The translations under genes were made by a program, and so were the position numbers. 64,000 nt of DNA from Kiritimatiellia bacterium. Its GTDB lineage: Bacteria; Verrucomicrobiota; Kiritimatiellia; JAAZAB01. Shown piece after piece: positions 1-64,000 of this stretch; the first letter of the stretch is position 1; every line of letters begins with the position of its first letter. Below the pieces are notes generated by a model. That model had not been told where the DNA came from. It made no database searches and saw only the letters and a list, made by a program, of their open reading frames with translations. The stretch lies in contig JAXGPF010000012.1 of the NCBI GenBank assembly GCA_040767085.1, positions 64,001 through 128,000 on the forward strand, in the 5' to 3' direction.

Positions 1-2573
1 AGGCGGCGCGGCTGGGAGAGCAGCAGCGCGTAATGGCCGGCGGCATCGGGCAGGGATTGCGTGAAACGCTCCCAGTTGTTGAGCGCCATGTCGGGATCGG
101 CGCTGTGTTTCAGGCTGTCGCCCGCCAGGATGGCCAGGCGGGCGAAGGCCGTGCGGCGCGCGGCGTCGCCTGCCAGCCGTTGCAGGTTGGTCAGGGCGCG
201 GCGGCCGTCATGGAAGCCCGCCGCCCGCAGGATTTTCCGGCTGACGGCGGCGGGCAGGGCGTCTGACAACACCAGGTCGGCCAGGTTGCCGCCCGGCGGA
301 CCCGGCAGAGCCGCGCGTCCGAAATGGCGTTCCACAAAGGCGCGGACGGTGGCGGTCTGGGTTTTGAAATCCACGCGCAACTGCTGCTCGGGCGTCATTT
401 CCGGGGTTTGCCGGTAGCCCATGCGGCGGGCCAGGTGGACGAACTCCGGCGCGCCTTCCGGCGGCAGGCACAAATCGCGGGCGGAGCCGCGCAGCATGCG
501 CAAGCCGTTGATCAGGCGGCGCAGGAAATAATACGCGCCGGCCAGTTCCCGCGACTCATCGGCGGTCAAAACACCCAGCTCGGCCAGGGCTTCCAACGCT
601 GCATGAATGCGCGGAGTGCGCAGCTTGGGGAACCGCTCGGCGTGCATGACCTGCAGAATCTGGACATCGTATTCCAGGTCCACCAGCGCACCGGGACTGA
701 ACTTGGCATTGTCCAGCCGCCGCCCGCCGCTCGAGGGAATATCGCGTTCCGGGCGGGCGGCGGACGCTGCCGCGGCGGGCTCAGCCTTGGCCGCCCACTG
801 TTTTTCGCGCAATTGCCGTAGGGATGCCACGTCCAAAGGCCGGCCGGAATAAATAAATTCATCCCGCAGCCGTTCCACGCGCGCGCCCAGGGCGGGGTCG
901 CCGGCGACATGGCGCAGCCGCACGAGCGCCAGCCGTTCATAAGCCTGCGCCGGGCCGTCGGGCGCGTAATAACGGCAGAAACTTTCCAGGCTGCTGGCGA
1001 GCGGACCGCTGTTGCCGTAAGGGCGCAGGCGCAGGTCAATATGGAAAATGCCTTCGCGCTTGGCGCGCACTTGCTCGGCCAGCAGGCGGGCGAAGCTGTC
1101 GAAGAATTCGGCATTCGACAACGGCGCGAGACCGTCCGTCCGCCCGTTATCGTTATAAACCAGCAGCAATTCGATGTCGGAGGCGTATCCCATGGCGACG
1201 CCCCCGAATTTGCCCAGGCCGCAGATCGCCCAGGCGGTTTCCAGGCCGGCCACCGTGCCCGGCCGCCCGTGGCGTTCGACCAGCAAGCGGTAGATCAAAT
1301 CCGCCGCGGCCTGAATCACGGCCTCGGCGAGCTGGGTCAGGGCTTCGGCGAAAGCGCGGACATCGCTGTCCGGTTTCAGAATATGGTCGAGGTCGATCAG
1401 GAAAATCTCGCGGTCTTTGAAGTCGTTCAGGCGCTGGAATTCATCGCCGCTGCCGGCGGCGGCGTCCAACTCCGCCTGCAGGGCGCGCCGGAGGTCGGCG
1501 GGCGCATGGGCGAACCGGCGGCCGGCGACGTGGGGCTGCAGGATGGGCAGCAGCGATTCATATTGCAGGCGGATGAAATCCTCCCAGATGAAATCGCTGG
1601 CGCCCAGCAGGCGCGCCAGTTCCTGGAGCGCGTCCGGCTGCGCCAGCAAATCCGCCCAGGCGCCGCTGGCCGGGGTCTGCATGATGTTTTCCGCCAGCTG
1701 CCCGAAGCGGCCGAGAGCGGTATAGGGATCGGGCGCATGGCCAAGGAAGTAGGTGAACTGCTTCGTCAGCAGCGCGGTAAACTTGATCTGATCCAGCCGC
1801 GCCGGGTCGGTCGGCGGCCGGCCATCGCGATCCACCACGTCAATTTCGTCAGTGATCCAGCCGGCTGCCGTGCGGATGCGCACGCGTTCGATGGACATGC
1901 CCTGCAGGGCGAGCGCGCTGCTCATGGCGAAAAGGAAAGCCGGCGTGTCCTGCGCCATGACTTGCAACCGGGTGAAGTCCTCCGCCGGGCGCAGGTCCAG
2001 GGTGACCGGGTAAAGCACCGGCAAATCCGCCAGGCGCAGTTCCGCCAGGCGGGCGGCGACCATTTCATTGACGCGGCGCCGCGCGTCCTCGATCTTTCCG
2101 TTTTCCAGCAGAGCGATGGTGGTTCCAATGGATTTTTCGAATGCCGCCGGCCAGCCCGCGGCGTCGGCGGCGGCATCCAGTTCGCCGGCGAAGTAATCGA
2201 TGATCAAGCGCCGCCCGCCGGCGGCGGGCGCATCCGTCTTTCGCGCGTCCGGCCGGCGCCGGGCATAGGTGAAGATTTCGCCCGCCAGGATGTTGAAACC
2301 GCCGGCGGCCAGCAGGCCGGTGATCAGGGAAAACAGCGCCGGGTAATCGTAAGCCATGACCGTGCAGGCCATGCGGCGCCCGGGGCCGGGCTCGAAAATC
2401 ACGGCGGAAGGCGCGGCGGGCGACAGGGCGGCCAGGGCGCGCAGGTGGCGTTGCATCTGCGCCGGCTGGAAGAAGTCGAAATAATTGTCATCCAGGCGCG
2501 CCAGGTGTTCCGCCAGCAGCGCCGGCGGGAGTTCGGGACACAGTGCCTGCAGTTCGTGGAGCGCCGGTTTCAT
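1..2573 (-). CDS. glnE: GlnE-type glutamine synthetase adenylyltransferase with N-terminal GlnD-like ACT domains (3' end outside window)
   Basis: Read manually on - strand from ATG 2573 (absent from ORF track, runs off window): MKPALHELQ...AYDYPALFSLITGLL (ACT-like), ALGKFGGVAMGYASDIELL (GlnE nucleotidyltransferase motif), VPVPGALVDLEYDVQILQ-like region, then the start of a second GlnE repeat (DPDMALNNWERF). Confidence 0.8.
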   Translation of the reverse strand, partial: MKPALHELQALCPELPPALLAEHLARLDDNYFDFFQPAQMQRHLRALAALSPAAPSAVIFEPGPGRRMACTVMAYDYPALFSLITGLLAAGGFNILAGEIFTYARRRPDARKTDAPAAGGRRLIIDYFAGELDAAADAAGWPAAFEKSIGTTIALLENGKIEDARRRVNEMVAARLAELRLADLPVLYPVTLDLRPAEDFTRLQVMAQDTPAFLFAMSSALALQGMSIERVRIRTAAGWITDEIDVVDRDGRPPTDPARLDQIKFTALLTKQFTYFLGHAPDPYTALGRFGQLAENIMQTPASGAWADLLAQPDALQELARLLGASDFIWEDFIRLQYESLLPILQPHVAGRRFAHAPADLRRALQAELDAAAGSGDEFQRLNDFKDREIFLIDLDHILKPDSDVRAFAEALTQLAEAVIQAAADLIYRLLVERHGRPGTVAGLETAWAICGLGKFGGVAMGYASDIELLLVYNDNGRTDGLAPLSNAEFFDSFARLLAEQVRAKREGIFHIDLRLRPYGNSGPLASSLESFCRYYAPDGPAQAYERLALVRLRHVAGDPALGARVERLRDEFIYSGRPLDVASLRQLREKQWAAKAEPAAAASAARPERDIPSSGGRRLDNAKFSPGALVDLEYDVQILQVMHAERFPKLRTPRIHAALEALAELGVLTADESRELAGAYYFLRRLINGLRMLRGSARDLCLPPEGAPEFVHLARRMGYRQTPEMTPEQQLRVDFKTQTATVRAFVERHFGRAALPGPPGGNLADLVLSDALPAAVSRKILRAAGFHDGRRALTNLQRLAGDAARRTAFARLAILAGDSLKHSADPDMALNNWERFTQSLPDAAGHYALLLSQPRR

Positions 2574-2761
2574 GCCGGGCCAGTATAATTAAAGCGCGGG
2601 GGGAAGAAAGCAAATTTTACCGGAACGCATATCCGCTTGACCGGCGGCGGAATTTGTGTTTAATTCAATGAATTCCATGAACCTGGCAGGCAGAAGGCGG
2701 CCGTCCGCCGGCAATGCCGGCAGGACGGTTGATGAACCAACAGCAGAAAGGCGACACCAGC

Positions 2762-3871
2762 ATGCGCAAAATACGTGTGGCGATTATCGGGCAGGGCCGC
2801 AGCGGCCGCAACATCCACGGCCAGTATTTGATCAAGGATCCGCGCTACCAGATCGTGGCCGTGGCGGATTTCCTGGAAGAGCGCCGCCGGCGGGCGATGG
2901 AGGAATACAAGTGCGACGCCTATGCCGATTATCACGACCTCTTCAAGCGCAACGACCTTGACCTGATTGTCAACTCGACCTTCAGTTACATGCATGTGCC
3001 GGTTACACTGGAGATTTTGAAGGCGGGATTTAACGTGCTCTGCGAGAAGCCGCTGGCGTCGCGGGCGAAGGATGTGGACAAGATGATCGCCGCCGCCAAA
3101 AAGGCCCGCCGCATTTTCGCGGTTTACCAGCAATCCCGGCTGGCCGGTTACTTCCAGCAGGTGCAGAAGGTGATCAAGTCCGGCGTACTGGGTAGGATTG
3201 TGCACATCAACATCGCTTTCAACGGCTTCTCCCGGCGCTGGGACTGGCAGACGCTGCAGGCGTTCAATGGCGGCAACCTGCTCAATACCGGTCCGCATCC
3301 GTTGGACCAAGCCCTGCAGCTTTTCGGCGAGGGCATGCCGAAGGTGACGTGTTTCATGGACCGGGTCAATACCGCCGGCGACGCCGAGGATCACGTTAAG
3401 TTGATCCTGAGCGGGCCCGGGCATCCCACGATTGACCTGGAGATTTCCTCCGCCTGCGCGTATCCCTGCTTCACCTACAACGTCTACGGTTCCTGCGGCG
3501 GCTTGAAGGGCTCGACCTCGGCCATGGAATGGCGCTATTTCAAGCCCCGCGAGGCCCGCAAGCTGAAACTGGTGAAAACGCCGATTTCCACGCCCGCCGG
3601 TTTGCCCGCCTATTGCGACGGCGCCAGCCCGGACAACCTGAAGTGGTATGTGGATGCCTGGCCGGTCAGCGTGCAGCCCGTCAAAAAGCCCAACGCCGGC
3701 GGTTATACCGCCGCGCAACCGCCCGTGGAAATGGCAGCCAGCTACTACACCATGCTGTACAAAGTCCTGACGAAGAAAACGCCGCTGACAATCACGCCCG
3801 AGCAGGTCCGGCGCCAGATCGCCGTGATCGAAGAGTGCCAGCGGCAGAATCCCCAGATTTATGGGAAGTAA
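2762..3871 (+). CDS. Gfo/Idh/MocA family oxidoreductase
   Basis: IIGQGRSG Rossmann motif, CEKP motif, GGNLLNTGPH; ATG 2762 preceded by AGAAAGG. Confidence 0.9.
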   Translation: MRKIRVAIIGQGRSGRNIHGQYLIKDPRYQIVAVADFLEERRRRAMEEYKCDAYADYHDLFKRNDLDLIVNSTFSYMHVPVTLEILKAGFNVLCEKPLASRAKDVDKMIAAAKKARRIFAVYQQSRLAGYFQQVQKVIKSGVLGRIVHINIAFNGFSRRWDWQTLQAFNGGNLLNTGPHPLDQALQLFGEGMPKVTCFMDRVNTAGDAEDHVKLILSGPGHPTIDLEISSACAYPCFTYNVYGSCGGLKGSTSAMEWRYFKPREARKLKLVKTPISTPAGLPAYCDGASPDNLKWYVDAWPVSVQPVKKPNAGGYTAAQPPVEMAASYYTMLYKVLTKKTPLTITPEQVRRQIAVIEECQRQNPQIYGK

Positions 3872-5270
3872 CGACACATTCATCAACCCCGCCGCGATTG
3901 AAAAATTGCTGGTAGAGGCCGCCCAGCCCGACCGGCGCCGGGCGTTCGAGGTGTTGGACCGCGCGCTGGAGAAAAAAGGGTTGGCGCCGGAAGACGCGGC
4001 GGTATTGCTGAACACGGACGATCCGGAAGTGACGGAGCGCCTGCTGGAAGATGCCGGCCGGGTCAAACATGAAATATACGGCCGGCGGCTGGTGCTGTTC
4101 GCGCCGCTGTATATCGCCAACTATTGCTCCAACAACTGCCTGTATTGCGCTTTTAGGCGCGATAATCGGGCGGTGCGGCGCCGCGCGTTGAGCATGGCGG
4201 AAGTGGCGGAGGAAACCCTCCGGCTGGAACAGCAGGGCCACAAGCGGCTGCTGCTGCTGACCGGCGAGGACCTCACGCGCTCGAGCCTGGACTATTTCCT
4301 GGAAGCAATCCGCACGGTCTATGCCACGAAGACCCCGGACGGCAAGGGCGCCATCCGGCGGATCAACGTTGAAATCGCGCCGTTGGATGAAGCCGGGTTC
4401 CGCCAGTTGAAGGCCGCCGACATCGGCACGTATGTTCTATTCCAGGAGACCTACCACCCTGAAACCTACGCTCGCATGCATCCCGACGGCCCCAAGGCGG
4501 ACTACCGCTGGCGCCTTTACGCCATGCATCGCGCCCAGGCGGGCGGCATTGACGATGTCGGCATCGGCGTCTTGTTCGGCCTGCATGCGGATTACCGGTT
4601 CGAAGTCCTGAGCATGCTGGAGCATGCCCGCTGCCTCGAAAGGGATTGCGGCGTCGGTCCGCACACGCTCAGCGTGCCCCGGCTGGAGCCGGCGCTGAAC
4701 GCCCCGGCCGCGCAACAGCCGCCGTACCCGGTGTCGGACCATGATTTCAAGCGGCTGGTGGCCATCCTGCGGCTGGCAGTGCCCTACACGGGCATCATTC
4801 TTTCCACCCGCGAAAAGGCGGAACTCCGCAACGCGTTGTTCGCCCTGGGCGTGTCGCAGATCAGCGCCGGTTCCCGCACCAATCCCGGCGGGTATGGCGA
4901 AAATGGCGACGACCCGGCGACCGCCCAGCAGTTTGCGCTGGGCGACACCCGCTCGCTGGAGGAAGTCATCCGGGCGGTCTGCGCCGCCGGCTACCTGCCG
5001 TCGTTCTGCACGGGGTGTTACCGGCAGGGGCGCACCGGACGGGACTTCATGGACCTGGCCAAGCCCGGGCTGATCAACCAGTTTTGCCTGCCCAACGCCA
5101 TCCTGACATTCGCGGAATACCTCTTGGATTACGCCGGCCCGGAAACGCAGGCGGCGGGGCAGCGCGTGATTCAGGCGCAGATGGAGGAAATCCGCGACCC
5201 CGGGCGCCGGAGTGAAACCGTCCGGCGTCTGGAAGCATTGCAAGCCGGCCGGCGCGATCTCTATTTTTAA
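3861..5270 (+). CDS. hydG: [FeFe]-hydrogenase maturase HydG (radical SAM, ThiH/HydG family)
   Basis: YIANYCSNNCLYCAF (CxxxCxxC), FQETYH, GIDDVGIG, SAGSRTNPGGY, and C-terminal SFCTGCYRQGRTG...FCLPNA auxiliary-cluster motif that distinguishes HydG from ThiH. Confidence 0.88.
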   Translation: MGSNDTFINPAAIEKLLVEAAQPDRRRAFEVLDRALEKKGLAPEDAAVLLNTDDPEVTERLLEDAGRVKHEIYGRRLVLFAPLYIANYCSNNCLYCAFRRDNRAVRRRALSMAEVAEETLRLEQQGHKRLLLLTGEDLTRSSLDYFLEAIRTVYATKTPDGKGAIRRINVEIAPLDEAGFRQLKAADIGTYVLFQETYHPETYARMHPDGPKADYRWRLYAMHRAQAGGIDDVGIGVLFGLHADYRFEVLSMLEHARCLERDCGVGPHTLSVPRLEPALNAPAAQQPPYPVSDHDFKRLVAILRLAVPYTGIILSTREKAELRNALFALGVSQISAGSRTNPGGYGENGDDPATAQQFALGDTRSLEEVIRAVCAAGYLPSFCTGCYRQGRTGRDFMDLAKPGLINQFCLPNAILTFAEYLLDYAGPETQAAGQRVIQAQMEEIRDPGRRSETVRRLEALQAGRRDLYF

Positions 5271-5291
5271 GAAGCATAAGGAGCAAGCATA

Positions 5292-6323
5292 ATGTTAAGG
5301 ATAGCATTTGCGGGATTCAGGCATTCGCACATCATGGGCGTGTACACTTACGTCAAGGCGCACCCCGCGGAATGGCAACTGACCGGCGCCTGCGAAGAGG
5401 ATGCCGCGGCGCGGGAGCAATTGGCCGCGCAAGGCAAGGTGGAAATCACCCACCGGGATTTTTCCGCCATGCTGGACGCCGTGGAGTGCGACGTTGTGGC
5501 GGTGGGCGACTATTACGGCCGGCGCGGGCAGTTGCTTATCGCCGCCCTGCAGCGCGGCAAGCACGTGATTTCCGACAAGCCCATCTGCACGGATATCCGG
5601 GAGTGGGAGCGGATCGCCGCCCTGGCGCGGTCAAATCAATTGAAAGTCGGCTGCCAGTTGGATGTGCGCGCGAGCGGCAACTTCCGGCGGATGCGGGAAG
5701 CGGTGCGCGGCGGCCTGATCGGCGAGGTGCTGTCCGTCGCCGTGGGCGGCCAGCATCCGCTCAATCTCGGTGTGCGGCCTGCCTGGTATTTCGAGCCGGG
5801 CAAGCATGGCGGCACGATCAACGACATCGGCATCCATGCCTTCGACTTTATTCCATGGATCACCGGGCAGGATTTTGCCGAAGTAGCGGCCGCGCGCACC
5901 TGGAACGCGCTGGCGCCGCAATATCCGCATTTCCAGACCGGCGCCCAGTACATGCTGCGTCTGCAAAATGACGCCGGCATGCTGGCCGACATGTCGTATT
6001 TCAGCCCGGCGCAGTTCAAGAGCCGCCTTCCGCAATACTGGCGGACGACGCTCTTCGGAACCGAGGGTGTTTTGGAAACCAGCTCCGGCGCCAGCCATGC
6101 GACCCTGGCGCGCAACGGCCAGTCGGCCGTGGAAGAACTCCCGGCTTTGCCGCCGTCCGAGGATATCGGGATCATGCCCAGTTTTGCCCGCGAGATTCAG
6201 GGCGCCGCCGCAGGGCTGACGGTGAGCACGGCGGAAGTGCTGTATGCCAGCCGGATCGCCTTGCTGGTGCAGCAGGCGGCTGACACCCATGCCACGGGCG
6301 TCAAATTGCCCCCGCGCGCATAA
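5292..6323 (+). CDS. Gfo/Idh/MocA family oxidoreductase
   Basis: N-terminal Rossmann fold, SDKP motif, GGTINDIGIH. Confidence 0.88.
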   Translation: MLRIAFAGFRHSHIMGVYTYVKAHPAEWQLTGACEEDAAAREQLAAQGKVEITHRDFSAMLDAVECDVVAVGDYYGRRGQLLIAALQRGKHVISDKPICTDIREWERIAALARSNQLKVGCQLDVRASGNFRRMREAVRGGLIGEVLSVAVGGQHPLNLGVRPAWYFEPGKHGGTINDIGIHAFDFIPWITGQDFAEVAAARTWNALAPQYPHFQTGAQYMLRLQNDAGMLADMSYFSPAQFKSRLPQYWRTTLFGTEGVLETSSGASHATLARNGQSAVEELPALPPSEDIGIMPSFAREIQGAAAGLTVSTAEVLYASRIALLVQQAADTHATGVKLPPRA

Positions 6324-6389
6324 AGACGGGCGCCGCCGGCGTCCTGTCGTTGCCAGGCGGCGGGGCTTGGATCACACCGCCAGAGTCGG

Positions 6390-7970
6390 ATGGATATCAT
6401 GCAAGACAAAACCAGGACGCCCGTTTACCTGCTGGATTGGATGCATGTCTGCCACGGCTGGATGGACCGCTCGTTCGACCCGGCCTTGCTCTCGGAGCGC
6501 GGCCGCGAAATTGCCGCGGCGGACCGGCAACGCACCGGCGGCGCGTTCCCCGACATGGCCGGCCGCTGGATGGTGCGGGTGAAGGTGCCTTACGGCATCC
6601 GCATCACAGTGGAAAAAGGCCGGGTGGACGAGCAGCCCTGGCTGACAGCCGACCAGCCCTGGGAAGCCGGTTGCGCCTGGGTGACCGTGATTCATGAAAA
6701 AGACCTGTATCGCTGCTGGTATGTGTGCGCGCGGAATGACCCCGCCCCGGAACACCTGGTCGGCGACCGGGAAGCCAACCGGCGTTTCGGCAAAGACGAT
6801 GCCCGGTATGTTCTCTGTTACGCCGAAAGCCGGGATGGCCGGCAATGGGCAAAACCCGCACTTGGCCAATATTGTTTCAATGGCTCCCGCGCCAACAACA
6901 TCGCCTGCCCCTACGGCAAGGAAACCGCCGTTTTCCGGGACGACAGCGCGCCGCCGGCGGAGCGTTACAAGTGTTTCGATTTCGATAAACTGCCGGATTT
7001 ACCCCCGGGCGAAAAGAATCCCTACGCGGCGAGCGGTTTGTTTGGCGCGGTATCGCCGGACGGCCTGGCCTGGCAACGCCTGCCGCAGCCTCTGATCCGC
7101 TATTTCTGCGACACGGAAAACATCGGGTATTGGGACCCGGAATTGCGGAAACTGGTGGGTTACTTCCGCGGGCATTTTTTCCCGGACGGCGTATACGGCG
7201 GCCGCGCCATCGCCCGCGCGGAAACCGATGATTTCCGCAACTGGCCCATGCCGCAGGTCATCCTGACCCCGGGCGCCGAGGAGGCGCCCTGCGACGATTA
7301 TTACACCAACGGATTCACCCCGCATCCCGACGATCCGTCGTTGCGCTTTTTCTTCGCCTCCATCTACCACCGCAACAGCGACCTGGTGGATGTGCGGCTG
7401 GCAGCCAGCCGCGATGGCCGGGTGTTCAACTGGGTGTCGCGCGAGCCGATTATTGAATGCCGGCCCGGCAGCCAGTGGGCGGCTTCGGGCATTTATGCCG
7501 GGCCCAACCTGCTGTATCTGCCCGACGGACGTCTGGGCTTGCCGTTGCGCTGCACCAGCCAGGCGCATAACGAATCGCATGCCGCTTATTACCGGGATTA
7601 CCAGACGCCGCCCGGCGGACTGGCATGGGCCACCTGGGAGCCCGGCCGTCTGGCGGGAATCGAGGCGGAAAACCTGGGCGAGTTCTTTACCATGCCGCAA
7701 GTATTTGACGGCCGCGGGATTGAAATCAACGCGCGCACGACGCGCGCCGGCGCCGTGGAACTGGAAATCTGGGAACAGGTTGCCGGCCGCCACAGCCGGA
7801 CCATCCCGGGCTTTACTTTCGCCGATCACATTCCCTTCCGCGGGAATGAATGCCGGGCAATCTGCCGTTTCAAAGGGCAAAAGGATCTGGCGGCCTTGCG
7901 CGGGAAACGCCTGGAACTGCGGTTCCGGCTCAGCAGCGCCAAGATTTTCAGCTACCGGTTTGCGGAATGA
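6390..7970 (+). CDS. Hypothetical protein, putative five-bladed beta-propeller glycoside hydrolase-like
   Basis: Repeated Asp-box-like S-x-DG-x-x-W motifs (ESRDGRQW, SPDGLAW, SRDGRVFNW) and a C-terminal beta-sandwich-like region; long ORF with AGAG upstream. Confidence 0.6.
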   Translation: MDIMQDKTRTPVYLLDWMHVCHGWMDRSFDPALLSERGREIAAADRQRTGGAFPDMAGRWMVRVKVPYGIRITVEKGRVDEQPWLTADQPWEAGCAWVTVIHEKDLYRCWYVCARNDPAPEHLVGDREANRRFGKDDARYVLCYAESRDGRQWAKPALGQYCFNGSRANNIACPYGKETAVFRDDSAPPAERYKCFDFDKLPDLPPGEKNPYAASGLFGAVSPDGLAWQRLPQPLIRYFCDTENIGYWDPELRKLVGYFRGHFFPDGVYGGRAIARAETDDFRNWPMPQVILTPGAEEAPCDDYYTNGFTPHPDDPSLRFFFASIYHRNSDLVDVRLAASRDGRVFNWVSREPIIECRPGSQWAASGIYAGPNLLYLPDGRLGLPLRCTSQAHNESHAAYYRDYQTPPGGLAWATWEPGRLAGIEAENLGEFFTMPQVFDGRGIEINARTTRAGAVELEIWEQVAGRHSRTIPGFTFADHIPFRGNECRAICRFKGQKDLAALRGKRLELRFRLSSAKIFSYRFAE

Positions 7971-8005
7971 TTTTTCAGCCGGCAATGAACCAGAGGGAGA
8001 GCAGT

Positions 8006-11000
8006 ATGAGCAATTTATGGCGGGCGGGAGCGACCGCGCTGGCGTGCGCGTTGTTTGGCAACCTGGCGCCGGCCGCGGCGGACGGGCCGCTGCGGGTGGG
8101 CGTTTACCAGGCGCTGGGCGGCGCGGGCATGCTGGAGGCCCTGCGGGCCGCGCCAGGGCTGGATTGCGCGGAAGTTGACCGCCTGGATGCGGAGACGCTG
8201 TTCCAATACGACGTGGTGGCGCTGCCCGCCCTCCGCGGCATGTCAGACCGCGCATGGGAAGATGCGCTGGAAGCCTATGTGCGCTGCGGCGGAGGCTTGC
8301 TGCTGCAGCACAATGCCGCCGGATACCGCGGCTGGAATCGCGCGCTCTTCCCGGAATTATTCGCCGATGGCGGCTCCAGCCGCCAGCGTGAAATCAAGGT
8401 GGCGGACGCCGGCGACCCCGTGACTGCCGGCGTGCCGGCGCAATTCATACAGGATTACCAGGACCATGTCGTCCTGGCGCCCGGCCCAAGCGGCCGCGTC
8501 CTCGCACGCGATGCCGATGGCGCGGCGGTGGCGGTGGCCGGCGCGGTGGAACAGGGGCGAGTCATCGGCAGCGGCCTGCTGCCCGGCGTGTTCGTGGAGC
8601 GGGCCAAGCATGTGGAACGCGCGCCCGGCGCGGGCGAACGCGCGTTTCTGGTCCAGGCGGTGAACTGGCTGGGCGCCGGACGCTGGACGGGGCTGGATGA
8701 AGCGGAGCGCGCCGCGCGCCGCCGGCGGGTGGAACTGGCCATCGAATTGCGCAATGCCGCCCTGGTGGCAGAATCGGGCAATCCCCTTGCCGCCACCATC
8801 GGCGGCGGATCCGGCGCCGATTGGTTCACGGATTCCATGTATAACGATCATGGATTTGTGCACCCGCCGATCGAGATTCTGCCGGGCCGGTTTTTCATGT
8901 TCGACGGCTTGGTGACGGCCATTGCCGCGCGCAATGCAATCTTGCGCCCGTATGGCGAGACACTGGCCATCCTCCAGCAGTTGAAGTGGTTGGGCGTCAC
9001 GGACATCATCACGCATACCGGCGGCCCGCAATGCAATCTCCGTTACCTGAGCAAAATGACCAATGCGGTGTATGGCTCGCGCGCGAAGCGCTACGGCGGG
9101 GATTACCTGGAAATCATCGTCAGGGCCGCGCACGAAACCGGGATGAATGTCTGGGGATTCTGGCATTCGAAACAGGAGGGCGGGTCGTTTCCCATCGCCG
9201 ACGCCCGGGGCCAGCCCTATGCCGCGTATGGCGATATTAAAAACCCCGCCTATTTGCAGCAGGCCCGGTATTGCCTGGACGAGCTGGCGGAGCGTTATAA
9301 TCCTTACGGCAATTTCAAGGGCGTTTTTCTGGATGAGCTCTGGCATGCCTTTTCCGCGGATTACATGGAAGGCCAGACCAACGCCTTCGCCGAGTTCTGC
9401 CGCGCGCAATTCGGCGAGGCCCCGCCCGCCGCGCTGGACTTAAGCGCCCGGTTCGCCCAGGGCCCGGACTGGTGCGATCCGGCGGATGTCTGGTGGCGGC
9501 GGTATGTCCTGTTCCGCAATCATTTCACGGTCAAATACATCCGCGCCGTCACGGCCTATGCCAATTCCAAAGGATTGCAGACCATGCCGCAAGTTGGTTT
9601 CGGCTTCCGCTGGTTCAGCGGGCATGGCGATACGGCGGGATTGCTGACGGCGGGCAATCTGCCGTGGACTTACGAAAACCGCAACAACAGCCGCTACGAG
9701 CAGTACCCGTCGGACAGCATCATCCTGGCCAGCCACAGCCGCACCCACAGCGGCATCCAGCAAGTCTGTCACCTGCGCGGTAAATACGGTTCGCAATTCG
9801 CGCTGGAGCAGACCTGGTCGATCTTCAGCGGACAAAATCCGCGCGTGCTGGAAGTTTTCGCGCGGCAGGTGCGCGCCAACCGGGAATGGTACGGCGCCGC
9901 GCCGTTGAGTCCCTATGCCCTGGTGGTCAATCACGCGGGCATGGATTTGTCGTTGTCCAACGCCGTCGCGGAATACAAAATCATCGCCAACGGCGTGCAG
10001 GCCTGGCTGCAGCAGCGTTATCCCGTCGGCCAGTTGATGATCCAGGATCACCAGTATTTCGGCCGGTATGCGGCCCTGATCGGCGCGCGGCATGGGCTGC
10101 GGTTCATGTCCGACGCGGCTTTTGCGGCCTTGCGCCGCTACCTCGAGGATGGCGGCGCGCTGTTGGTGTTGGACGATCAGATCAGCACCGCGCGCGCGGA
10201 TTTGACCGGGGTGGCGGATCAATTTGAAATCCTGACGGGCGTGGGCCGGGCGCCCGCCGGAGACGCCGGCGCGCCTTATGCCGGCGCGATTGTCTGGGCG
10301 GCGCCCTTGACCAATGCGCCCGCCTTGTCCGGGTCGGGGCTGGTCTGCCGGGCGGCGGGCGCGCTGGGTCCGGAGACGGCGGTCCTGGCGCGGCGCGATG
10401 ACGGCGCGCCGCTGGTCACCTGCCGGCGCATCGGCCGCGGCCGGGTGGCGGTATTTCACGGCGATATGACGCAATGGCTGGCGCAGCCCCAGACGCGCGC
10501 CGCCGCCCTGGATTGCGCCGCCGCCGTGCTGGACCATCTGGCGCCTTCGCCCATCCGCCTGGAAGGCAATGCGCAAATCTACAATGCCGTGCGCCAGGGC
10601 AACTGGGTGGCGGTGTCGCTGGTGGGATTGGGCACGGATTACGCGACGTTCAGCACAAATTTCCCCGCGCGCGGCCGGTTGCGGGTGGATTTGCAGGCGC
10701 TGGGTCTGGACTTCCCGCAATACAAAGTCGTGAGCCTGGCGCGCGATCGCGAACTTATGCCCGACGGCAAACATTGGGACGAATTTTCGCGAAATTACTG
10801 GACGGCCGCCATCCTGGACGCGGATGGCGTGGAAGTCTATATTCCCCGGAATTCCCTGGCCGACCTGGAGTTGCGCTGCACCATCGAGAGCGAACGGCTG
10901 CGTAAATTCGTGCTGCCGATGTGGAACAAGTCCAGGCAGGCCCGGTCGTTTGAGCACGAAATCCTGGCCATCGCCCCGGTGGAGGAAGCCGCCATGGTTC

Positions 11001-11014
11001 CGGTTCCCAGGTGA
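8006..11014 (+). CDS. Large secreted protein: ThuA/GATase-like N-domain, putative TIM-barrel glycoside hydrolase, beta-galactosidase trimerisation-like C-domain
   Basis: Signal-peptide-like N-terminus after GGGAGAG RBS; YVRCGGGLLLQH and YLEDGGALLV (GATase1-like), GVFLDE catalytic-like motif, GRGRVAVF. Confidence 0.55.
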   Translation: MSNLWRAGATALACALFGNLAPAAADGPLRVGVYQALGGAGMLEALRAAPGLDCAEVDRLDAETLFQYDVVALPALRGMSDRAWEDALEAYVRCGGGLLLQHNAAGYRGWNRALFPELFADGGSSRQREIKVADAGDPVTAGVPAQFIQDYQDHVVLAPGPSGRVLARDADGAAVAVAGAVEQGRVIGSGLLPGVFVERAKHVERAPGAGERAFLVQAVNWLGAGRWTGLDEAERAARRRRVELAIELRNAALVAESGNPLAATIGGGSGADWFTDSMYNDHGFVHPPIEILPGRFFMFDGLVTAIAARNAILRPYGETLAILQQLKWLGVTDIITHTGGPQCNLRYLSKMTNAVYGSRAKRYGGDYLEIIVRAAHETGMNVWGFWHSKQEGGSFPIADARGQPYAAYGDIKNPAYLQQARYCLDELAERYNPYGNFKGVFLDELWHAFSADYMEGQTNAFAEFCRAQFGEAPPAALDLSARFAQGPDWCDPADVWWRRYVLFRNHFTVKYIRAVTAYANSKGLQTMPQVGFGFRWFSGHGDTAGLLTAGNLPWTYENRNNSRYEQYPSDSIILASHSRTHSGIQQVCHLRGKYGSQFALEQTWSIFSGQNPRVLEVFARQVRANREWYGAAPLSPYALVVNHAGMDLSLSNAVAEYKIIANGVQAWLQQRYPVGQLMIQDHQYFGRYAALIGARHGLRFMSDAAFAALRRYLEDGGALLVLDDQISTARADLTGVADQFEILTGVGRAPAGDAGAPYAGAIVWAAPLTNAPALSGSGLVCRAAGALGPETAVLARRDDGAPLVTCRRIGRGRVAVFHGDMTQWLAQPQTRAAALDCAAAVLDHLAPSPIRLEGNAQIYNAVRQGNWVAVSLVGLGTDYATFSTNFPARGRLRVDLQALGLDFPQYKVVSLARDRELMPDGKHWDEFSRNYWTAAILDADGVEVYIPRNSLADLELRCTIESERLRKFVLPMWNKSRQARSFEHEILAIAPVEEAAMVPVPR

Positions 11015-11053
11015 AGCGGCCACCCCCGGGCTGATAATCGCTGCGGTGGTGTT

Positions 11054-13192
11054 ATGAGGAATGCCGTCAAAAAAATCCTGCAGGGATTGGGGGTGGGCCT
11101 CGGGGCGGCGGCGGCCGCCGGGTTGATCTGGTCCGCCGGCTGGCTGGATGGGTTCGAGTGGAAAACCTGGGATTGGCGCGCCCGGATCATGCAGCATCCC
11201 GGTCCGGCCACCGACCGCATCCGCCTGATCCTGCTCGATCAGCCCAGCCTGGACTGGGGCGCCCAGCGCGGATTAAGCTGGCCCTGGCCGCGCGAGGTGT
11301 ATGCGCCGATCGTTGACTTCTGCCGCCGCCAGGGCGCGCGCGCCGTGGCGTTTGACGTTTTGCTCACCGAGCCGTCCAAGTATCTCGTGGCGGAGGAGGC
11401 AGCTCTCGGAGCGGCGGCGGCCGCCGCCGGCAATTTCGTGGCGGCGGTGTTCCTGGGCGCCGGCTCCGGCAGCGCCACCAACTGGCCGCCGGACATGCCG
11501 CCGCCGTACCGCCGGGCCGGCGCCTCTGTTCCAGATCACGACTGGCCCCCGGGCATGGTCTTGCCGCGGGCGACTTTTCCGATTCCGGAAATTGCGACCA
11601 ACGCCGCGGTGCTGGCGAATGTTTACGCCAATCCCGATGCCGACGGCGTGTATCGGCGCGTGCGCCTGGGCCAGGTATTCGATGGGCGGCTGGTGCCGGC
11701 CCTGGGCCTGGGCGCCTGGCTGGCGGCGGACCCGGAAATCCGCCCGGTTTACGAAAACCGCGCGCTGCGTTGCGGCGATTACCGGGCGCCGCTGGATGCC
11801 GCCGGACATGCGCTGCTGAGATTCCGCGGCAAATCCCGAACGCACCGCGCGTTCAGCGCGGCGGCGGTAATCGAGTCCGAACTGCTGGCGCAGGCAGGCC
11901 AGCCGGGCAGCCTGCCCGCCGACGCCTTCCGCGATTGCTACGTGTTTTTCGGCTTCAGCGCGCCGGGCTTGTACGATTTGCGGCCCGTGCCCGTCAGCGG
12001 GATTTACCCGGGCGTGGAAATTCATGCCACGATGCTGGACAACCTCCTGTCCCGCGACTTGATGCGGGACGCGCCGCGGCACTGGACCTGGCTCTGGCTG
12101 GTTTTGCTGGGCGGCAGCTACGGCCTGGCGGTGCGCGGCGGCCGCAATGCCCGCGATAATCTGCTGGCCTTCGCCCTGGCGCTGCCGGCGCCGGCCATTG
12201 TGAGCCTCTGGGCTTACAGCCGCGGGTTATGGCTGCCGCTGCTGCCCCCGACGGCGGCTGCCGCGCTGGCGCTGATCGGCGGGGTGCTGCTGAATTACGC
12301 CACGGAAGGCCGGCAGAAACGTTACATCCGTTCGGCTTTCCGGCAGTACCTGAGCGAGGCGGTGATCGCGCAATTGGTGGCCGATCCCAGCCGGCTGACG
12401 CTGGGCGGCGAGCAGCGCACGCTGTCAATCTTCTTTTCCGACCTCCAGGGGTTCACCGGCATTTCGGAAAAACTCAACCCGCGCGAACTGACCAGCCTGC
12501 TGAACGAATACCTCACCGCCATGACCGACATCATCCAGGCGGAAGGCGGCACCGTGGACAAGTATGAAGGCGACGCCATCATCGCCTTCTGGAATGCGCC
12601 GCTGCCGCTGGCCGACCATGCCCTCCGCGCCGTGCGCGCGGCCCTGCAATGCCAGGCGCGGCTGGCGGATATCCGGCCGGATTTGAAGGCGCGGTACGGC
12701 AGCGACTTGTTCATGCGCATCGGCGTCAACACCGGTCCGGTGGTGGTGGGCAACATGGGGTCGCACAACCGTTTTAACTATACCATCCTGGGCGATGCCG
12801 CCAATCTGGCCTCCCGGCTGGAAGGCATCAACAAGCAATTCGGCACTTTCACCCTCATCTCCGAAGCCACGCAGGCCGAACTGGCCATGGCGGGGGAGCA
12901 TGGGATCGCGGTCCGGGAGCTCGGACGGGTGGCCGTGGTGGGGCGCCGCGCGCCGGTGCTGGTTTATGAGCCGGTCTGCCGGGCGGACCTGGCCGCCCGG
13001 CGGGCGGACTGGGAAAAATTTGCCGCGGCCCTGGCGGATTTCTATGCCGGGCGGTTCGCGGCGGCCCAGGCGCGATTCGCGGAATTGCAGGAGCGCGACC
13101 CGCCTGCCGCGGCCTATGCGCGCAAGTGCCAGGCCTTGCTGGACCGGCCGCCGGCCGCGTGGGAAGGGGTTTGGACGATGACGGAAAAATGA
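11054..13192 (+). CDS. CHASE2-domain class III adenylate cyclase
   Basis: CHASE2 motifs (WPWPRE, DADGVYRRV, PGVEIHA), three TM segments, cyclase motifs FSDLQGFT, DKYEGDA, RIGVNTG, NYTILGDAANLASRLEG (Lys/Thr pair suggests ATP specificity). Confidence 0.93.
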   Translation: MRNAVKKILQGLGVGLGAAAAAGLIWSAGWLDGFEWKTWDWRARIMQHPGPATDRIRLILLDQPSLDWGAQRGLSWPWPREVYAPIVDFCRRQGARAVAFDVLLTEPSKYLVAEEAALGAAAAAAGNFVAAVFLGAGSGSATNWPPDMPPPYRRAGASVPDHDWPPGMVLPRATFPIPEIATNAAVLANVYANPDADGVYRRVRLGQVFDGRLVPALGLGAWLAADPEIRPVYENRALRCGDYRAPLDAAGHALLRFRGKSRTHRAFSAAAVIESELLAQAGQPGSLPADAFRDCYVFFGFSAPGLYDLRPVPVSGIYPGVEIHATMLDNLLSRDLMRDAPRHWTWLWLVLLGGSYGLAVRGGRNARDNLLAFALALPAPAIVSLWAYSRGLWLPLLPPTAAAALALIGGVLLNYATEGRQKRYIRSAFRQYLSEAVIAQLVADPSRLTLGGEQRTLSIFFSDLQGFTGISEKLNPRELTSLLNEYLTAMTDIIQAEGGTVDKYEGDAIIAFWNAPLPLADHALRAVRAALQCQARLADIRPDLKARYGSDLFMRIGVNTGPVVVGNMGSHNRFNYTILGDAANLASRLEGINKQFGTFTLISEATQAELAMAGEHGIAVRELGRVAVVGRRAPVLVYEPVCRADLAARRADWEKFAAALADFYAGRFAAAQARFAELQERDPPAAAYARKCQALLDRPPAAWEGVWTMTEK

Positions 13193-14034
13193 CTAGCCTG
13201 GTGGATGCCCGTTTGCAAACGGGAGAAAGGCGCCGGATGCGCAAAGAGTGGCTGATGCTGACGGTCATGTGGGCGGCGGCGCAGTTGGCGCCGGCGGGGG
13301 AAACGCTGGCCTTGCCGTATGACTCCGCCGCACGGGAGGAATTCAGGGACAAACTGGGCATGCTGTCGGTGACGCTGCCCGCGGGTTATCAGGTCCGCGA
13401 TCAATCCACTGCCGACCGCACCAAGGTAACCCTGCGTTACGGGAATGATTGCCAGGTGATCCTGATCAGTTCCGTCATGCGCCAGCCCTGGGATGCGCCG
13501 GCGGAAATGGAAAAGAAAATGGCGGCCTTGCGACAGGGGCGGGTCGTGGGAAAATCCGAAGAAATTACGTCCCGGCTGTGCCGTCTGGACGCAGCCGACG
13601 GCTACGAGTACCAGGTCCGGAAAAGCGCTTGGCATTGCCTCCAGGGCTTCGCGGGAGTGGCGCGCGGCCGCAGTTACGTGTGTGTCGTAGAAGTCAACGG
13701 GCGCCCCAACGCCGCGGACGCGGCCCGACCGCTGGTGGAGGCGATTAACAACTCGTTTAAAGTGCTGGCGCCGGTGCCGCCGCCGGCCCGGCCGCAGCCG
13801 GGCGCGCCGCCTCCGCCGCCAGCCGGCCCGGCCGATGACTGGGCCGCGGCGGAGGCAGCCATCAAGGTGAATGGCGTGATCCGCAAACAGCAACAGGTGC
13901 TGGCAATGATCGGCGGACAGATGGTGGCGACGGGCGAGACCGTGCGTATTCTCTATGACGGCCGGACATATCCGTTCCGCGTGATCTCCATCAATCCGGA
14001 CCGTGCGCGGGTGGCGGTTGTGCCGGTGAAATAA
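13189..14034 (+). CDS. Hypothetical exported protein with Pro-rich linker and C-terminal GspB/T2SS-like beta domain
   Basis: ATGA overlap with cyclase stop; signal-like segment; PPPARPQPGAPPPPP linker; IKVNGVI...AMIGGQMVATGETV...FRVISI C-terminus. Start could be 13237. Confidence 0.5.
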   Translation: MTSLVDARLQTGERRRMRKEWLMLTVMWAAAQLAPAGETLALPYDSAAREEFRDKLGMLSVTLPAGYQVRDQSTADRTKVTLRYGNDCQVILISSVMRQPWDAPAEMEKKMAALRQGRVVGKSEEITSRLCRLDAADGYEYQVRKSAWHCLQGFAGVARGRSYVCVVEVNGRPNAADAARPLVEAINNSFKVLAPVPPPARPQPGAPPPPPAGPADDWAAAEAAIKVNGVIRKQQQVLAMIGGQMVATGETVRILYDGRTYPFRVISINPDRARVAVVPVK

Positions 14035-14068
14035 AGCCAATTTCAAAACTCACGTTTTGAAAGCGATA

Positions 14069-15883
14069 TCAACCCGCGGCCGGGGCCGGCTCCAGCACGG
14101 CGCGAATCCGGCGCACTCCGGCGCTGGAGGCTTCCTCCTTGACGATGCGGAAACGGCCCAACTCGCTGGTGTTGGCGACATGCGGGCCCCCGCAAACCTC
14201 GGCCGAAAAATCGCCGATGGCGAACAATTTTACTTGCTCGCCGTACTTGGCGGTGAACAACGCCATGGCGTTTTTGCGGCGCGCGGTTTCCAGGTCGGTC
14301 ATTTCCATCGTCACCGGCAAGGCCCGGCCGATGACGCCGTTCACCAGTTCTTCCACGCGCTGCAATTCCTCCGGCGTCATTTTGGCGGGGTGCGAGAAGT
14401 CGAAGCGGAGGCGTTCGGCGGTGATATTGGAGCCTTTCTGGCGGACATGGCCGCCCAGCACGATTTGGAGCGCGCGGTGCAGCAGGTGCGTGGCGGTATG
14501 GAGCCGGGTGGTGGCTTCGGAGTGATCCGCCAGACCGCCCTTGAAAGCCTTGTCGGCCCCCTGGCGGGAAACTTCCTGGTGCTTGGCGAAGGCCTTGTCG
14601 AAGCCCGGCTGGTCAACGTCCAGGCCGCGTTCGCGGCAGATTTCAGCGGTAAATTCTAAGGGGAAGCCGTACGTGTCATAAAGCCGGAAGGCCACCCGTC
14701 CGCTTAAAATCTTCTGGTCATGGGCGTGCAATTGTTCCAGGGCCTTGTCCAGCTCCTGCATGCCCTGGCCCAGCGTTTTTTCGAATTTTTCCTCCTCGCC
14801 CGCCAGTTCCCGGAGGATGTTTTCCCGGTTGTGGCGCAGTTCCGGGTAGGCGGCCTGGTAACCGGCGATGATGGTGTCCGCCACGGCGCGGGAGAATCCC
14901 GGAGCGAGGCCCAGCTGCTTGGCATGGCGCACGGCGCGCCGGATCAGCCGGCGCAGGACATAGCCCTGGCCGAGGTTGCCCGGGACAATGCCCTGCTCGT
15001 CGCCGATGATGAACACGGCGCTGCGCAGATGGTCGGCAATCACCCGGAACGCCCGCGTGATTTCCGGCGCGGCGTCGAAGGCCTTGCCGCTGGCGTCGGC
15101 GATGGCGGCGATAATCGGCTGGAAAAGTTCGGTTTCATATACCGAATGTTTGCCCTGGAGCATGGCGGCGGTGCGCTCAACCCCCATGCCGGTGTCCACG
15201 TTATGCTGCTGCAGGGGAGCGTAAACGCCTTCCGCGGTCTTGTTGTACTGCATGAAAACGTCATTCCAGATTTCGAAAAATTTGCCGCAGCCGCAGCCGG
15301 GCCGGCAGCCGGGGCCGCAGGCCGGCCGGCCGGTATCCACGAACATTTCCGTGTCCGGACCGCAAGGGCCGGTTTTGCCGGCAGGCCCCCACCAGTTGTC
15401 GTCCATCGGCAGGAAGAATATATGCCGCTCGTCCACCCCGAGCCGCTTCCAGATATCCGCGGAGGCGGTATCGGCCGGAACGTTCGCATTGCCCTCGAAC
15501 ACCGTCACGTAAAGCTGCTCAGGGCGGAAATCCAGGCAATCCGGCGCAGTCAGGAATTGAAACGACCAGGCAATGGCCTCCTGCTTGAAATAATCGCCCA
15601 GAGACCAATTGCCGAGCATCTCGAAGAATGTCAGGTGCGAGGCGTCGCCCACGGCATCGATATCGCCGGTGCGGATGCACTTCTGCACATTGCACAGGCG
15701 CCGCCCGGCGGGATGGGGTTCGCCCAGCAGGTAGGGCACCAGCGGGTGCATACCGGCGGTGGTGAATAAAACCGTGGGATCGTTCTGTGGAATGAGCGAC
15801 TGCCCGGTAATCAGGGCATGGCCCTGCTTTTGAAAGAAATCGAGGAACAGCTTGCGTAATTCGTTGGCGTTCAGGGCTTTCAT
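14069..15883 (-). CDS. alaS: Alanine--tRNA ligase, short form lacking C-Ala domain
   Basis: LFTTAGMHPL, HLTFFEMLGNWS, GPCGPDTE, DTGMGVER, editing motifs HTATHLL and CGGPHV; ends at SAGVRRIRA. ATG overlaps recA TGA (TGATG). Confidence 0.95.
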   Translation of the reverse strand: MKALNANELRKLFLDFFQKQGHALITGQSLIPQNDPTVLFTTAGMHPLVPYLLGEPHPAGRRLCNVQKCIRTGDIDAVGDASHLTFFEMLGNWSLGDYFKQEAIAWSFQFLTAPDCLDFRPEQLYVTVFEGNANVPADTASADIWKRLGVDERHIFFLPMDDNWWGPAGKTGPCGPDTEMFVDTGRPACGPGCRPGCGCGKFFEIWNDVFMQYNKTAEGVYAPLQQHNVDTGMGVERTAAMLQGKHSVYETELFQPIIAAIADASGKAFDAAPEITRAFRVIADHLRSAVFIIGDEQGIVPGNLGQGYVLRRLIRRAVRHAKQLGLAPGFSRAVADTIIAGYQAAYPELRHNRENILRELAGEEEKFEKTLGQGMQELDKALEQLHAHDQKILSGRVAFRLYDTYGFPLEFTAEICRERGLDVDQPGFDKAFAKHQEVSRQGADKAFKGGLADHSEATTRLHTATHLLHRALQIVLGGHVRQKGSNITAERLRFDFSHPAKMTPEELQRVEELVNGVIGRALPVTMEMTDLETARRKNAMALFTAKYGEQVKLFAIGDFSAEVCGGPHVANTSELGRFRIVKEEASSAGVRRIRAVLEPAPAAG

Positions 15884-16923
15884 CAACCGGCAATTTCCTT
15901 CATGCGGGCTTTGATTTTCTCGATGAGCTTTTCCTGAATATCCGGCCGGGTCTTGAGAAATTCCACCGCCGCCTCGCGCCCCTGGCCGATTTGTTCGCCG
16001 TCGAGCGAGAGCCAGGAGCCGCGTTTGTCAATCAGCTCGTGCTGCAGGGCGGCGTCAACGATCGAAGCGCACCAGGAGATGCCGGCGGCGTACATGATGT
16101 CGAATTCCGCTTCCATGAAGGGCGGGGCGACCTTGTTCTTGACGACTTTAACCTTAGTGCGGTTGCCGATGATATGGCCGGCATTGTCTTTGATGACGCC
16201 GATTTTGCGGATATCCAGTCGGACGGAGGCGTAAAATTTCAGGGCCTTGCCGCCCGTGGTGGTTTCCGGGTTGCCGAACATCACGCCGATTTTCTCGCGC
16301 AACTGGTTGGTGAAGATGCAGCAGGTCTTGGAGGTGGAAATCACCGCGGTCAGTTTCCGCATGGCCTGCGACATCAGGCGGGCCTGCAGGCCCATCTGGG
16401 CGTCGCCCATTTCACCGTCAATTTCCGCGCGCGGCGTCAAGGCCGCGACGGAATCGATGACCACCACGTCCATGGCATTGCTGCGGATCAGGGTTTCGGC
16501 GATGGTGAGGGCTTCCTCGCCCGAGGATGGCTGCGAGATCAGCAGGTCGTCCAGTTTGACCCCGATTTTCTTGGCATAAATCGGGTCCAGGGCGTGTTCG
16601 GCGTCAATAAACGCCGCCACGCCGCCGTTTTTCTGGGCGTTGGCAATGATGTGCAGCGTCAGGGTGGTTTTGCCGGACGATTCCGGGCCGTAGATTTCAA
16701 TGATGCGCCCGCGGGGAATGCCGCCGACGCCCAGGGCCATGTCCAGGGAGAAGGCCCCGGTGGAAATCACCGGTATGGCGGCGATGGTCGCGGCGTCGCC
16801 CAGGCGCATGATCGCGCCTTCGCCGAATTCCTTCTGAATCTGGTTCAGTAAACTGTTCAAGACCGCGGAATTGTCGCGGGGGCCGGTGTTTTCCTGGGGT
16901 TTGGATGCTTGTTTGGCGGCCAT
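15883..16923 (-). CDS. recA: Recombinase RecA
   Basis: GPESSGKTT Walker [35 protein letters not shown]. Alternative start 16953. Confidence 0.98.
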
Positions 16924-16936
16924 GTTTGCTTGTCCT

Positions 16937-17917
16937 TTATTTTGCGTACCCATGCGGATGGGCTTGATGCCATTGCCAGGCGGTTTTGACGATGTGCGCG
17001 ATCTGGCTTTGCGCCGGTTGCCAACCCAGCGCCGCGCGCGCGCGGGCGTAATCGGCTACCAGGCGCGGCGGATCGCCCGGCCGGCGCGGCATGAAATGCG
17101 CCGGGATCGGGTGCCCGGTGATCCGGCGGGCCGCCTCCAGCACTTCCCGGACCGAACAGCCCGCGCCGGTGCCGAGATTGAAAGCGGCGCCGGCATTCTC
17201 CGGGAGTTTATGCAAGGCCTGGACATGCGCCAGGCCCAGGTCCCCGATGTGGATGTAATCCCGGATGCAGGTGCCGTCGGGCGTGGGGTAATCGTCGCCG
17301 TAAATCTGCAAGTGCGGCGCCTGCCCCAGGGCTACCCGCAGGATGTTGGGAATCAGGTGCGTTTCGGGGGTGTGATCTTCCCCGTGCCGCGGCGTCGCGC
17401 CGCAGGCGTTAAAGTAGCGCAGAAACACGGTCTGCCACTGGTGCGCAGCGGCATACCACCGGAAAATCTGCTCGCACATCAGCTTGGATCCGCCGTAGGG
17501 ATTGGTGGGCGCCTGCGGGGTGTTTTCCGTAATCGGCATTTCGGACGGCTCGCCGTAGGTCGCGCAGGTGGAGGAAAACACCAGGCGCCGCACACCCGCC
17601 TTGCGCATGGCTTCCGCCAGATTAACGGCCCCGCCGACATTGTTGACGAAATAAAGTTCCGGGTGGGCCATGGATTCGCCGACCAGCGCATAGGCGGCGA
17701 AATGCATGACGGCATCCGGTTTTTCCGCGGCCATGGCCCGTTCGATCTGGTCGGGACGGCGCAGGTCGCCCTGGATGAAATTCGCCCGCTGGTCCACCGC
17801 CGCGCGGTGGCCGCGTTCCAGATTGTCGAAAACCACCACCTCGTGGTTCTCATTCAGAAGCATTTCCGCGGCCACGCAACCGATGTAACCGGCGCCACCT
17901 GTGACAAAAATTTTCAT
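16937..17917 (-). CDS. galE: UDP-glucose 4-epimerase
   Basis: [41 protein letters not shown]. Confidence 0.95.
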
Positions 17918-17997
17918 GGTCGTTTATTATAGCGTCTTTTTAAAATTTGGCCATATTTTTATGCGCCGGGCATGGGAACAAATCAAGCCCAATGCCT

Positions 17998-18145
17998 GCC
18001 TGGGCCCGCAAATCACGGCTGCGTCATTCTCGGCGGCTCGCCCGGAGGTCTCGCCCTACCCGCGACAAATACTTATGAAACGGTAGGGCGAGGTCTCCGT
18101 ACCGAGCCGTCTGTTCTGAGAATGACGCCGCCTGGGCCTGCAAAT
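17998..18145. repeat. REPIN-like inverted REP pair (GTAG type) flanked by 16-bp direct repeats
   Basis: DR gcctgggcc(c/t)gcaaat at 17998-18013 and 18130-18145; outer IR gcgtcattctc/gagaatgacgc; inverted REPs at 18032-18060 and 18082-18111 (GGTAGGGCGAGG/AC-TCCG...GAGCCG). Confidence 0.7.
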
Positions 18146-18250
18146 TAAAAAAAAACAGAAAACAGTGTTCGTAACAAGTCAAGTGTCCGCTTTTTGTAAC
18201 AAGTGATCTGTCCGATTTGTTATTGTGTGTTGTTGCTCCTGGGGTGAGGA

Positions 18251-18276
18251 TTTTCCTCCCCCGCGGGGGAGGAAAA
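18251..18276. terminator. Perfect 26-bp palindrome after transposase stop, probable bidirectional terminator (second copy at 29170-29195)
   Basis: ttttcctcccccgcgggggaggaaaa equals its own reverse complement, with T/A tails on both sides. Confidence 0.7.
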
Positions 18277-18279
18277 AGT

Positions 18280-19464
18280 TTATGCGACGTCCTCCAGCGA
18301 CGCCGAAATGTTCAACGGTCCTTGGTAGCGGCCAACCACATGCGGGCCATAACGGATGGACACCGTGCCATCGAGGTGCTCGCAGACTTTAACCCGGCAC
18401 TTGGCGAAGCTGAAACGCCATTTTGATGGTCCAATCTGCAAGCGGCGACTCCCGACAGCCACGGTATTGTCATTTTGAACCTCTCGCGCATGCTGCACAC
18501 AGAAAATGCTGTCCAAATCCTGCTCACCGCAAGGCACGAAACACGTTCCTGTTTCCCGCGCCTTCACCTTCATGTTGCGATTGAAGGAAGGCAGAAACTG
18601 TTGTTGAATATAGACGTTGGCCTCGGCCATCGTCCGGATTCCCGCCTGCCTTAATTCCTGCGGCAGGCGCCCTTGCCAGGTCTTAAACATCCGCTCTATT
18701 CGCCCACGTCCCTGGGGGCTATAGCTCGGAATATGTTCGATCCCCAACTGTTGCAACGCCCGTCCAATTTGCGTCAATTGACGCCGGTCCACCGCCCCGC
18801 CTTCTTTGGGCGTATAAAAGAAATGACTGCCACGATCCGTGTACAGACTGCAGAAAACCCCATGTTTAATAATGACTTCTTTCAACCCCTTCATCACCGT
18901 TAATGTCCCTTCCTGGGGCACAAGATAGGCCGTGTAGACTTCGCTGGTGGCATCGTCCATCACCAGGATCAGATCCTGCTTCTGGCCCGCCAGCAGGGGC
19001 AACCAGGCATGGGTGCTGCCATCCACCATCAACATCATCCCCGCCATTGGTCGCCGTTCCCGCTGCTGCCGATGCGGCCCTCGTTTCCGGGCCTTCGCCA
19101 CCAACCCGGCCGTCTGCAAGGCGCTCTTGACCCACTGATAACTGAGCTCGATCCCATGCTCCGCCTGCAGCTTCTCGTGAAAATGCCTCACATTGAAATC
19201 CATGTATTCTTCTCGGTACAACCTCAGCACCTGCTTCACCGTCGCAAGGGGCACGCGCCGCGGCCCCGGTATCTTCCGCCGACGATCCAGCAGCCCGTCG
19301 TAACCATACCGCTCGTAGCGCCCTTTCCAGCGCCGCATGGTCCGGTAGCTCACACCTAGTATCTCCGCCGCCTCCCACCACATTAACCGCCCTTCAATCG
19401 CACGCAAGATCACTTCCTGTACCTTCATTGCCCGCTCCAGTGCTGCCTTCGGATATTCATCCAT
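18280..19464 (-). CDS. DDE transposase (IS1202/ISNCY; HTH + integrase core)
   Basis: HTH (AAEILGVSYRTMRRW), DGSTHAW, DDATS, YTDRGSHF, PQGRGRIERMFKTWQGRL; AAGGGGGG RBS before ATG 19464. Confidence 0.92.
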   Translation of the reverse strand: MDEYPKAALERAMKVQEVILRAIEGRLMWWEAAEILGVSYRTMRRWKGRYERYGYDGLLDRRRKIPGPRRVPLATVKQVLRLYREEYMDFNVRHFHEKLQAEHGIELSYQWVKSALQTAGLVAKARKRGPHRQQRERRPMAGMMLMVDGSTHAWLPLLAGQKQDLILVMDDATSEVYTAYLVPQEGTLTVMKGLKEVIIKHGVFCSLYTDRGSHFFYTPKEGGAVDRRQLTQIGRALQQLGIEHIPSYSPQGRGRIERMFKTWQGRLPQELRQAGIRTMAEANVYIQQQFLPSFNRNMKVKARETGTCFVPCGEQDLDSIFCVQHAREVQNDNTVAVGSRRLQIGPSKWRFSFAKCRVKVCEHLDGTVSIRYGPHVVGRYQGPLNISASLEDVA

Positions 19465-19566
19465 ATAACCCCCCTTTGAATGCACCATCCTGACAGCTTT
19501 AAGCGGACAAATCATTTGTTAATTATGCGGCCAAGTCATTTGTTTACGACAAAAAACAGAAAACAG

Positions 19567-19595
19567 TTGAATTACGGCGGGCTTTTTGGTATTCA
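19567..19595 (+). promoter_or_regulatory. Putative sigma70 promoter of the C1A peptidase operon
   Basis: TTGAAT-N17-TATTCA with TG at the extended -10 position; begins at the first base after the IS target duplication. Confidence 0.5.
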
Positions 19596-19632
19596 AATAA
19601 TGATGCTGCGCGTTGAAGCGCCGTGTCAGTTC

Positions 19633-20463
19633 ATGAATAATAAATATGCGTTAGGTTGGGTGCCGGATGTTCCGGACGTGCGCGACGTTCCATTTGCCGC
19701 CGTTTTTCGCGTGCCGCGCCGGATGCCGGCGGCCATGGATTTGCGCGCGGGCTGCTCCCCGGTGGAAGATCAGGGCGCTTTGGGCTCCTGCACCGCGCAA
19801 GCCCTGGTTGGCGGATTGGAGTATCTGCAGTTGCGCGTTTGGACGCGCCCGCGCCATCCGGCCGGGCCATCCGCGCGTCATCGGGATTTAAGCCGCCTGT
19901 TTTTATACTACAACACGCGCGCGCTGATGGGAACCATTCGTGAGGATTCGGGCGCCATGTTGCGCACCGGGCTGAAATCGCTGCGCAAGACGGGCGTCTG
20001 CGGCGAGGATTTATGGCCCTACCTGATCGAGCGTTTTGCCGAAGCGCCGCCGCGCAAGTGTTACCAGGCGGCGTTGGCTTGCCGGGTCCAGGCCTACCAG
20101 CGCCTGGCCAGTCTGGCGGAAATGAAAGCCTGCCTGGCGGAGGGGTTGCCGTTTGTTTTCGGTTTTGCGGTTTACGAGCATGTGATGGATGCCGCCACCG
20201 CGCGCACCGGCCGGATCCGGCTGCCGCGCCGGCAGGAGCGGATGCTGGGCGGACACGCCGTGCTGGCCGTCGGGTATCGCGACCGGGATCGCACGCTGAT
20301 TTTCCGGAATTCCTGGGGCGCGCCATGGGGCGATGCCGGCTATGGCGAAATCCCGTATGCCTACTTGGAAAGCCGCGAACTTTCCGATGACTTCTGGTGC
20401 ATCCAATCCGCTTGCGGCGCAGGCGGACAGACGCGGCCGGGACGGAGGGTTGCCCGTCCATGA
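19633..20463 (+). CDS. Papain-like C1A cysteine peptidase
   Basis: GWVPDVPD, DQGALGSCTAQA (catalytic Cys), GGHAVLAVGY (His), RNSWG (Asn). Confidence 0.92.
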   Translation: MNNKYALGWVPDVPDVRDVPFAAVFRVPRRMPAAMDLRAGCSPVEDQGALGSCTAQALVGGLEYLQLRVWTRPRHPAGPSARHRDLSRLFLYYNTRALMGTIREDSGAMLRTGLKSLRKTGVCGEDLWPYLIERFAEAPPRKCYQAALACRVQAYQRLASLAEMKACLAEGLPFVFGFAVYEHVMDAATARTGRIRLPRRQERMLGGHAVLAVGYRDRDRTLIFRNSWGAPWGDAGYGEIPYAYLESRELSDDFWCIQSACGAGGQTRPGRRVARP

Positions 20464-21689
20464 TGCTGGTGTTTTCGGGGCTGGTGTTGTTGGCCGTGCT
20501 GCTGGCGCTTTCCGCCTTTTTTTCAAGCGCGGAGACGGCGTTCTTTTCGCTCAATCCGATGCAGATTCACCGGATCCGCCGCGTGCATCCACGAGCGGCC
20601 CGCGAGATTGAGGCGCTGCTGGGCGCGCCCACGCAATTGCTTTCCAGCATCCTGATCGGCAACACCCTGGTCAATATGGCTTGCGCCGCGGTTGGCTATG
20701 GGGTATGCGAATGGTTCTGGCCCGGGCGGGGCACGGCCATCTCGATCCCGGCCATGACCTTTCTCCTGATCGTCTTCGGCGAAATCAGTCCCAAGCGCCT
20801 GGCCGTGCGGTTCCCGGAGAAATTGGCGGTGGTTTACCGCCGGCCTTTGAACATCACCATCTGGCTGATGACACCCCTGCGCCTGTTGATCGAGTGGGTT
20901 ACCAGCCGCCTGCAATCGCATTTCCGCCCGCATCGGCCGGTTTTGACCGGCGAGGAACTGCTGACGGCGGTGGACGTCAGCCATGAAGACGGCGCGTTGA
21001 ATACCGAAGAGCGGCTGATGGTGGACGGCATTATCCGCCTGGAAGACATTCAAGCCAAGGATGTCATGACGCCCCGCGTGGATTTGATCGGGGTGGACCT
21101 GGATGACGATCCCGCCGTGCAGGAACAAACCGCCCGCCGGTCGCATTTCCGGTATCTGCCGGTGTACCAGGACAGCCTGGACGAGATTGTCGGTTTTCTG
21201 GATGTGCCGCGTTATTTGCTCGATCCGGCGCGCGATTTGAACGCCGCCACCATCCCGCATTTTTACGTGCCGGACACCGCCCCGCTGGATACTCTGCTGA
21301 CCAGTTTCCAGCAACAGCGGCGGCGGATCGCCATCGTCATTGACGAATACGGCGGCACGGCCGGGATGATTACCCGCGGCGACATCCTGGATGAAATCGT
21401 GGAGTCGGTGGACAACGAGTTCGGCGGCCAGCCCGCGGGCATCCAAACCATGGGCGATAATTGCTGGCTGATTCACGGCAATATCAGCCTGGAGGACATC
21501 AATTACGAACTTGACCTGGAACTGGAAGCCGAGGGCGCCGACCGCCTGGCCGGCTGGGTGACGGCCCGGGCGGAACATATTCCCAGGGTCGGCGAAGTCG
21601 TGGCGGCCCAGGGTTGCCGGGTGACGGTCCGCCAGATGAAAAAACACCGCATCACCATGCTGATGCTTGAAAAAATCGAATCCGATTGA
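20460..21689 (+). CDS. CNNM/HlyC-CorC family Mg/Co transporter (DUF21 + CBS + CorC)
   Basis: SAFFSSAETA, GEISPK, VMTPR, DEYGGTAG, C-terminal CorC domain; ATGA overlap with upstream gene. Confidence 0.9.
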   Translation: MMLVFSGLVLLAVLLALSAFFSSAETAFFSLNPMQIHRIRRVHPRAAREIEALLGAPTQLLSSILIGNTLVNMACAAVGYGVCEWFWPGRGTAISIPAMTFLLIVFGEISPKRLAVRFPEKLAVVYRRPLNITIWLMTPLRLLIEWVTSRLQSHFRPHRPVLTGEELLTAVDVSHEDGALNTEERLMVDGIIRLEDIQAKDVMTPRVDLIGVDLDDDPAVQEQTARRSHFRYLPVYQDSLDEIVGFLDVPRYLLDPARDLNAATIPHFYVPDTAPLDTLLTSFQQQRRRIAIVIDEYGGTAGMITRGDILDEIVESVDNEFGGQPAGIQTMGDNCWLIHGNISLEDINYELDLELEAEGADRLAGWVTARAEHIPRVGEVVAAQGCRVTVRQMKKHRITMLMLEKIESD

Positions 21690-21698
21690 CGCACCGGT

Positions 21699-22685
21699 AT
21701 GTTCATCCTTGAAATATTTCTGCTGCTTCTGTGCCTGGTGTGGGCCGCGTTCTTTGCCGGCATTGAAACTGGTGTGATTTCCATCAACCATTTAAAATTG
21801 CGCCACCTGGCGGAGGAGGAAGAAGACCGTCGCGCTCAATTGCTCGAACGCTTTCTCGCCAATCCCGACCGCCTGCTGGGCACCACGCTGGTAGGTGTCA
21901 ACATCTGTATGGTGGGAGCATCGGTCCTGGGCGCGCGCCTGGGGCATGGCCTGCCGGGCCGCGGCGGCGAGATTTTTACGGAAGCCCTGACGACCATGGT
22001 GGTTTTGATTTGCTGCGAGTATCTGCCCAAGGCGTGGCTTCAAAGCAATCCCATCGCGCGCTGCCGGCCGTTCGCCGGCGTATTGTGGGGCGCTTCGCTG
22101 GTGTTGAAGCCGCTGGCGGATTTTTTCAACTGGTTGACGATGTTTTTGCTGCGCGGCCTGCCCGCGGGGAAGGCGCAAGGCCTCCCGGTGGTCACGCGCG
22201 AAGAAATTGACATCCTGGCGAAAGAAAGCGCCGAACACGGCAATCTGACGCCCAAGCAGCGCATTATGATCCATCGCGTGGTGGACCTGGCCGGCAAAAA
22301 CGCCGCGCAGATCATGGCGCCCCGGGAGCGCATGGTGTTCATTGACAGCCAGGCAACGGCGGAGGAGTTTTTAACCCGGTCGCGCGGGTCCAACTTCACC
22401 CGGTTGCCGGTGTATGACCGGACGCGCGGAGTGTTTGTCGGCATCGCCAATCTGTTCGATGTGCTGGCCGCTCCGGCTGCCCGCTATGCCGAGCCGATTA
22501 CCCGGTTTATGCGGCCGCCGCAATTCCTGCGCGATACGACGCCCCTGACGGAAGTCCTGCCCCGGCTGCGCCGTTCGCGCCAGCCGCTGGCCCTGGTGGC
22601 TAACGCCCGGACGGAAGTCATCGGCCTGCTGACCACGGAAGACGTCCTGCGCCTGATTATCGGCGTGGATGATCCGGCGCAATAA
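21699..22685 (+). CDS. CNNM/CBS domain protein (DUF21 + CBS, no CorC domain)
   Basis: FFAGIETG, EYLPK, FTRLPVY, GLLTTEDVL. Confidence 0.85.
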   Translation: MFILEIFLLLLCLVWAAFFAGIETGVISINHLKLRHLAEEEEDRRAQLLERFLANPDRLLGTTLVGVNICMVGASVLGARLGHGLPGRGGEIFTEALTTMVVLICCEYLPKAWLQSNPIARCRPFAGVLWGASLVLKPLADFFNWLTMFLLRGLPAGKAQGLPVVTREEIDILAKESAEHGNLTPKQRIMIHRVVDLAGKNAAQIMAPRERMVFIDSQATAEEFLTRSRGSNFTRLPVYDRTRGVFVGIANLFDVLAAPAARYAEPITRFMRPPQFLRDTTPLTEVLPRLRRSRQPLALVANARTEVIGLLTTEDVLRLIIGVDDPAQ

Positions 22686-22710
22686 GCGGCCCGGCTGCGC
22701 GCGGCCGGTT

Positions 22711-24414
22711 TCAACCCGCGCCGGCCTTGCCGGATTCCCGGGCCCAGCCGTCCCGCAGGGTCGCCGTCCGGTTAAAGACTGGCGCCCCCGGCCGGCTGTC
22801 CGCCGGATCGGTGAAAAAGTACCCCAGGCGTTCAAACTGGTAATGCGCGCCCGGCCCGGCCTGGGCCAGCCCCGGTTCGCACATGGCGGTAACCTTCTGC
22901 AGCGAAGCGGGATTCAGTACCCGGCGGAAATCTCCGCCGGCGGCGGCTTCGTCGGCGGGATCGGGCACGGTGAACAGCCGATCATAAAGCCGGGCTTCCA
23001 GCGGACGGGCGTGGAGCTGGGAAACCCAATGCAGGGTGGCCTTGACCTTTTTATTGCGCTTGGCGCCGGCGCCGCTGCGGGAATCGGGATCGTAAACGCA
23101 ATGCACTTCCGCCGGCTCGCCGGTGGCGGGGTCTTTCACCACGCCGGTGCACTCGACGCAATAGCCGTAACGCAGCCGCACCGCGCGGCCCGGCGCCAGC
23201 CGGTAAAATCCGGACGGCGGATTTTCCATGAAATCATCCCGTTCGATCAGCAGTTCCCGGCTGAACGGCACCGGCCGGACGCCCTGGGCGGGGTCTTCCG
23301 GGTTGTTGACGGCCTCCATGTTTTCCACCCGGCCGGCGGGGTAGTTCTCGATCACGAGGCGCAGCGGGCGCAGCACGGCCATGGCGCGCGCGGCGCGGCG
23401 GTTCAAATCGTCGCGCAGGCAATGTTCCAGCAGCGCCACGTCCGTCAGACTGTTGAATTTGGTGACGCCGATGCGCCGGCAGAATTCCCGGATGGCGGCC
23501 GGGGTGTAGCCGCGCCGGCGCAGTCCGGCCAGGGTCGGCATACGCGGATCGTCCCAACCCTGCACGAGGCCCTCCTGGACGAGCAGCTGCAGCTTGCGTT
23601 TGCTCATCAGCGTATATGACAGGTTCAACCGGGCGAATTCGATCTGCTGGGGATGGCAGGGGGTGGCGAGGGCGTCCAGAATCCAGTCATAAAGCGGGCG
23701 GTGGACTTCGAATTCGAGGGTGCAGATGGAGTGGGTGATGCCCTCGACGGCATCGGACAGGCAGTGGGCGAAATCGTACATGGGGTAAATGCACCAGGTG
23801 TCGCCGGTGCGGTGATGCGGCGCGCGGCGGATGCGGTAAATCACCGGATCGCGCAGGTGCAGATTGGGGGAGGCCATGTCGATTTTCGCGCGCAGAACGT
23901 ACTGGCCGTCCGCGAATTCGCCGGCCTTCATCCGGCGGAACAAGTCCAGGCTTTCCGCCGGCGGCCGGTCGCGCCACGGACTGGGCCGGCCGGGCTGGGT
24001 CGGCACGCCGCGGTAGGCTTTGAATTCCTCGGCCGTCAGGGTGCAGACATAGGCCCGGCCGAGTTGGATCAGGCGTTCGGCGCAATCATACAGGTGCTGG
24101 TAATAGTCGGAGGCGAAATGCAGGTGTTCCCCCCAGTCGAATCCCAGCCACCGGATGTCCGCCTGGATGGCGTCCACGTATTCCACGTCCTCGGTGGCGG
24201 GATTGGTGTCGTCAAACCGCAGGTGGCAGCGTCCGCGGAATTCCTCCGCCAGGCCGAAATTCATGCAGATGGACTTGGCATGGCCGATGTGCAGGTACCC
24301 GTTGGGTTCGGGCGGGAAGCGCGTGACCACCTGCCCGCCATGCTTGTTGGCGCGCAAATCGGCGGCGATGATGTCTTTGATAAAATGGCTGGCGGTGTCA
24401 GTGTCAGTGGTCAT
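22711..24414 (-). CDS. glnS: Glutamine--tRNA ligase
   Basis: [41 protein letters not shown]. Confidence 0.96.
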
Positions 24415-24478
24415 GGTAAAGGGTGTCTCTTTCAAAAGAGTTCAGTGTTGGATGGGCGTTTGATTGCGCCGGCGCCCG

Positions 24479-26005
24479 TTAATCCGCGGCGCCGTAAGCG
24501 GCGCGGTAGGATTTTTCCAGGTCTTTCAGTTGTTTGCCCTTGAGCGCGATCCCCTGGGTTTCCAGGGTTTCCAGCGCGTAATGCAGGCGGCGCAGGGTCA
24601 GGTCGCGGCCCAGCAGAGCCATGGCGTCGAACGCCGGGAGCGCCGCCGGCGCACCGGCCAGCGCCGCGTAGAAAACAGGCATGATCTGCTTCAGTTTCAT
24701 TTTTTCGATTTCAGCGATCCGGTTGAAAACGCCGCGGATGGCGTCCGTGTTCCAGGCGGGCGGCTTTTCCAGTTCCCACTGGGCGGTTTTCAGCAGGCGC
24801 GCCACGCCGGGCCCGTCCAAGCCGCCGGAACTTTGCACCAGCAGGGCCGGGGGGTAATCCAGGCGGTCGGCAAACAGGAAGGCGGCCTGGGGCACAAAAT
24901 CGGCCAACTGGTTCAGGCGCGGTTGGGCCAGGGGAATGATGTTCTGCCAATAGGCATCGTTCAACAGCCAGGCTTGCAGGCGCTGCCATAGTGCCGCCGG
25001 CGCCAGGCTGCGCAGGTAGCGGCCGTTGAAGTGCTGGAGTTTCTGGAAATCGAAAACCGGTCCGCCCAGGCTGATGCGGTCAATCTCAAAATGCTCCGCC
25101 ATTTCCGCGAGCGTGAAAATTTCGCGGCCGTCGGCGAAGCTGTAAGCCATGAGCCCCAGGTAATTGATCAGCGCTTCCGGCAGGAAGCCCGCCTGCCGGT
25201 AATACAGGATGCTGGTGGGATTGCGGCGCTTGGAGAGCTTGGACTTGTCCGGGTTGCGCAGGAGGGGAAGATGGGCGAATTCCGGCGGCGTCCAGCCGAA
25301 GGCCTGGTAAAGCAGGATATGCTTCGGCAGCGAGCTCAGCCATTCTTCGCCGCGGATGACATGGGTGATGCCCATCAAATGATCGTCCACGACATTGGCC
25401 AGGTGGTAAGTCGGGTAGCCGTCCGATTTGAGCAGCACCTGGTGGTCCACCTTGGCCCAGGGAATGCGGATTTCGCCCCGCAGGCGATCGCGCATCGCGC
25501 ATTCGCCGTCCGCCGGGACGCGCAGGCGGAGGACATGCGGTTCCCCCGCCGACAGCCGGCGCGCGGCATCCGCTGGCGCCAGCCGGGCGCACAATCCGTC
25601 GTATCCGGCGCAGTCGGCGCCGGCCTGGCTCCGCCGCAGTTCCGCCAGGCGCTCCGCGGTGCAGAAACAGGGGTAGGCCGCGCCCGCGGCCAGCAGCCGC
25701 CGGCCGTGTTCCAGGTAAATCCGCGTGCGTTCGCTCTGGCGGTAGGGCGCGTGCGGTCCGCCGCAGTCGGGGCCTTCATCCCAGGGAATGCCCAGCCAGC
25801 GGAGCGATGCCAGAATGGCCTGTTCCGATTCGGCGGTCGAACGCGCCTGGTCGGTGTCTTCCACGCGCAGGATGAACTGGCCGCCATGCCGTTTGGCGAA
25901 AGCGTAGTTAAACAGGGCCATGAAAGCCGTGCCGATATGGGGCGCGCCGGTGGGCGAAGGCGCCACGCGGGTCCGGACAGTTGGCTGGTTGTTCTGGGTA
26001 TGCAT
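24479..26005 (-). CDS. gltX: Glutamate--tRNA ligase
   Basis: APSPTGAPHIG, RVEDTD, PYRQSER, PTYHLANVVDDH, KLSKR. Confidence 0.96.
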   Translation of the reverse strand: MHTQNNQPTVRTRVAPSPTGAPHIGTAFMALFNYAFAKRHGGQFILRVEDTDQARSTAESEQAILASLRWLGIPWDEGPDCGGPHAPYRQSERTRIYLEHGRRLLAAGAAYPCFCTAERLAELRRSQAGADCAGYDGLCARLAPADAARRLSAGEPHVLRLRVPADGECAMRDRLRGEIRIPWAKVDHQVLLKSDGYPTYHLANVVDDHLMGITHVIRGEEWLSSLPKHILLYQAFGWTPPEFAHLPLLRNPDKSKLSKRRNPTSILYYRQAGFLPEALINYLGLMAYSFADGREIFTLAEMAEHFEIDRISLGGPVFDFQKLQHFNGRYLRSLAPAALWQRLQAWLLNDAYWQNIIPLAQPRLNQLADFVPQAAFLFADRLDYPPALLVQSSGGLDGPGVARLLKTAQWELEKPPAWNTDAIRGVFNRIAEIEKMKLKQIMPVFYAALAGAPAALPAFDAMALLGRDLTLRRLHYALETLETQGIALKGKQLKDLEKSYRAAYGAAD

Positions 26006-26015
26006 GAGACGCGGT

Positions 26016-26057
26016 AAAAAAACAGCGCCGCCGGCGTAATCCGCTCCGGCGACGCTG
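26016..26057 (-). terminator. Putative intrinsic terminator just upstream of gltX
   Basis: Minus strand: cagcgtcgccgg-loop-ccggcggcgctg followed by T7. Confidence 0.55.
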
Positions 26058-26104
26058 GGCCAATGCCAGTTAAATCATAAGAGCCGGCGGCGGCTCGGAG
26101 CGCG

Positions 26105-26584
26105 CTATTTCACCGGGGCGGCCGGCGCGGGCGCGGCTTCTTCCTTGACCGCGGGCGCGGGTTCGACAGGCTTGGCGGCTTCCTGGGGCGCTGCCGTTTC
26201 CGCGGCCGGCGCGGGCGCCGCGGCGGCCGCCGGGGCAACTTCCTCGGGTTTGGCGGCCGCGATGGTTTCCACGTTCTTCACCGTGATCCAGCGCCGGTTC
26301 TGATCGTCAAAGCTGAAAGTGCCGGAAACGCGGACCTTGGCCCCGTCCATGGTTTCCAGGGGTTTGCTGGCTTCATCGAGGGTGATCTCATAACTGGTGA
26401 CAACCAGGCGGATGGCGCTTACCTTGCCGTCCTTGTCCTTGACAACGTTGACCACCCCGCTTTTCCGCACATCAAAGGGAATCCGCTGCTCGGCCCCGCC
26501 GGCGGCGGCTTCCTGCGCGCGGACCGCGGCGCAGCTTATCAGGATGGCAGTGGCGGCGCTGACGATTTTTGCGGATGCACGCAT
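26105..26584 (-). CDS. Hypothetical secreted protein with Ala/Pro/Glu-rich tail
   Basis: AAGGAG RBS, signal peptide ending AVRA-Q, beta-rich core, low-complexity C-terminus. Confidence 0.7.
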   Translation of the reverse strand: MRASAKIVSAATAILISCAAVRAQEAAAGGAEQRIPFDVRKSGVVNVVKDKDGKVSAIRLVVTSYEITLDEASKPLETMDGAKVRVSGTFSFDDQNRRWITVKNVETIAAAKPEEVAPAAAAAPAPAAETAAPQEAAKPVEPAPAVKEEAAPAPAAPVK

Positions 26585-26728
26585 GGGAGACTCCTTAATA
26601 AAGTTAATGGTGCGGTTGTCTGTGCGATCAGGCCGGAATCCCGGCAAAATCAGCAGACAGTATAACCGATTTGCCCGCCGCGTCAATCAGATTGCACCGG
26701 TTTTTTGCAAGGCGTCCGCCCGGGGCGT

Positions 26729-26770
26729 AAAAAAGGCATAGCCGGAATTCCGGGCCATTCCGGCTATGCC
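26729..26770 (-). terminator. Intrinsic terminator of the oxidative-stress operon
   Basis: 14-bp stem ggcatagccggaat/attccggctatgcc followed by a T-run on the minus strand. Confidence 0.75.
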
Positions 26771-26794
26771 GATAATCAGCGATTGATGCCGGGC

Positions 26795-27481
26795 TTACTT
26801 CCCGTGCGGACATTTTTTCAGGCACAGAAACCAATCCAGGCACTTGACATCCGCCCCGGCCTGGTGCATGCGTTCCTTGGCCGCGCCGCAGGATCCGGGC
26901 GGCGGCACGATCACGTCCTCGCCGGGCACCCAGTTGGCGGGCGTCGCGATCTTGTGCTGATCGGAATGCTGCATGGCCACCAGCAGGCGTTTGACTTCTT
27001 CCATGTTGCGCCCGTTGGAAAGCGGGTAGTAAAGGATGGCGCGCACCTTGCCGGTGGGATCGATCATGAACACCGCCCGCACCGCCTGGGTGTTGCTCGC
27101 GCCGGGCTGAAGCATGCCGAAGGCTTTGGAAACTTCCATGGTCAGGTCGCTGATGACCGGGAAATTGACCTCGATGTTCTTCATGCCCTTGTATTCGATT
27201 TTTTCCTTGATGGTGCGCAGCCAGGCGATGTGGCTGTAGGTGCTGTCAATCGAAAGGCCCAGCAGCTTGCAGTTGAGCTTCTCGAATTCCGGCTCCATGG
27301 CGGCGAAAGTCATGAACTCCGTCGTGCAAACCGGCGTGAAATCCGCGGGATGGGAGAAAAATATCACCCACTTGCCCTTGTAATCTTCCGGGAAGTTGAT
27401 CATCCCCTGCGTGGTTTCCGCCTTGAAGGACGGGGCCTGCTCGCCGATCAGCGGCAGCTTAACGGGCGTTGCTTCAGTCAT
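26795..27481 (-). CDS. Peroxiredoxin (Prx6 subfamily)
   Basis: FSHPADFTPVCTTE, YYPLSNGRN, TPANW, C-terminal CLDWFLC. Confidence 0.93.
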   Translation of the reverse strand: MTEATPVKLPLIGEQAPSFKAETTQGMINFPEDYKGKWVIFFSHPADFTPVCTTEFMTFAAMEPEFEKLNCKLLGLSIDSTYSHIAWLRTIKEKIEYKGMKNIEVNFPVISDLTMEVSKAFGMLQPGASNTQAVRAVFMIDPTGKVRAILYYPLSNGRNMEEVKRLLVAMQHSDQHKIATPANWVPGEDVIVPPPGSCGAAKERMHQAGADVKCLDWFLCLKKCPHGK

Positions 27482-27526
27482 AGTCGTGATTCCTTGGTTT
27501 ATTCCAAAGTGTTTTAAAACGGACGG

Positions 27527-28030
27527 TTACTTGGTGTGCATCTGCAGCATGGTTTCCAGGTCTTCCATTTCAGCCTGAAGGTCTTCCTCATGCTCGACCT
27601 CGTCCTGCAATATCTGGAGGACGGTATTGTAAGTTACCGGATCCTTGCCCATGGTCAGGTTCAACAACTTGCGGTAGGTCATAATCGCGCATTGCTCGCC
27701 GGCGATATTCTGCTCCAGCACTTTTTTGACGAACGGATCATCCGGCGCTTCGTAGCCGCAATTGGTATGCTTGTACCAATCTGCCGGCTTGGTGATCGGC
27801 GTCCCGCCCAGCTGCAGGATGCGCATAGCCAGCATGTCGGCATGCCGGAGCTCGTCGGTGGCGTGCTGGGTCAATTCCGCGATGACGGCTTCCTTCATCG
27901 GGCCCTTGACGACCTTGGCGCCGATCCAGTACTGGTAATAAGCCAGCCATTCATCGGCAAAGGCCTTGTTCAGCACCTGCACCAGCTGCGTGACATCCAT
28001 GTCAACTATTTCTCTGCCCTTGGTTCCCAT
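27527..28030 (-). CDS. Ferritin-like (DPSL/bacterioferritin-related) protein
   Basis: ADEWLAYYQYW, DELRHA, RILQLGG, EQCAI, DEVEHEED diiron motifs. Confidence 0.88.
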   Translation of the reverse strand: MGTKGREIVDMDVTQLVQVLNKAFADEWLAYYQYWIGAKVVKGPMKEAVIAELTQHATDELRHADMLAMRILQLGGTPITKPADWYKHTNCGYEAPDDPFVKKVLEQNIAGEQCAIMTYRKLLNLTMGKDPVTYNTVLQILQDEVEHEEDLQAEMEDLETMLQMHTK

Positions 28031-28034
28031 GGTA

Positions 28035-28193
28035 TTATCCTTTCCTTGATGTGTTTTCTTTGACCGCGATCATCGGTTTTTTGCAACAGACCAACTGGCC
28101 GCCGCCGACTTCCAGCACCTGGACGACATTGCCGCAGATTGCGCAGCGCCAGACCTCGCCGACTTTTTTGATTGCTTCAAGTTTGCATGCCAT
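28035..28193 (-). CDS. Stand-alone desulforedoxin (52 aa; not in ORF track)
   Basis: Manual translation: MACKLEAIKKVGEVWRCAICGNVVQVLEVGGGQLVCCKKPMIAVKENTSRKG; CxxC...CC Fe-binding motif; AAAGGA RBS. Confidence 0.88.
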   Translation of the reverse strand: MACKLEAIKKVGEVWRCAICGNVVQVLEVGGGQLVCCKKPMIAVKENTSRKG

Positions 28194-28279
28194 CAGTCAA
28201 TGATCCTTTCAATGCTGCTTGAACGCCGAGGTTGAGTCTCGCCATCGTCACCTCCCCGCTTCCTTTTATTTGGCATTTA

Positions 28280-28308
28280 ATACTAATTAATAATAATTAT
28301 TATTACAA
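28280..28308 (-). promoter_or_regulatory. Sigma70 promoter overlapped by a PerR/Fur-like operator
   Basis: Minus strand TTGTAA-N17-TAGTAT; perfect 18-bp palindrome taataataattattatta at 28288-28305 in the spacer. Confidence 0.75.
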
Positions 28309-28346
28309 GTAAAATTCTTGCGCCCCGGGGAAAACGGCTTTTTTTG

Positions 28347-28793
28347 CTAGCCTGTCGGCAGTTCCTGGCAATGGCGGCACTGTCCGCGAAATTCGATGTG
28401 CACCCGTTCGATCCTGCCGATCGAGGCCAGTTCCGAGGGTATCGCGAAGCGATCCAGAATGGCGGAGTTCAAATCGATGATCTTGCCGCAATGCGCACAG
28501 ATGAAATGGTGGTGGCAATCGGTATTGGCGTCGTACCGGGCCCGGTCGTTAATGGTGGACACCCGGAAAACATTGCCGTTTTCCTCGAAGATCCGCAAGG
28601 TCCTGTAAACCGTATCCAGCGAAATCGCCGGCAGACGCTTGCGCACCCTCTGATAAATGGTTTCCGCATCGGGATGCTCCGTCGTCAGGGATAATTCCCG
28701 CAGGATTTCCCGGCGCTGGCTGGTGGCTTTGAGGCCTTTTTGGCGGCACGCTTTAATAAAATGCTCTACGCGTTTTTTAGTGATTTTTTTCAC
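28347..28793 (-). CDS. Fur-family regulator, PerR-like
   Basis: TSQRREIL, HPDAETIY, TVYRTL, HHHFICAHCG, CRHC Zn motifs; adjacent to peroxide-defence genes. Start uncertain (28793 GTG or 28832). Confidence 0.88.
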   Translation of the reverse strand: MKKITKKRVEHFIKACRQKGLKATSQRREILRELSLTTEHPDAETIYQRVRKRLPAISLDTVYRTLRIFEENGNVFRVSTINDRARYDANTDCHHHFICAHCGKIIDLNSAILDRFAIPSELASIGRIERVHIEFRGQCRHCQELPTG

Positions 28794-28895
28794 AATAAGC
28801 GTTGGATAACAATAATTTAAATGTTTAAACAATATGATATATCAAAAAAACCATTTGTCAATAATCCAATTTAAAAAGTCCTGGCCGGGGTGGCT

Positions 28896-28946
28896 GTGCC
28901 CGCCATAGTTCGCCGCGGCGAACGACGGCCGGGAAGCCGGCCCTCC
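28896..28946. repeat. Palindromic repeat unit (gtgcccgccatag...cgacggc family) fused to a GGAG-type REP-like hairpin
   Basis: Shares arms with 39092-39123; inner perfect palindrome ttcgccgcggcgaa; followed by cggccgggaagccggccctcc. Confidence 0.55.
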
Positions 28947-29084
28947 AAGAACATAAAAACCACAGGTTTTTAGAGGGGCGGATTTACACCCCAACCGTTC
29001 TGTAAGGACTTTTGAAATTAACTCCAATGTCAATTTCAGGTTGCCGCCGCACGTATGTCGCGCGCGTGTCGGGGCGCGCGCGCG

Positions 29085-30470
29085 TGTTCGTAACAAGTCA
29101 AGTGTCCGCTTTTTGTAACAAGTGATCTGTCCGATTTGTTATTGTGTGTTGTTGCTCCTGGGGTGAGGATTTTCCTCCCCCGCGGGGGAGGAAAAAGTTT
29201 ATGCGACGTCCTCCAGCGACGCCGAAATGTTCAACGGTCCTTGGTAGCGGCCAACCACATGCGGGCCATAACGGATGGACACCGTGCCATCGAGGTGCTC
29301 GCAGACTTTAACCCGGCACTTGGCGAAGCTGAAACGCCATTTTGATGGTCCAATCTGCAAGCGGCGACTCCCGACAGCCACGGTATTGTCATTTTGAACC
29401 TCTCGCGCATGCTGCACACAGAAAATGCTGTCCAAATCCTGCTCACCGCAAGGCACGAAACACGTTCCTGTTTCCCGCGCCTTCACCTTCATGTTGCGAT
29501 TGAAGGAAGGCAGAAACTGTTGTTGAATATAGACGTTGGCCTCGGCCATCGTCCGGATTCCCGCCTGCCTTAATTCCTGCGGCAGGCGCCCTTGCCAGGT
29601 CTTAAACATCCGCTCTATTCGCCCACGTCCCTGGGGGCTATAGCTCGGAATATGTTCGATCCCCAACTGTTGCAACGCCCGTCCAATTTGCGTCAATTGA
29701 CGCCGGTCCACCGCCCCGCCTTCTTTGGGCGTATAAAAGAAATGACTGCCACGATCCGTGTACAGACTGCAGAAAACCCCATGTTTAATAATGACTTCTT
29801 TCAACCCCTTCATCACCGTTAATGTCCCTTCCTGGGGCACAAGATAGGCCGTGTAGACTTCGCTGGTGGCATCGTCCATCACCAGGATCAGATCCTGCTT
29901 CTGGCCCGCCAGCAGGGGCAACCAGGCATGGGTGCTGCCATCCACCATCAACATCATCCCCGCCATTGGTCGCCGTTCCCGCTGCTGCCGATGCGGCCCT
30001 CGTTTCCGGGCCTTCGCCACCAACCCGGCCGTCTGCAAGGCGCTCTTGACCCACTGATAACTGAGCTCGATCCCATGCTCCGCCTGCAGCTTCTCGTGAA
30101 AATGCCTCACATTGAAATCCATGTATTCTTCTCGGTACAACCTCAGCACCTGCTTCACCGTCGCAAGGGGCACGCGCCGCGGCCCCGGTATCTTCCGCCG
30201 ACGATCCAGCAGCCCGTCGTAACCATACCGCTCGTAGCGCCCTTTCCAGCGCCGCATGGTCCGGTAGCTCACACCTAGTATCTCCGCCGCCTCCCACCAC
30301 ATTAACCGCCCTTCAATCGCACGCAAGATCACTTCCTGTACCTTCATTGCCCGCTCCAGTGCTGCCTTCGGATATTCATCCATATAACCCCCCTTTGAAT
30401 GCACCATCCTGACAGCTTTAAGCGGACAAATCATTTGTTAATTATGCGGCCAAGTCATTTGTTTACGACA
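29085..30470 (-). mobile_element. IS1202/ISNCY-family insertion sequence, copy 2 (1386 bp), 16-bp target duplication tcggggcgcgcgcgcg
   Basis: Same ends and translated ORFs as copy 1; DR at 29069-29084 and 30471-30486. Confidence 0.92.
29199..30383 (-). CDS. DDE transposase, identical to copy 1
   Basis: Identical translation in ORF track. Confidence 0.92.
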   Translation of the reverse strand: MDEYPKAALERAMKVQEVILRAIEGRLMWWEAAEILGVSYRTMRRWKGRYERYGYDGLLDRRRKIPGPRRVPLATVKQVLRLYREEYMDFNVRHFHEKLQAEHGIELSYQWVKSALQTAGLVAKARKRGPHRQQRERRPMAGMMLMVDGSTHAWLPLLAGQKQDLILVMDDATSEVYTAYLVPQEGTLTVMKGLKEVIIKHGVFCSLYTDRGSHFFYTPKEGGAVDRRQLTQIGRALQQLGIEHIPSYSPQGRGRIERMFKTWQGRLPQELRQAGIRTMAEANVYIQQQFLPSFNRNMKVKARETGTCFVPCGEQDLDSIFCVQHAREVQNDNTVAVGSRRLQIGPSKWRFSFAKCRVKVCEHLDGTVSIRYGPHVVGRYQGPLNISASLEDVA

Positions 30471-30486
30471 TCGGGGCGCGCGCGCG

Positions 30487-30515
30487 TTGACATTTGCATG
30501 CTTTTATGTTACACA
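30487..30515 (+). promoter_or_regulatory. Putative sigma70 promoter of nadE
   Basis: Consensus TTGACA-N17-TACACA with TG extension; begins at the first base after the IS target duplication. Confidence 0.6.
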
Positions 30516-30535
30516 AACCGTCAAGTTAACATTCC

Positions 30536-32479
30536 ATGCAACCAGACAGCCAAAGCCATAATCCCGCAACCGATCCCGCAACCTTGCGGGTCTGTCCGGC
30601 GCAGATCGAAGTCACGCCGGGGCGCCCGGTGGAGAATACCGGGCGTATGCTGGCCGTCATCGAACAGGCGCGCTCCGCCGGGGCGGACCTGGTGGTTTTT
30701 CCCGAGCTGGCCATTTCCGGGTACCTGCTGGGCGATACCTGGGAACAGCCGGCTTTTCTGCGGGAATGCGCCGCCTGCGGCGAACGCGTCCGGGAAGCAG
30801 CGCGCGGACTGACCGTCATTTTCGGCAATGTAGCGGTGGATTGGCGCAAACGCAACGAAGACGGCCGGCCCCGGAAGTATAACGCTTTGTTTACGGCGTC
30901 GGAAGGCGCATTCCACGGGCCGGCGGGGGGGGCTTATCCGTTTGTCATCAAGACGCTCCTGCCTAATTACCGCGAATTTGACGATAGCCGCCATTTTTTC
31001 GATCTGCGTAAACTGGCCCAGGAATCCGGTGTGGCGCCGGCGGCCTTGGTTGCCCCGGTCTCCGCGGGGCGGGTGAAAATCGGGTGCGTCTTGTGCGAGG
31101 ATGCCTGGGACGCGGATTATCATTTCGCTCCTTTGGCGGCCTTGCGCGCACATGCGCCGGATTTATACGTGAATTGCAGTTGTTCGCCGTTCACGCGGGG
31201 CAAGGCCGGCAAACGCCGGCGCGTTTTTGCCGCCCAGGCGGTCCGGTTGGGCCGGCCATTGATTTGCGTCAACGCGCTCGGCATGCAGAACATCGGCAAG
31301 ACGGTCTATGTTTTTGACGGCGCCTCCGCGGTCTATGACGGCGCGGAACGGGAGATTCTTTTGCCGTCTTTTGAGTCCGCCGCCCCGGTGTTGGATATAC
31401 CGCTGGACGGCCGGCCGTTCGGCGCGCCCGCGCCGGCGGGCGGCGGCGATGACCTGCCGGAGATTTTCCAGGCGCTGCTGGCCGGCGCCCGGCGCTTTCT
31501 GCAGCGCTGCGGGATTGAGCGCGTCGTCGTCGGCCTTTCCGGCGGCATCGATTCGGCCGTGGCGGCCGCGCTTTATCGCCAGGTGCTGCCCCCGGAACGG
31601 CTGCTGGCAGTCAACCTGCCTTCCCGGCACAATTCCCTCACCACCATCAACCTGGCGCGCCAGACGGCCGCCAACCTCGGCTGCCTCTACGCGGAAATAC
31701 CGATTGACGAAAGCGTGGAAATGACGGTGCGCCAGTTAAACGGTCTGCGCGTGGCCAGCGTGGATGGCGCCTTGCGCCGGGAATTGCACCTGACGGAAGG
31801 CGGGGTGGAAAACATCCAGGCGCGGGACCGGTCGGCGCGCGTGTTGGCGGCCGTGGCGGCGGCTTTCGGCGGCGCTTTCACCTGCAATGCCAACAAGACT
31901 GAGGCCGCCGTGGGTTATTCCACCTTGTACGGCGACCTGGGCGGATTCCTGGCGCTGCTGGGCGATCTTTGGAAGGGTGAAGTTTACCGGCTGGGCCGGC
32001 ACCTCAACCGCGAGGTTTACCGCCGGGACGTCATCCCGGAGGCCTGCTTTACTTTAAAACCTTCGGCGGAACTCAGCGCCGCACAGGACGTGGACCGGGG
32101 CCTGGGCGATCCCCTGCATTACCCCTACCATGACTGCCTGTTCGCCAGTTGGGTGGAACGCTGGGACCGGGCCGGGCCGGAGGAAAATCTGGAATGGTAC
32201 CTGGCCGGGGCGCTCGAGCGGCAACTGGGATATGCCGGTTCCGTGCGGGATATCTTTTCCGATGCCGCCGCGTTCGTGGCCGATTTGGAATACTGGTGGC
32301 GGCAATTCCAGGGACTGGGCCTGGCCAAGCGCATCCAGGCGCCGCCGGTGATGGCGGTCACCCGGCGCGCCTTTGGTTTCGATTTCCGGGAGGCCCAGAA
32401 CGGGCCCTGGTTCAGCGCCCGTTACGAGGAACTCAAGCGGCAGGCGCTGTCAGCCAATGCCGCCGCGCCGCGGCCGTAA
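30536..32479 (+). CDS. nadE: Glutamine-dependent NAD+ synthetase
   Basis: Nitrilase domain (FPELAISGY, KTLLPNY, LCEDAW) plus GLSGGIDS, ENIQAR, NKTE, GYSTLYGD, PSAEL. Confidence 0.95.
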   Translation: MQPDSQSHNPATDPATLRVCPAQIEVTPGRPVENTGRMLAVIEQARSAGADLVVFPELAISGYLLGDTWEQPAFLRECAACGERVREAARGLTVIFGNVAVDWRKRNEDGRPRKYNALFTASEGAFHGPAGGAYPFVIKTLLPNYREFDDSRHFFDLRKLAQESGVAPAALVAPVSAGRVKIGCVLCEDAWDADYHFAPLAALRAHAPDLYVNCSCSPFTRGKAGKRRRVFAAQAVRLGRPLICVNALGMQNIGKTVYVFDGASAVYDGAEREILLPSFESAAPVLDIPLDGRPFGAPAPAGGGDDLPEIFQALLAGARRFLQRCGIERVVVGLSGGIDSAVAAALYRQVLPPERLLAVNLPSRHNSLTTINLARQTAANLGCLYAEIPIDESVEMTVRQLNGLRVASVDGALRRELHLTEGGVENIQARDRSARVLAAVAAAFGGAFTCNANKTEAAVGYSTLYGDLGGFLALLGDLWKGEVYRLGRHLNREVYRRDVIPEACFTLKPSAELSAAQDVDRGLGDPLHYPYHDCLFASWVERWDRAGPEENLEWYLAGALERQLGYAGSVRDIFSDAAAFVADLEYWWRQFQGLGLAKRIQAPPVMAVTRRAFGFDFREAQNGPWFSARYEELKRQALSANAAAPRP

Positions 32480-32549
32480 GCCGCACTTATTTTTCATGGA
32501 CACCGGGGGCGCGGGCGAGTAGACTGTCTTGGTGTATAATCCGACAAAT

Positions 32550-33638
32550 ATGAAACTTCTGGATCGCTACGTTTTGCGGCAATTTGTCACGCCGGTGATT
32601 TATTGCCTGCTGACTTTCTGCATGGTGTTCGTCATCTTTGACCTGTTCGAGCACCTGTCGGATTTCATCAAGGCCCGCACGCCGCTGCTGGCAATCGGGG
32701 AGTATTATCTTTGCGTCCTGCCGGCTTTGGCGGTGTACATCGTGCCGATTTCGCTGCTGCTGGGACTGTTGTACGGCTTGTGGCAGATGACCCGCCATAA
32801 CGAACTTACCGCCATGCGCGCCAGCGGGGTCGGACTGCTGCGCATTGCCATGCCAATGTTGCTGGTGGGGGTGGCGGCCAGCATGCTGGTCAGCGTTTTA
32901 CTCGAACTGGTGGCGCCCGGGGCCAGTTACTGGGCGGAACAATTCATTGTCCGCCAGGAACGCGGGGAGGATTTATCCATGCGTTTCGCCTTCGATCTGC
33001 CGTATAAAAACGAACGCGACCACCGCATCTGGGCCATCCGCCGGTTCGATCTGATCAACCATGAAATGCAGGATGTCAAGCTGGTGCAGCAACGGGCTGA
33101 CGGCTCCGATGTGGAGACCATTCACGCCGCGGAAGCCCGGTTTTACGACAACCGCTGGTGGTTTTTCGATGCCATGCAGCAGAAATACGACCTGTCCAAC
33201 AACCCGCTGGGGCCGGCGGAAAAAGTGCCGCTGATGGAAATGCGGGAGTTGACCGAAACCCCCAGCGATTTCGCCAACGAGGTGAAAAACCCCGTTTTCC
33301 TGTCAGCGTGGGAATTGTGGAAATTTGTGCAGTCGCATCGCAATTTGTCCGGCAAAACCCAGGCGCGCTACATGGTTGACATGCACGCCCGCCTGGCGAT
33401 GCCCTGGACTTGCCTGGTGGTGGTTTTGTTCGGGCTCCCGTTCGGCATTCACACGGCGCGCCAGGGTGCGTTCGCGGGAATTATCATGGCCTTGGCGACT
33501 TTCTTCGGATTTTATATCCTTATGCTGATGAGCCAGTGGATGGGCAAGCAGGAAATGCTGCCGCCGCTGTTGTCAGCCTGGCTGCCGAATGCCGTTTTCC
33601 TGGGATTGGGACTGCTCCTGATGCGCAAGGTGCGCTGA
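32550..33638 (+). CDS. LPS export ABC permease LptF/LptG family
   Basis: MKLLDRYV start, NELTAMRASG, 3+3 TM segments around a periplasmic domain, AWLPN. Confidence 0.9.
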   Translation: MKLLDRYVLRQFVTPVIYCLLTFCMVFVIFDLFEHLSDFIKARTPLLAIGEYYLCVLPALAVYIVPISLLLGLLYGLWQMTRHNELTAMRASGVGLLRIAMPMLLVGVAASMLVSVLLELVAPGASYWAEQFIVRQERGEDLSMRFAFDLPYKNERDHRIWAIRRFDLINHEMQDVKLVQQRADGSDVETIHAAEARFYDNRWWFFDAMQQKYDLSNNPLGPAEKVPLMEMRELTETPSDFANEVKNPVFLSAWELWKFVQSHRNLSGKTQARYMVDMHARLAMPWTCLVVVLFGLPFGIHTARQGAFAGIIMALATFFGFYILMLMSQWMGKQEMLPPLLSAWLPNAVFLGLGLLLMRKVR

Positions 33639-33641
33639 CAT

Positions 33642-34808
33642 ATGCATGTTTTAGTGGCGCCGAATAGTTTCAAAAACTGCCTCGATGCCGGGGCCGTGGC
33701 GCGGGCCATGGCGCGCGGCATCCAGGCTGCCTGTCCGGCGGCGACGGTGACATGCCTGTCGCTGGCGGACGGCGGCGACGGTTTGGTGTCGGCCCTGGCC
33801 GGGTTGCCCGGCGCCGCAGCGCGCCCGGCCGTTGTCCCGGACCCGCTGGACCGCCCGGTGACGGCCGCCTGGCTGCGCCGGGGCGACCTGGCGGTCATTG
33901 AGATGGCCCAGGCCTCCGGCTTGCGCCGGTTGCGGGTGGAGGAATATGCGCCCCTGCGGGCTGCGACCGGCGGGACCGGTCTGCTGGTCAAGGCGGCGCT
34001 GGATGCCGGATGCCGGCGCATTGCCATCGGGCTGGGCGGCAGCGCCACGGTGGACGGCGGCGCGGGCATGCTGTCGGCTCTGGGTTTTGGCTTGCTTGAC
34101 AAACGCGGCCGGCCGATCGCGCCCGGCGGCGCCGGCTTGCTTTCGCTGGCGGCCATCGCCACGGAAACGGCGGATGCCCGCCTGGCGGCGGCCCAATTCA
34201 TAGCGCTGGCGGATGTGGATAATCCGTTGCTGGGTCCGGCCGGCGCGGCCCGCGTGTTCGGTCCGCAAAAGGGCGCCAGCCCGGCGGAGGTCGAAGTGCT
34301 GGAACGCGGTTTGCAGAACTGGGCCGCGCTGCTGGAGCGGACCTTTCATGTCCATCTGGATGATCTGCCTGGCGCCGGGGCAGCCGGCGGCATGGGCGCA
34401 GCCTGCCTGGCGGCCTTGCGGGCGGAATTGACGCCCGGCGCGCAATGGGTGGCGGAGCAGTGCGGGCTCGCTGAAGCTTTGCGCCGGGCCGACTGGGTCT
34501 TGACAGGCGAGGGGCGCTTGGACAGTCAGACCGCGCGCGGCAAGGCGCCCGCTTACGTCGCCCGCCAGGCCGCCGCGGCCGGCAAGCCGGTCGCGGCCCT
34601 GGGCGGTTTGGTGGAGCCGGGATTGGACTTGAGCGCTGTCGGCATTCGCGTTTGCCGCGCGATTGCTCCGGCCGGCACGCCCGTCGAGGAATCCATCCGC
34701 CATGCCGCCGCGTACCTGGAACAGGCGGCGGCGAAGCTGGCCGCGGAATTCGATGGAATGTCGGAAAATTACCATACCCGGGAGGCAGGCCATGTCGGTT
34801 GTCCATGA
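33642..34808 (+). CDS. glxK: Glycerate kinase
   Basis: APNSFK, ADGGDG, GLGGSAT.DGG, FGPQKGA, GAGAAGG, TGEGRLD.QT. Confidence 0.93.
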   Translation: MHVLVAPNSFKNCLDAGAVARAMARGIQAACPAATVTCLSLADGGDGLVSALAGLPGAAARPAVVPDPLDRPVTAAWLRRGDLAVIEMAQASGLRRLRVEEYAPLRAATGGTGLLVKAALDAGCRRIAIGLGGSATVDGGAGMLSALGFGLLDKRGRPIAPGGAGLLSLAAIATETADARLAAAQFIALADVDNPLLGPAGAARVFGPQKGASPAEVEVLERGLQNWAALLERTFHVHLDDLPGAGAAGGMGAACLAALRAELTPGAQWVAEQCGLAEALRRADWVLTGEGRLDSQTARGKAPAYVARQAAAAGKPVAALGGLVEPGLDLSAVGIRVCRAIAPAGTPVEESIRHAAAYLEQAAAKLAAEFDGMSENYHTREAGHVGCP

Positions 34809-35883
34809 TATTTTAGCCAAGGCGGTGGCGATGGGCGCTTCGGATGTGCATTTGAAACCGGACGAGACGCCTTTTTTCCGGGTGCATGGCGATCTGCAGG
34901 AGAGCGGATTCCCCCGGATGAGCGTGGATGATATGAAATGCGCGGTGCTGGACATCATGCCGGAACATCTGCGGGACAAAAGCGCAGCCGAACCGGAAAT
35001 GGATTTCGCCCATTACGAGGAAGGTGTCGGCCGTTTCCGGGTGAATGTCTTCCTGGCGCGGCATATTCCCACCGTGGCTTTCCGGCACGTGAAAACCGAG
35101 ATTCCTACCGTGGATCAACTGCACCTGCCGCCGATGCTGGAAAAACTGGCGCTCAGCAATTGCGGCGTCATCATGGTCTGCGGCGCCACCAGTTCCGGGA
35201 AGTCCACCACCCTGGCCGCCATGATTCATTGCATCAACACCAACCAGCGCTCCCGGATCATCACCATCGAAGACCCCGTCGAATACGTCTTTAAGGATAT
35301 CCAGTCGGTCATCACCCAGCGCGAAGTCGGCTTGGATACACCGTCTTTCCATTCGGCCCTGAAACACGTTTTGCGGCAGGATCCGGATGTGATCATGATC
35401 GGCGAAATGCGCGACCGGGTCAGCCTGGCGGTCGCCCTCAGCGCCGCGGAAACCGGCCACGTCGTTTTTTCCACCCTGCACGCCAACACCGCCGCCCAAT
35501 CTGTTCAGCGCATTTTGAATTTTTATCCCGCCGAAGAGCGCGACCAGGTGCGGTATTCCCTGGCCGCCAACCTTGGGGCCATCGTCTGCCAGCGGCTGGT
35601 GCCAGCCGTGGCCGGCGGTGTCCGCCCGGCCGTGGAGATCCTGATCAATACTCCCACGGTGCATAAATTATTGGTGGAAAACAATTTGGAAACGTTGCAA
35701 GCCGCCATCGAGACCGGCGGCGAAGATGGCATGCAGACTTTCAACCATGCTTTGTATGCCATGATGAAAAACGGCGTTATTTCTGAAAAAGACGGCATGG
35801 ACTACTCGCCTAATCCCGAAGCCTTGAAAATGAACTTACAGGGGATTTTCCTGGATCAGGACCGCCGGATTTTAGGCGGCTGA
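34792..35883 (+). CDS. pilT: PilT/PilU-family type IV pilus ATPase
   Basis: ASDVHL, GATSSGKSTT, TIEDPVEY, LRQDPDVIMIGEMRD, AETGH, STLH, GMQTFN. Confidence 0.9.
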   Translation: MSVVHDILAKAVAMGASDVHLKPDETPFFRVHGDLQESGFPRMSVDDMKCAVLDIMPEHLRDKSAAEPEMDFAHYEEGVGRFRVNVFLARHIPTVAFRHVKTEIPTVDQLHLPPMLEKLALSNCGVIMVCGATSSGKSTTLAAMIHCINTNQRSRIITIEDPVEYVFKDIQSVITQREVGLDTPSFHSALKHVLRQDPDVIMIGEMRDRVSLAVALSAAETGHVVFSTLHANTAAQSVQRILNFYPAEERDQVRYSLAANLGAIVCQRLVPAVAGGVRPAVEILINTPTVHKLLVENNLETLQAAIETGGEDGMQTFNHALYAMMKNGVISEKDGMDYSPNPEALKMNLQGIFLDQDRRILGG

Positions 35884-36039
35884 AACGCGCCGGCCCGCCG
35901 CGGGCGGTTGGATTTTGGCGTTTACACGCGGGCGTTTTTGTATAGAATGGCATCGATTGCAAAAAAAGGACGAATTGCGGCCAGCCGGGAGGGCGGTGTT
36001 TTACGCGGCCCCGCTGCTGAACGAACGGATCGGAGCGCC

Positions 36040-37146
36040 ATGGCGGAGTTCAAATTCCATTGTCCGGAGTGTGGTCAGAAAATACAGACCACGGACGACA
36101 TGGTCGGACACAGCGTGGATTGTCCGATCTGCCGCAAGCAGTTTAAAGTCCCGCCCCCCCCGCCCGCGGATGCACCCCAGGAAATTCCCTGCGCCTTGTG
36201 CCGGGCGCTGATTCCCCGCGATTCCATGTTCTGCGATGTGTGCGGCGGACGTCAGCCGGCGCCGGGCGCCGGCGCCGCACCGGTTCTGCCCGGCAAACTC
36301 CGCGCACGGAGGCTGGTTTGGGGATTGTCTTTGGCCGCCCTGGCCGTCGCGGCGGCGCTGGTGTCGGTGGTGATTGCGATGACCGGCCGCCGTCCTCAGC
36401 ACCCGGACGATACGGGCGGCGCCGCAGTGATCGAACCGCCGTCCGCGGCTGTTGCCGTGACAGCCATGGGCGATGCCGCGGAATCTCCGGCAGACGACTA
36501 TCCCGTGACCGTGGTGGCGGCGCCGCCCGCGCCGGCGCCGGTTGAGCCCCCGCCGTACTTGCCGCCGGAACCGGCCGCCGCCCAGCCGCCGCCGCCTCCG
36601 TCTCCTCCGCCATCGCCCGCGCCGGCGCCATCACCCGCGCCGGAGGAGACGAATGCCGCGCCGGAAAGCGAAACCGACGCCGCGGATGAAGTCGTGGCGC
36701 TGTTCGAACGCACCCGCGAAAAATACAAGGAAGTGCTGGGGGAGATCGAGCAGGCTTACCGCGAACGCGTCATCCAGGTGCAGACCGGCTTCCTGGGCAG
36801 CCTGGAAAAGCAGGAAAACGCCATGCAGGAAAAGGGCGATCTGATGGGGGTCCTGGCGGTGCGCAAGGAAAGGGAAGCCTTCCAGGGCATCAGCGAGTTT
36901 CCCCCGGTAATCCGCTCCGCGGGCAGCACCTATGCCGAAGTGGCCGAGTTGAAAAAGAAATACAACCAGCAGTTGGAAACGCTCAAGCAGGACCGCGACC
37001 AGAACATCGTCCTGCGCACCGGCCAGTACGACAAACGCCTGGCGGAGTTCGAGCGCCGGCTGACCCAGGCCGGCAAAATTGACGAGGCCCTGAGCGTGCA
37101 TGCCGAACGCGAGCGCGTGCGTTCCCAGGGCGGCCGCTGGAATTGA
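36040..37146 (+). CDS. Zn-ribbon membrane-anchored protein with Pro-rich linker and coiled-coil C-domain
   Basis: CPECG/CPIC and CALC/CDVCG motifs, one TM segment, poly-Pro tract, charged helical C-terminus. Confidence 0.7.
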   Translation: MAEFKFHCPECGQKIQTTDDMVGHSVDCPICRKQFKVPPPPPADAPQEIPCALCRALIPRDSMFCDVCGGRQPAPGAGAAPVLPGKLRARRLVWGLSLAALAVAAALVSVVIAMTGRRPQHPDDTGGAAVIEPPSAAVAVTAMGDAAESPADDYPVTVVAAPPAPAPVEPPPYLPPEPAAAQPPPPPSPPPSPAPAPSPAPEETNAAPESETDAADEVVALFERTREKYKEVLGEIEQAYRERVIQVQTGFLGSLEKQENAMQEKGDLMGVLAVRKEREAFQGISEFPPVIRSAGSTYAEVAELKKKYNQQLETLKQDRDQNIVLRTGQYDKRLAEFERRLTQAGKIDEALSVHAERERVRSQGGRWN

Positions 37147-37191
37147 CGCCGCCCGCGCCGGCGCGCCTTCCCGAAAAAATCAAAAAAACAG

Positions 37192-37220
37192 TTGACTTCT
37201 CCGCGGGTTGTTTCTATATA
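37192..37220 (+). promoter_or_regulatory. Putative sigma70 promoter of trpE
   Basis: TTGACT-N17-TATATA, A-rich upstream tract, 10 nt before ATG 37231. Confidence 0.65.
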
Positions 37221-37230
37221 TAGAAACACC

Positions 37231-38676
37231 ATGAGAACTACCAGCGCGGATTACCGCCGTTTGGCGGAAGCTTACAACCTGATCCCTGTCTGCCGGGAGT
37301 TGCTGGCGGATACGGAAACACCGGTCTCGGTGCTGGCCCGCTTCGCGGACCATGAAAACGCCTTTCTGCTCGAAAGCGTCGAGGGCGGCGAAACCTGGGG
37401 GCGCTACTCTTTCATCGGCGTTGATCCGCAGTTGTTGCTGTCGGCGGAGCATGCCGCCCCCGGCGCCGATGAACTGACGCAACCGCTGCGCGCCGTCTAT
37501 CGCGATGTGCGGCCGGCCGCCCCGCCGGGGCTGCCGCGCTTTTTCGGCGGCGCCGTTGGTTTCCTGGCTTACGAGGCGGTCCACGCCTTCGAACGCCTGC
37601 CGCCGCCCAAGCTGGCGCCCGCCGGCCGCCGGCTGGGCAGCCGTTTCCTGCGGGCCGACGACCTGATCGTCTTCGACAATCTGCGGCATACCATGACCCT
37701 GATCGCCTGCTCGCGGCCCGGCGCGGGCGCCGTGGAGGAGGACTACCAGGCGGCCGTCCGGCGGCTGGACCGCATGGAGGCGTTCCTGTGCCGGCCGGCG
37801 CCGCCCAGCCCGGCTCAAAAACATCCCGTGCCGGCATTCCAATCCAACCTTTCCGCGGCGGCCTACCAGGCCGCGGTGAGCCGGGCGCGGGAATACATCG
37901 CCGCCGGCGATGTGATCCAGGCGGTGCTCAGCCAGCGCTGGCAGGCCGAATCGTCCGTGCCGCCCCTGCAGTTGTACCGGGCGCTGCGGCTGCTGAATCC
38001 TTCGCCTTACATGTACTTCCTGAAAATCGGCAGCCAGACCCTGGTGGGATCTTCGCCGGAAATCATGGTGCGCCTGACCGGCAGCCGGATGGAACTCCGG
38101 CCCATCGCCGGCACCCGGCCGCGCGGCGGCAACGAACAGCAGGACCGGCAACTGGCGGACGACCTGCTGGGGGATGAGAAGGAAAAAGCCGAGCATGTGA
38201 TGCTCGTGGACCTGGGGCGCAATGACCTCGGCCGCGTCGCGGAAACCGGCAGCGTGCAGGTGCGCGATTACATGACGGTGGAACGCTACAGCCACGTGAT
38301 GCATATCGTGTCGCATGTCGAGGGCATCCTGCGCCGGGATTGCGACGCGCTGGATGTCCTGCGCGCGGTTTTCCCCGCCGGCACGCTCTCCGGCGCCCCG
38401 AAAGTCCGCGCCATGGAGATTATCCAGGAATTGGAGCCGGAACCGCGCGGCGCGTACGGCGGCGCGCTGGGCTACATCGGGTACGACGGCAGCATGGATT
38501 TCGCCATCACCATCCGCACCCTGGAGGCAGCGGGCGGCACCCTGGCGGTGCAGGCCGGGGCCGGCATCGTTTATAATTCCGACCCGGCCAGGGAATGGGA
38601 GGAAACCTGCCACAAGGCGGCGGCCCTGCGGAAGGCCGTCGAACTGGCGGCGGGCGGGTTGACGTTGGACAATTGA
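37231..38676 (+). CDS. trpE: Anthranilate synthase component I
   Basis: LLESVEGG..GRYSF, NPSPYM, SSPE, PIAGTRPRG, EHVMLVDLGRND, GTLSGAPK. Confidence 0.95.
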   Translation: MRTTSADYRRLAEAYNLIPVCRELLADTETPVSVLARFADHENAFLLESVEGGETWGRYSFIGVDPQLLLSAEHAAPGADELTQPLRAVYRDVRPAAPPGLPRFFGGAVGFLAYEAVHAFERLPPPKLAPAGRRLGSRFLRADDLIVFDNLRHTMTLIACSRPGAGAVEEDYQAAVRRLDRMEAFLCRPAPPSPAQKHPVPAFQSNLSAAAYQAAVSRAREYIAAGDVIQAVLSQRWQAESSVPPLQLYRALRLLNPSPYMYFLKIGSQTLVGSSPEIMVRLTGSRMELRPIAGTRPRGGNEQQDRQLADDLLGDEKEKAEHVMLVDLGRNDLGRVAETGSVQVRDYMTVERYSHVMHIVSHVEGILRRDCDALDVLRAVFPAGTLSGAPKVRAMEIIQELEPEPRGAYGGALGYIGYDGSMDFAITIRTLEAAGGTLAVQAGAGIVYNSDPAREWEETCHKAAALRKAVELAAGGLTLDN

Positions 38677-38699
38677 AACCTAATCCGGCATTTATAAGT

Positions 38700-39175
38700 T
38701 TAACCGCGAAAGATCACAAGGAACGCAAAGAAAAGAGTTTTTGATAGAATCATTGACGGCATAACTATTTTAAAAGCAAGATGGTAAGATAGGTGGGAAG
38801 CGGATATTTTCACCACGGAGCCGGATGAGCGGATGGAGGGAGATGGATAAATATTTAGAGGAAGGATATATCTCACAAAGCCACCAAGGATAAGCGGATT
38901 TGTAAATGCTGAAGGAAAACATGCCGCTATGCGGCAGTTCCGTTAGACGGAACACAGTTTTTGGAAATAGCGCAAAGCACAAATCGTTTTGAGCTTTGAG
39001 CTGTTTCCAACAACTTTCATGTTTTCCGGTTTGTTCTTTCTTGTGTGAGATTTTCCGTTTTCCGAATCCGCTCTGCTCCGTGTGCTCCAGCGTGCCCGCC
39101 ATAGCATTACGAGCGACGGCGGGCGTGCCTGCCATAGCATTCTGTGCGACGGCGGGTATAGCGGGTGGTAAAATA
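38700..39175. repeat. Nested inverted-repeat mosaic inside the trp operon
   Basis: Lower GC; ttttcaccacggag...ctccgtg...gtggtaaaa outer pair, tctcaca...tgtgaga inner pair, tandem gcc(c/t)gccatagcatt...gcgacggcggg hairpins. Confidence 0.6.
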
Positions 39176-39286
39176 AATCTTGAATTGGATTGCGGGCAAA
39201 GCCCGCCTTATGTTGAAACCGTAAAACCAGCCGGCGGACCGGCACAGGCTGGCCGCTTGTGCCGCCGCCACAGCAACAGGCGCCAT

Positions 39287-39874
39287 ATGATATTGATGCT
39301 AGATAATTACGATTCCTTCACCTACAACCTTGTGCATGCCCTGGCCGCCATGGGCGCGGAAGTGCGCGTCTTCCGCAACGACGCCATCACCGTGGCCGAG
39401 GCCTGGGCACTGCAGCCGGCGGCGGTGGTGATTTCGCCGGGACCTTGCGCGCCGGAGCGCGCGGGCATTTCCGTGGAACTGATCCGCCGGTTCTCCGGCA
39501 CGCGGCCGCTGCTGGGCGTGTGCCTCGGGCACCAGGCCGTGGGGTTGGCCTTCGGCGCGCGGGTCGCGCGGGCGCGGAGCATCATGCACGGCAAGACTTC
39601 GCGGGTGCGCCATGATGGCCGGGGCCTGTATGCCGGCCTGAAAAATCCTTTTATCGCCGGCCGCTACCATTCCCTGGCGGTCCTGCGGGATGGCCTGCCG
39701 GAGGAACTGGTGGTGGAGGCCGCGGCGGAAGACGATGATGAAATCATGGGGCTGCGCCATCGCCGGCATCCGACGTTCGGCGTTCAGTTCCACCCGGAAT
39801 CAATCCTGACGCCCTCCGGCAAGCGTTTGTTGCGGAATTTTCTGGAACTGGCCGCGGGCGCCGCGGCGCCTTGA
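39287..39874 (+). CDS. trpG: Anthranilate synthase component II (glutamine amidotransferase)
   Basis: DNYDSFTYNL, SPGP, GVCLGHQ, RYHSL, QFHPES. Confidence 0.95.
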   Translation: MILMLDNYDSFTYNLVHALAAMGAEVRVFRNDAITVAEAWALQPAAVVISPGPCAPERAGISVELIRRFSGTRPLLGVCLGHQAVGLAFGARVARARSIMHGKTSRVRHDGRGLYAGLKNPFIAGRYHSLAVLRDGLPEELVVEAAAEDDDEIMGLRHRRHPTFGVQFHPESILTPSGKRLLRNFLELAAGAAAP

Positions 39875-39889
39875 AACGAGGAGCAATCC

Positions 39890-40918
39890 ATGCGCGTAAT
39901 ACTGGAACGGATTTTGTCCGGCGACAGCCTGGGCGCGGATGAGGCTGGCGCGGTGTTCGACCGGCTGATGGCCGGCGAGTTGACTGCCGCTCAGACGGGG
40001 GCCTTGCTGTTCGGGCTGCGGATGAAGGGCGAGGCGACGGTGGAAATCGCCGCCGCCGCCGCGGCCATGCGCCGGCGGGCGGTGCTGATTGATGCCGGCG
40101 GTCTGCCCGTGATTGACACTTGCGGCACCGGCGGGGACCGCCTGGGCACATTCAATATCTCCACGGCGGCGGCCCTGGTGGCTGCCGGCGCGGGCGTCCC
40201 GATCGCCAAACACGGCAACCGGGCCATGACCAGCCGCTGCGGTTCGGCCGATGTGCTGGCGGCCCTGGGCGTCAACATCGAAGCCCCGCCGGAACTGGTG
40301 GAAGAATGCCTGCGCGAGGCCGGCATGGGATTTTTGTTCGCCCAGCGCCTGCACCCGGCGATGAAAAACGTGGCCGCGGTGCGGCGCGAACTGGAGGTGC
40401 GCACGATTTTCAACCTGCTGGGCCCGTTGACCAATCCCGCCGGCGCCCGGGCCCAATTGCTGGGGGTGTTTGCCGCCGAATTGACGGAGCCGCTGGCGCA
40501 GGTCCTGCGGGACCTGGGCAGCCGGCGGGCGATGGTGGTGCATGGCCGCGACGGCATGGACGAAATCACCACGACCACCACCACCCGCATCACGGAATTG
40601 CGCGATGGCCGGCTGCGCACGTATGAGTTTGATCCCTTGCCATTTATCGGCGAATACGCTAAACTTTCCGCATTAATGGGCGGCGCACCGGACGCAAATG
40701 CCCGGATTCTGGAAAGCATCCTGGCGGGCGCGCCCGGCGCGCCGCGCGACATCGTCGTTTTAAACGCCGCGGCGGCCATCATGATCGGCGGCCGCGCCGA
40801 TGACTGGGCCGCGGCGCTGCCGCTGGCGCAGGCAGCGCTGGCGGACGGGCGCGCGCGCGCGGTGTTGCGGAAAATGGCCGCGATTACCGCCCCGGCCGGC
40901 GCGGGCGGCGGGCATTAA
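39890..40918 (+). CDS. trpD: Anthranilate phosphoribosyltransferase
   Basis: DTCGTGGD, FNIST, KHGNR, GSADVL, GMDE. Confidence 0.96.
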   Translation: MRVILERILSGDSLGADEAGAVFDRLMAGELTAAQTGALLFGLRMKGEATVEIAAAAAAMRRRAVLIDAGGLPVIDTCGTGGDRLGTFNISTAAALVAAGAGVPIAKHGNRAMTSRCGSADVLAALGVNIEAPPELVEECLREAGMGFLFAQRLHPAMKNVAAVRRELEVRTIFNLLGPLTNPAGARAQLLGVFAAELTEPLAQVLRDLGSRRAMVVHGRDGMDEITTTTTTRITELRDGRLRTYEFDPLPFIGEYAKLSALMGGAPDANARILESILAGAPGAPRDIVVLNAAAAIMIGGRADDWAAALPLAQAALADGRARAVLRKMAAITAPAGAGGGH

Positions 40919-40956
40919 CAGATTGACAGGATCGGCGGGACGGCTTCCGCCGCGGA

Positions 40957-41775
40957 ATGGTTATGGAAGATTTTTTACGCATGGTGCTGGAAGAACGGCG
41001 GCGGGATGCCGCGGCGGCGGCCGCCCGCGAGCCCCTGGAAGCCTTGCAGGCGCGGGTGGCCAAGCCGGCCGGCCGCTGCAGTTTGTTCGAGCGTTTGCAG
41101 CGCGTGTCCGAATCCGAAGCCTGCATTGTGGCGGAAATCAAGCGCGCCAGCCCTTCCGCCGGTTTGTTGCGCGCGGCTTGCGATCCGGCCCGGATCGCCG
41201 GTGTTTATGAGCAGGCGGGCGCCGGCGGGGTGTCGGTGGTGACCGAGCCCCGGCATTTTCAGGGGCAGGCGGCCGACGTGGCCGCGGCGCGCGCCGCCAC
41301 GGCCCTGCCGATCCTGCGCAAGGATTTTTATTCCGTGCCTTACCAGATTTACGAGACGGCGGCTTTGGGCGCGGACGTGGTGCTGCTGATCGCCGCTTGC
41401 CTGGATTTCAGCCAGTTGCGCGATTTGTATATTGTGGCCCAGGCGATTGGCCTGGAAGTGGTGGTGGAAGTGCATACAGCGGATGAGTTGGAAATGGTGC
41501 TGCCGCTGGCCAACGCCGTGATCGGCGTCAACAGCCGCAACTTGCGGACCATGAAAACCGACCTGAACATCACCCGGGAGTTGAGCCGGATGATTCCGCC
41601 GGGCCGCCTGGCGATGGCGGAAAGCGGCATCCATACCCGCCGGGATGTCAAGGAATTGCGCGAACTCGGTTATCGCGGTTTTCTGATCGGCGAAGCGCTG
41701 ATGCGTTCCGCCAATCCCGGGTTGCTCTTGCGAATGCTGCTGGGACACACCCCGCAGCCGCGGCGGACGGCATGA
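40957..41775 (+). CDS. trpC: Indole-3-glycerol phosphate synthase
   Basis: AEIKRASPSAG, LRKDF, EVH, GVNSRNL, ESGI, LIGEALM. Confidence 0.95.
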   Translation: MVMEDFLRMVLEERRRDAAAAAAREPLEALQARVAKPAGRCSLFERLQRVSESEACIVAEIKRASPSAGLLRAACDPARIAGVYEQAGAGGVSVVTEPRHFQGQAADVAAARAATALPILRKDFYSVPYQIYETAALGADVVLLIAACLDFSQLRDLYIVAQAIGLEVVVEVHTADELEMVLPLANAVIGVNSRNLRTMKTDLNITRELSRMIPPGRLAMAESGIHTRRDVKELRELGYRGFLIGEALMRSANPGLLLRMLLGHTPQPRRTA

Positions 41776-42419
41776 CGCCGTTCGCCATAAAAATCTGCGG
41801 CTTGACGAACTTGGACGATGCGCGCGCGGCGCGGGATGCCGGCGCGGATTTCCTGGGGTTTGTGCTGTTTCCCGGCTCCCCCCGCGCCGTGACGCCCGCG
41901 GCCCTGGCGCGGATTGCCGGACGCCTGGACCAGCCGCCCCCCTTGGTGGGGGTGTTTGTCAACCAGCCGGCGGACGAGGTGGCGCGGATTGCCGCCGCAT
42001 GCAACTTGGGCGCCGTGCAATTGCACGGCGATGAAACCTGGGCGGAGTATGCGTCGCTGGCGCCGCCGGTCTGGCGGGCTTTCCGGATGGTGCGGGGCAG
42101 GCCGCGGCCGGATCCCGCGGATTGGCCGGCGGCGAGGCTGGTCATGGATGCGGCGGCGGGCGGCAGTTATGGCGGTACGGGCCGCCGCGCGGATTGGCCG
42201 GCGGCCGCGCAACTGGCCCGCCGCTGGCCCTTGATGCTGGCCGGCGGCCTGACGCCGGAGAATGTGGCGGCGGCCATCCGGCGGGTGCGGCCGCTGGGCG
42301 TGGATGTGTCCGGCGGGGTGGAAGGCGCTCCGCGCCGCAAGGACCGCCGGCGGCTGCGGGAATTTGTGCGCGCCGCGCGGACCGCGGCCGCTGAAATGGA
42401 AAAAGGCAATGAGTGTTAA
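41772..42419 (+). CDS. trpF: Phosphoribosylanthranilate isomerase
   Basis: [30 protein letters not shown]. Confidence 0.95.
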
Positions 42420-43638
42420 AAAAAATCGCGCAGTCCCGCGTTATCCGGATCGAGCCGGTCATTTCGGCGACTACGGCGGGCGGTATGTGGCTGAAACCCT
42501 GATGCCGGCCTTGCTGGAAATCGAGCGCGAGTACCGGCGGGCGGCCAGGGACGCGCGCTTCCGGCGCGAGTTCCAGCGGTTGCTGCGGGATTACGTCGGC
42601 CGGCCTTCGCCCCTGTATCATGCGGAACGCCTGTCGCAAGCCTGGGGCGGCGCCCGGGTGTTTTTGAAGCGCGAGGATTTGAACCATACCGGCGCCCATA
42701 AAATCAATAACACCATCGGCCAGGCCCTCCTGGCGCGGCGCATGGGCAAAAAACGCCTGATGGCCGAGACTGGCGCCGGCCAGCATGGCGTGGCTACGGC
42801 GACCGCGGCGGCCTTGTTCGGCATGGCCTGCGATGTTTACATGGGCGTCGAGGATATCCGGCGCCAGGCGCCGAATGTGCGCCGCATGGAATTTCTCGGC
42901 GCGCGCGTGCATCCGGTGGCCAGCGGCACGGCCACCCTCAAGGATGCCATGAGCGAAGCCCTGCGCGCCTGGGTGGCCTGCGTGGATGATACCTTTTACG
43001 TCATCGGCACCGTCGCGGGCCCGCATCCGTATCCCATGCTGGTGCAGGATTTCCAGAGCGTCATCGGGAGGGAAACCCGCGCCCAGGTGTTGCAGCAGGC
43101 CGGGCGTCTGCCGGATTTGGTGGCGGCCTGCGTCGGCGGCGGCAGCAATGCGGCGGGAATTTTTGATGCGTTCCTGGAAGATCGGCGGGTGGGCTTGCTG
43201 GGCGCGGAAGCCGCCGGTCTCGGCCTGGCCACCGGCCGCCATGCCGCCAGCATCAGCGCCGGAAGGATCGGCATCCTCCACGGCAACAAGAGTTACCTGC
43301 TGCAGGACGGCGACGGCCAGGTCCGCAACGCGCATTCCGTCAGCGCCGGACTGGATTATCCCGGTGTCGGCCCGGCCCATGCCGCGTGGGCGGATTGCGG
43401 CCGGGTGCAGTATGTCGGGATCACCGACCGCCAGGCTTTGCGGGCCTTTTATGAATTGACGCGCCTGGAGGGCATTTTGCCGGCCCTGGAATCCAGCCAT
43501 GCGCTGGCCGCGGCGCGCCCGCGCGCCCGCCGCCTTGGGCGCCGCGGCGTGCTGGTGGTGTGCTTGTCCGGCCGGGGCGACAAGGATTTGGACCACGTGG
43601 CGGCGGCCGGCCGGCCGCCGTTTAAAACAGGAACCTGA
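42409..43638 (+). CDS. trpB: Tryptophan synthase beta chain
   Basis: [47 protein letters not shown]. Confidence 0.97.
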
Positions 43639-43645
43639 TCGGCTT

Positions 43646-44434
43646 ATGTCTCGTTTATCCGATTGTTTTACGCAGTTGCGCCGGAGCCGGCGCAAGGCCC
43701 TGGTGGGATACCTTACGGCGGGCGACCCGGACCTGGCGCAGTCCGAGCGCGATATGCGGATTGCCTTGCGCAATGGCGTGGATGTCCTGGAAATCGGCGT
43801 GCCTTTTTCCGATCCCACGGCGGATGGCCCGGTGATTCAGGCCGCCGGCCGCCGGGCGCTGGATGCCGGAGCCAACCTGCGGCGTATCCTGGCCATGGTC
43901 CGGCGGCTGCGCCGCGACTTCCCGGCCGCGCCCATGATCCTCTTCAGCTACGCCAATCCCCTGCTGGCCTACGGCTATGAACAACTTTGCCGGGATGCCG
44001 CGGCTGCCGGGGTGGACGGCTTGCTGGCGGTGGATCTGCCCTTCGAGGAATCGGAGGAATTGCGCCGCTGGATGCGGCCGCTGGGATTGCAATTCGTCCA
44101 GTTGATCGCGCCGACAACGCCCGCGGCGCGCATGCGGCGGATTCTGGCGGGCGCCGACGGTTTCGTCTATTACATCCTGGTGAAAGGCGTGACGGGCGGC
44201 AGTTCCCGGCTGACGCCGGCGGCGATCGGGCACTTACGGCAACTTGCCGGGTGCACGGATTTGCCGGTGGCGGTGGGATTCGGCGTGCGCACGGCCGGGC
44301 AGGCGCGCCGGATTGCGCGTTATGCCGATGCCGTCGTGGTAGGCAGCGCGCTGGTGGAGGCCGCCCGCCGGCGCCGCCTGGCCGCCTTCGTGCGCGAGCT
44401 GGCCGCGGCCCTGGGGCGCCGGAAAGAAAAATGA
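43646..44434 (+). CDS. trpA: Tryptophan synthase alpha chain
   Basis: EIGVPFSDPTADGPVIQ, DLPFEE, GVTG, GFG, VGSA. Confidence 0.96.
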   Translation: MSRLSDCFTQLRRSRRKALVGYLTAGDPDLAQSERDMRIALRNGVDVLEIGVPFSDPTADGPVIQAAGRRALDAGANLRRILAMVRRLRRDFPAAPMILFSYANPLLAYGYEQLCRDAAAAGVDGLLAVDLPFEESEELRRWMRPLGLQFVQLIAPTTPAARMRRILAGADGFVYYILVKGVTGGSSRLTPAAIGHLRQLAGCTDLPVAVGFGVRTAGQARRIARYADAVVVGSALVEAARRRRLAAFVRELAAALGRRKEK

Positions 44435-44438
44435 TTTT

Positions 44439-45161
44439 GTGCAGCATCCGTCCGACATAATCTACGGCGTCAACCCGGCGTTTGAAGTGGTGCGCGCCGG
44501 CCGGCGCGCGGTGCGGCGCGCCTGGCTGGCCGCCGGCGCCGCCGACAGTCCGCGGTTGCGCAAGCTGGCGGAAATGCTGGCCCGCGCCGGCGTGCCGGTG
44601 GAAAAAGCCGGCAAGGATGTTGTCGCCCGGCATTGCCGCAGCCCGGAACACCAGGGCGTGGCGCTGGAAACGGCGCCGTATCCCTATGCGCCGCTGGCGG
44701 AATTGCTGGCGGCGCGGCGCCTGCTGCTGCTGGATAACGTGGAAGACCCGCAGAATGTGGGCGCAATTTTGCGCAGCGCCGAAGTGTTCGGCTGGTCGAA
44801 TGTGCTGTTGCCCAACCGCGGCGTGCCGGAAATTTACGCCTCGGTGGTCAAGGCCTCCGCGGGCGCCACGGAGCATTTGAACATTTGCAGGGAATGCACG
44901 GCCAATGGTTACGTCCGCCAGGCGCTGGCCGCGGGGTACCGCCTGGTGGCGCTGGACAGCAAAGGCCGCGACGATTTGACCCGGATCGCCGGCGCGCGGC
45001 TGGAGAAGATTTTGCTGGTGATCGGCGGCGAACATCATGGGGTAGGGCAGTATATTTTGAACCAGGCGCACCATGTGGCCGGCATTCCGCAACGGGGCAG
45101 GACAACGTCGTTGAATGCTTCCGTGGCCGCCGGGATTGCGCTGTTTTTGCTGGGAGGGTAA
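44439..45161 (+). CDS. rlmB: SpoU/TrmH RNA 2'-O-methyltransferase (RlmB-like)
   Basis: HQGV, DNVEDPQNVGAILRSA, ASAGA, IGGE..GV, SLNASVA. Confidence 0.85.
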   Translation: MQHPSDIIYGVNPAFEVVRAGRRAVRRAWLAAGAADSPRLRKLAEMLARAGVPVEKAGKDVVARHCRSPEHQGVALETAPYPYAPLAELLAARRLLLLDNVEDPQNVGAILRSAEVFGWSNVLLPNRGVPEIYASVVKASAGATEHLNICRECTANGYVRQALAAGYRLVALDSKGRDDLTRIAGARLEKILLVIGGEHHGVGQYILNQAHHVAGIPQRGRTTSLNASVAAGIALFLLGG

Positions 45162-45162
45162 T

Positions 45163-45735
45163 GTGCCGACCGCATTAATTATTCATGGCACGTGTTCGCA
45201 AGAGGAGTATCTGGACGAACGCTATCCTTCTTCCATCAACAGCCATTGGCTGCCCTGGCTGCTGAAACAATTGCTGATGGCCGGCTATGCCGCGCAGACT
45301 CCCACCATGCCGCTGGCGTATCAGCCGGTTTACGCCGATTGGGCGCGGGAATTTCAGCGGCACGAACTCGGCCCGGAATCCCTGCTGGTCGGACACAGTT
45401 GCGGCAGCGGCTTCCTCCTGCGCTGGCTGGCGGAAAATCCCGTGCCCGTCCGCCGCCTGGTGCTGGTGGCGCCCTGGCTGGATCCGTTCGGCCGGAAGTG
45501 TCCGGATTTTTTCAGGTTCGACCTGGACCCCGCCTTGTCCGCCCGGGCGGAAATGCACCTGGTATTTTCCGACAATGACGGCGCGGACATCAACGAATCG
45601 GTCCGGCGCATTCTGGCGGCGTATCCGAGCGTCAAACAGCATCTCTTCCCCGGGTACGGTCATTTCTGTTATGCCAACCTGCGCACGGCGGAATTTCCGG
45701 AACTGCGCGGGATCGTGCTGCGCGGGCTGAATTGA
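45163..45735 (+). CDS. RBBP9/YdeN-family alpha/beta hydrolase
   Basis: IIHG, HWLPWL, GHSCG nucleophile elbow, LVAPW, SDND, GHF; GGGAGG before GTG. Confidence 0.85.
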   Translation: MPTALIIHGTCSQEEYLDERYPSSINSHWLPWLLKQLLMAGYAAQTPTMPLAYQPVYADWAREFQRHELGPESLLVGHSCGSGFLLRWLAENPVPVRRLVLVAPWLDPFGRKCPDFFRFDLDPALSARAEMHLVFSDNDGADINESVRRILAAYPSVKQHLFPGYGHFCYANLRTAEFPELRGIVLRGLN

Positions 45736-45776
45736 CTTTGCCGTTTCCGGCCTGTGGCGCAATCCCAGTGCGGAGC

Positions 45777-45800
45777 GCCGAACGCAGTTCGGCCACTACA
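45777..45800 (-). repeat. Single GTAG-type REP-like hairpin
   Basis: Minus strand TGTAGTGGCCGAACTGCGTTCGGC. Confidence 0.45.
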
Positions 45801-45892
45801 ACCGGAACGTGACTCCCGCCCGATAATGATTGCAAAATTTCCGCGGAACATGCACAATAACCAGCAATTAACCTATTTCGGAGGAAATCATC

Positions 45893-47098
45893 ATGGCAGC
45901 GAAAACGACGAAAACGGCGAAGGCGGTCAATGTGGCGTTGATTGGGCAGGCATTCATGGGCCGGGCGCATTCCAACGCCTGGAGCCAGGTCAACCGGTTC
46001 TGCAACCCGCCGCGCCGGGCGGCGCTGCACACCATCTGCGCCGCGCATGCCGAAACGCTCTCCGCCTTTGCGGAGCAATGGGGCTGGCAGCATCACTCCA
46101 CCGATTGGAAGGCGGTCTGCCGGGACCCGGAGGTGGACCTGGTGGACATCGGCACGCCGAATTACCTACACCTGCCGATGGCGCGCGCGGCCTTGCAAGC
46201 CGGCAAGCACGTGGCCTGCGAGAAGCCCCTGGCCGGGACCTTGAAAGATGCCCGGGAAATGCTGGCGCTGGCGCGGCGCGCGCCGGGCCGCACGTTTGTC
46301 TGGTACAATTACCGCCGCTGTCCGGCGGTGGCCTTCGCGCATCAACTGGTGCGCCAGGGCAAGCTCGGGCGCATCCGCCATGTGCGCGCCTGCTATCTGC
46401 AATCGTGGGGCGATGAATCCGTGCCGCTGGCCTGGCGCTTCGACAAAAAACTGGCAGGGTCCGGCGCGCACGGCGATTTGAACGCGCATATCGTGGATAT
46501 GACGCGCTTTGTCTCAGGCGAGGAAATCACGGAAATCTGCGGCGCCATTGCCGAGACGTTTGTCAAGGAACGCAGCTTGATGGCCGGCGCGGCGGCCGGC
46601 GGCATCGCCGCCGGTTTGAATGCCCGGCGCGGCAAAGGGCGGGTGACGGTGGACGATTGCGTCCTGTTCCTGGCGCGGTTCAGCGGCGGCGCGGTGGCCA
46701 GCTTTGAAGCGGCGCGCCAGGCCACGGGTAATTTCAACCGGCATGGTTTTGAAATGGACGGCACCAAGGGCGCCTTGCGCTTCAATTTCGAGGATATGAA
46801 TTCCCTGGAATATTTCGATGCCACCGCGCCGCGGCCGTTGCAGGGCTGGACCCGCATTTTCTGCACCAACGCCGGCAGCCATCCCTATGCCGGGTTCTGG
46901 TGGCCGGACGTCCACATCATCGGCTACGAACACGGGTTTACCAACATGGCCTACGATATCCTGTCCGTGCTGGCGGGACGCAAGCCCGTGGTGCCGCTGC
47001 CGGACTTCGCCGACGCCTACCAGACCCAGCGGGTGCTGGAAGCGGCGCTGATTGCTGCGCGGACGAAACAGTGGGTGAGTTTGAGCAGTGTGAACTGA
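45893..47098 (+). CDS. Gfo/Idh/MocA family oxidoreductase
   Basis: IGQAFMGRAH, CEKP, YNYRR, GSGAHGDLNAH; GGAGG RBS. Confidence 0.92.
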   Translation: MAAKTTKTAKAVNVALIGQAFMGRAHSNAWSQVNRFCNPPRRAALHTICAAHAETLSAFAEQWGWQHHSTDWKAVCRDPEVDLVDIGTPNYLHLPMARAALQAGKHVACEKPLAGTLKDAREMLALARRAPGRTFVWYNYRRCPAVAFAHQLVRQGKLGRIRHVRACYLQSWGDESVPLAWRFDKKLAGSGAHGDLNAHIVDMTRFVSGEEITEICGAIAETFVKERSLMAGAAAGGIAAGLNARRGKGRVTVDDCVLFLARFSGGAVASFEAARQATGNFNRHGFEMDGTKGALRFNFEDMNSLEYFDATAPRPLQGWTRIFCTNAGSHPYAGFWWPDVHIIGYEHGFTNMAYDILSVLAGRKPVVPLPDFADAYQTQRVLEAALIAARTKQWVSLSSVN

Positions 47099-47119
47099 AT
47101 CCGTGACGCGCGGCGGGTT

Positions 47120-47560
47120 TTATGCGGGCGTTCCCGGCGCCGGCGCGAGCAGTTGGCGCAATTCCGCGGGCGGGCGTATCACACGCCCATCGCGGCCGAG
47201 GCAGACATGCACCGTGTAGCCGGCGGCGATGATGTCCGGCGCGCCGGCGCCGCGCGTAATTTCGTAACGGATAGTCAGCCGCACGCCCTTGATCTCGCAG
47301 CGTGACGCGACCGTCAGCAGGTCGTCGAAATGCGCCGGCGTTTTGTATTCGCAGTGGGCTTCAATCACCGGCAGGAACACCCCCCGGGCTTCCAGTTCGC
47401 CGTAGGGCAGGCCGATTTCGCGCAGCATTTCCGAACGCGCCATCTCGAAATACACCAGGTAGTTGGCGTAGTAAACGTAGCGCATCTGGTCGGTATGCGC
47501 GTAAGGCACGCGGATCGCGTGCCGGAATATCTTGCCGGCGTTGTCCGGTGAAGTTGACAT
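47120..47560 (-). CDS. YbgC/FadM-family acyl-CoA thioesterase
   Basis: RVPYAHTDQMRYVYYANYLVYFEMAR, YKTPAHFDD. Confidence 0.88.
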   Translation of the reverse strand: MSTSPDNAGKIFRHAIRVPYAHTDQMRYVYYANYLVYFEMARSEMLREIGLPYGELEARGVFLPVIEAHCEYKTPAHFDDLLTVASRCEIKGVRLTIRYEITRGAGAPDIIAAGYTVHVCLGRDGRVIRPPAELRQLLAPAPGTPA

Positions 47561-47816
47561 GCGCCTGAAATCTGCCAGTTCCGGCGGGGAAAGTCAAGCC
47601 GTCATCGCCTCTGTATCTGGCCTTTGGATTAGCATCAGATTGTCTTTTGCGCTTGCACATGACGCCGCCTTTATGCATCTTATGCGGTAATTTTTGCGGC
47701 AATGAGTCCCCCCATGCCGGCCGATTTAATGCCTCAAGCCTGCACGGACTACGCCATGCAGGACAAAAAGTGCGTTTTGTGGTCAACCGTCAATGCGCGG
47801 CATAAAGGAGAGCGCC

Positions 47817-48611
47817 ATGCGTAATCTGCACAAATATGAAGAGTTGTTTCCGGATGAATTCGCCGCGGAAGTCAAGCGCAAGCCGATCGTTTATTGTTCA
47901 TTTGGGCCGGTGGAATATCACGGCCCGCATGGCGCGCTCGGCATGGATTACCTGAAAGGTTACGAAATCTGCCTGCGCGCGGTGGAAATATCCGGCGGCA
48001 TCGTTTATCCGTTGCTGCCGATCGCGCCCGGCGGCAATCCATTGATGAGCCGGGATGAATTACGCGCGATCGCGAAAATAGCGTACCCCGGCGTGTTTAC
48101 CAGCGCCGAGTTGTGCGAAAAACTATACGCGGAGCTTTTTGAAACTTTTGCCGAGGATATCGGATTCAAGGTCTGTGTCGTCATGGGATCGCATGGGCCG
48201 GCCGGAATTCTGGCGAAAAAAATCGCCGCGGAAAATCCGTCGTTGAAGGGCATGAAAATCATCGCGGCGGGCAGTTTGTCGCACAACCTGGATTTGGTCA
48301 AGGCCGAATATGCGCGCCTGGGCATCCAGCGCATCAGCCATGGCGGCATGTGGGAATCCGCCATGCTGATGGTCAGCAATCCGGAACTGGTTGATCCGGA
48401 AAAATTAAAGACGGTGCCGCCCGGCCCGGCCGAGGAATATTCGGATAAAAAATACGGACCGCACACGCGGCCGGATTACGAGGAAATATCCAAGGTGTCG
48501 CGGGAATTTGGCGAGCGTCTGATCCAGACCGCGGCGGAAAGAATCGCCGCCGCGGCCCTGGCGGCGCTGGAACAGACCTGGCGGGCCACGGGTCAGGCGC
48601 CCCGCTTGTAG
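47817..48611 (+). CDS. Creatininase/amidohydrolase family protein
   Basis: GPVEYHGPH..LGMD, SHG, HGG.WES; AAGGAG RBS. Confidence 0.8.
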   Translation: MRNLHKYEELFPDEFAAEVKRKPIVYCSFGPVEYHGPHGALGMDYLKGYEICLRAVEISGGIVYPLLPIAPGGNPLMSRDELRAIAKIAYPGVFTSAELCEKLYAELFETFAEDIGFKVCVVMGSHGPAGILAKKIAAENPSLKGMKIIAAGSLSHNLDLVKAEYARLGIQRISHGGMWESAMLMVSNPELVDPEKLKTVPPGPAEEYSDKKYGPHTRPDYEEISKVSREFGERLIQTAAERIAAAALAALEQTWRATGQAPRL

Positions 48612-49474
48612 GCCAGCAGGAGCCCGGCGCCGACCACCAGGAGGCCTCCGGCGACCTTGGCGCCCGTGAGCGTTTCCCCCAGCAGGAGGCACGAGAAAAC
48701 GAGGGTGACGACCGGTTCGGCCATGGAAAGCATGGAAGCCTGCACCGGGCCGATGCGCTTCAATCCGGCAAAAAACGTGACCGTGGCCAGCACGGTGGAT
48801 ATCACGGCAATGCAGACCACGGCGGCCCAGCCGGCCGCCGTCCCCGGCAATTGCAGGCCGCGGTGCAGCACGGCGGCGGCGTAAGTCACGGCCGCCGCCG
48901 CGCTGATCAGGGCCGCCGCGGTGGTGGAGTCCGTGTGCCGGAGCGCCGCCGTACCGACGATAATATACGTCGAATAAATCAGCGCCGCCATCAGGGCCCA
49001 GAATATCCCCCAGCCCTGTCCCCCGGGCTGGAAGCCGACCACCAGGACGATGCCGGCGAAGGCCAGTCCCAGCGCCAGCATTTCACGGACCCGGATCGGG
49101 TGGCGCAATACGGCCACGGACAGGATGGTCACCAGCGCGGGATAGGTGTAAAGCAGCAAGGCCACCGTGCCGGCCGGCGCCAGGGTCAAGGCGGTGAAAT
49201 AACTGAAAGACTGCCCGGCATATCCGAGCGCGCCCATGCCGGCAAGCAGCAGGAGTGTTTTGCCGCGCGGCAGCCTGGCGCCGCGCAGGAACAGCCAGGC
49301 CGACATTAACAGCGCCGCCATGCCGAACCGCAGAAAGAGTATGGAGACCGGGTCCGCGCCGGAACGATACGCGGCATAGGCAAAGACCGGCATGGCGCCG
49401 AAAGCGGTGGCGGAGGCCAGAATCAAGAGCATGCCGGCCGAACGGCGGCCGGAAGGTTTGGATGTCGCCTGCAT
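48593..49474 (-). CDS. EamA/DMT-family transporter
   Basis: About 10 TM segments in two repeats; LLYTYP, EPV, GETLT. Confidence 0.9.
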   Translation of the reverse strand: MQATSKPSGRRSAGMLLILASATAFGAMPVFAYAAYRSGADPVSILFLRFGMAALLMSAWLFLRGARLPRGKTLLLLAGMGALGYAGQSFSYFTALTLAPAGTVALLLYTYPALVTILSVAVLRHPIRVREMLALGLAFAGIVLVVGFQPGGQGWGIFWALMAALIYSTYIIVGTAALRHTDSTTAAALISAAAAVTYAAAVLHRGLQLPGTAAGWAAVVCIAVISTVLATVTFFAGLKRIGPVQASMLSMAEPVVTLVFSCLLLGETLTGAKVAGGLLVVGAGLLLAYKRGA

Positions 49475-49589
49475 GACTTGCCTGATCACGAGTTGCGCGC
49501 GGAAGGTGAATGAGCGGCACGGTAGATGTTTCAGCCGCGCCAGTCAAAACAAATTTTCAGGCGGTAGCATCCCCAGGGAAACCGCTTTA

Positions 49590-50015
49590 TGCTCTCACAA
49601 AGCCGTAAAAAAGATGCGGATAATTACCACGGAACCTTTTTTATCCACAGATTACACAGATTTTCGGCCGCAAAGAAGATGGGAATTGTTTACCACAGAG
49701 ACGGATGAGCCGATGGAGGGATTAGCCACCCGCCTTCGCTCGGATGCTATGGCGGACACAGCCTGCCTTCGCAAAAGCTACGGCGGGCAAGCATAGGCAC
49801 AGAAAAGAGCATAGTTGTAATGGAATTGACTGGGATGCCGCGCTGTCCGCCAGGCGGACAGGGATCGGTTGACACGCTGATACGCGAATCAATTCGGTTA
49901 TCAGCGCGGCAGCCGATCCGTCAGACCGGCAGATGCCGGTCCGGCGCGGCAATTGGCAATAAATCTAATGATTTTGCGTATTTTGTGGCTAAACTTACTC
50001 TGCTTTGTGTTCCCG
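49590..50015. repeat. Second nested palindromic repeat mosaic
   Basis: accacggaa, ccacagattacacagatt, accacagagacggatgagccgatggaggga, tandem ccgccttcgc...gctatggcgg/gctacggcggg hairpins, three further hairpins at 49843-49941, ttagccac...gtggctaa pair. Confidence 0.6.
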
Positions 50016-50470
50016 GCAAAGACGATGCTATTGCCAGAAAACCGGAACTTGAAATTAATGCAATCTCCAATTTTCTTAACGAATATTGATGTTTTCGGGT
50101 GATAAATTATATCTGGGTGACGACAGTGAAAAAATTATTAAAAAATGGTCAGAACGTCCATTGCCAATCCGGCGGAACAAGTATATCATTCGCTTTTTAA
50201 AAATTTGCCAGCGGTGTGATCCACAAGCGACATGGAATTTGCGCATATGCAAAAATTCATCCTGCGTTATGATGCCGGGCGGGTGCGGGTAACCAACCGC
50301 CGAATGGAAATGGTGGCGCAGGGGAAAAATCCCGACCGCGTGCCGATATTTTACAACACTCCGCGCCAGGGGGCGGGTTCATTTACGGCACTTCGCATAG
50401 CGTGATGCCGGGCGCCCGACATGAGAATTATCTGGCCATACTGGAGGTTTTGTCTCCACTGTAAGGTGAT

Positions 50471-52696
50471 ATGTTCAATTCGCGAATTATTTCGGAACGT
50501 CTGCGTGAAGCCAACGGCGATCCCCGGCGGCGGGAACGCCTTGATCCGCATCGCGGGATCGTGTTTGATGAGACGGCGCGGGCCGGCCCGGGAGAAATGG
50601 CGCTGGCCGGCGCATGGCGCGTGGCGTGCCGCAATCTGGATGCGGCCGTGGCGGAGGCGCTGGTTGGGGATTTTACGGATTTTTTGCGCCGTTTGAGGGT
50701 GAGGGCAGCGCCGGATGCCGGGCCGGCGGTGATGTTTCAAATTGACCCCAGTCTGCGCCCGCGCGATTGTTGGTACGAGTGCCGGCCCGATGGCATTGCC
50801 ATCGCCGGCGGCGGCGTGGCGGGAGTATGGGCCGGCCTGGCCTGGGTGGAGTGGGAAATGCGCGTCCGGCACGGGGCCATCCTGCCGTTAGGCCGGTTTG
50901 AACGGCGGGCGTTGTGGGACGAGCAGATCAGCCAGGGACCGTGGGGCGCCAATTTCTCGGTGCCGGATTTTTCCCCGGATTTCCTGGCCGACGACGGCTT
51001 CCGCCTGTTTGCCCATCATGGCGTCAATACCATGATGATTTACGGCGATTTGCTGTTTTACACACAAAGCAGGTTTCTGCCGGAATTGAATTGCCCGGAT
51101 TATGAACACAATCTGGCCATGCTCCAGGATGCGGCGCGGCGCGCCGGCCGTTACGGGGTGGGATTTGCTTACCTGGCGGTGGCCCCCAAACTGCGCGGGG
51201 ATCACCCGGTCTTTCAAAGTCATCCGGATGTCCGGGGCACGAGCTTGCATCACAAGGATGTCTATTGCCTGTGTTCTTCCCATCCGCTGGTGCTGGATTT
51301 TTACGCGGAAACATTGGCCAACCTGGCGCGCGAAGTGTCCGGCTTGCGCGGATTAGTCTTGATTGTGGGCGGAGAGAGCTTTTACCACTGCCGCATGTGG
51401 GTCAATGTCAAACACCCCTGTCCGGTTTGTTATACCCGGACGCCGGAGGAGATGCTGGGCGGCATGATCGGGTCCATTCAAACGGCGGTGGCCCAGGCGC
51501 GGCCTGATGCCTATGTCGCCGTCTGGCAATATAACCCGACCCCCTGCATGCAGGACCAAGGGCTGCAATTGATTCCGCAATTGCCGGCCGGCGCCGTGGT
51601 TATGCACCAGATTGACAAGGGTGCGGTCATGCAGAAGGCCGGCTACCGTAAACGCATCTGGGATTACAGCATTGATTTCAACGGCATCGCGGAATTGACG
51701 CGCAAGTATGCCGATGCGGCACGCCAGTCCCGCCACCCGTTCTTTGTGAAAACCGAAACCGGCATCGGCCTGGAAACCATGCAATTCCCTTACGTGCCCG
51801 CCATGCAGCGCCTGGCGGACAAGTGGCGGAATGTGCGCGCGCTGGCGCCGGCCGGGGTGCATCAGGCCTGGCTGTTTTTCGGCATGTGCGGCACGCGCGC
51901 GGAAATGCTGGGATTCTGGGCTGCCTACCGGCCGGAACAGGCGCCCAAAGCGTTTTTGGCGGACCTGGCGCGGCGGGATTTCGGCGCGCCGGCGGTTGAG
52001 CTGGTCATGCGGGCCTGGGCGGCAATGAGCCGTGCCATGGGGCATCTGCCGGGCATCCCGGCCTATTATATGGGGCCCGGGTTCCTGGGCCCGGCGCATC
52101 CGCTGGTCCCGCAAGCGGGGGCAAAAATTCCAGACGCGTTTTGTGCCAACCTGTATTATTTGATGGAAGGCGACGAATCGCTGTCCGCCCATCAACTGAG
52201 TGCCCGGTCGCGCGTCTGCCTGGTCATGGACCGGCTGGATCGTCGTTTCTACCCCGGGCTGGTCCCGGACGATCCGGCGGCGGATTTCTGGGCAATCATT
52301 GAGAACGAGTATGCGGCGGCCGTGGATGAAAGCCGTCAGGCTTGGGACTGTTTACAAGCGGCGGCCGCCCGGACGCCGCCCTCCATGGCGCGGCGGAATC
52401 TTTTGGCGGAAACGCGATTGGTGGAGTTGGTTTACCGCACCATGCGCGCCTGTCGCAATACAATTGCTTTTTTAAGGCGCCGCGCAGTTTGGGAGCAGGC
52501 CGGCGATCAGGATGAGCGGCAGGCTATGCAACGCATCGCGGCGGATGAGCGGGAAAACGCCCTGGCCGCCATTCCGATTTACCGGGCCGAACCATGGCTG
52601 GACCTGGCGCTGCGCCTGGATGGGGTGTTTTCCCCTTGCGAGACCATGATTCTGGAAAAAGTGCGCTGGTTGGACGAATGGCTGGAAAAATTTTAG
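50471..52696 (+). CDS. Hypothetical protein, possible glycoside hydrolase-like (GH20/GH67-type N-domain + barrel)
   Basis: 741-aa ORF, AAGGTG RBS; DGIAIAGG..AGVWAGL N-domain pattern; no decisive catalytic motif recognised. Confidence 0.5.
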   Translation: MFNSRIISERLREANGDPRRRERLDPHRGIVFDETARAGPGEMALAGAWRVACRNLDAAVAEALVGDFTDFLRRLRVRAAPDAGPAVMFQIDPSLRPRDCWYECRPDGIAIAGGGVAGVWAGLAWVEWEMRVRHGAILPLGRFERRALWDEQISQGPWGANFSVPDFSPDFLADDGFRLFAHHGVNTMMIYGDLLFYTQSRFLPELNCPDYEHNLAMLQDAARRAGRYGVGFAYLAVAPKLRGDHPVFQSHPDVRGTSLHHKDVYCLCSSHPLVLDFYAETLANLAREVSGLRGLVLIVGGESFYHCRMWVNVKHPCPVCYTRTPEEMLGGMIGSIQTAVAQARPDAYVAVWQYNPTPCMQDQGLQLIPQLPAGAVVMHQIDKGAVMQKAGYRKRIWDYSIDFNGIAELTRKYADAARQSRHPFFVKTETGIGLETMQFPYVPAMQRLADKWRNVRALAPAGVHQAWLFFGMCGTRAEMLGFWAAYRPEQAPKAFLADLARRDFGAPAVELVMRAWAAMSRAMGHLPGIPAYYMGPGFLGPAHPLVPQAGAKIPDAFCANLYYLMEGDESLSAHQLSARSRVCLVMDRLDRRFYPGLVPDDPAADFWAIIENEYAAAVDESRQAWDCLQAAAARTPPSMARRNLLAETRLVELVYRTMRACRNTIAFLRRRAVWEQAGDQDERQAMQRIAADERENALAAIPIYRAEPWLDLALRLDGVFSPCETMILEKVRWLDEWLEKF

Positions 52697-52788
52697 CCTT
52701 CAGCGCCGCGGCGTGCAGAGGGCATAACGCTTTACAATCAAACCGACATGAAATATATTTCACCGGCAAATCGAAGGGATTGGCCAAC

Positions 52789-53286
52789 ATGATTTACGGG
52801 CTGGGATTTTTCTTGCTGGCGGCGCTGTTTTGGTGGGGGGCGCGCGTGATACGCGGGCTGAAACGCCTCCGGAAGCAGGCCTTGGGCGCCTGGGAACAAT
52901 TGGCGGCGCAATTGCTGGCGCGGCATGAGGCGACCGCTGCCTGGCTGGCGCAACTGCGCGACAATGATCCTTCCGACCGCTACGCGGTGCAATTGGCGGA
53001 AGTGCGCCAGGCTTTGCACGGCGGCCCGCTGGAGAATGATATTCGTTTGCTGAGCCAGTCGGAAGGGGACTTGAACGCGGCGCTGCAGGCGGCGGCCGCC
53101 CAGTCCGGCTTGTTGCCGCCGGAGGCGCGCGCGCGTCTTGCCGCGTGCAATAACCGCATCCGGCTGGCCGCGGAGTTTTATAACACCCAGGCCTTGATTT
53201 ACAATACCCGCCTGGCAACCATGTCCCTCAAACTGCCTGCCCGTTTCGGGGGGTTCCGCCCGCTGGAAGCTTTCTCATTCGGCTGA
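52789..53286 (+). CDS. LemA family protein
   Basis: N-terminal TM, W.QL..QL..R, NRIRLAAEFYN....YNTR..T...L.ARFGGF. Confidence 0.75.
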   Translation: MIYGLGFFLLAALFWWGARVIRGLKRLRKQALGAWEQLAAQLLARHEATAAWLAQLRDNDPSDRYAVQLAEVRQALHGGPLENDIRLLSQSEGDLNAALQAAAAQSGLLPPEARARLAACNNRIRLAAEFYNTQALIYNTRLATMSLKLPARFGGFRPLEAFSFG

Positions 53287-55347
53287 AGGCGCATCCTGCA
53301 CGTCAGCCACGCTCACTTCCAGATGCGTGATCGTCCAACTCTGGTCGGGCCGCGGCCGGCTGATTTCCAGGCGCAAAGCGTCGGTCCGGATGGCGGTGAC
53401 GGCGATAGCGTGATATGGCGTGTCGCTGTAGATGGGTTGGCCGTTCCGGATGGCAAACTTGTCCAGCGTCGCGGGCAGGTCGGCGGCGACGATCTGCCAG
53501 CCGGAGTCGGTTCGCGCCAGCAAGTTGAACGCGTTTGGCCGATCCCGGTGGAACCGTCCGTAGTGGAGCGTCAAACGGTTGACGGGATAAACGCCGGGCA
53601 ACTCTACCTGGACCCACATGCCGGTTTGCTGGATGGCGCGGGTGGTCCAGCGCGATTGGTGATTGCCGTCGGTGAGTTTGGGCAAATCCGTCTGATTATG
53701 GCTGGCGTCTGTTTTCAGCATCCGGTCCGGCAATAATCGCGCTGGTTTGGACATAGCCGGGGCGGAAAAATCGTAATACACCTTGAAATCGCCCAGGTCG
53801 GTGCGCCGGCTGGCGACGCCCATGATTTGCATATGTTCCTCGAATTTGCTGGGATTGAGAAAACGGGTGCGGTCGGTCAGCACGTAGGCAATGTTGCCGG
53901 ACCGGGCGACCTCGGATTTGTAGGGCAGGGGCCAGCGCGGGAAGCGTTCGTTGTATGGCTGGCTGCAAAGGATTGTTTCGTCGGTAATGAAATTGATACG
54001 GTAGGCTGTCCAGTGCGGGGCGAAACAATGCCGGATGCCCTGGTCCTGGAGGAAGGCGATAGCGGGGCGCAGGTCGGGTGCGGAGACATGCCGCACGGCG
54101 AAATCCGGCGCCTGCCAGGCGCGCATCAGGCGCAGACTGGCGTAGAGGTTGTACCCGACCAGCGCCGCCAGCGCCAGGGCCAGGGCGCCCCGCGCCAGGC
54201 GCGCCGGCCAGGCGCGGCCGGCGGCTAACGCGGCGGCCAGCCCGGCGCCGATCAGCGGAAAACACCAGACGGCCGGCAGGAGATAGCGCGTGCTGCGGGA
54301 ATCGAACCGGGCGCTGCTGACCGCCGCCGCCACGGCTATCAGCGCGATAGCCAGGAAGAGGTCCCAGGGCGCCAGCTCCAGCCGGCGCCGGCGCAGCAGT
54401 CCGGCCAGCAGCCGGCCGGCGCGCAAGAGCAGCAGCCCGGCGCAGATGGCCAGCCACAGGTAAAACGCCGCCGGGTCCAGTTGCGGGATGAAATGCAGCG
54501 GCGTTTCGTCCGGGAAAACATTCGGCTCGATGCCCAGGGCCGAGAGCATGGCCTGGCGGAATGCGCCGCCGGTCAGGCGCTGGCGGATGTCGTCCCAGCC
54601 GGCATGGTCCGCGACGGCCTGGTGCGCCCCCGGGATCAGCCATTTGGCCAGCAGGAATGGCAGCAGCCCTAGCCCCAGCCCCGCCAGCCATGCCGCCAGC
54701 CGGCCCGGCAGCCGCCGCCCGGCGCCCGCCAGCACGGCATAAACGCCGGCGGCCAGGGTCGCCGGCAGGGCCAGCATGCTGGAACTGAAGGCCAGGCCGC
54801 CGGCCAGTCCGCAGGCGCAGGCCCAGCGCCGGCGCCGGCCATGCAAAGCCGCCAGGATGGCCAGCAGGCTGCAGGCCGTCAGGGCGGTGTAGCCGGTGAT
54901 GCGGTAGGCGCTTTGCTGCATCAGCAGGTAGGCGGATGGGAACAGAATCCACAGGGCAAAGCACCAGCCCGCCCGGCGTTCCCGGCGGTCGCCGCCGGCG
55001 TCCGTTGTCCGCAATGCCTGCCGCAGGATCAGCAGCAGCAATACGACATCCAGCAGCCCGAAGAGGAAGGGAATCAGCCGCGCGCCAAATTCCGTCCGGG
55101 GCAGCCAGCGCACAAAAGGGGCAGTCACATAGGATTCCAGCGGGAACCGGTAAGGCTGGGACATGACCAGCAGGTGCGGCCGGCCCGCGGCGATGTGTTT
55201 GGCCATGAGAAATTCGATGGCCTCGTCGGAAATGACGGGCGCATGCTCCACGCTGATCAGGAAGAATGCCAGGCGCAGCGCCAGGGCGCCAAGGGCGAGC
55301 AGTAGGCAAGCGCCGACAAGTGTTTTACGTTTGGAAGGATATCGCAT
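53275..55347 (-). CDS. GT-C fold (ArnT/PMT-like) membrane glycosyltransferase with C-terminal discoidin/F5-8 domain, paralog A
   Basis: SDE acidic loop after TM1, multiple TM segments, RYLLP, DGNHQSRW...WVQVEL...WTITHLEV discoidin pattern. Confidence 0.75.
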   Translation of the reverse strand: MRYPSKRKTLVGACLLLALGALALRLAFFLISVEHAPVISDEAIEFLMAKHIAAGRPHLLVMSQPYRFPLESYVTAPFVRWLPRTEFGARLIPFLFGLLDVVLLLLILRQALRTTDAGGDRRERRAGWCFALWILFPSAYLLMQQSAYRITGYTALTACSLLAILAALHGRRRRWACACGLAGGLAFSSSMLALPATLAAGVYAVLAGAGRRLPGRLAAWLAGLGLGLLPFLLAKWLIPGAHQAVADHAGWDDIRQRLTGGAFRQAMLSALGIEPNVFPDETPLHFIPQLDPAAFYLWLAICAGLLLLRAGRLLAGLLRRRRLELAPWDLFLAIALIAVAAAVSSARFDSRSTRYLLPAVWCFPLIGAGLAAALAAGRAWPARLARGALALALAALVGYNLYASLRLMRAWQAPDFAVRHVSAPDLRPAIAFLQDQGIRHCFAPHWTAYRINFITDETILCSQPYNERFPRWPLPYKSEVARSGNIAYVLTDRTRFLNPSKFEEHMQIMGVASRRTDLGDFKVYYDFSAPAMSKPARLLPDRMLKTDASHNQTDLPKLTDGNHQSRWTTRAIQQTGMWVQVELPGVYPVNRLTLHYGRFHRDRPNAFNLLARTDSGWQIVAADLPATLDKFAIRNGQPIYSDTPYHAIAVTAIRTDALRLEISRPRPDQSWTITHLEVSVADVQDAPSAE

Positions 55348-55404
55348 GACACGGGGTTCAGGATTCGGGATTCACAGGGTCGTAATCGAGCGCCATCTTG
55401 CATC

Positions 55405-55510
55405 GGTAGGGCGCCCAGTCCCTTGGGCGCCAAGGCGGGCAAGGGCCCCAGGCTTTGCCAAGGCTATGCCCGGCGAAGTCCGGCTTTGCCGGACTCAGCC
55501 GGGCAAGCCC
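55405..55510. repeat. GTAG-type REP plus tandem hairpins
   Basis: ggtagggcgcccagtcccttgggcgcc; ccaggctttgccaaggctatgcccgg and gtccggctttgccggac. Confidence 0.45.
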
Positions 55511-55527
55511 TAATAAGATTGTCGAGT

Positions 55528-56442
55528 CTATTTTGTGGTATGTAGGGCGCTACTGACATTATTTTGCTCCCCCAGATATTCCGCCAGGGCTTCCTGCCAT
55601 GACCGGATGGGGTAATCCAATACCGCCTGGATACGGCTCAGTTCAAACCGCGAATTCAATGGCCGCGCCGCCCGCGCGGGGAATTCGCCGGTGCGGCAGG
55701 GCGTCAATGGGTTGGGTAGCTTGCAATGATCCAGGACGAAGCGCGCGACATCAAAGCGCGAGGAGTACCCTGTGTTGGCGAAATGATACAGTCCCGTGCA
55801 TTGCCGTGCCAGCAGTCTGGCAATCGCCCGGCTCATGTCGCGCGTCCAGGTTGGCGCGCCGAACTGGTCGGCGACGATTTTCAAAGGCGCGCCCGCGCGC
55901 GCCCGTTCCAGGATTTTGGCGATGAAATTCGTTCCCTGCCGCCCATAACTCCATTGGACGCGCATGATCAAGTGCGGACAGCCGCTGTGCTGCAGGGCCT
56001 GTTCGCCGGCAAGCTTGGTCCGGCCGTAAACATTGAGAGGCTGGGGGGGATCGTCTTCGCGCCAGGGGCGCGTCCCCTGGCCGTTGAAAACAAAGTCGGT
56101 GGAAATATGCACAACAAAAATGTGCCGTTGACGGGCCGCGGCCGCCAGGCGGCCCACGGCGTTAGCGTTCACCGCTTCGGCGCGCTCCGGCTGGTCCTCG
56201 GCGCCGTCCACGTTCGTGAAGGCGGCGCAATTAACGGCGATATCGGCGCCGTCCAGGGCTTTTTCAAGGTCGGCCGGCCGGGTGATGTCGCATTCCGGCA
56301 AATCCCAGGCATGGACCGTGTAGCCGGCGCCGGCCAGCACGGCCGACAGGTCGGAGCCGAGCATGCCGCGGCCGCCGAGGATGGCGATGGATTGGCCGGG
56401 TTTGCCGTGGGGATGGATTGTTTTGATTTTGGTTGTCGTCAT
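55528..56442 (-). CDS. rfbD: dTDP-4-dehydrorhamnose reductase
   Basis: GGRGMLG, NCAAFTNVD, HISTDFVF, YGRTK, DQFGAPT. Confidence 0.95.
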   Translation of the reverse strand: MTTTKIKTIHPHGKPGQSIAILGGRGMLGSDLSAVLAGAGYTVHAWDLPECDITRPADLEKALDGADIAVNCAAFTNVDGAEDQPERAEAVNANAVGRLAAAARQRHIFVVHISTDFVFNGQGTRPWREDDPPQPLNVYGRTKLAGEQALQHSGCPHLIMRVQWSYGRQGTNFIAKILERARAGAPLKIVADQFGAPTWTRDMSRAIARLLARQCTGLYHFANTGYSSRFDVARFVLDHCKLPNPLTPCRTGEFPARAARPLNSRFELSRIQAVLDYPIRSWQEALAEYLGEQNNVSSALHTTK

Positions 56443-58484
56443 AATTCTGACTCCAAGACGCCGATTTCCAGTTGGGTGATCGTCCAGTTGCGGTCAGGAC
56501 GCGGATCGCTGATCTCCAGGCGCAAGGCGTCGGCCTCGACCGCGGGGCCAATGATGGTTTGGCGCGGCTCGATACCGTACACGGGGTGGCCGTTTTGCAT
56601 GGCGAATTTATCGTAAGCGGCGGGCAGATTGGTGGCGGCGACTTGCCAGCCCGCGGGCGTGCGCGCCAGCAGTTTCAAGCCGCCGGCATGGTCCTGGTGG
56701 TAACGTCCGTAATGCAGGGTCAGACGGTTAACCAGGTGAAATCCCGGCAACTCCACCTGGACCCACATGCCGGTTTGCTGGCCCGCGCGGGTGGTCCAGC
56801 GCGATTGGTAATTGCCGTCGGTGAGCTTGTGGAGGTCGGCCTGGCCGTGGCTGGCGGTGGCCTGGATCAGTTCCGCCGGCAGCCGGCGCGCTTTCCCGTA
56901 AGCGGCGCCATCCTGGAAGGCATGGTAAATCACGCAATCGCCTGCTTCGCTCCGCCGGCAGGCGACATCCATGATCTGGAGATGTTCTTCGAATTTCTGC
57001 GGGGTGAGGAACCGCGTGTGTCCGGTCAGGATATAGGCGACATTAGTGGAGGCATCCACGGTGTCCTTATAAGGCACGGGCCAGTCCGGGAAGCGTTCAT
57101 TGACGGATTGGCTGCAGAGGATTTGTCTGGCGGTGAGAAAATTGATCCGGTATGCCACCCAGTATGCCGCGATGCCATGCCGGATGCCCTGGTCCTGGAG
57201 GAAGGCGATAGCGGGGCGCAGGTCGGGCGTGGAGACATGCCGCACGGCGAAATCCGGCGCCTGCCAGGCGCGCATCAGGCGCAGACTGGCGTAGAGGTTG
57301 TACCCGACCAGCGCCGCCAGCGCCAGGGCCAGGGCGCCCCGCGCCAGGCGCGCCGGCCAGGCGCGGCCGGCGGCTAACGCGGCGGCCAGCCCGGCGCCGA
57401 TCAGCGGAAAACACCAGACGGCCGGCAGGAGATAGCGCGTGCTGCGGGAATCGAACCGGGCGCTGCTGACCGCCGCCGCCACGGCTATCAGCGCGATAGC
57501 CAGGAAGAGGTCCCAGGGCGCCAGCTCCAGCCGGCGCCGGCGCAGCAGTCCGGCCAGCAGCCGGCCGGCGCGCAAGAGCAGCAGCCCGGCGCAGATGGCC
57601 AGCCACAGGTAAAACGCCGCCGGGTCCAGTTGCGGGATGAAATGCAGCGGCGTTTCGTCCGGGAAAACATTCGGCTCGATGCCCAGGGCCGAGAGCATGG
57701 CCTGGCGGAATGCGCCGCCGGTCAGGCGCTGGCGGATTTCGGCCCAGCCGGCATGGTCCGCGACGGCCTGGTGCGCCCCCGGGATCAGCCATTTGGCCAG
57801 CAGGAATGGCAGCAGCCCCAGCCCCAGCCCCGCCAGCCATGCCGCCAGCCGGCCCGGCAGCCGCCGCCCGGCGCCCGCCAGCACGGCATAAACGCCGGCG
57901 GCCAGGGTCACCGGTAGGGCCAGCATGCTGGAACTGAAGGCCAGGCCGCCGGCCAGTCCGCAGGCGCAGGCCCAGCGCCGGCGCCGGCCATGCAAAGCCG
58001 CCAGGATGGCCAGCAGGCTGCAGGCCGTCAGGGCGGTGTAGCCGGTGATGCGGTAGGCGCTTTGCTGCATCAGCAAGTAGGCGGATGGGAACAGAATCCA
58101 CAGGGCAAAGCACCAGCCCGCCCGGCGTTCCCGGCGGTCGCCGCCGGCGTCTGTTGTCCGCAATGCCTGCCGCAGGATCAGCAGCAGCAACACGACATCC
58201 AGCAGCCCGAAGAGGAAGGGAATCAGCCGCGCGCCAAATTCCGTCCGGGGCAGCCAGCGCACAAAAGGGGCGGTAAGATACGAGATGACCGGGAATTGAT
58301 AAGGTTGCGCCAGGAAGAGCAAATGGGGGCGGCCGCCGGCAATATCTTCGGCCATCAGGAACTCGGCTGATTCATCCGAAGTAACGGGAACATGCTGGAT
58401 ACTGATGGAAAAAAAAACCAGCCGCAACGCCAGGGCGGCAACGGCTGGCAGGAGGAAGCCGGCGGCGATGAGCTTTTTATTCAT
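56439..58484 (-). CDS. GT-C fold membrane glycosyltransferase with discoidin domain, paralog B
   Basis: Paralog of 53275-55347; ATGA overlaps with rfbA upstream and rfbD downstream. Confidence 0.75.
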   Translation of the reverse strand: MNKKLIAAGFLLPAVAALALRLVFFSISIQHVPVTSDESAEFLMAEDIAGGRPHLLFLAQPYQFPVISYLTAPFVRWLPRTEFGARLIPFLFGLLDVVLLLLILRQALRTTDAGGDRRERRAGWCFALWILFPSAYLLMQQSAYRITGYTALTACSLLAILAALHGRRRRWACACGLAGGLAFSSSMLALPVTLAAGVYAVLAGAGRRLPGRLAAWLAGLGLGLLPFLLAKWLIPGAHQAVADHAGWAEIRQRLTGGAFRQAMLSALGIEPNVFPDETPLHFIPQLDPAAFYLWLAICAGLLLLRAGRLLAGLLRRRRLELAPWDLFLAIALIAVAAAVSSARFDSRSTRYLLPAVWCFPLIGAGLAAALAAGRAWPARLARGALALALAALVGYNLYASLRLMRAWQAPDFAVRHVSTPDLRPAIAFLQDQGIRHGIAAYWVAYRINFLTARQILCSQSVNERFPDWPVPYKDTVDASTNVAYILTGHTRFLTPQKFEEHLQIMDVACRRSEAGDCVIYHAFQDGAAYGKARRLPAELIQATASHGQADLHKLTDGNYQSRWTTRAGQQTGMWVQVELPGFHLVNRLTLHYGRYHQDHAGGLKLLARTPAGWQVAATNLPAAYDKFAMQNGHPVYGIEPRQTIIGPAVEADALRLEISDPRPDRNWTITQLEIGVLESEL

Positions 58485-59212
58485 GCCTGTTTCGGCGGGT
58501 GCCGGGCCACCAGGTCGTTGACATGCGCCAGCGAAGCAAAGGTGCCGGCATCGCTCCACCATCCCGGCAGCATGTCCAGTTGCATCGAGCCCTGCTGGAC
58601 GTAAGCGTTATTGACATCGGTGATCTCCAACTCGCCGCGCCGGCTGGGCCGGCAGGTGCGGATGATGTCGAAAACCGCCGCATCGTAAAAATATATGCCG
58701 GTGACGGCGATGTTGGATTTGGGGCGGGATGGTTTCTCCTCGATGCCCGCCACGCGTCCGTCCGCCACTTCCGCCACGCCGAACCGTTCGGGGTCGGCGA
58801 CGGTTTTGCCCAGGATGCGCGCGCCGCGCCCCTGTTGGCGGAAAGCCGCGGCGAAAGGCGCGAGCGCATCCTCGAAAATATTATCGCCCAAAATGACCGC
58901 CATCGGATCGCCATGGCAGAAATTTTCGGCCAGGCTTAATGCCTGCGCGATGCCGCCAGCCTCGTCCTGGACCTTGTAGGTGAAATGGCAGCCGAATTCG
59001 CGGCCGGAGCCGAGCAGGCTGACCATATCGCCCATGTGTTCCGTGCCCGTCACCACCAGGACCTCCCCGATCCCCGCGCCGGTGAGTTTTTCGATCGGGT
59101 AGTAGATCATCGGCTTGCGGCCGACGGGCAGCAGGTGTTTGTTGGTCACCTTGGTCAGGGGCATTAAACGCGAGCCGGTGCCGCCGGCCAGAACGATGCC
59201 TTTGAGATTCAT
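58481..59212 (-). CDS. rfbA: Glucose-1-phosphate thymidylyltransferase (short form)
   Basis: GIVLAGGTGSRL.P.T, KHLLPV, LGDN, EEKP, RGELEITD, WSDAGT. Confidence 0.92.
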   Translation of the reverse strand: MNLKGIVLAGGTGSRLMPLTKVTNKHLLPVGRKPMIYYPIEKLTGAGIGEVLVVTGTEHMGDMVSLLGSGREFGCHFTYKVQDEAGGIAQALSLAENFCHGDPMAVILGDNIFEDALAPFAAAFRQQGRGARILGKTVADPERFGVAEVADGRVAGIEEKPSRPKSNIAVTGIYFYDAAVFDIIRTCRPSRRGELEITDVNNAYVQQGSMQLDMLPGWWSDAGTFASLAHVNDLVARHPPKQA

Positions 59213-59769
59213 GGCGCCGCCTTGGTGTAGGTGAAATCCGCGGGCAAATCGCGGAAGGATGGATTTTGCTGATCTTTCGGCGAAAGCAGCGGCGTCCGGG
59301 TGGGCCAGGCGATGCGCAAGTCCGGATCGTTCCAGATCAGGCCGCGTTCGCCCTGGGGGTAGTAATAATCGCCGCAGGCGTAAATGACATCCGCCCGCGG
59401 GCTGGTGACGCAGAAGCCGTGCGCGAAGCCCACGGGCACGAACAATTGCTTGCGGTTTTCCGCGGAAAGTTCCACGCCGACCCATTGGCCGAACGTGGGC
59501 GAGCCCTGGCGGATATCCACTGCGACGTCGAAGACCGCGCCCTGCAATACGCGCACCAGCTTGGCCTGGGGCTGGCCGACCTGGTAATGCAGCCCGCGCA
59601 GGGTGTTTTGGATGGAATGCGAATGATTGTGCTGGACAAACTCCAGGTCAATGCCATGCCTGGCAAACAGTTTCCGGCTGTAGGTTTCCATGAAAAAGCC
59701 GCGGCTGTCGCTGAACACCGTTGGCTCGATCAAAATCACATCCGGCAAGGCAGTCGGTATGAAACGCAT
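59209..59769 (-). CDS. rfbC: dTDP-4-dehydrorhamnose 3,5-epimerase
   Basis: DSRGFFME, LRGLHYQ, DVAVDIR..SPTFG, GFAHGF, WNDP, LS.KD. Confidence 0.96.
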   Translation of the reverse strand: MRFIPTALPDVILIEPTVFSDSRGFFMETYSRKLFARHGIDLEFVQHNHSHSIQNTLRGLHYQVGQPQAKLVRVLQGAVFDVAVDIRQGSPTFGQWVGVELSAENRKQLFVPVGFAHGFCVTSPRADVIYACGDYYYPQGERGLIWNDPDLRIAWPTRTPLLSPKDQQNPSFRDLPADFTYTKAAP

Positions 59770-59829
59770 AGCTACTCCAATTAGAAATTATGTATTATCG
59801 GATTTCGGGCGATAAAACACAACATTTTT

Positions 59830-60010
59830 TTGCGCCTGGCGGTAGGCGATTTTGGCCAGCCAGAGCTTGATTGGCTCCGCCTTCGGACTGGTACCGACTG
59901 GACAATCCGCAGAAGTGTTTCGGGATCAGCCACATCCGTTAAACGCATCTTTCCGTCTCCGGCGAGCAACTTCAACTGGCGGCAATTTGTCATAGACTGA
60001 ATTCCGCCTC
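59830..60010 (-). pseudogene. Frameshifted fragment of a Bro-N/phage antirepressor-like protein
   Basis: TNCRQLKLLAGDGKMRLTDVADPETLLRIVQSVP continues after a 1-nt shift near 59889 as PKAEPIKLWLAKIAY, matching the Bro-N pattern QSIPSPKAEPFKLWLA; both termini missing. Confidence 0.7.
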
Positions 60011-60014
60011 CAGT

Positions 60015-60947
60015 CTACGTCAAATCCGGATTCTCCGTCAGCACGCTCTTGCTGGACTTCTTCGAAGGTGGTGTAGAAGAAGGTGGCGCAGACATTCCTG
60101 TCTGCGCTTCCCGGGCAGGCAGGAATGCCTGCCCCACCTTGTCTTCCGGCAGTCGCATCCAGTATTCGCTGTCCCGTAGCGAAGCCTTGACCGGGTTCTC
60201 CTGAACGTACCGAAGGAAGTGTCGATACTGCGATTCGCTCCGAACGATGTGGTCATAGGATTCGTCCATCCAGAAGGCATTGCCGGTTGTTCCCAGAATC
60301 GTGTTGGCCAACCGCGCGCTGGCGCCCTTCATGCCGTGTAGCAACCTGGAAAGATCGTGGCAGGGCAAGGTGGCGCAAGGGAGGGTGGCGCAGACATTCC
60401 TGTCTGCGCTTCCTGGGCAGGCAGGAATGCCTGCCCCACCTTGTGCGCCTGCCCCGCCTTGGTCCTTCTTTGCCGGCAACGGCTCAATCAGCGCATGCAC
60501 GTGGGTGGGCATAATTACCGCCGCATGGATCAACAGACGGTCGCCATCGAAGCGCAGCAGGCAACCGGCCACCGCTTCCCTGACATCTGCACGCGCCAGC
60601 GCCCGCGAACCCATGCCGGCGTCCAACCAGGCTTCCATCCGATCGCCGAAACGCTGGTCGTATTCCTTCCGCTGCCGCTCATCCCAAGGTTCGGGATTGA
60701 ACTTAATCCAGGCGGCGCGTTCATCTTTCCAGGCTTCCAGTTTGTCCTGCGGAATGGAATCTGCCAGTCGGAAGCAGACCCAGTAGATGGCTCCATTCAT
60801 GTGCCAGTGCGGCAACCGCCGCTCGGTGACCGCGATGGGCGTGGCAGAGGACGGCGAAACGAAGGAAGGTGGCGCAGACATTCCTGTCGGCGCTTTCCGG
60901 GCAGGCAGGAATGCCTGCCCCACCTTGATGTGGGGCTGATTGTTCAT
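60015..60947 (-). CDS. REP-associated tyrosine (HUH/Y1) transposase, RAYT
   Basis: RRLPHW, VCFRLADS, VIMPTHVH (HUH), FWMDESYDHIVR, YVQENPVKA. ORF is open up to 61109, so the start is uncertain. Confidence 0.88.
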   Translation of the reverse strand: MNNQPHIKVGQAFLPARKAPTGMSAPPSFVSPSSATPIAVTERRLPHWHMNGAIYWVCFRLADSIPQDKLEAWKDERAAWIKFNPEPWDERQRKEYDQRFGDRMEAWLDAGMGSRALARADVREAVAGCLLRFDGDRLLIHAAVIMPTHVHALIEPLPAKKDQGGAGAQGGAGIPACPGSADRNVCATLPCATLPCHDLSRLLHGMKGASARLANTILGTTGNAFWMDESYDHIVRSESQYRHFLRYVQENPVKASLRDSEYWMRLPEDKVGQAFLPAREAQTGMSAPPSSTPPSKKSSKSVLTENPDLT

Positions 60948-61086
60948 GCCAAATCCGGATTCTCCGTCAGCACGCTCTTGCTGGACTTCTTCGAAGGTGG
61001 TGCAGAAGAGGGTGGCGCAGACATTCCTGTCGGCGCTTCCCGGGCAGGCAGGAATGCCTGCCCCACCTTGTGCGCCTGCCCCACCT
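60021..61086. repeat. Four inverted REP pairs (about 60081-60139, 60383-60441, 60867-60925, 61010-61068) and ~122-bp direct repeats (60021-60142, 60950-61071)
   Basis: Unit GGTGGCGCAGACATTCCTGTC(T/G)GCG-spacer-GCAGGCAGGAATGCCTGCCCCACC read directly four times in the same orientation. Confidence 0.9.
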
Positions 61087-61260
61087 TTAAAATGCCGTTT
61101 TTGAACCATGTCAAAATACGAGCGGAAATGTCAAGTTCGGATTGAAAATATCCGACATGTTTTCAATCAAACCGGCTATGGCTTTTTTTACGTCCATGCG
61201 CTAGATTATGCGGTATTGATGGTTTGCCGGCAAGCTTAAGCTGCGCGAAGGAGTTGTCAT

Positions 61261-63720
61261 ATGCCAAAAAACAAAACATTCACACAGGGCGGTTTCAAAT
61301 TCGATGCGCGCCAGGGAGCCTGGTCGCTGGCAGCGGGCGGCCCGCGCGCCGCTGCCCTGCAAAATGCCGGCTGCCGGCTGCAGGTGAACGGCCAGACTTA
61401 TGCGCTGTCGGACGCGGATGCGCTGGAAACTGCCGTGCGGGGCTCGATCCGGGACCGCCAGGGCCAATCTTGGCGGCTGGAGGTAGCCGCCGTGTTCCGC
61501 AAGCCGGGCTTCACCTGGCGGCTGCGTTTTGACGTTCCGGCGCAAGGGATGAATGTCCGCGTCAGTTCGGAGGTCCAAAACGATTCCGCATCGGCGCTGA
61601 TCCTTGGGGATTGCGACCTGTTGCGGATTGAGCGCGCCGCCGGCGGGGTGTTGCGGCTGGGGCCGCATCCCGAACAGCAAAGGATTTTTGCCTTCACCGG
61701 CGGCTTGGGCACCCAGCGCGTAAAAAACATCACGGCCGAAGCGGGCAGGCATCAGACATCTTTCCTGCTGCACCTGCATAACCCGGCCGCGCAAAACACC
61801 TTGCTGGCCGGCTTCGTGACGTTTGACCGGATGAAAACGCTGTTCACGTGCCGGTATGACGCGCGCCAGGCGGCCGTCGCCTGCACGGGCAGCTGCCGGT
61901 TTCAGGATTACGTGTTAAAGCCCGGCGCGGTTGTCCCGTCCGAGACTTTGCGGGTGGAACTGGCGGACGATCCCTATGCCGTCCTGACGCGCTGGGCCGA
62001 CGCCGTGGCCCGGCAGTACCGGCCGCGCATCTGGCGGAAGCCGCCGCCCGTGGGGTGGGTGGGCTGGGCCTGGGTGGACAAGCGGGCGGAAATCCCGGAA
62101 GTCCAGGTTGCCAAAAACCTGCGCGCCCTCAAGACCCGCCTGGCCGGCTTCGGCGTGGATTACCTGTGGATGAGCATCGTCAACCTGAAGGATGGTTTGC
62201 CCGGCAACTGGCTGGAATTCAACGAGCGGAATTTTCCGCACGGGTTCCGCAAGACGGTGGATAAAATCATCCGGGCCGGCATCAAGCCGGGGTTGTGGAC
62301 CGGGTTTTTCTATGTCAACGAGGCCGCCGATACGTTTGCCGAAAACCGCGCCAACCTTTACCGCGACCATGCCACCGGCCAACCCATTCCGCGCGGGCGC
62401 TGGCCTTGGGCTTACAAGGCCAAGGATGGCCGCGAGCCGCCCAATTACCAGCTCGATTGCAGCCATCCGCGGAGTCTGCAGTTTTTGCAGAAAGTATACG
62501 CGGCTTACCGGCAATGGGGCATCTGCTATTACATGCTCGACTTCCTCGATTCCGGTCCGGTCAAGGACAAACTCATGCACATGGATTACCATGATCAAAG
62601 CCTGATCCGCGGGCCGGGCATCCCGCGGCGGGGCATGCTGACCGTGCGCCGGACGGCCGGCGCCGGCACGCATCTGCTGACCGCCGCCGGCTCCACCATC
62701 GTGAATGTCGGCGCGATCGACACCATGCGCATCGGGATGGATTACGGCGAAGGCCGCCAGTTGCAGCCGCGGTTCCAGTCCTTCCCGGCCACTTACGTGA
62801 TCAATGGGTCCTACGGTTCCAGCGGATCGCCCCAGGACAATTGCCTGCAGAATACGGCGGCGTATTTCTTTACCCACCGGAAACTCTTCCTGAACGGGCA
62901 GAACATGCTGACCGTGGACCATCCCATTCCCCGCAACGAGGCGGAATTTTCCACAACGCTTTTCGGCATGACCGGCAGTCCGATCATGCTGGGCGATGCG
63001 CTGGACCGGATGGCGGACGACCGCCTGGCGCTGATCAAAAAAGTGCTGCCGCGCCCGCCGGACTGGCCGTTTCCGGCGGACCTTTTTAAGCGCGTTTATC
63101 CGGATGACTATGCCCGCGTGCTGGCCGTCCCGGTGCAAACGGAGTGGGGGAAATGGACGGTGGCGGCGGTCTTCAACCTGGACGAGCGCACGGCGGCGAC
63201 GGAGATAACTCTGGAAGAATTGCGCCTGCCTGGCGGCAAAAATTTCCGGGTGTGGGACTTCTGGCAGGATAAATACTGCGGATGCGTCAGCGGCACATTC
63301 CGCGTGGAAGTTCCGGCCAAATCCTGCCGGCTGCTCCGGTTGTCGGCCCTGGCGCCGCGGCCGGCGGTGTTGGGCACCGATATGCATGTGCGGCAGGGAC
63401 AGTTGGAGTTGCGGGACGTGGTCTGGGACCGGCGGGCAAAAGTGCTTTCCGGCACGGCGTTGCGGCCCAAGGGGGAAAAAGGCAATCTGTATATCGCGGC
63501 GCCGACAGGCTGGAAATTGGCGGATTACCGGGGGGTCTTTGTCGCCAAAGACGCTCGCGACAGCACGCTGGTCATCCGCCGGCCGCTGGATTTCCGGCGC
63601 GGCCGGGTGGCGTGGTCGGTGCCCTTTGAAACGCTGAATGCCGAGGAAAAATACTGGCAGCGGGAGCATGCGAAAAAGCGCTGCGAGAGTCAGATGAAGG
63701 AATGCCGGACGACGATCTGA
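61261..63720 (+). CDS. Putative alpha-galactosidase-like glycoside hydrolase (GH36/clan D)
   Basis: PVGWVGW, FPHG...GIKPGLW, LDCSHP, YYMLDF (nucleophile position), RIGMD (acid/base), C-terminal AVFN...WDFW sandwich; AAGGAG RBS. Confidence 0.72.
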   Translation: MPKNKTFTQGGFKFDARQGAWSLAAGGPRAAALQNAGCRLQVNGQTYALSDADALETAVRGSIRDRQGQSWRLEVAAVFRKPGFTWRLRFDVPAQGMNVRVSSEVQNDSASALILGDCDLLRIERAAGGVLRLGPHPEQQRIFAFTGGLGTQRVKNITAEAGRHQTSFLLHLHNPAAQNTLLAGFVTFDRMKTLFTCRYDARQAAVACTGSCRFQDYVLKPGAVVPSETLRVELADDPYAVLTRWADAVARQYRPRIWRKPPPVGWVGWAWVDKRAEIPEVQVAKNLRALKTRLAGFGVDYLWMSIVNLKDGLPGNWLEFNERNFPHGFRKTVDKIIRAGIKPGLWTGFFYVNEAADTFAENRANLYRDHATGQPIPRGRWPWAYKAKDGREPPNYQLDCSHPRSLQFLQKVYAAYRQWGICYYMLDFLDSGPVKDKLMHMDYHDQSLIRGPGIPRRGMLTVRRTAGAGTHLLTAAGSTIVNVGAIDTMRIGMDYGEGRQLQPRFQSFPATYVINGSYGSSGSPQDNCLQNTAAYFFTHRKLFLNGQNMLTVDHPIPRNEAEFSTTLFGMTGSPIMLGDALDRMADDRLALIKKVLPRPPDWPFPADLFKRVYPDDYARVLAVPVQTEWGKWTVAAVFNLDERTAATEITLEELRLPGGKNFRVWDFWQDKYCGCVSGTFRVEVPAKSCRLLRLSALAPRPAVLGTDMHVRQGQLELRDVVWDRRAKVLSGTALRPKGEKGNLYIAAPTGWKLADYRGVFVAKDARDSTLVIRRPLDFRRGRVAWSVPFETLNAEEKYWQREHAKKRCESQMKECRTTI

Positions 63721-63768
63721 CTGCCCGGGTGAAAATCAGCGGGCGCCGCTCTTCCATCATCAATCAGC

Positions 63769-64000
63769 ATGCATCCCGATCAGACAGCAAAATTCCCGGC
63801 CATGCCGGCTGCTTTAAAGAATGGGCGCTCTGTCAACCTGCGCCTGCTGCAGTCGGATGATGGCGCGCGGCTGGCAGCGCTGTATGCCGCCGTGCCGGCG
63901 GCGGACCGGCGTTTCTATTGCCCGCATCCGCTGGATTGCGCGCATGCCCTGGAAAATGCCGCGTTGGCCGGCGATCCCTGCCGGATCGTGCTGGCGGCGG
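63769..64000 (+). CDS. GNAT-family acetyltransferase, 5' part (truncated by window)
   Basis: Manual translation LKNGRSVNLRLLQSDDGARLAALYAAV...RRFYCPHP resembles a GNAT N-terminus. Confidence 0.55.
   Translation, partial: MHPDQTAKFPAMPAALKNGRSVNLRLLQSDDGARLAALYAAVPAADRRFYCPHPLDCAHALENAALAGDPCRIVLAA

Follow-up and report, generated by a model that had tools for sequence, protein, structure and literature searches.

Two copies of an insertion sequence (IS) in the window (the whole stretch of 64,000 nucleotides that was analysed) raise the question of why a mobile element should lie exactly against the edge of what look like two promoters. An earlier note on this DNA had described the copies as identical and equally oriented, with target duplications of 15 and 16 bp that are each followed at the very next base by a TTGA hexamer, and with N17 spacing and an extended -10 TG behind it. 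All of this was confirmed: the copies are 100% identical over 1386 bp, the TG stands one base ahead of the second hexamer at both sites by direct reading, and the transposase is indeed directed away from the host gene, a Peptidase_C1 gene in one case and a NAD synthase gene in the other (Table 1). Both window sites escaped a strict consensus promoter scanner, as the final -10 T that it requires is absent from both second hexamers. In IS-free form, the Peptidase_C1 promoter is kept as TTGAAT-N17-TAATTA in two genomes of the same genus (G002, G004), and the NAD synthase promoter as TTGACA-N17-TACACA or TACATA in three (G001, G002, G003). In the latter three, sequence differs in the duplicated stretch and in the spacer, but the hexamers are kept.

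Table 1. Coordinates of the two IS copies, their flanks and the adjoining host genes (positions in the window)
Feature	Position	Strand	Remarks
IS copy 1	18166..19551	-	1386 bp, ends 5'-TGT...ACA-3'; same sequence (100%) as copy 2 and 26 further genomic copies
Copy 1 left target duplication	18151..18165	.	15 bp; read from sequence
Copy 1 right target duplication	19552..19566	.	15 bp; promoter positions about -50 to -36
IRR end of copy 1	18166..18215	+	Distal to transposase start; two ~20-bp repeats of type GTAACAAGT-A--TGTCCG
IRL end of copy 1	19503..19551	-	Adjoins transposase start; also two subterminal repeats; promoter-facing end
Transposase gene of copy 1	18280..19515	-	411-aa ORF; likely true start ATG 19467, giving 395 aa
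Predicted Peptidase_C1 host promoter	19567..19595	+	TTGAAT (19567-19572), 17 bp, TATTCA (19590-19595); TG at 19587-19588
Papain-family Peptidase_C1 gene	19633..20463	+	Pfam PF00112, E = 2e-11; 19633 is the first in-frame ATG past the promoter
IS copy 2	29085..30470	-	1386 bp; transposase ORF 29199-30434
Copy 2 left target duplication	29069..29084	.	16 bp; read from sequence
Copy 2 right target duplication	30471..30486	.	16 bp; read from sequence
Predicted NAD synthase host promoter	30487..30515	+	TTGACA (30487-30492), 17 bp ending TGt, TACACA (30510-30515)
Glutamine-dependent NAD synthase gene	30536..32479	+	CN_hydrolase and NAD_synthase domains

The ends of the element read TGTTCGTAAC... and TGTCGTAAAC..., with inverted repeats that open 5'-TGT on both sides, as they also do in relatives. 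In the sequence of copy 1, IRL and IRR have the same two-repeat layout. The transposase probably starts at the ATG at 19467, because homologues of 394-397 aa align from residue 17-18; a G-rich ribosome-binding stretch precedes this codon. Its domains are a helix-turn-helix and an ISNCY/IS481-type transposase (Pfam, NCBIfam). In a search of the NCBIfam and Pfam profiles it matched NF033594 (transpos_ISNCY_2, ISNCY family transposase) with 352.4 bits at a cut-off of 250, and the IS481, IS630 and IS3 models all stayed under their cut-offs. A predicted model of the protein resembles IstA, TnsB, MuA and retroviral integrases, and tblastn gave 30-33% identity to plasmid transposase genes annotated as IS1202-like ISEsa1 and ISNCY-like ISKpn21. 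The element is an IS of the IS1202 family, of the kind with long duplications (15-17 bp, ISTde1-type), where the comparison with ISTde1 is by description only.

The genome contains 31 full-length copies of the element, 28 of which are mutually 100% identical. Clean target duplications surround 22 copies and measure 15 bp in six, 16 bp in 14 and 17 bp in two; by eye, the length of the duplication (15, 16 or 17 bp) shows no evident link to that of the promoter spacer in the own-genome sites. A stagger of 16-17 bp is also the ideal length of a promoter spacer. In 27/31 copies a TTG is found 15-17 bp from IRL, flush with the duplication, compared to 2/31 with a TTG at the opposite (IRR) end. Two further cases also have the TTG, behind an end duplication of 15 bp or in a copy that has decayed. 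Counted as independent sites, 27/30 carry the flush TTG against a per-site intergenic expectation of 5.6% (binomial p = 6e-31). One own copy is inserted in reversed orientation.

The census and flank logo proposed in the earlier note supported its promoter reading in most respects. Over 28 distinct sites the logo is TTG[A/C]CA, followed by TG and TA at 17-bp spacing (sigma70-type); the base at +3 is A in 14 sites and C in 12, and the next one is C in 17. TA at 17-bp spacing occurs in 18/28 sites versus 5.1% of 15,047 intergenic TTG controls, which derive from a crude ORF-based gene call (p = 4e-17), and the extended -10 TG in 12/28 versus 6.3% of controls (p = 5e-8). These values should be read with the sites of one genome, and those of sister ISs, being only partly independent of each other. 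An A/T-rich patch is present at -44 to -39. The expected TAnnnT at 16-18 bp spacing, however, was not enriched in this genome (4/28 versus 5.2%, p = 0.055), and the final -10 T is scarce (3/18 TA sites versus 229/512, or 45%, of controls, p = 0.03). Co-oriented ORFs with a Pfam match lie downstream of 23/30 copies and include genes for glutamate dehydrogenase, transketolase, PEP carboxykinase and NAD synthase. For the PEP carboxykinase site, three sequencing runs were matched, as contigs only (shares 0.06-0.24), and are unsuited to the analysis of transcription starts. From their hexamers, spacing, TG, co-oriented genes and conservation across species, the target sites appear to be sigma70-type promoters.

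About 130 sites of relatives were collected. The sites covered by the resulting target rule span 30-100% transposase identity and come from many MAGs titled mostly Acidobacteriota, from single ones titled Verrucomicrobiota, Methylomirabilota and Myxococcales, and from metagenome contigs. At 55-66% identity, 80 loci were examined and gave 52 distinct sites with clean duplications (16 bp in 39, 17 bp in 11, 15 bp and 18 bp in one each). A flush TTG was present in 35/52 versus 3/52 at the other end, and the TAnnnT that is not enriched in the own genome appeared here at 16-18 bp spacing in 32/52 sites versus 1/52 (p = 1e-11). Further loci in which no clean duplication was seen have TTG at 15-17 bp in 14/18 cases. 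One locus (L073) holds two tandem copies with a single 16-bp repeat present three times and then TTGACT; this promoter was struck twice at identical bonds. At 30-40% identity, where the collection was scanned with a narrower alignment (A3) instead of the very diverse A2, the TTG peak stands at offsets 16-17 from the ends, and which end faces the promoter depends on the IS type with the target logo unchanged. No duplications were found around a 34%-identical copy in a genome of the same family (L032) or a 46%-identical copy on a Mesorhizobium plasmid (L148). The claim that insertion is flush with the -35 of sigma70-type promoters thus stood in the own genome and at the relatives' sites. The claim of a fixed orientation stood for the same 27 own copies, but not for the reversed copy or for the distant relatives in which the other end faces the promoter.

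On this evidence we consider targeted, oriented insertion at promoters to be very probable. As deduced from the insertion products, one target strand would be cut between -36 and -35, flush with the -35 TTG, and the other 15-17 bp upstream, at about 1.5 helical turns. With repair complete, the IS would lie at about -51, and the gene would keep a copy of -51 to -36 together with the whole core promoter; the earlier note's expectation that such a duplication leaves the promoter intact is borne out by the arrangement of the sites. In our element the IRL end faces the promoter, so transposase and host gene are transcribed divergently. How the bond is chosen is a separate question, and here we lean towards guidance by a protein, the polymerase. 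The transpososome would dock on promoter DNA that is occupied by the RNA polymerase holoenzyme, with contacts to sigma region 4 at -35 and perhaps to the alpha-CTD, and the site upstream of a promoter may offer a safe harbour in which genes are not broken. Such docking would be comparable to that of the sister ISAba32 subgroup beside the XerC side of dif-like sites and to the proposal made for TnGBS. Since the promoter-facing end varies by IS type, no single fixed contact between one end and the polymerase can apply to the whole group. A complex prediction that paired the transposase with region 4 (residues 570-660) of the RpoD encoded in the same genome returned a score of 0.00, which is uninformative either way. 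The full explanation, an IS1202-family element that integrates at sigma70-type promoters and is likely guided by the polymerase, is in our judgement reasonably probable.

The strongest competitor is direct readout of DNA, in which the helix-turn-helix or a C-terminal beta domain recognises a promoter-like sequence and cuts independently of any host protein. The motif could be TTGAC with TA about 23 bp away, or just the -35 with A/T-rich DNA that bends easily on its upstream side. No other signal comes near TTG in strength (T, T and G in 45, 39 and 47 of the 52 sites at 55-66% identity), a C is favoured directly ahead of it (30/52), and the -10 signal of the own genome is TA alone rather than the full TAnnnT. 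In one IS type the tip is the complement of TTGACA and such an end faces the promoter (14/22 versus 4/26), so the protein may bind a hexamer of this kind. A similar logo would be expected from a transposase that recognises a two-part DNA motif, and the contact with the polymerase is one that we infer. However, among the 17 relatives' sites that have no TTG, 10 keep TAnnnT at the correct distance, often with TG before it, a sign that the register is set by the promoter as a whole. The A/T patch, -35, TG and -10 are moreover the features that the sigma70 holoenzyme reads over about 45 bp, a footprint that is large for one transposase, and the preferred end flips between IS types as the target logo stays constant. 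We therefore regard direct readout as unlikely, if still deserving attention, and simple reading of TTG by the transposase as probably not the mechanism.

Far less probable is insertion at random or with a weak bias, after which selection spares harmless intergenic copies. All but one of the copies do lie outside recognisable genes, and genic insertions are surely purged by selection. It would, however, have no reason to prefer the -36/-35 bond, and it does not account for placement precise to the base pair, near-uniform orientation, the identical cuts of tandem double insertions or a -10 TA at 64% of occupied sites against the few percent seen at intergenic TTG; the 100% identity of 28 copies indicates a recent burst. 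Placement and control statistics in the own genome have effectively refuted this explanation. That the IS itself supplies an outward -35 to form a hybrid promoter, as many ISs do and as the TTGACT 11 nt from the IRR tip might suggest, is almost certainly wrong and is refuted because IS-free sites of same-genus genomes keep the same hexamers, quite apart from the hexamer lying beyond a duplication whose sequence varies in every copy and from the ends of relatives still beginning TGT where the following base is not T.

Two further models were rejected. The tips of our element (CGAACA at IRR, TGTCGT at IRL) do not form a junction promoter, and with 16 bp added the distance from the inner TTGACT to IRL is too great; in IS types with TGTCAA and TGTAAT tips, a promoter close to consensus would arise at the junction of the circular intermediate. 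In the pseudo-end model, the transposase takes TTGACA as a stand-in for an IS tip that ends in ACA. The cut should then fall at -30/-29, with ACA most conserved; the model was discarded because the cut falls at -36/-35 and it is TTG that is conserved.

Promoter homing is known in other transposon families, but no earlier report for the IS1202 family was found in the literature searched. The results supply a target rule for a widespread IS group for which the available family literature holds none, and the rule accounts for both the unusual length of the duplications and their placement. The flush junction is a single-base promoter marker in uncultured bacteria, in which every insertion annotates a promoter at no cost. 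Compact and dependent on a single protein, the element is also a candidate for placing DNA immediately upstream of promoters in a defined orientation. More tentatively, and short of an even chance in our estimate, the whole IS1202 subgroup with 15-17-bp duplications may be tethered to RNA polymerase-sigma70 on promoters and be a third independently evolved promoter-homing DDE lineage. The family would then dock against DNA-bound host proteins, XerC in one subgroup and the sigma70 holoenzyme in another, with one cut flush and the second at 0.5, 1.5 or 2.5 helical turns from it, in keeping with duplications of 5-6, 15-17 and 27-28 bp.

Ty3 and other integrase-tethered retroelements are eukaryotic, move by way of RNA and involve a different polymerase. 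They offer an analogy only, that of an integrase-type enzyme acting at a fixed bond beside a transcription initiation complex, and tethering in our element is hypothetical. Insertion of TnGBS at promoters was reportedly described by Brochet et al. in 2009, as cited by Guerillot et al. in 2014. The link between Ty3 integrase and TFIIIB is cited in the available part of PMC3942029, according to which TnGBS, ISLre2 and the ISKra4 group, all with Mutator-like transposases, insert on the upstream side of the -35, 15-17 bp (13-17 bp) away, at sigmaA/sigma70 promoters. The strategy, of which the earlier note knew no description, is thus not undescribed. The same source reports a conserved orientation in most of these elements, with insertion in either direction for those whose ends are nearly symmetric; for TnGBS-type elements it has been proposed that they dock on the polymerase initiation complex and that the site is a safe harbour (PMC3942029, Guerillot et al. 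2014). The likeness to our element, an end 13-17 bp upstream of -35 and oriented insertion, is one of behaviour and not of ancestry. Their duplications are 8-9 bp, whereas ours of 15-17 bp fill the whole gap with one cut flush with -35. Their transposases belong to a superfamily unrelated to the retroviral-integrase-like, IstA/TnsB/MuA-type architecture found here, in which promoter homing has arisen separately.

Closer by descent is the ISAba32/ISAjo2 subgroup, to which the transposase is related via its identity to the ISKpn21- and ISEsa1-type proteins. In the available text of bioRxiv 10.1101/2022.12.17.520857 and PMC10132070, ISAba32-type elements make a duplication of 5-6 bp, and their IRL abuts the XerC arm of dif-like sites. 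Oriented insertion, IRL beside a host-protein-bound site and a duplication flush against that site are shared, but the site is XerC/D in one case and a promoter in the other; the flanks of our element gave the logo TTGACA-N17-TA and no dif-like site. This contrast is a natural system for the study of how integrase-like enzymes are retargeted. As far as the available descriptions go, the ISTde1 subgroup (for example ISTde1, ISCARN53/62/63, ISHahy13) of the IS1202 family (formerly ISNCY/IS1202 group) shares with our element the size of ~1.3-1.5 kb, a single ~400-aa DDE transposase with N-terminal helix-turn-helix domains, 5'-TGT ends and duplications of 15-17 bp. Copies that have no duplications are explained there by recombination between copies (bioRxiv 10.1101/2022.12.17.520857; PMC10132070). 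No target for the subgroup is given in the accessible text of Siguier et al. (bioRxiv 10.1101/2022.12.17.520857) or Microb Genom 2023 (PMC10132070); the word "promoter" occurs four times in the former, not tied to ISTde1 targets in the accessible passages, and not at all in the latter. To a subgroup for which this literature states no target, the element analysed here adds a member with a precise one, the promoter.

Re-reading the sequence confirmed the coordinates of the two insertion sequence (IS) copies in the window and every statement made about them in the earlier note. Each copy carries a single 411-aa ORF on the minus strand, the direct repeats around the copies (15 bp for copy 1, 16 bp for copy 2) are unrelated to each other, and at both sites a TG stands one base ahead of the second hexamer of the putative promoter. 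The host genes are a Peptidase_C1 gene (copy 1) and a NAD synthase gene (copy 2).

Features of the two IS copies and the adjoining sites in the window
Feature	Position	Description	Remark
IS copy 1	18166-19551	1386 bp, 5'-TGT...ACA-3' ends	identical to copy 2
IS copy 2	29085-30470	1386 bp, 5'-TGT...ACA-3' ends	identical to copy 1
Putative promoter, copy 1	19567-19595	TTGAAT-N17-TATTCA	immediately past right-hand repeat
Putative promoter, copy 2	30487-30515	TTGACA-N17-TACACA	immediately past right-hand repeat
Palindrome, copy 1	18256-18273	18 nt, perfect, G+C-rich	directly past transposase stop
Palindrome, copy 2	29175-29192	18 nt, perfect, G+C-rich	directly past transposase stop

The assembly of the genome itself (4.08 Mb, 61% G+C, 28 contigs) contains 31 full-length copies of the IS, 28 of them 100% identical, so the sequences point to a recent burst. 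All copies were oriented on the IS and then sorted by target duplication. Clean duplications were found in 22 of the 31 (15 bp in six, 16 bp in 14, 17 bp in two), and two further copies have a duplication with a single mismatch at the outer base. One copy has a second, tandem run of its last 15 IS bases ahead of a 16-bp repeat, and one copy of 95% identity has a decayed repeat. Five of the 31 lack a flanking repeat, which fits recombination between copies, a process also argued for in the text of the IS1202-family papers (bioRxiv 10.1101/2022.12.17.520857).

Following the ISfinder convention, the end adjoining the transposase start is called IRL; the far end is IRR. A TTG starts 15-17 bp from IRL in 27 of the 31 copies, and at a shifted distance in the end-duplicated and the decayed copy as well; on the IRR side, a TTG at these offsets was seen in two of the 31. 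Two copies are exceptions. The one at C24:37368 has its repeat flush with TTGCCA-N17-CATGAT on the IRR side, followed by a 537-aa ORF, and is a reverse-orientation insertion in a divergent intergenic region. The one at C22:475973 is decayed, with seven in-frame stops and no repeat, and adjoins an ORF that starts midway through a patatin domain. At the IRL of the end-duplicated copy (L003, G000:C27:142265-143650), the tandem 15 bases precede the 16-bp target repeat and then TTGACA; they may have been left by a second insertion, staggered by 15 bp, within the end of the first copy, with recombination afterwards. The copies at G000:C1:8893-10278 and G000:C28:105706-107091 share their IRL-side flank (repeat, TTGACT and beyond) and differ in their IRR-side flanks, and this could come from duplication of the segment, from a population variant that entered the assembly or from an artefact of assembling.

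The earlier note had proposed from the two window copies that the element lands against the -35 box of promoters, and the genome-wide sites bear this out. By expectation, 5.6% of intergenic positions would show a TTG in the three-offset window; among the independent sites, 27 of 30 have it (p = 6e-31). In a logo of the 28 distinct sites, aligned on TTG, columns -9 to -4, corresponding to promoter positions of about -44 to -39, are A/T-rich, +3 is A in 14 and C in 12, +4 is C in 17 and +5 is A in 13; further downstream +20 is T and +21 is G in 16 each, +23 is T in 19 and +24 is A in 22. As controls we used 15,047 intergenic TTG sites outside IS copies, which rest on a crude ORF-based gene call. 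Compared with these, the occupied sites are enriched in TA at 17-bp spacing (18/28 vs 5.1%, p = 4e-17) or at 16-18 bp (24/28 vs 13.9%, p = 3e-17), in TG at the extended -10 position (12/28 vs 6.3%, p = 5e-8) and in TTGAC (11/28 vs 7.2%, p = 2e-6).

Downstream genes and sister genomes also speak for promoters. For each copy tested, the largest forward ORF with a start no more than 450 bp downstream was searched against Pfam (E <= 1e-5), and 23 of the 30 had a match, among them glutamate dehydrogenase, transketolase, PEP carboxykinase, class III aminotransferase, FGAM synthase and AraC/IclR regulators. No copy of the IS turned up in four genomes of the same genus (G001-G004), whose assemblies are fragmented. 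Before the peptidase gene, the IS-free site keeps TTGAAT-N17-TAATTA in G002 and G004; before the NAD synthase gene it reads TTGACA-N17-TACACA in G002 and G003 and TTGACA-N17-TACATA in G001. At the latter site the hexamers are kept but not the duplicated stretch or the spacer, both of which have diverged, and this phylogenetic footprint supports function.

The -10 boxes depart from the usual consensus in their last base. A final T is present in 3 of 18 own occupied sites with TA at 17 bp, compared with 229/512 (45%) of control TTG[AC]...TA sites (p = 0.03); it is found in 79/125 canonical TTGAC...TA sites. In our genome the occupied sites show no significant enrichment of TAnnnT at 16-18 bp (4/28, p = 0.055). 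A is the commonest last base of the occupied -10 boxes, including those at 19590-19595 and 30510-30515 in the window. A strict promoter scanner called neither window site. Yet three other species conserve TACACA/TACATA, and this suggests that -10 boxes of this kind, extended by TG, are genuine in the genus. In Acidobacteriota relatives the -10 T at +28 is normal (34/52).

In a scan of species-representative genomes, 80 loci with transposases of 55-66% identity were identified. Judged by record titles, most of them come from Acidobacteriota MAGs, and Verrucomicrobiota, Methylomirabilota and Myxococcales contribute one MAG here and there. The only demands made of a locus were TG...CA ends and an exact repeat on both flanks; repeats were found in 58 loci, and 52 distinct sites were left after end and length filters, which removed six loci (L082, L094, L101, L105, L109 and L120). 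Most of the repeats (39) are 16 bp long, 11 are 17 bp, and lengths of 15 and 18 bp occur once each. A TTG lies directly past the IRL-side repeat in 35/52 and past the IRR-side repeat in 3/52; counted singly, the first three IRL-side bases are T in 45, T in 39 and G in 47. With T at +23 in 29 sites, A at +24 in 35 and T at +28 in 34, the target logo of the relatives shows TTGACA-N17-TAnnnT in full. On the IRL side 32/52 sites have TAnnnT at 16-18 bp, vs 1/52 on the IRR side (p = 1e-11). Even of the 17 sites without TTG, 10 have TAnnnT at the correct distance, with first hexamers such as TGGCGC, TCGCCA and GTGCGA; in many of them a TG precedes the -10. In 22 loci without a detected repeat the IRL end could be located in 18, 14 of which have TTG at 15-17 bp. 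Locus L073 holds two tandem IS copies with the same 16-bp repeat three times (between and outside them) and then TTGACT; this promoter was hit twice at identical bonds.

For more distant relatives, representatives were chosen, six were aligned, and metagenome contigs were scanned, yielding 80 loci with transposases 30-40% (median 35%) identical to that of our genome. Their ends, called by inverted repeats in 62 of the 80, are noisier than those of the closer relatives, and the contigs are mostly short and may blend flanks of different copies. A sharp TTG peak again stands at offsets 16-17, with hits in 17/182 position tests on the IRL side vs 2.4% elsewhere (p = 9e-6) and in 20/159 on the IRR side vs 2.2% elsewhere (p = 7e-9; 18 loci at offset 16). 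Where there was enough flank, TAnnnT followed in 7/14 and 13/20 sites, respectively. The side depends on the IS type: elements with an IRR tip TGTCAA have the promoter next to IRR in 14/22 and next to IRL in 4/26, and those with other tips have it next to IRL in 12/32 and next to IRR in 6/31. That one end lies 15-17 bp upstream of a -35 box is therefore a deep-rooted rule of the subgroup; the orientation rule is lineage-specific.

In the TGTCAA-type loci (L180-L224) the IRR tip, read outward, is TTGACA, and TGTAAT is a frequent IRL tip (8/28). If such an element formed a circle with the usual 16-17-bp spacer, its transposase would be driven by a near-consensus promoter at the junction; the duplication is as long as an ideal promoter spacer. 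At L185 and L221 one IS copy is found at a distance of 16 bp from another copy's IRR tip. That tip reads as the complement of TTGACA, and IS ends of this kind may themselves be targets.

The transposase matches NCBIfam NF033594 (ISNCY family) with 352 bits and contains HTH_28, HTH_32 and HTH_23 domains. Because its homologues (394-397 aa) begin at residue 17-18 of the ORF, the likely start is the ATG at 19467, after a G-rich ribosome-binding stretch. An AlphaFold model of modest confidence (mean pLDDT 69, 12-row alignment) places two helical DNA-binding domains at 25-135 and an RNase-H-like core at about 160-315, and ends in a beta domain of six strands (339-397); the nearest solved folds are IstA of IS21, TnsB of CAST/Tn7, MuA and retroviral integrases. 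For enzymes of this type the target is usually chosen by a partner protein, and the IS encodes none. Two repeats of about 20 bp at each IS end suggest that four protomers are bound. The palindrome behind the transposase gene (CCTCCCCCG/CGGGGGAGG) has T and A runs on its flanks; the scanner did not call it as a terminator, and its role may be that of a hairpin at the transcript end or of a binding site for a protein.

Deduced from the products, the cuts are 5'-staggered, at -36/-35 and 15-17 bp upstream, and the strand cut flush with the -35 becomes linked to the distal end, which in our IS is IRR. We infer that promoter-bound holoenzyme would position the transpososome, because the enriched features cover the entire sigma70 footprint, because poor -35 sites hold register through the -10, and because the sister ISAba32 subgroup has the same geometry against XerC. 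Direct bipartite readout of the DNA by the transposase itself is, in our view, the less likely alternative. Selection alone as the cause of the placement is excluded by the base-exact position of TTG in our copies and by the enrichment of the -10 TA over intergenic TTG controls, and promoters brought in by the IS are excluded by the hexamers kept at IS-free sites in the same genus. Two further models were rejected: that the transposase takes TTGACA as a surrogate IS tip does not fit the site logos of our genome and the relatives, and a promoter formed at the IRR-IRL circle junction does not fit the end sequences of our IS.

The IS1202-family subgroups are defined in bioRxiv 10.1101/2022.12.17.520857 and PMC10132070, which, in the passages covered, give a target only for the 5-6-bp subgroup. 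Duplications in the subgroups are 5-6, 15-17 and 27-28 bp long (bioRxiv 10.1101/2022.12.17.520857); by our reckoning these lengths differ by about one helical turn, and they suggest that one active-site geometry is used at 0.5, 1.5 and 2.5 turns across the family. As far as the published text describes it, the ISAba32 subgroup resembles our IS in that the duplication is flush with a protein-bound site (XerC) and IRL is proximal. A full-text literature search and term searches within the two family papers yielded no report of promoter targeting by the IS1202 family. For other families promoter homing is described in the text of PMC3942029: TnGBS, ISLre2 and 13 ISKra4-group ISs insert with their end 15-17 bp (13-17 bp) upstream of the sigmaA -35 and duplicate 8-9 bp, and polymerase contact was proposed there by analogy with Ty3. 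Our IS behaves like these elements, but its transposase belongs to an unrelated superfamily and its cut geometry is different.
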